Below the pieces are notes generated by a model. That model worked only from the letters and a program-made list of their open reading frames with translations. It was not told the origin of the DNA and made no database searches. Source: an uncultured Actinomycetes bacterium (lineage in GTDB: Bacteria > Actinomycetota > Thermoleophilia > Gaiellales > Gaiellaceae). Taken from it: DNA of 64,000 nucleotides. Made by a program: the position numbers and the translations under genes. Shown here in pieces: positions 1 to 64,000 of the stretch; the stretch's first letter is position 1; the number at the start of each line of letters is the position of its first letter. The stretch is taken from positions 14,694-78,693 of the forward strand of contig CAWIMQ010000003.1 of NCBI GenBank assembly GCA_963837265.1. Reading direction: 5' to 3'.

Positions 1-515
1 CGACTGCCCGAACACGTTCCCGGATAGCGGGCGCGGGGAAGAGAACGGACGAGCTCCGGCCACTGGACGTAGAGCCGGTCGGCGACCGGCCTGATCAGCC
101 GGCGGCCCCCCGACGGCTTCTCGATCCGCGTCAGGCTCTCGATGTAGACGACCCTGGCGCCGACCAGCTCCCCGACCCAGGCGAAGGGAACGCGACGGCG
201 GCGCCGGTGGTGACGATGACGCGGGGTCGCAGCCGCCGCGTCAGCGTCCACGCCGAGGTGGAGGTTCCTGACCAGGTTCGGGACGTTCCTCGTGGTCGGG
301 CCACTTGCGTAGTACACGGATCCTCCCCCGCCAGCAGGGCGTGCGCGTCCTCCCATCGAGCGTGACCCAGGCGTGGGACAGCCCTTGCCAAGCCTCCCCG
401 AGCAGGCTCAGCTGGAGCAGGTGACCCCCGAGCAGGGCGGCACGAGCAGAACGTCGACGCGCCAGTCGACGCCGTGCTCGCGTTCTTCCGGGCGCTGGGC
501 GGCGCTCGCACTCAC
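1..515 (-). pseudogene. Alg14/PssD-like glycosyltransferase subunit; runs off the left edge; frame-disrupted as assembled
   Basis: Minus-strand pieces in three frames join into VDVLLV..GGHLLQL..WVTLD..TRNVPNLVRNL..RPRVIVTTGAAVAFP..GARVVYIESLTRIEKPSGGRRLIRPVADRLYVQWPEL. This is the motif order of Alg14-like proteins from exopolysaccharide loci. Candidate GTG start at 515. No stop before position 1. Confidence 0.5.
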
Positions 516-583
516 ACGCGTAGACGGTAGGGCTCGCCCGTCATCCCGGCCACGCCCGAACAGGGAGATGCAGGCTAGCCGAT

Positions 584-654
584 CGGCTAGTCGCCGCGGG
601 AAATGCTGCGCCAACGTCGCGTAGCGGTCCGCCCGCTTTCCCCCCTAGCATCGG
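584..654 (+). promoter_or_regulatory. Conserved upstream module, copy 1 (CGGCTAG-N20-CCAACGTCGCGTAGCG-N17-CTAGCATCGG)
   Basis: Same architecture and spacing as five other copies in the window. It is preceded by the perfect 16-bp palindrome CTAGCCGATCGGCTAG (575-590). TAGCAT (646-651) fits the TANNNT -10 consensus. Confidence 0.55.
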
Positions 655-911
655 CCCGGGAGTGGACGCTCATCCGGCCCCTGTATCATCCGTCGACGAC
701 CTCTCGCGCCAGGGAGTTGCAGGTGCTGCGGCTCGCCGCGGAGGGATCGACGAACAGCACCATCGGCAGGAAGCTCGGCCTGTCCGTTCACGCGGTCAAG
801 TTCCATCTCGCCTCCGTCTACCGCAAGCTCGGCGTCGACAACCGCACGCAGGCGGCGGCCGCGTTCCTGAGCGCGGGGGCTCGACTGGCTCCCCAGAAGG
901 ATGTGAGCTGA
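603..911 (+). CDS. Small LuxR/GerE-family HTH transcription regulator
   Basis: Uninterrupted ORF ending ..RELQVLRLAAEGSTNSTIGRKLGLSVHAVKFHLASVYRKLGVDNRTQAAAAF, a classic LuxR C-terminal HTH. The 5' end is uncertain. ATG 603 lies upstream of the putative -10, and a GTG at 662 in another frame would be the paralogue-like start. Confidence 0.8.
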   Translation: MLRQRRVAVRPLSPLASAREWTLIRPLYHPSTTSRARELQVLRLAAEGSTNSTIGRKLGLSVHAVKFHLASVYRKLGVDNRTQAAAAFLSAGARLAPQKDVS

Positions 912-914
912 GCC

Positions 915-1681
915 ATGGATCTTCGGCTGTACTTCGGGGTCATCTGGCGCTTCCGCTACCTCGTCGACCCTCGGTGTCGCCCTCGCCCTCGCGCTGTCGT
1001 TCCTCTCGATGTTCAAGGTGAGCGGCCGGCAGATCTCGTACCGGCAGAGCGAGACCTGGCAAAACTCCGAGCGGTTGCTTCTCACCCAAACCGGCTGCCC
1101 CTGGTGTCGCACGATCTCCCCGTCTACGCGATCGACCAGGCCACGGGCCAGCCGATCACCAACACGCCGTTCGCCGATCCGAGTCGGTACGCCAGCCTCG
1201 CCGTCTTCTAACGCAAGGCTCGCGAACAGCGACGCCGTTCGCCGAGAGGTGACGAAGAGCGGACCGTTGGGCGGGACGTACATCGCGACGCCCGTCGTCG
1301 ACAGCTCCACCACCTCGAGGGCCGTTCTTCCGTTCTTCGACATCAACGGTTTCTCGACGTCTCCAGAGAGGCGACGCTCATCGTCAAGCGGGTGTCCCAG
1401 GAGTTCGTGGCGTATCTGGTCAGAAGCCAGAAGGCGGCCAAGGTGCCGCCCAAGCAGCGCGTGCTCGTCCAGGTCAGCTCGCAGCCGGGGAAGCCGACGC
1501 TCGCGCAAGGACGGCGGCTGACCGTCCCGATCGTCGTGTTCCTCACCGTGCTGATCGCCACGCTCGGGCTCGCGTTCATCCTCGAGAACCTCCGCCCCCG
1601 CATCCGTCCGATTCCGGCGCCCTCGAACAGGACGACACTGAGCGGGCCGCCGCCGCAGGCGCACAGAACCGCCAGCAGTGA
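915..1681 (+). pseudogene. Wzz-like polysaccharide chain-length determinant; frame-disrupted as assembled
   Basis: N-terminus MDLRLYFGVIWRFRYLV.. (frame of 915). Middle ..ARLANSDAVRREV.. (frame of 1009). C-terminal TM segment ..RRLTVPIVVFLTVLIATLGLAFILENLRPR (frame of 1392). A TGA at 1679-1681 overlaps the next GTG start. Confidence 0.5.
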
Positions 1682-3185
1682 AAGTCATCGTCGGCGAAGG
1701 ACGGCGCGAGCCTTTCGTCGCCTCGATCATCGTCGTCTCGTCGCTGACGCTGCTGACGACGACAGTCGTGCTCGACACGGCGGTGAAGGTCACGGCGCCC
1801 GTCCTCGGCCTCGTCGTGCTGATCGCGGTCGCGCACAAGCAGCTACTGGCCTGGCGCTCGCTGCTCGGGCTCGTGATGATCGCGATCCTGTTCGTCCCGA
1901 TCAAGCGATACACGCTTCCGGGCGGCCTTCCCTTCAACCTCGAGCTGTACCGGCTGCTGGTCGCGATCGCCTTCGTGGGCTGGCTGATGTCGATCCTGGT
2001 CGATCCGCGCGTCCGGATCCGTGCGAGCGGCCTGGAGACGCCGCTGTTCGCCTTCCTCCTGGCCGTCGCTCTCTCGATGATCGCGAACAAGACACGTATC
2101 GACTCGGTCGGGTCGGTCCCGTTCAAGCAGCTCTCGTTCCTGATCAGCTACGTCCTGGTGTTCTACCTCGTCGTCAGCGTCGCCCGCCGCCCTCGCGACC
2201 TCGACTTCCTCGTGCGGATCCTCACCGGCGGCGGGGCCGTGCTCGCGGCATTCGCAATCCTCGAGTCGGGCACGGGCTACAACATCTTCAACCACATGCA
2301 TGCGGCGGTGCCGTTCATGCGCTTTCACGCCGCCAGATCTCGCCCTGCACCGCGGCGGACGGTTACGCGTCTACGCCTCCGCGCAACACCCGATCGCGCT
2401 CGGCGCGACCTTCGCGCTCCTGATTCCGCTCGGGTGTCTACTGCGCCCGGACGCTGGGCCGGCGCCGGTGGTGGGTGGCCGTCGGCCTCCTGGTCCTGGG
2501 GATGCTCGCGACGAGGTCACGGACTGCGATCCTGATGAGCGCGGCCGCGCTGCTCGTCTATCTCCTGACCCGGTCGGTGGAGGTCAAGCGCCTGTGGCCG
2601 GCGATCGTCCCAGCCCTCATCGTCATCCACTTCGCCTTGCCGGGAACGATCGGGTCCCTCAGGCAGTCCTTCTTTCCCAAGGGCGGGCTAGTCGCCCAGC
2701 AGCAGAACGCGAACGTGGGCAGCGGCCGGCTCGCCACCCTCGGCCCGGCGCTCGACACCGAGTTCAAGGGCAACCCGATCCTGGGCGAGGGCTTCGGAAC
2801 CCGGATCACGGGCCGACCGGAGCCGGGCCTGCCACCGCCGAACGGGCCGATCCTCGACGACGAATGGCTGGGCGTGCTGCTCGAGACAGGGGTCGTCGGT
2901 GCGATCACGCTGTTCTCGCTGTTCGTGGCCGCGATGCGGCGGATGGGGAAAGCGGCGAAGGCCGACTCCTCCCCGCGAGGCTGGCTGCTCGCGGGCACGG
3001 CCGCAGCCGTCGCCGCCTACGCCGCCGGGATGTTCACCTACGACGCCTTCTCCTTCATCCAGGTGACGTTCCTGTCCTACCTCGTGCTCGGGATCGGCGC
3101 CGCCGCCCTCCTCTCGCCCCGCGAGGAGTGGGAGCGCTTCGAGCGCAATGCCCGCGAGCGGGCGCTCGCCCAAGCGTCAGGCTGA
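1678..3185 (+). pseudogene. O-antigen ligase/polymerase (Wzy_C-type) multi-pass membrane protein; two frame changes (~2325, ~2440)
   Basis: Hydrophobic multi-TM ORFs 1678..2535 and 2475..3185 are bridged by ..RVYASAQHPIALGATFALLIPLG.. in the third frame. The ..LGMLATRSRTAILM.. and ..NPILGEGFG.. segments are typical of the O-antigen ligase family. Confidence 0.7.
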
Positions 3186-4069
3186 GACGCGCTCGTTACG
3201 CCGGCCGAGCGCCTCGGCCGCCCGCAACGGAATCTCGCGTAACCGCTGCTGCCGGCGCAGCGCCGCTCGTGCGGTCGCGTCCGGGCAGCGCGCCTCACGC
3301 CGGAGGGCCGCCTGCGCCCAGCCGGCGATCATGCCGACCGCCAGCGGATCCTCGCGAACCCGGTGTAGCGACCGAAGAACGAGGAAGGCGGGTCGATAAC
3401 CCATGTAGTGAGCGGCCCGGCCGCGCGCCGTCCAGGCGCGCCAGCGGCCGTCGCGCGCGCCCTCGCGCCGGTGGTGGCGAAATCCGAGATCCGTGAACGT
3501 GGCCGTCCGCCAGCCCCGTGCCGTCGCCTTGAAGGCGTCGATCCCGTCCCAGCCCATCCGCTCCTCGAGCGGCGAGACCGCCTCGAGGCATTCGGCTCGG
3601 TAGGCCCGGCAGGCTCCCCAGACGTGATCGCCGGTGACGTGGCGCGGGCGCCATTCGCCGCCCTCCTCCTCGAGGCAGGTTCCGCTCGCTATGCCGAGGC
3701 TCGGGTCGGCGGCGAAACGGCGCAGGAGCTCCTCGAAGTAGCCGGGGTCCAAGGAGATGTCGGCGTCGGCCTTGACGATCACCTCGGCGGGGTCGCGAAG
3801 AGCTGCGACGCCGGCCTGGAACGCGCGCACGATCGGGCCGCCGCGGGCGTGGGCCTCCGCGAGCGCGCGAGCACCGATATCCAGCCGTGCTCGCCCGCCA
3901 GCCCGGCAGCCGTCCCGACCGTACCGTCGTCGAGCCCGTCTCGACGATCACCCAGGCCGCGGGCGGTACCGCCTGCGCCGCGCAGGCTCTCCGCCAGGCG
4001 CACGAGGTTCTCCGCCTCGTTTCTGACCGGCGTCACGACGGCGTACGAGAGGCCGCGCCCGGTCACCAT
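3177..4069 (-). pseudogene. Family 2 glycosyltransferase; frame-disrupted as assembled
   Basis: ATG at 4069 gives MVTGRGLSYAVVTPVRNEAENLVRLAESL. This continues as ..WVIVETGSTDGTV.. and then into ORF 3177..3830 (..VKADADISLDPGYFEELLRRFAADPSLGIASG..). The layout is GT-A/GT2 (DxD region present). Confidence 0.7.
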
Positions 4070-5992
4070 CCGAGCGTCACCGGAGCGGCCGGCTCGGCCG
4101 GCGCGCGAACGCGCACGGGGCAGATAGGTGGAGAGCCAGATCTCGAGCATCAGGATCGCGAGCAGGAGGTGGCGCTCGGGCGTCTCGGCACGCACCGCCT
4201 GGCGCTCGACGAGACGCCGCAGTGCACCCTGGTCGATGATCTCGGCCGAGCGGGCGTCGGGCCGCAGGAGGTACTCGCGAGATCGAGCGCTCGGCCTGCG
4301 CCTGGAACCAGCCGCCGACCGAGCCGCGGAAGAAGCCGACCTTCCGCTTGCCGATCGCACGGTCCGGGAACGACGCCCCGCGCCGCCTGCCTGAGGATGT
4401 GCTTCGTGGTCAGCCGCCGTCACCTTGAGGTCCCCGGGCACGGTGGCGCAAAGCTCGACGAGCTCGTGGTCGAGGAATGGAACGCGCACCTCGAGCGAGT
4501 GGGCCATCGACGCCCGGTCGAAGTAGTGGAGCATGTCGTCGACCAGAGCGAGCTGGCCGTCGATGTGGAGCGTGGCCGTCAGTGGATCGTCCGGGACTCC
4601 GTCGAGCCGGCGGAGCACGCGCGCCGGGCCGCCCCGCCGTCGAGCTGCGCCAGCGGGCCGCGCAGCAGCGTCCCGCGCAGGTCGTCCTCCACCTTGCCGC
4701 TCATCGCGAGCAGGCGCTCGGCGGCGTCGGGCGCAGCCAGCGTCCGCGCCGCGCGCCGGAGGCGACGGGGAGCATGCGGGGCCAGCCTGTCTCCGACCGT
4801 CCGGATCGGGCCCGGCAGGTTCCGCCATGCCCCGGCGAGCGCAGCCGCCCGGTGCTTCGTGTAGCCGCCGAAGAGCTCGTCTGCGCCCTGGCCCGAGAGC
4901 GCCACGGTGACGTGCCGCGAGGCCAGCTCGGACAGCGCGAGGAAGCCGAGGGCAGACAGATCGGCGAGAGGCTCGTCGAGGTGCCAGACGAGCTCCTCGA
5001 GGTCGACAGTGTCGTTCGCGAAGGACAGCTCGAGCTCGTGGTGGTCGGTGCCGAAGAACTCGGCCACGTGGCGAGCGTCTTCCAGCTCGTTCTCCGCGCC
5101 GGCCTCGGCGAAGCCGACCGAGAACGTCTTCACGGGCTCGCTCATGTGCCTGGCCATCAGCGCCACGATCAGGCTCGAGTCGATCCCGCCGCTCAACATC
5201 GCGCCGAGCGGGACGTCGCTCATCAGCCGCAGGCGCACCGACTCGTCGAGCTTGTCGAGGCAGCTCCCGGTACTCGCTCTCGTCCCGGCGCACGGCAACC
5301 ACCGGCGCCGGGTAGCTGCCAGTAGCGCTCGAGGCGCACCGAGCCGTCCTCGACGACGAGAACGTGGCCCGGCATCAGCTTCGAGACGCCGGCGAGCGGG
5401 GTCATCGGCGCCGGGCACGAAGCCGAACGTCAGGTAGGCGTCGATCGCCTCGTAGTCGAGCTCCGGCTCGACGAGGCCGCTCGCGAGCAGGCTCTTCAGC
5501 TCGGACGCGAAGACGAGCAGGTCGCTGGAGCGGGCGTGGTACAGCGGTTTGATCCCGAGCCGGTCGCGGGCGAGGACGGCACGCCGCCGTCGCGCTCGTC
5601 CCACACCGCCACTCCGAACATCCCCCGCAGCCGGGCGGGAACCCCGGCCCGTGCTGCTCGTAGAGGTGCGGCAGCACCTCCGTGTCGCATCTGCTCGGGA
5701 AGGCGTGGCCGTCGCGCTCGAGCGCCGCATCGGACCTCGAGGTGGTTGTACAGCTCTCCGTTCTGGATCGCCCAGACGTCGCCGCCCTCGTTGGACACGG
5801 GCTGGTGCCCACCCTCGACGTCGACGATGCTCAGCCGGCGGACGCCGAGCGCGACGCCGTCCTCGAGGTACAGGCCGCGATCGTCGGGCCCCCGGTGCGT
5901 CATCACGTCGGTCATGACGCCCCAGCGCCGTCTCGGAGAGACACGGGGCGCGGGCGCCCGTCGACCTGGACGACTCCACAGATTCCGCACAT
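4063..5992 (-). pseudogene. asnB: Asparagine synthase (glutamine-hydrolysing) family amidotransferase; several frame changes
   Basis: Start ATGTGCGGAATCTGTGGA = MCGICG at 5992. GATase-2 pieces: ..MTHRGPDDRGLY..LSIVD..GHQP... Synthetase pieces: ..LSGGIDSSLIVALM.. and ..DRASMAHSLEVRVPFLDHELVE... A TGA in the +1 frame overlaps the downstream ATG (4063-4069). Confidence 0.8.
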
Positions 5993-5998
5993 CGCCGT

Positions 5999-6950
5999 TC
6001 AGACGCTAGTGGCCGGCGCCCTGGGTTCTCGATGATCGTAGGCACAGACTCGACGCCTAGCCGGAGCGGCTAGATGAGAGAACGCCGCACGAAACGCCCG
6101 CAGGTATCCGGCGCGCGCGGCAGCCCCCTTCGAGGTCAAGGCCGCGTGCGTCAGCGAGCCGAGCGCGATGCCCAGACGCTCGCCCAAGACGGCCGGCCGA
6201 GTTGCATGCTTTCGCGCGTAGCGCACCCGGCTGCGGGCGAGCACCGGCAGCAGGCCCGCCCGGGGCGCCGACCCGCCGCCGACGTGCACGCACGACGGCG
6301 ACCGGGCTCGTAACGAACCTCGTATCCGAGCGACCACAGGCGCCGGCAGATGTCCTTGTCCTCGCTGTAGAGGAAGAAGCCCTCGTCCCAGCCGCCGAGA
6401 CGCTCGAGCGCCTCTCGCCGCACGAGCATGCATGCGCCCGAGATCCACTCCGACCGGATGCGCGCGCTCGTACGCCGCCGGGTCGCGAACGACCTCGTCG
6501 GTCAGCCCGCGCCGGGGGAAGAGCCGGTGGAGGAACAGAGCCTGCGCGTACGTCGAGCGGAGCCGAGGGAACCGGCGCTGCGAAAAGTCGAGCGAGCCGC
6601 TCTCGTCCACGAGCCGAGGGGCGACGAGCGCCGATCGAGGGCTGCGACTCGAGGACGTCCACGAGCCGTCGCGCCGACTGCGGCGTCGAGCCGAGCGTCG
6701 GGGTTCAGGAACAGCACGTACGGCGCGGAGCCCTTCTTCCAGCCGCGGTTGCAGCCGTAGGCGAACCCGCGATTCTCCTCGAGGGGATCAAGGTCGCGTC
6801 GCAGGTCGGAGACGGTCTCGACGCTCCCGTCCTGCGAGTCGTTGTCCACTACGACAACATGCACCGACCCGTCGCGAGAGAGGGCTCGATGCAGCCCCGG
6901 AGCGTGTCCGCGCTGTTGTACGAGACGACGACCACGTCGAGGCTCGACAT
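5999..6950 (-). pseudogene. Family 2 glycosyltransferase (rhamnosyltransferase-like); frame-disrupted as assembled
   Basis: MSSLDVVVVSYNSADTLRGCIE (start 6950), then ..VVVVDNDSQDGSVE..ENRGFAYGCNRG..VLFLNPDA.., then ..MLVRREALERLGGWDEGFFLYSEDKDICRRLWSLGYEVRYEP... The pieces lie in successive frames. Confidence 0.7.
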
Positions 6951-7213
6951 CGCTCGACCGTACCACGCAGCCGGTGCGATTCGGAGGTGCGACTCCCGCC
7001 GGGGCAAGTCGAGGTGGTGAGGTGTTGAGGTGGCATCCCGGGCTCCCTTCCGCGCGCTCGCGTCAGACTCCTCAGGTGTGCTCATGGGAATTCCCCAGGT
7101 CCGGGCTTCTGGTTTCGCCGCCCTGCTTAGTAGCTGAGCCGTAGGCGAAGCGGAGAAGCGGGGCGGCGGTCCGCCGTCCGGGGCCCTTTGCAGCGTCGCG
7201 TTCGAACGTCGAC

Positions 7214-8503
7214 GTGGAGGAGGGCCGGGGCTTGTTGTCGCGGGAGGATGTGGTGGAGATCGTGGCGTTGCGCAGGCGGGGCTGGTCGGTGAGCGCGATC
7301 GCGCGCCATACCGGTCGTGATCGCAAGACGATTCGGGCCTGGCTCGCCGCAGGCGAGCAGCGGCGGCGGCCGCGAGCGCCGAGCGTGCTCGAGCCCTACC
7401 GCGCCTATCTCGAGCGGCGCCTCGGCGACGATCCGCACCTGGACGCGACGGTGTTGCTGCGCGAGCTGCGCCTGCTCGGCTTCGAGCGTTCCTACCAGAC
7501 GTTGACGCGGGAGCTGCGCCGGCTTGAGCTGCGCCCGGAGTGCCCGGTTTGCAAGCGCGGCGGCCACCAGCTCACGATCGAGCTTCAGCATGAGCCGGGC
7601 GAGGAGCTGCAGCTCGACTGGCTGGAGCTCGCTGAGACGCCGTGGGGCGAGCCGGCGTACGTGCTCGTCGGGGCGCTCTCGCACTCCGGCCGAATCCGTG
7701 CGGTGATCGGCGAGGGGATGGACTTCGCGCGGCTCGTGGGCGCACTGGATGGGGTGCTGCGCCGGCTCGGCGGCACGACGCGCTGCTGGCGGACGGATCG
7801 GATGGCGACGATCGTCGAGCCGGGCAGCGGCAGGCTGCGCGCGGAGGCGGCCGAGCTGGCCAAGCACTACGGCGTCACCGTGAGCGTCTGCCCGCGCTAC
7901 CGGCCGCAGCGCAAGGGGGTGGTCGAGGCGGCGATCCGCTACCTCGGCCGCTCCTGGTGGCGCACCGCCCGCGCCGCCGATCCGGCGGAGGCGCAGCGCT
8001 CGCTCGACCGCTGGTGCCTCGAGGTCGCCGACCGGCGCCGCCGCGGCCCGCTCACCGTCGCCGAGAAAGCGGCGGCGGAGCCGCTTCTGCCGCTACCGGC
8101 GACCCCGTATCCGGCCGAGCTGTGCGTCGAGCGGGTCGTCGGCTCGAGCGCCCTGGTCGCGTTCGAGGGCAACCGCTACAGCGTCCCGCCCGCCCTGGCC
8201 GGCCAGACGGTGACGGTCCGCGTCCGGGTCGGCGAGCCGGCCGTGCAGCTCGTCTCCGCCGCCGGTGTCCTGGTCGCGACCCATCGCCGAGCGCCCGCCG
8301 GCGCCGGCCAGCTCGTGCGTCTCCCCGTACACCAGGCCGCGTTGGAGCGGGCGGTGCTCGCCGCCTTCACGACCCAGCCGCGCTGCGCGCGCAAGCCGAA
8401 CCGGCCACCGAGCGCCGAGGCGCTCGCCCTCGCCGGCGCTACCGCGGTCGAGGTCGAGATCCCCTCGCTCGCCGACTACGCCGCCCTGGCCGCCGCCTCG
8501 TGA
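7214..8503 (+). CDS. istA: IS21-family transposase IstA
   Basis: Uninterrupted 429-aa ORF. It has an N-terminal HTH (..VEIVALRRRGWSVSAIARHTGRDRKTIRAW..) and an integrase-type core (..LQLDW..GALSHSGR..RTDRMAT..PQRKGVVE..). Confidence 0.9.
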   Translation: MEEGRGLLSREDVVEIVALRRRGWSVSAIARHTGRDRKTIRAWLAAGEQRRRPRAPSVLEPYRAYLERRLGDDPHLDATVLLRELRLLGFERSYQTLTRELRRLELRPECPVCKRGGHQLTIELQHEPGEELQLDWLELAETPWGEPAYVLVGALSHSGRIRAVIGEGMDFARLVGALDGVLRRLGGTTRCWRTDRMATIVEPGSGRLRAEAAELAKHYGVTVSVCPRYRPQRKGVVEAAIRYLGRSWWRTARAADPAEAQRSLDRWCLEVADRRRRGPLTVAEKAAAEPLLPLPATPYPAELCVERVVGSSALVAFEGNRYSVPPALAGQTVTVRVRVGEPAVQLVSAAGVLVATHRRAPAGAGQLVRLPVHQAALERAVLAAFTTQPRCARKPNRPPSAEALALAGATAVEVEIPSLADYAALAAAS

Positions 8504-9297
8504 AAGAGCAGAGCGTCTACCAGCAGCTGCGCTCGCATCTCGCCTACCTGCGCCTGAGCGCCGCCGCCGAGCAGCTCGCCGTGGCGTTGGAGGACGCGGA
8601 CAAGCGCAAGCCCTCCTACACCCGCTTCCTGGAGCGGCTGCTGGCGGTCGAGGTCGAGGCGACCGAGCGCAGAGCGCTCGAGGGCAGGCTGCGCTTCGCC
8701 AGCTTCCCCACCCCCAAAACGCTCGCCGACATCGACTACGACGCCCAACCCGCGCTCGACCGCAAGCTCGTCGACGAGCTCGCCACCCTCCGCTTCGTCG
8801 AAGAGCACGGCAACGTGCTGCTGATCGGGCCGCCCGGCGTCGGCAAGACGATGCTCGCCGTCGCCCTCGGCCGGCACGCCGCCGAGGCCGGTCACCGCGT
8901 CTACTACACCACCGCCGCCGACCTCGTCGCCAAGACCCAGCGCGCCGCGCTCGAGGGCCGCTGGCAAACGACGATGCGCTTCTGGAACGGGCCTGCCCTG
9001 CTGATCATCGACGAGCTCGGCTACCTCCCCCTGCCGGCGGAGGCCGCGAGCCACCTCTTCCAGGTCGTCTCCCGCCGCTACGAGCACGGCTCGATCATCC
9101 TCGCCACCAACCGCGGCATCGCCAACTGGGGCGAGATCTTCGACGACACCACCGTCGCCGCCGCCATCCTCGACCGGCTCCTCCACCACGGCACCGTACT
9201 CACGATCAACGGGCCCAGCTACCGGATGCGCCGCCACCACGACCGCGTCGAACAACCACGCGCCGGCCTCCAAGCCGCCGAACCGGCCAGGCACTGA
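8500..9297 (+). CDS. istB: IS21-family helper ATPase IstB
   Basis: The GTG at 8500 overlaps the istA stop. Walker A LLIGPPGVGKTMLA, Walker B LLIIDELGY and ..ILATNRGIANWGEIF.. are present. The longer ORF 7642..9297 is an upstream extension inside istA. Confidence 0.9.
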   Translation: MKEQSVYQQLRSHLAYLRLSAAAEQLAVALEDADKRKPSYTRFLERLLAVEVEATERRALEGRLRFASFPTPKTLADIDYDAQPALDRKLVDELATLRFVEEHGNVLLIGPPGVGKTMLAVALGRHAAEAGHRVYYTTAADLVAKTQRAALEGRWQTTMRFWNGPALLIIDELGYLPLPAEAASHLFQVVSRRYEHGSIILATNRGIANWGEIFDDTTVAAAILDRLLHHGTVLTINGPSYRMRRHHDRVEQPRAGLQAAEPARH

Positions 9298-9669
9298 GTC
9301 GCGCCCGACGCTCGCAGGGCGCGAGAACGCCTCTCAACGCGCCGAAGCCGAGCGGTCGGGGTCAGAAACAGCCGAATCGGCCCGATCGGAGCCGCCCTCC
9401 ACCACCACCAGCCGGTCACCCCCGGCCATGAGCGGCCCTCTCACAGCGCCCCTACCGGGGTGGGGAATTCCCGTGAGCACATCTGGGGAACTCTGGCGAG
9501 CCTTGACACTCCTTTCCGCCTGCCGAAGTTTGAGATCGGCACGTCGGGGGAAGGGCGCGCATACGGCGACGCTCGGATGTCTCCCCTCCGCACCGAGCAA
9601 CCGAGGATTCACCGTGCGTGTCGTCCGTACCGGCGCATAGACGACACACGAATAACAGGACGGTGAGAC

Positions 9670-11249
9670 ATGGGAAGCTGCCGCAAGCTGCCTCTACTGA
9701 CGGTGACGGTGCTCGTACTGTTCGGAGCCGCTGCCGCAGAGCCGGGCACCCAGCAGGGACGAGCCGAGACGGTCGTCCCGCAGCCAACCGAGCTGCGGGT
9801 CAAGGTCGAGAGCGGACGAGCCTCCGGCTCTCGTGGAAGGAAATCCACGACGCCGCCGGGTACACCACCTACCTCGACGGCAAGGCCTACCCCGCCGGCA
9901 AGGAGGCGGGCACGACGATAGTCACCTGGCGAACGTTCAAGGATCTTGCGTGCGGGACGAGGCATCGCCTCCAGGTCGACGCGTTCAACCGTGCCGGCAG
10001 GCACTCGGAGAGAGCGGGCGTGACCGCAACCACGAGGCCCTGCGAGGGCGAGCCTCCGCCGCCCTCCACCGAGCCTCCGCCGCCCTCGACCGAGCCTCCG
10101 CCACCGCCCTCCGACGGCGGTCCTCCTCCTCCGCCGGGGTCCAGCTCCGCGCTCTTCGTGTCCACGTCGGGCTCGGATGCGAACCCCTGCACCCAGTCGG
10201 CGCCGTGCGCGAGCTTCGACCGCGCCTATCACGCCGCGCGGCCGGGCGCGGTCGTCGAGGTTGCGGGCGGCTCGTATCCGAGCCAGAGGGTGACCCTGGA
10301 CAGCTCGAAGGCATCGCCTGTGGTCGTCTTCCGGCCCGCATCGGGCGCGCAGGTGACGGTGAATCAGATCGTCGCCCAGGGCTCGTGGGTCGAGTTCAAC
10401 AACATGAAGGTCGCGCAGGCCTGGTCCGTGGGCCTCAACACGAACACGGTCCCGCAGTCGTCGCAGTCACGCCACGTCACGTTCCGAAACGTGACGACGC
10501 CGATCTTCTTCGTCAACGGAGCCTCGAACGTGAGCGTGATCGGCGGCTCGGTGGGGCCGACCGTCAACAACGCGAGTCAGATCAGGAACTGCTACCTGTG
10601 CAACTACTCGCCGCAGAACACCCTCGTCGACGGCGTCTACTTCCACGACTACACCCGCACCGATCCCGCGCAGCACATGGAGTGCCTGCACGTCTATCCG
10701 GCGCAGGGCTTGTCGATCCAGAACTCACGCTTCTTCAACTGCGCGATCATGGACCTCTTCTTCGCCAACTACGGAAGCGGCGGCAACCTGCGCGACATCA
10801 CGCTCGTGAACAACATGTTCAACGCTCCGGGATCGCACGCCGGGGCCCTCTCGGGCGGCTACTATCCGGTGCTCTTCGCGCCGAACGGCGGATCGATCAC
10901 GAACGTGAGCATCCTGTACAACTCGTTCAACGGGTCGTTCAACGCCAATCCCGACGGCTCCCTCGTCAACTGGGAGGCGATCGGGAACGCTTCGCTGGGC
11001 CAGGGAGGTGCGTTCTGCCTCCCCGGTGTCAGCTTCTCCCACAACGTCTTCAGCGGCGGGAAGTGCGGCTCCACCGACCGCCAGGCAAACCCCGGCTTCA
11101 TCAGCGCGTCAAGCTTCAACCTCGACCTGGCCCCAGGGGCCGCCGCGATCGACGCCGGCGATCCAAGCCGCTACCCGGGCCGCGACATCCACGGAACCGC
11201 GCGCTATCTCGGAAAGGGGCCCGACGCGGGTGCAGACGAGGCCGGATAA
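9670..11249 (+). pseudogene. Secreted protein: signal peptide, FN3-like domain, Pro-rich linker, right-handed beta-helix domain; one frame change near 9817
   Basis: ATG 9670 gives MGSCRKLPLLTVTVLVLFGAAAA (signal peptide), then ..PTELRVKVESG. The frame shifts into TSLRLSWKEIHDAAGYTTYLDGK.. (FN3-like). Next comes PPPPSTEPPPPSTEPPPPPSDGGPPPP, then FVSTSGSDANPCTQSAPCASFDRA and repeated N-x-V/I beta-helix rungs. Confidence 0.6.
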
Positions 11250-11320
11250 CGGGCCGCGTCCGCCGTGCGCGGTCGGCCATCTCGGCGGTCCGCCCGGAGC
11301 ATGCAGATCGAACTTGACCT

Positions 11321-12361
11321 GTGGTTGATTATCCACTCTGCTCACGTCGCAGCGATCGGTCACCAATAACCCTGTTGCGCACACTTACCAAGAACGTCAT
11401 CAACGCTGACGACTTCGCCGCGGTCTTTCGACAGCTTCGACGCCGCCCTCGCTGGGTCGTAGCCCGCCTTCTCCCGGGAAAGCGCCGACGAATTCGTGAC
11501 GCATGGGCACATGCCGCCGCCCCTCCAACACACTTCTGGGACGTTCCGGATGTCGTTTCGAGGACCAGACGCCTCGCGACCGGAAACGCAGCTGTCGATG
11601 TCGCTGACTATCTCACGAAGACGTATCTCCACCGTACCGGATTGAGAGGCTTGTCGCTCGGCTGTGGATCCGGGAACAAGGAAGCCCGGTGGGCGGCGAC
11701 TGGATGCTTCGCCACCCTGGCGTGCTACGACCAATCGCCGGCGCGCATCGAGCGCGCTCGCGAGCAGCACACTCACTCCGCTCTTCGGTTTGAGGTCGCC
11801 GACGCCTATCAGCTGGACTTTGAGAGCGAGGGCTTCGACGTGATCATATTCGAAGATGCGCTCCACCACTTCGCCCCCGTGGAGACAATTCTCGGACATT
11901 GTGTGCGATGGCTCGACAGGCGCGGCTACCTCTTCGTCAACGAATATACGGGCCCGCGGAAGTTCCAGTATTCAGATCGACAACTCGAGACTGCGAACGC
12001 GATTCTTGCCCTGTTGCCCGAGAACCTCCGCGTCAGCTACGAGCACGGGACAATCAAGCGACGGGTCAGACGGCCCAGCAGATTGCGAATGCGTCTCAAG
12101 GATCCGTCCGAGGCAGTCGAGTCGGATGCGATCATTCCCACCATTCACAACCTGTTCGATGTCGTGGAGGAACGAAAGCTTGGCGGGACACTCGTCAACT
12201 TGGTGCTCGATGACATCGCCCACCATTTCGGAAGCGAACGTGACTGGTTGCGTCTGATGTTCGCCGTGGAAGACGCGCTGATGTCTGTCGGCGAGATACA
12301 GAGCGACCACACACTCATCGTCGCCCGCCGTCGTCTGCAGGGCCTCGTGGGTCGCGACTGA
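11321..12361 (+). CDS. Class I SAM-dependent methyltransferase
   Basis: Uninterrupted ORF with motif I LSLGCGSGNKE, plus ..DVIIFEDALHHF.. and ..GYLFVNEY... G+C is visibly lower than in the flanks. The exact start is uncertain. Confidence 0.7.
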   Translation: MVDYPLCSRRSDRSPITLLRTLTKNVINADDFAAVFRQLRRRPRWVVARLLPGKRRRIRDAWAHAAAPPTHFWDVPDVVSRTRRLATGNAAVDVADYLTKTYLHRTGLRGLSLGCGSGNKEARWAATGCFATLACYDQSPARIERAREQHTHSALRFEVADAYQLDFESEGFDVIIFEDALHHFAPVETILGHCVRWLDRRGYLFVNEYTGPRKFQYSDRQLETANAILALLPENLRVSYEHGTIKRRVRRPSRLRMRLKDPSEAVESDAIIPTIHNLFDVVEERKLGGTLVNLVLDDIAHHFGSERDWLRLMFAVEDALMSVGEIQSDHTLIVARRRLQGLVGRD

Positions 12362-12418
12362 GCATCACGCGCCACTGGTCTCGGCGGCGTGTGATCGGCC
12401 CGGGCGGCCAAGTCTCGG

Positions 12419-13024
12419 TCAGCCGGGGAGTGACCGCTGGCCGACTCCGGCGCGCTCAGCCTGATTCTCTTCGCGGCTGACGCCGAGCGCGTCGAGGCAG
12501 GCTCGAGCGATCAGCCGGTGGCCTTCGTCGCCGGGATGGTTCATCCCGTTGACAATCAGCAGGCGCGAGTCGGTCCAGACGGACGGAACGTCGGCGAGAG
12601 GCTCGCCGGCTCCCGCAGAGCCGCGAGGTACTCGGGCGTCCGGCCGCTCAGGAGAGCGCTCCCAGTCCGGATGTGCGGGCGGCGGGGAACGAGCAACACG
12701 GACGTCGCACGCTGCCGGACTCCCCGGATGATGTGCTGGACGTTCTGCCGGTAGCGGCGCGGCTCGACGAGCACGCGGCGCCGCAGCCGAGACCGCCCGA
12801 GCGTCTGGTCGTTCATCCCATAGCTGATGACCACCAAGATCGGGGCGGGAGGCGTGCGCCAAAATAGGCGCACCATCGGCACCCGTCTCGCTCGTAGCGC
12901 CGCCCCGACACAAGTACGTGGTGCTCGCCCCGAAGTGCGCAGCGAGGATGCCGACGAACGAACGGGCCGGCACGGTCGCCTCGTCTCCGCGGGCAATCGA
13001 GTCCCCGAGAACGAGCAATTCCAC
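12419..13024 (-). pseudogene. SGNH/GDSL-family hydrolase; frame-disrupted as assembled
   Basis: GTG 13024 gives VELLVLGDSIARG (block I, GDS). ..VVISYGMNDQ.. (block III) lies in a second frame. ..NGMNHPGDEGHRLIA.. (block V, DxxH) lies in the frame of ORF 12419..13162. Confidence 0.6.
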
Positions 13025-13100
13025 CGGCGGAGTGTACAAAGTGCCCGCCGGCCACCAGACGCGAGCCCGAGCGCCGGGTTCTCGCTCCCCGACCGCTCGC

Positions 13101-13627
13101 TCAGCGCGCGGGCCGGCCCTGGCCCGCCTCGGCCGCCACGGCGTCTGCCGTCGCCCGCGCACGTGCCGGGTTTCCGACGACTACCTCGCCCGGGCGACGT
13201 CCCGCGTGACGACCGCCCGGCGCCGACGAGGGCGCGAGGCGCCGATGCGGACGCCGCCGAGAACGACCGCACCGGAGCCGATCGACGCGCCTCGCTCGAC
13301 CACCGTCTGGAGCAGCGCCCAGTCCTGCTCGGTCTGCAGCCCGCCGTCCTCGGTAGTCGCCCGGGGCACCTTGTCGTTGACGAACATCACGCCGTGGCCG
13401 ACGAAGACCTCGTCCTCGATCTCGACGCCGTCGCAGACGAACGTGTGGCTCTGGATCTTGCAGCGGGCGCCGATCGACGCTCCGCGCTGGATCTCGACGA
13501 AGGGGCCGACCCGCGTCTCGTCGCCGATCCGGCAGCCGTAGAGGTTCGTGAACGGGTGGACGATCACGCCCTCCCCGAACTCGACGTCGGTGATCAGCCG
13601 GTACGGGCGCGTCGTTGGCGGGCGCAG
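13101..13627 (-). pseudogene. Left-handed beta-helix (hexapeptide-repeat) sugar N-acetyltransferase; frame change near the 3' end
   Basis: ..VIVHPFTNLYGCRIGDETRVGPFVEIQRGASIGARCKIQSHTFVCDGVEIEDEVFVGHGVMFVND.. The C-terminus ..VVTRDVAPGEVVVGNPAR.. continues in the frame that stops at 13101. The gene starts directly after the aminotransferase stop. Confidence 0.65.
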
Positions 13628-14762
13628 TCAGCCACCGTCGAAGTAGTCCCGACGGCCTCGGCGACGCGCTCGACCTGCTCCTCGCGTGATGCCCGGGAAG
13701 ATCGGCAGCGAGAGTGCCTCGCCGGCGAGGCCTCCGTGACGGGGAATCGCCCGGCCGCGTAGCCGAGCCGGGCGTACGCCCGCGATCAGATGGACCGGCT
13801 CGGGTAGTGGCGGCCCGTGCCGATGCCCGCGCTCGCGAGATGCGCGGCCAGGGCGTCGCGGTCGGCGTGCGGACGACGAACAGGTGCCACACGGGCTCGC
13901 TCCCCGCCGGCACCGGCGGGAGGCGCGAGGTCGCCGACGCCGTCGAGCGCGCTCGCGTAGAAAGCGGCCGCGCCCGGCGCCGCTCCTCGTTCCAGCCGTC
14001 GAGCAGCGGGAGCTTGCGGAGAGCACGAGCGCCTGGATCGTGTCGAGCCGCGCCGTGTAGCCCTCGAATCGTGCCGGTACTTCTCGCGCTGGCCGTGCTC
14101 GCGGAGGGCACGCAGCCGCCGCGAGCCCGGCGTCGTCGGTCACGAGCGCGCCGGCGTCGCCGAACGCGCCGAGGTTCTTCCCCGGGTAGAAGCTGAACGC
14201 CGCCGGCGAGGCCGGACGAGCCCGCGCGAAGGCCCTCCGCGCTCGGCGCCGTGCGCCTGGCAGGCGTCCTCGACGATCGCGAGCCTCCGTGCGTCGGCGA
14301 GCTCGCGCGAGCGCCGCCATGTCGGCCATCTGGCCGTAGAGGTGCACCGGCATGCACGAAGCGCGTGCGCGCGCTGGCGGCCGCGGCCGCCGCGGCCGGG
14401 TCGAGGCAGTAGTCCGCTCGCTCGATGTCGACGAGGACGGGGCCGCCGCCGGCCTGGGTCGACCGCCTCGAGCGGTGGCGACGAACGTGATCGCGGGGAC
14501 GATCACCTCGTCGCCCGGCTCGAGCCCCGGCCGCGAGGAGCGCGAGCCGGAGCGCGTCGAGCCCGCTCGCGACCCCGACGCAATCGGCCGCCCCGCAATA
14601 CAGCGCGAACGCCTGCTCGAACGCGGCCACCTGGGGCCCGTTCGTGAAGGCCCCGGAGTCGACGAGCCTCGCCAGCTCGGCGAGAATCGCCTCCTTCAGC
14701 CCTGCATGAGACGGCGCGAGGTCCAGAAACGGGACGTCGCTGCGCACGAGTCCGACGCTCAT
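13628..14762 (-). pseudogene. DegT/DnrJ/EryC1/StrS-family sugar aminotransferase; frame-disrupted as assembled
   Basis: ATG 14762 gives MSVGLVRSDVPFLDLAPSHAGLKEAILAELARLVDSGAFTNGPQVAAFEQAFALYCGAADCVGVASGLDALRLAL. This is followed by ..VIVPAITFVAT.. and the C-terminus ..LSLPIFPGIT.. in other frames. Confidence 0.8.
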
Positions 14763-14798
14763 CGGCCAACCTCTGGCCCGTGAGAGGGGCGGGCCCCA

Positions 14799-14818
14799 GG
14801 GGAACCGGGAGGTTCCCC
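14799..14818. repeat. Perfect hairpin GGGGAACC-ggga-GGTTCCCC in the divergent intergenic region
   Basis: It has an 8-bp stem and a 4-nt loop, and lies 37 nt upstream of the aminotransferase ATG. Near-identical arms recur at 55149-55169. Confidence 0.6.
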
Positions 14819-15074
14819 GACGGAATCGGCCTCTGGAAGAAGGGGGCACGTGGGGGAAACTTGGCTCGCTCCACGGGAGCGAGCGGAAGGCGAGCGACGC
14901 TCATGCAGCCACCTATAGCAGCACCCCCTTTTCCGAGGTACTCGCCGAAAGGCTAGGCCCCCTCGACGGCGGAACGGTCTTTCGAGCCGGGGCTGGAAAC
15001 GAGGGCGCGCTGCTCGTACGTTGCTCTCCTGAGGGCGTTGGTGACACCGCGGGTCAGGCGTCTAGAGGGAGGGG

Positions 15075-16630
15075 ATGAGAGACATACAAGATTCGAGTGG
15101 CGATCCCGCCGAAGCGGGCCAGCCGGGGGTGGTCGCACCGGCGGACGGCGCGAGCGGCGCCGCGGTCGCACTCTCCCCGCCGTACCTCCGGCTTCGTTCC
15201 GAGGCGGGCGCCGACCGCGGGCGAGGCTGGCTGCTCCATCGCGCGCTCCTCGTCGCCGACCTTTGCGGGCTCGGCCTGGCGTTCTTCCTCGCTCAGCTCT
15301 TCTTCGAGCCTCCGGGAAGCACGCGCGACGTCGTCTCGCCGGGCGTCGAGGCGCTCGTCTTCGCGCTCAGCCTGCCGATCTGGATCTTGATCGCCAAGCT
15401 GTAGCGGCCTCTACGGCCGGGACGGGGAGCGGGCCGACCACTCGACGGTCGACGACCTGTCGGCGTCTTCCACTTCGTCACGATCGGCGGTGGATCTCGT
15501 CACGGGCACTGGCTCACGCGGATCGCCGCCCGAACCCCCGAGAAGCGTCGCGTTCTGGGTGCTCGCGATCGGGCTCGTCATCGTCGCCCGCGCGCGTCGC
15601 GCGGCGATCGCGCGCCGAAGCAAGACGTACCTCCAGAACACGTCATCGTCGGCGCGGGCGACGTCGGCCAGCTGGTGGCGCGAAAGCTCCTGCAGCATCC
15701 GGAGTACGGCATCGACCTCGTCGGGTTCGTCGACACGCACCCAGGAGCGTCGCCCGGAGCTCGACCACGTGCGCCTCCTCGGGGTCGCCGGACACCTCCC
15801 CGCTCGTCGAGCACTCGACGTCGAGCGCGTGATCGTCGCCTACTCGAACGACTCGCCACGAGCAGCTGCTCGACGCTCGTCCGCACGCTGGGCGGAGCTC
15901 GAGTGCAGATCGACATCGTCCCGCGCCTGTTCGAGGCCGTCGGCCCAGCGTCGACATCCACACGGTCGAGGGGCTGCCGCTGTCGGGCTGCCGCCGGCGC
16001 GCCTCTCGCCGGTCGCGCGGCTCGCTCAAGCGCGCCGATGGACATGACGGCGCCGCGATCGGCCTGATCTCACGGCGCCGCTCTTCGTCTACATCGCCGT
16101 TGCGGATCAAGCGGGACTCGCCGGGCCCCGTCTTCTTCCGCCAGGTGCGGCTCGGGCCTGGACAGCGCGAGTTCACGGTGCTCAAGTTCCGGACGATGCA
16201 CGTGGGCGGTCGACGACGGAGCACCGCGAGTACATCGAGTCGACGATGGCTCGCCGCGCCCGCCGACGCGAACGGGCTCTACAAGCTCGACGCGAGACGA
16301 CACGATCACTCCTTCGGGCGCTGGCTCCGCAGGACGAGCCTCGACGAGCTTCCCCAGCTGATCAACGTCCTCGAACGGAGAGATGTCGCCGTCGGGCCGC
16401 GGCCCTGCATCCCGCTACGAGATCGAGAGCTTCGAGCCCACCACTTCGAGCGCTTCCTCGTGCCCGCGGGCATGACCGGCCTCTGGCAGGTCACGGCCCG
16501 CGCGCACTCCAGTTCGGCGAGGCGCTCGACATGGACGTCGCCTATGCCCGCGGCTGGTCGTTCGGCCTCGATCTGCGCCTGCTCTGCCGCACGCCGCTGG
16601 CCCTCCTCCGGCAGGCGAGCGACGGCATGA
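15075..16630 (+). pseudogene. Polyprenyl-phosphate sugar phosphotransferase (WbaP/bacterial sugar transferase family); many frame changes
   Basis: N-terminal TM region ..LLVADLCGLGLAFFLAQLFF.. Central ..VIVGAGDVGQLVARKLLQHPEYGIDLVGFVD.. C-terminal catalytic domain ..KRDSPGPVFFRQVRLG..REFTVLKFRTM.., ..SLDELPQLINVL.. and ..PAGMTGLWQV... The stop overlaps the next ATG (ATGA at 16627). Confidence 0.75.
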
Positions 16631-17673
16631 CGGACGGACGGCGGTCGCGAGATCGGCGTCGGTCGGGCCTCGGCTACTGGGGGCCGAACCTCGTCCGAAA
16701 CCTGAACGAGCTCCGGAGCCGACGTCGCGTATGTCTGCGACCTCCGGCCGCGACGGCCTCGAGCGGATCGGCCGCCGCTATCCGGCGATCCGGAGACGAC
16801 GAGCTTCGACGAGGTGCTCGCCGACCCGGCCGTGGACGCGGTCGCGATCGCGACCGCCGGTCTCGACCCACTACGAGCTGGCCCGGCAGGCGCTCGAGGC
16901 GGGAAAGCACGTCTTCGTCGAGAAGCCGCTGGCGGGGTCCGCCGAGGAGGCCGTGAGCCTGATGCGCGCTCGCGCGCGAGAGCGGGCTCGTGCTGATGCC
17001 CGGGCCACACGTTCCTGTACAGCCCGCCGGTCAACAAGATTCGCGAGCTGATCGCCTCCGGCGAGCTCGGCGACATCTACTCGATCTCGACGAGCCGGGT
17101 GAACCTCGGGTTGCACCAGCCGGACGTGAGCGTGGTCTGGGACCTCGCTCCCCACGACTTCTCGATCCTCCGCTACTGGCTCGGGGAGACCCCGACGTAC
17201 GTGGCGGCGCTACGAGAGGCTGCATCATCCCCGACACGCCCGACGTCGCCTTCATCAACCTCGAGTACCCGTCCTGGACGATCGCCCACGTCGAGCTCTC
17301 GTGGCTCGCCCCCAGCAAGCTCCGGCGGACGACCGTGGTCGGCTCGCGCAAGATGGTCGTCTACGACGACACGAGCCCGGAGCCGGTGCGGATGTTCGAC
17401 TTCGGCGTGACGCTCGCGCGACCCGGAGACGTTCGGCGAGTACCAGCTCACCTACCGGACCGGCGACATCGTCTCCCCGCGCATCGACGCCGCCGAGCCC
17501 CTCCACCTCGAGCTGGCCGACTTCTGCGCCGCGGTCCTGACCGGGTGACACCGCGGTCGACCGCCGAGCTCGGCATCGACGTCGTCCGCATGATCGAGGC
17601 GGTGGAGTCGTCCCTCGAGCAGAACGGCGTCCGGGTCGAGCTGGCGGAGGCCGGAGCCGGCACCGGCACCTGA
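16627..17673 (+). pseudogene. Gfo/Idh/MocA-family sugar-nucleotide dehydrogenase (WbpB-like); frame-disrupted as assembled
   Basis: ..GLGYWGPNLVRNLNEL.., ..AVDAVAIAT.., ..HYELARQALEAGKHVFVEKPLAGSAEEA.., ..DLAPHDFSILRYWLGE.. and ..AFINLEYPSWTIAHVELSWLAPSKLRRTTVVGSRKMVVYDD.. lie in successive frames. Confidence 0.75.
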
Positions 17674-17708
17674 CACCAGGCGACGGGGGGAACCAGGGTG
17701 CGACGCTC

Positions 17709-18353
17709 ATGACTCGGGCGACGAGCAGCGACCGCGCCGGCCGCGTGCGCGCCGGATGGGTCGGGCCTGCGTTTCTCGGGCTCTACCGCCTCGCGGTCCG
17801 GGCCCGGGACCGGACGTTCTCGACGCTCGCGGCCGGCGGCTTCGCAGCGTACGGACGCCGCTCGGTCATCCAGCTGCCGGTCCGTCTGAGCGGAGAGTCC
17901 AGGATCGCGATCGGGCACGACGTCTTCATCGGCGCGGGGTCCTGGCTCCAGGTGCTCCCGGGCGCCGCGGAGACAGTCGCGATCGACGTCGGGGACGGCA
18001 CGTCCGCCGCGGGCGGCTGTGTGCTGTCGGCGGCGCAGTCCATTCACATCGGCAGGCGCGTGCTGATGGCGCGGAACGTCTACGTCGCCGATCACATGCA
18101 CGCCTTCGAGGACACCCGCGAGGCGGTGCTCGACCAGGGCGTCGACCGCGTCGCGCCGGTCGAGATCGGCGACGGCGCCTGGCTCGGACAGAACGTGGTC
18201 GTCGGGCCGGGCGTTCGCATCGGGCACGGAGCCGTCGTCGGTGCCAACTCCGTCGTGCTCGAGGACATCCCCGACTTCACGGTCGCGGTCGGCGCGCCGG
18301 CGCGGGTGATCCGCAGCATCGCCCAGGAAGCCACCCGGGCGGTCGCGCGGTGA
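17709..18353 (+). CDS. Hexapeptide-repeat (LbH) acetyltransferase
   Basis: Uninterrupted ORF with ..IGHDVFIGAGSWL.., ..IGDGAWLGQNVVVGPGVRIGHGAVVGANSVVLEDIPDFTVAVGAPARVI... The stop overlaps the next GTG (GTGA at 18350). Confidence 0.75.
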   Translation: MTRATSSDRAGRVRAGWVGPAFLGLYRLAVRARDRTFSTLAAGGFAAYGRRSVIQLPVRLSGESRIAIGHDVFIGAGSWLQVLPGAAETVAIDVGDGTSAAGGCVLSAAQSIHIGRRVLMARNVYVADHMHAFEDTREAVLDQGVDRVAPVEIGDGAWLGQNVVVGPGVRIGHGAVVGANSVVLEDIPDFTVAVGAPARVIRSIAQEATRAVAR

Positions 18354-19699
18354 GCCGGCCGCTCGTCCACGCGTACTACTTCCCTCCGATCGGGGGAGCG
18401 GGAGCGCAGCGACCGGCGAAGCTCGTCCGCTACCTCCACGAGCTGGGACACTCGCCGGCGGTCCTGACCGGTAGCGGCGAGGCCCGGGGCCGCTGGACCC
18501 CCCGTGACGAGACGCTCGGGCGGGAGATCCCGGCGGGCGTCGACATCCACCGGGCCGAGGGCCAGCCTCCGGAGCCGCCCAGATGGCAGGCGCGGACCGA
18601 GCGGTGGCTGGGGTTCCACAGCAACTGGCAGCGCTGGTGGGTCGAGCAGTCGGTCGCGCTCGGCCGCGAGTTCGAGGACGTCGACGTCCTCTACACCGTG
18701 ATGTCCCCCTACTCGTCGGCGCTGGCGGCTTCGCGGCTGAGCCGGGAGCTGGGCAAGCCCTGGATCGCCGACCTGGGCGATCCGTGGGCGCTGGACGAGA
18801 TGATGATCTACCCGACCAGGCTCCACCGCCGCTGGGAGCTGCGCCGGATGCGCCGGCTGCTCGGCACCGCCGCCGCGATCGTGACCACCACCTCCGAGGC
18901 CGCCCGCAAGCTGCGACAGGAGTTCCCCGAGCTCGCAGACCGGCCGATCGTCTCCATCCCCTGCGGGTTCGACCCGGGCGACTTCGCCGGGCCGGAGCCG
19001 AAACGAGACGACCGCGCCTTCCGGATCGTCCACACCGGCTACCTGCACACCGAGCTCGGCCGGCAGCAGCAACACGCCTCCCTCCCCCGCCGCCTGCTCG
19101 GCGGCGGCACCGCCGGCGTCGACATCCTCACCCGCTCCCACCTCTTCCTGCTCCAGGCGGTCGAGCGGCTGATCGCCGACAACCCCAGCCTCGCCTCCAC
19201 GATCGAGATCCACCTCGCCGGCGTCCTCTCCCCCACCGACCGCGAGGCCGCAGCACGCTCCCCGGTCGTCCGCACCCCCGGCTACCTCACCCACGCCGAG
19301 ACGGTCACGCTGATGCGCTCCGCCGACCTGCTCTTCCTGCCGATGCAGAACCTGCCCCCCGGCATCCGCTCCGGCACCGTCCCCGGCAAGACCTACGAAT
19401 ACCTCGCCTCCGGACGCCCGATCCTCGCCGCCGTCCCCGAAGGCGACGCCCGCGACCTCCTCCTCCAGGCCGGCACCGCCCACATCTGCCAACCCGACGA
19501 CACCGACGCGATCGCCGCCGTCATCGCCGCGCAGATGTCCCGCGACGCCAGGCTGCCCGGGCTCGACAGCCGGTTCATCCGGAAGTTCGAGTATCAGCGC
19601 CTCTCGGAGCACGTCGCGGAGCTGATCGACCACGTCGTCGAACGACCGGGACGCCGTCCTCGGGCTCGACAGGCGCTCGGCCAGCCGGCGATCACTGCG
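18350..19699 (+). CDS. GT-B fold (family 4-like) glycosyltransferase, paralogue 1; no in-frame stop before paralogue 2
   Basis: VSRPLVHAYYFPPIGGAGAQRPAKLVRYLHELGH.., ..GDPWALDEMM.., ..VPGKTYEYLASGRPILA... The frame reads through into the N-terminus of the next paralogue. The 3' limit is set arbitrarily at the ATG at 19700. Confidence 0.6.
18724..19520 (+). repeat. Direct repeat copy A (core of glycosyltransferase paralogue 1)
   Basis: Aligns base-for-base with 20130-20926 (offset 1406). I count 5 mismatches over about 797 nt. The flanks on both sides are much more diverged. Confidence 0.9.
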
Positions 19700-60192: not shown

Positions 60193-63100
60193 GCCAGCCC
60201 GTCGTCGAGGACCGCATCTCGAGACCCACAGGGCGCCGGCGAGACCTACTCGTTCCCGCTCTCGTTCGCGCAGCGGCGCCTCTGGTTCTTGCACCGGCTC
60301 GAGCCCGGCTCGGCCTACAACGTCCCGCTGCCGCGCCGGCTGCGCGGGGCGCTCGACGTCGGCGCGCTGGAGCGGGCGCTGACCGAGATCGTCGCTCGGC
60401 ACGAGACCCTGCGGACGACCTTCGGAGAGAACGACGGGGTCCCGTTCCAGCTCGTGCACCCGCCCCGGGCGGAGGAACTCGAGATCGTCGACATCAGCGT
60501 CGAGCCCGACCCGGAGTCGGAGATGGAGCGCCTGGTCGCGGAGCAGGCGCTGGCGCCGTTCGATCTCGCCGCCGGGCCGCCGCGTCGGACGGTGCTCCTG
60601 CGTCTCGCCCCCAGGACCACGTCCTCGCGCTGACGCTTCACCACATCGTCTGCGACGGCTGGTCGGTCAGCGTGCTCTTCCGCGAGCTGGGCGCGCCCGA
60701 CACCGAGTTCACGGGCGGGCCGGCTGCCCGCCTGCCCGAGCTCGCGATCCAGTACGCGGACTATGCGGTCCACCAGCAGGAGTGGATGCAGGGCGATCTG
60801 CGACAGCGGCAGTTGGACTACTGGCGCGCGCACCTCGAAGACGCGCCGACGGCGCTCGACCTCCCCACCGACCACCCCCGCCCGGCCGTCCAGACCGCCG
60901 ACGGGGGCCACGTCCTCAGAAGTCCTGCCGCCCGAGCTGCTCGAGCGGCTGAAGGCGCTCAGCCGGGAGCACGGGTCGACCCTCTTCATGACGCTCCTCG
61001 CCGGTTTCTCGGTCCTGCTCGGCCGCTACTCGCGCCAGCGCGAGCTGCTCGTGGGCGCGCCGGTCGCGAACAGGCATCGCGTGGAGCTCGAAGGCCAGAT
61101 CGGCTTTCTCACGAACACGCTCGTCCTCCGGCTCGACGCCTCCGGCGAGGCCGGGTTCCGCGATCTGCTCGCGTCGGTCCGCGAGACCGTGCTCGAAGCC
61201 GAGGCGCACCAGGATCTCCCCTTCGAGCTGCTCGTCGAGGAGTTGAACCCGCCGCGCGACCGGAGCCGCGCGCCGCTGTTCCAGGTCATGTTCTCGTTCT
61301 ACAGACACGCCCGAGGCCGGCGCGTGGAGCTGCCCGGGCTCACGGTCACGGGCGTCCGTCTCGGTGGGCGACGACGAAGTTCAACCTGTCGCTCTTCATG
61401 CGGGAGTCGCCGGAGGGGCTGCGCGCGACGTTCGAGTACAGCACCGACCTGTTCGACCGCGTGACGATCGAGCGGATGGCGGGCCATTTCGAGACCCTGC
61501 TTCGGGCCCTGGTCGACGACCCCGCCCGGCCGATCGACGACGCGGAGATCGTCGGCGAGGACGAGCGACGGCTGGTGCTGACCGAGTGGAACGAGACGGA
61601 GCGGCCGTACCCGGCGCAGCGGGTCGACGAGCTGATCGCGGCGCAGGCGGCCGCGACGCCCGGGGCCGTCGCGGTCGAGGACAGCGGGCAGCGACTGACG
61701 TACGCCGAGCTGGACGAGCGGTCGAGCCGGCTCGCGAACCGTCTGCGGCAGCTCGGCATCGGCCCCGACCGCCTGGTCGGCCTCTGCGTCGACCGGACGG
61801 CGGGAGCTCCTGGTCGCCGTCCTTGGGATCCTCAAGGCGGGTGGAGCCTACGTCCCCCTCGATCCCGGCTATCCCGCCGGGCGGCTCGCCTTCATGCTGG
61901 AGGACTCGCAGGCGTCGGTCGTCGTCACGCAGGAGCGCCTCCTCCCCGTCATCCCGCAGACTGCGGCCCAGGTCGTGTGCCTCGACCGCGATTGGGCGGA
62001 GCTCGCCGGTCTCCCGGCCGAGGCGCCCGTGAGCGGACCGGACACTCGGAGCAGCCCGCCGTACGTCGATCTACACCTCGGGCTCGACCGGCACGCCGAA
62101 GGGCGTCGAGGTCGCCGCACCGCGGCGCTGGTCGAACCTCCTCGCGTCGATGCGGCAGGAGCCGGGCATCGCGGCCGGCGACGTGCTGCTCGCGGTCACC
62201 ACGCTGTCGTTCGACATCGCCGCGGTCTGGAGCTGTACCTGCCGCTCGATCACCGGCGCGCCGCGTCGTGCGTCGCGCCAGCGGACGCGGCGGCCGACGC
62301 GCGCTGGCCGAGCTGCTCGACGCCATCGCGCGCGACGGTCATGCAGGCGACGCCCGCGACCTGGCGGATGCTGCTCGACGCCGGCTGGGCCGGCCGCGCC
62401 GGGCTGAAGGTGCTCTGCCGGCGGCGAGGCGCTGCACGCCGGAGCTGGCCGACGCCGCTGCCGCGACCCGGCGTGCGGCTGCTCTGGAACATGTACGGCC
62501 CGACCGAGACGACGGTCTGCGTCGACGCCGCGCACGGTCGCGACGCGGGCAGGCCCGCGACGATCGGCCGGCCGATCGCCAACACGACGCTCTACGTGCT
62601 CGACGCGCGGCTGCGGCCTGCTGCCGATCGGCGTGCCGGCGAGCTGTACATCGGCGGCGCCGGCGTCGCCCGCGGCTACCTCGGCCGGCCCGAGCTGACC
62701 GCCGAGCGTTCGTCGCCGGACCCGTTCGCGCGACGCCCGGACGCGCGGCTCTACCGCACCGGCGACCTCGCGCGCTGCCGCGCCGACGGCGACTCGAGTT
62801 CCTCGGCCGCGCTCGACCACCAGGTCAAGATGCGCGGCTACCGCATCGAGCTCGGCGAGATCGAGGCGCGCTCGCCGCGACACGGCGCGTCCGCGAGGCC
62901 GCCGTCGTCGCCCGCGAGGACGGCACGGCGCAGCAGCCGGCTCGTCGCCTACGTCGTGCCCGTCGCCGCGCCCGGTCCGGCCGCCGGGCCGAGCTGCGCG
63001 CGCTACTTGCGCGGACGCTGCCCGACTACATGGTCCCCGCGGCGTTCGTCGTGCTCGAGCGCTCCCGCTGCACCCCGAACGGCAAGCTCGACCGGAACGC

Positions 63101-64000
63101 GCTGCCGGATCCCGGACACGAGTCGCTCGGCCTCGTCCACCCTCGGCCGCCGGCGGACGAGCACGGAGGAGGCATCCTCGAGATCTGGCAGCGGGTGCTC
63201 GGCATCCAGGAGCCGATCGGCGTCGACGACGACTTCTTCGCGCTCGGCGGCCACTCGCTCCTCGCCGTGAGGCTGATCGCCGAGGTCGAGCGTGTCTTCC
63301 GGGTGAGGCTGCCCCTGACCGTGCTCTTCGAGCAGGCGACCGTCCGCCACGTCGCAGGCGCGCTCGAGGCCGGCGGGAAGCTCGGCTGCCTGGTCGCCGA
63401 TCGTTCCGCTCAGGCCGGGCGCATCCCGGCCGCCGCTCTTCCTGCTGCACGGAATCGACGGCGAGCTGCTCTTCTACCGCGACCTCGTCCGGAGCCTCGA
63501 TCCCGACCAGCCGGTGTACGGAGTCCAGGGAGTCGGCCTCGACGGACGGCGCCCCTATACGCGCCTGGAGGACATGGCCGCCCATCACGTCGACGAGCTC
63601 GTCCGCTTCCAGCCGGAGGGGCCTCTGCTTCTCTGCGGCTACTGCTTCTCCGGGGTGCTCGCCTACGAGGTCGCGAGGCAGCTGCACGAGCGGGGCCGGG
63701 AGCCTGCGTTCCTCGGCCTCGTCGACGCATACCCGTTCGGGCATGCGCCGACGCGGACCCGGGTGGAGCTCGAGCGCGTGAAGCTCGCCGACTTCCGGTC
63801 GCGCGACCTGCGCGGGAAGATCGCGTGGATCCGGCGGCGGGGACGCGGCCTCGTCGGCAAGGTCGCCACGGAGATCCGCTGGGCGCTCTACGACCAGCTC
63901 GCCAGGCGGGGCCGTCGCGTCCCGCGGGCCCTGTGGAACATGCAGGGCGCCGGCCACCGCGCCGCGTTCCGGTACGTCGCTCCCGCTGCCCCCTGGAAGG
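60189..64000 (+). pseudogene. Terminal NRPS module, C-A(Gly-like)-T-TE; runs off the right edge; many frame changes before ~63430
   Basis: - C domain: FPLSFAQRRLWFLHRLEPGSAYNVP, HHIVCDGWS.
- A domain: TTLSFDIAAV.ELYLPL, MQATPATWRMLLDAGW, WNMYGPTETTVC; code about DIVQLGMVCK.
- T domain: FFALGGHSLLA.
- TE domain: uninterrupted from about 63430 to the window end; PPLFLLHGIDGE.., ..LLLCGYCFSGVLAYEVARQL... Confidence 0.75.

Follow-up and report, generated by a model that had tools for sequence, protein, structure and literature searches.

Two type I NRPS thioesterases with a predicted cysteine nucleophile in an uncultured Gaiellaceae bacterium

Two NRPS genes ending in thioesterase domains

The window, which is the whole stretch of 64,000 nucleotides analysed here from contig C3 of the source genome (G000, an uncultured Gaiellaceae bacterium), carries two NRPS genes in which a thioesterase (TE) lies C-terminal to a carrier domain, as read from full-length frameshift-aware alignments. 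The gene at the right edge of the window has the layout C-A-T-TE and ends in the domain called TE1, and the minus-strand gene has the layout x-A-T-TE and ends in TE2 (Table 1). The frame of TE1 is open for 315 codons (window 63319-64266) and extends beyond the window end; its motif text is PEGPLLLCGYCFSGVLAYEVARQL, and its translation reads, in order, PPLFLLHGIDGE ... PEGPLLLCGYCFSGVLAYEVARQLHERGREPAFLGLVDAYP ... DDIRHDNLVREPNV. Pfam PF00975 (Thioesterase) matches TE1 with an E-value of 2.7e-25 (90.3 bits, cut-off 26.4). For TE2, the earlier note had read a Cys codon at 34809-34807 of the minus strand; a TGC is found there, within REGPYHIAGYCFGAIVAFDMAHRL, giving G-Y-C-F-G-A, and this elbow stretch matches PF00975 with an E-value of 8e-9 (36.4 bits).

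Table 1. Features of the two TE genes and of the genes to the right of the window (positions in window numbering)
Feature	Position	Strand	Basis
x-A-T-TE gene (~170 aa without recognised domain, then adenylation, carrier, TE)	34243..37482	-	alignment to the paralogue at C6:140531-143743
TE2 thioesterase domain	34243..35070	-	PF00975 on pieces; 7CRN match; model of paralogue
TE2 predicted nucleophile Cys, TGC	34807..34809	-	GYCFG[TASG] in ~90/90 family members
TE2 Asn at +27, AAC (MFNGPSP), usual site of the triad Asp	34725..34727	-	F-N-G-P invariant in alignment A2
TE2 Asp-Asp, GAC GAT (LYDDP), loop after predicted beta7; candidate alternative acid, 'position II'	34375..34380	-	conserved Glu/Asp pair
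TE2 candidate catalytic His, CAC (VPGPH)	34312..34314	-	His in ~87% of family
C-A-T-TE termination-module gene	60208..64000, on to ~64223 past the window	+	frameshift-aware alignment to P0011 and P0005
TE1 thioesterase domain	63388..64000, same frame on to ~64150	+	PF00975; AB3403 match; AlphaFold2 model; fold matches
TE1 predicted catalytic nucleophile Cys85, TGC, in G-Y-C-F-S-G	63643..63645	+	solved-structure alignment; model; Cys in 34/34 of clade
TE1 predicted triad acid Asp112, GAC, +27, 'position I' (LVDAYP)	63724..63726	+	same column as the Asp in EntF (LLDTWP) and AB3403
TE1 predicted partner His244 (IRHDN)	~64120-64122, just past the window	+	alignment A1
TauD-family dioxygenase gene, 6 single-base frame breaks	64416-65454 (G000:C3:79109-80147), right of the window		67% identical to the Pfam TauD protein of L028
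Intact diaminobutyrate-2-oxoglutarate transaminase gene	65493-66821 (G000:C3:80186-81514), after TauD		TIGR00709, 438 bits (cut-off 402)

Both genes are frame-broken as assembled. They were aligned with intact proteins by our own frameshift-aware dynamic programming; plain tblastn with the paralogue gave overlapping wrong-frame matches in this DNA of 71% GC. The TE1 gene matches two intact proteins over its full length, P0011 (1327 aa, 54.5% identity) and P0005 (1347 aa, 52%), with 15-17 single-base shifts spread over three frames (9 bases missing and 8 extra against P0011) and no in-frame stop. The earlier note had placed the TE1 Cys codon at 63643-63645 in an uninterrupted frame: the position is right, and the frame holds for the TE1 domain itself, but shifts near 63387 (the T/TE junction) and near 64150 put this domain out of frame with the T domain before it and with the C-terminal tail after it. 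The TE2 gene (37482-34243) covers residues 6-1058 of an intact paralogue of 1070 aa, with 58.5% identity, about 30 single-base shifts and no stop in the matched codons, so that the description of this gene as a remnant has to be given up, since it is not truncated.

To the right of the window, the TE1 gene is directly followed by the TauD-family gene; NCBIfam gave no match for its two fragments, and its identity was taken from the TauD protein of L028. The gene is a candidate hydroxylase for the interface-domain Asp modules of the cluster. L028 (ENA ERZ25039534 contig_47686, 52359-75370) is a syntenic cluster from another metagenome, which contains a PPTase, TauD, a class III aminotransferase, several C-A-T genes, an FkbM-type methyltransferase module and a C-A-T-TE gene whose TE is in frame and reads GYCFSG. 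Split NRPS genes are present in L028 as well, namely a 176-aa C fragment before a 1003-aa gene, and a pair of 629 and 363 aa. Within the source genome, a second NRPS cluster at C6:95000-153500 is a largely frame-intact paralogue of the window cluster (40-58% identity) with the same two-terminator layout, comprising an x-A-T-TE gene (140531-143743) and a C-A-T-TE gene (149310-153407), both of the Cys type. In addition, a third Cys-TE protein of 884 aa, consisting of an acyl-CoA-synthetase-like A domain, T and TE (GFCLGG), is encoded beyond the window at G000:C3:95343-97997 (minus strand), and at least six congeneric genomes encode proteins of this kind, of ~880 aa.

The nucleophile elbow and its partner residues

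In a search of solved structures, AB3403 (4ZXH) was the top sequence match of TE1 (5.9e-18), and in the alignments the Cys of TE1 falls on a Ser in EntF (GYSLGG) and on a Cys in AB3403 (GWCFGG). In the AlphaFold2 model of TE1 (pLDDT 87.9, pTM 0.83), Cys85 sits between strand 80-84 and helix 86-100, which is the nucleophile elbow, Asp112 immediately follows strand 107-111, and His244 lies downstream of strand 232-239. The top Foldseek matches of this model are Skyxy-TE, AB3403, NocB, EntF and Pks13; for both this model and that of the TE2 paralogue the matches are type I TEs, also including FAS-TE and Vlm2. The column of Asp112 is near-invariant in alignment A1 of TE1 relatives, and an acid after beta7 is not conserved there. 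The earlier note had asked for the His and Asp to be confirmed once the sequence to the right of the window was at hand, and with that sequence TE1 shows the AB3403/MacB-type layout of C85, D112 (+27) and H244 after the last strand. TE1 also carries a Ser in place of the last Gly of G-x-Nu-x-G. Alignment and modelled fold together confirm Cys85 as the predicted nucleophile of TE1, on a type I TE elbow.

The Cys of TE2 is located in a 32-codon piece bounded by frameshifts. When the gene is read through these, the Cys aligns with the Ser of Skyxy-TE (PDB 7CRN), the best solved-structure match of TE2 (7e-24). The AlphaFold model of the TE of the intact in-genome paralogue (pLDDT 89.1) has Cys89 between strand 83-88 and helix 91-104, the same placement as in TE1, and the candidate His follows strand 252-257. 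The Cys is therefore confirmed, by alignment and by the model of the paralogue, as the predicted nucleophile of TE2 on a type I TE elbow as well. The earlier claim that Cys occupies the Ser position of the GxSxG elbow in both TEs is thus borne out by the solved-structure alignments and the two AlphaFold models.

TE2 departs from the arrangement of Cys, Asp at +27 and His in that its residue at +27 (position I) is Asn, invariant in the family. The His (PGxH) that follows beta8 is present in ~87% of family members, the column holding another residue in ~13%, and a Glu/Asp pair, LY[ED]DP, is conserved after predicted beta7. To judge from these residues, TE2 would work like a Cys-TE but appears to be a distinct variant of it, which probably uses a Cys-His pair whose orientation is set by the Asn, in the manner of papain-type enzymes, or else by the Glu/Asp after beta7. 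A further and rather doubtful proposal is that TE2 stands for an undescribed catalytic variant of type I TEs, with an invariant Cys and an Asn fixed at the Asp site (a papain-like Cys-His-Asn arrangement, or one with the post-beta7 Glu/Asp), borne on a Gly-loading x-A-T-TE protein that is common to many Solirubrobacterales-like genomes, and with release or transfer chemistry that may be unlike that of both ordinary TEs and ObiF1/SulM. Among the features of the two domains, this proposed Asn-bearing catalytic arrangement of TE2 alone extends what is known from described systems.

Cysteine in the wider thioesterase family

With HMMER, 1.84 billion cluster representatives were searched exhaustively, and 18,351 proteins matched at E<=1e-10. 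Among 188 TE domains in the best 150 of these 18,351 proteins, 96 have Cys in the nucleophile column and 81 have Ser. In a FastTree phylogeny of 136 near-full-length TE domains, TE1 belongs to a clade of 34 cluster representatives (support 97), all of which carry Cys, and the next clade outward is also entirely Cys (40/40, support 93). Of the 34 members of the TE1 clade, 31 have the Asp and at least 30 the His. A minimum of 13 switches between Cys and Ser is needed to account for the tree, so the nucleophile residue has changed often in the family. TE2 is placed elsewhere in relation to TE1 and groups with the paralogue from its own genome. The relation of ObiF1, SulM, MacB and AB3403 to the two TEs is taken from solved-structure searches and the cited papers, not from this tree.

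The family of TE2 was collected by a word-index search with the in-genome paralogue, which gave 278 relatives. Of the best 120, ~90 gave usable alignments, and all of these show the motif GYCFG[TASG]; alignment A2 likewise has Cys throughout this column. To go by their record names, the nearest protein relatives would be Solirubrobacteraceae or Solirubrobacterales. In the source genome itself, all five type I TEs carry Cys (GYCFSG, GFCFSG, GYCFGA, GYCFGT and GFCLGG), and its type II TE carries Ser (GHSFGG). Cys was also found in seven of nine TE matches in related genomes; no close TE1 orthologue was found in 60 related genomes, the best match being 42% identical. Across many phyla, a sample of 79 TEs from species-representative genomes, picked by a helix motif downstream of the nucleophile with the nucleophile excluded from the motif, contained 28 TEs with Cys and 51 with Ser, and 27 of the 28 Cys-TEs have Asp at +27.

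Cys-TEs make up ~2% of characterised enzymes (PMC13288461), and this figure describes characterised enzymes, not this TE family in nature, in which the share of Cys in genomes is 35-50%. The earlier statement that Cys-TEs are uncommon is correct for the former and fails for the latter. Cys-TEs have been called rare because few were studied; here Cys is the norm for whole clades and is found in a third to half of the family. On the sequence comparisons, Cys appears as the inherited norm in two separate clades, that of TE1 and that of TE2. The earlier note had also allowed that the whole subfamily might use the Cys motif routinely without special chemistry, and in the half of this that could be tested routine use is what was found (34/34, ~90/90 and 5/5 in the genome). 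Since Cys is the norm for whole clades, the Cys motif alone is no flag for beta-lactone or beta-lactam products.

Alignment A1 also includes a set of stand-alone T-TE proteins (P0160, P0162, P0163, P0165 and P0167) that show GYCGGG at the elbow and lack a His where one is usual (LYPATxLVEPYV); they are Cys-TEs with the catalytic His missing. The listed neighbours of this set include Acidobacteriota and Terriglobales names.

Release chemistry and the state of the genes

Several described Cys-TEs serve for comparison. In ObiF1 (beta-lactone) and SulM (monobactam) the Cys is accompanied by an Asp that is relocated to a later strand (position II); both enzymes cluster with type II TEs, and a Gln-Cys-Asn motif is present in SulM (PMC6668435, PMC11298585). 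AB3403 has Cys with Asp at the ordinary position I (PMC11298585), and its product and release chemistry are themselves unknown (PMC10510592). The triad of MacB-TE is Cys89/Asp116/His218; this enzyme is a macrolactam cyclase, and its Cys is required for cyclisation (PMC13288461). Like TE1, AB3403 (Acinetobacter baumannii, PDB 4ZXH/4ZXI) has Cys (GWCFGG), Asp at +27 and the layout C-A-T-TE, and it ranks third among the fold matches of TE1 and sixth among those of the TE2 paralogue; it differs from the two TEs in that identity is ~24-40%, its second Gly is replaced by Ser in TE1 (GYCFSG), and its Asp position is Asn in TE2. MacB-TE and PmxB-TE, of the macolacin and polymyxin synthetases, share the +27 spacing with TE1 (Cys85/Asp112/His244), a likeness drawn from published residues, not from an alignment. 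The TE1 gene is adjoined by a diaminobutyrate transaminase gene, as would be expected of a Dab-using pathway. The hosts of MacB-TE and PmxB-TE are Paenibacillus, unlike the source organism. Skyxy-TE (PDB 7CRN/7DXO) and the TE of EntF have the lid-bearing type I TE fold and are best or near-best sequence and fold matches of TE1 and TE2; they share the Asp at +27 with TE1 and differ from both TEs in having a Ser nucleophile.

To judge from the family, the peptidyl chain on the carrier-domain phosphopantetheine would be passed to the Cys thiolate by transthioesterification, with His activating the Cys, and the acyl-S-enzyme thioester would then be attacked either by water or by an internal nucleophile (amine or hydroxyl), so that the product is linear or macrocyclic. 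TE1 probably acts as an AB3403/MacB-type Cys-Asp(+27)-His enzyme that closes the C-A-T-TE module, and TE2 as the terminus of a Gly-loading x-A-T-TE protein; we infer release by hydrolysis or cyclisation for both from their family. The A-domain code before TE2, and also in the paralogue, is DILQLGMIWK, with positions assigned from motif landmarks, and this is a published Gly signature (PMC12283262). Before TE1 the code is DI[V/L]QLGMVCK, Gly-like but unassigned, read across frame breaks with positions again from motif landmarks. Four-membered-ring release finds no support in these codes, because a C-terminal Gly offers no beta nucleophile.

The earlier note had linked Cys-TEs to strained rings, and the Cys might accordingly mark beta-lactone- or beta-lactam-forming TEs of the ObiF1/SulM kind, a reading that we consider very improbable. 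Both TEs do share the Cys nucleophile with ObiF1 and SulM, and in TE2 the residue at position I is not Asp, while a Glu/Asp is conserved downstream of beta7, the site of the acid in ObiF1/SulM (PMC6668435). TE1, however, has its Asp at position I (+27), as do EntF and AB3403, and not at position II; MacB-TE, with the same spacing, makes an ordinary macrolactam (PMC13288461). Because the Asp of ObiF1 and SulM sits elsewhere and these enzymes group with type II TEs, the link to strained rings does not transfer to TE1. Moreover, ObiF1 and SulM gave no sequence matches to either TE at E<=0.01 among solved structures and were not in the top 50 fold matches of the TE1 model or of the TE2-paralogue model, the Gln-Cys-Asn motif is absent from TE1 and TE2 (both are Tyr-Cys-Phe), the TE2 module reads as Gly, without a beta nucleophile, and the occurrence of Cys in whole clades argues against special chemistry for each member. 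Still harder to credit is that the true nucleophile of TE1 is Ser87, the downstream Ser of GYCFSG that the earlier note had named as an alternative, or that the TGC is a Ser codon with one miscalled base. A Ser does lie two residues past the Cys, and TCC is one substitution from TGC, but Ser87 is in the first turn of the helix, at the second-Gly position of GxSxG, where 158 of 188 related domains have Gly, and Cys is present in all 34 clade members, the syntenic orthologue included. For TE1 and TE2 alike, chance or base-calling error was dismissed since every close relative carries Cys.

The Cys in these domains thus appears, from its distribution among relatives, to be an inherited variant of a known, under-studied enzyme type, not a sign of unusual ring-forming chemistry. 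The intact C6 paralogues and the syntenic metagenome cluster provide testable Cys-TEs of two kinds, Asp-bearing and Asn-bearing. Taken together, it is probable that TE1 and TE2 are true type I NRPS thioesterases that use a Cys nucleophile and belong to separate all-Cys clades, with no sign of four-membered-ring release and with frame breaks that are most likely consensus indel errors.

As for the frame breaks by themselves, consensus indel errors of the contig are the favoured account and real decay has the smaller share, since the breaks are single-base and come without nonsense codons or deletions. The competing account, in which both genes are pseudogenes in a decaying, redundant NRPS cluster and the Cys residues have no present function, is possible though less probable; if decay is real, the TE1 and TE2 domains would not be made. 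It draws on the number of breaks (~17 and ~30), on the intact paralogous two-TE cluster on C6, and on a codon-usage Viterbi scan in which contig C3 has ~62 frameshift candidates per 100 kb and other contigs have 3-13. Broken and intact genes also lie side by side: the breaks are patchy at kilobase scale, with 6 in the TauD gene and none in 1.3 kb of the adjacent aminotransferase gene. Against decay, each break is a single base, nonsense codons and large deletions are absent, homology is full-length at 52-58% identity, insertions are as common as deletions or commoner, and the related metagenome contig also has split NRPS genes. Neither GC content nor G/C homopolymer density explains which genes are broken, and rpoB is intact. 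Alternation of +1 and -1 shifts was only marginally non-random in the TE1 gene (12/16), and the TE2 gene is without such a pattern, so it was given no weight.

The public gene call at window 63431-64000 (protein P0004) is an orphan ORF of 250 aa whose start lies within the TE domain, so the source annotation also treats the NRPS gene as broken. In the codon-usage scan, frameshift candidates were also seen as islands with 13-26 of them in 20 kb, where the background is 0-2; these islands are located at C2:560000-580000, C2:340000-360000, C1:520000-540000, C1:80000-100000 and over all of C3.
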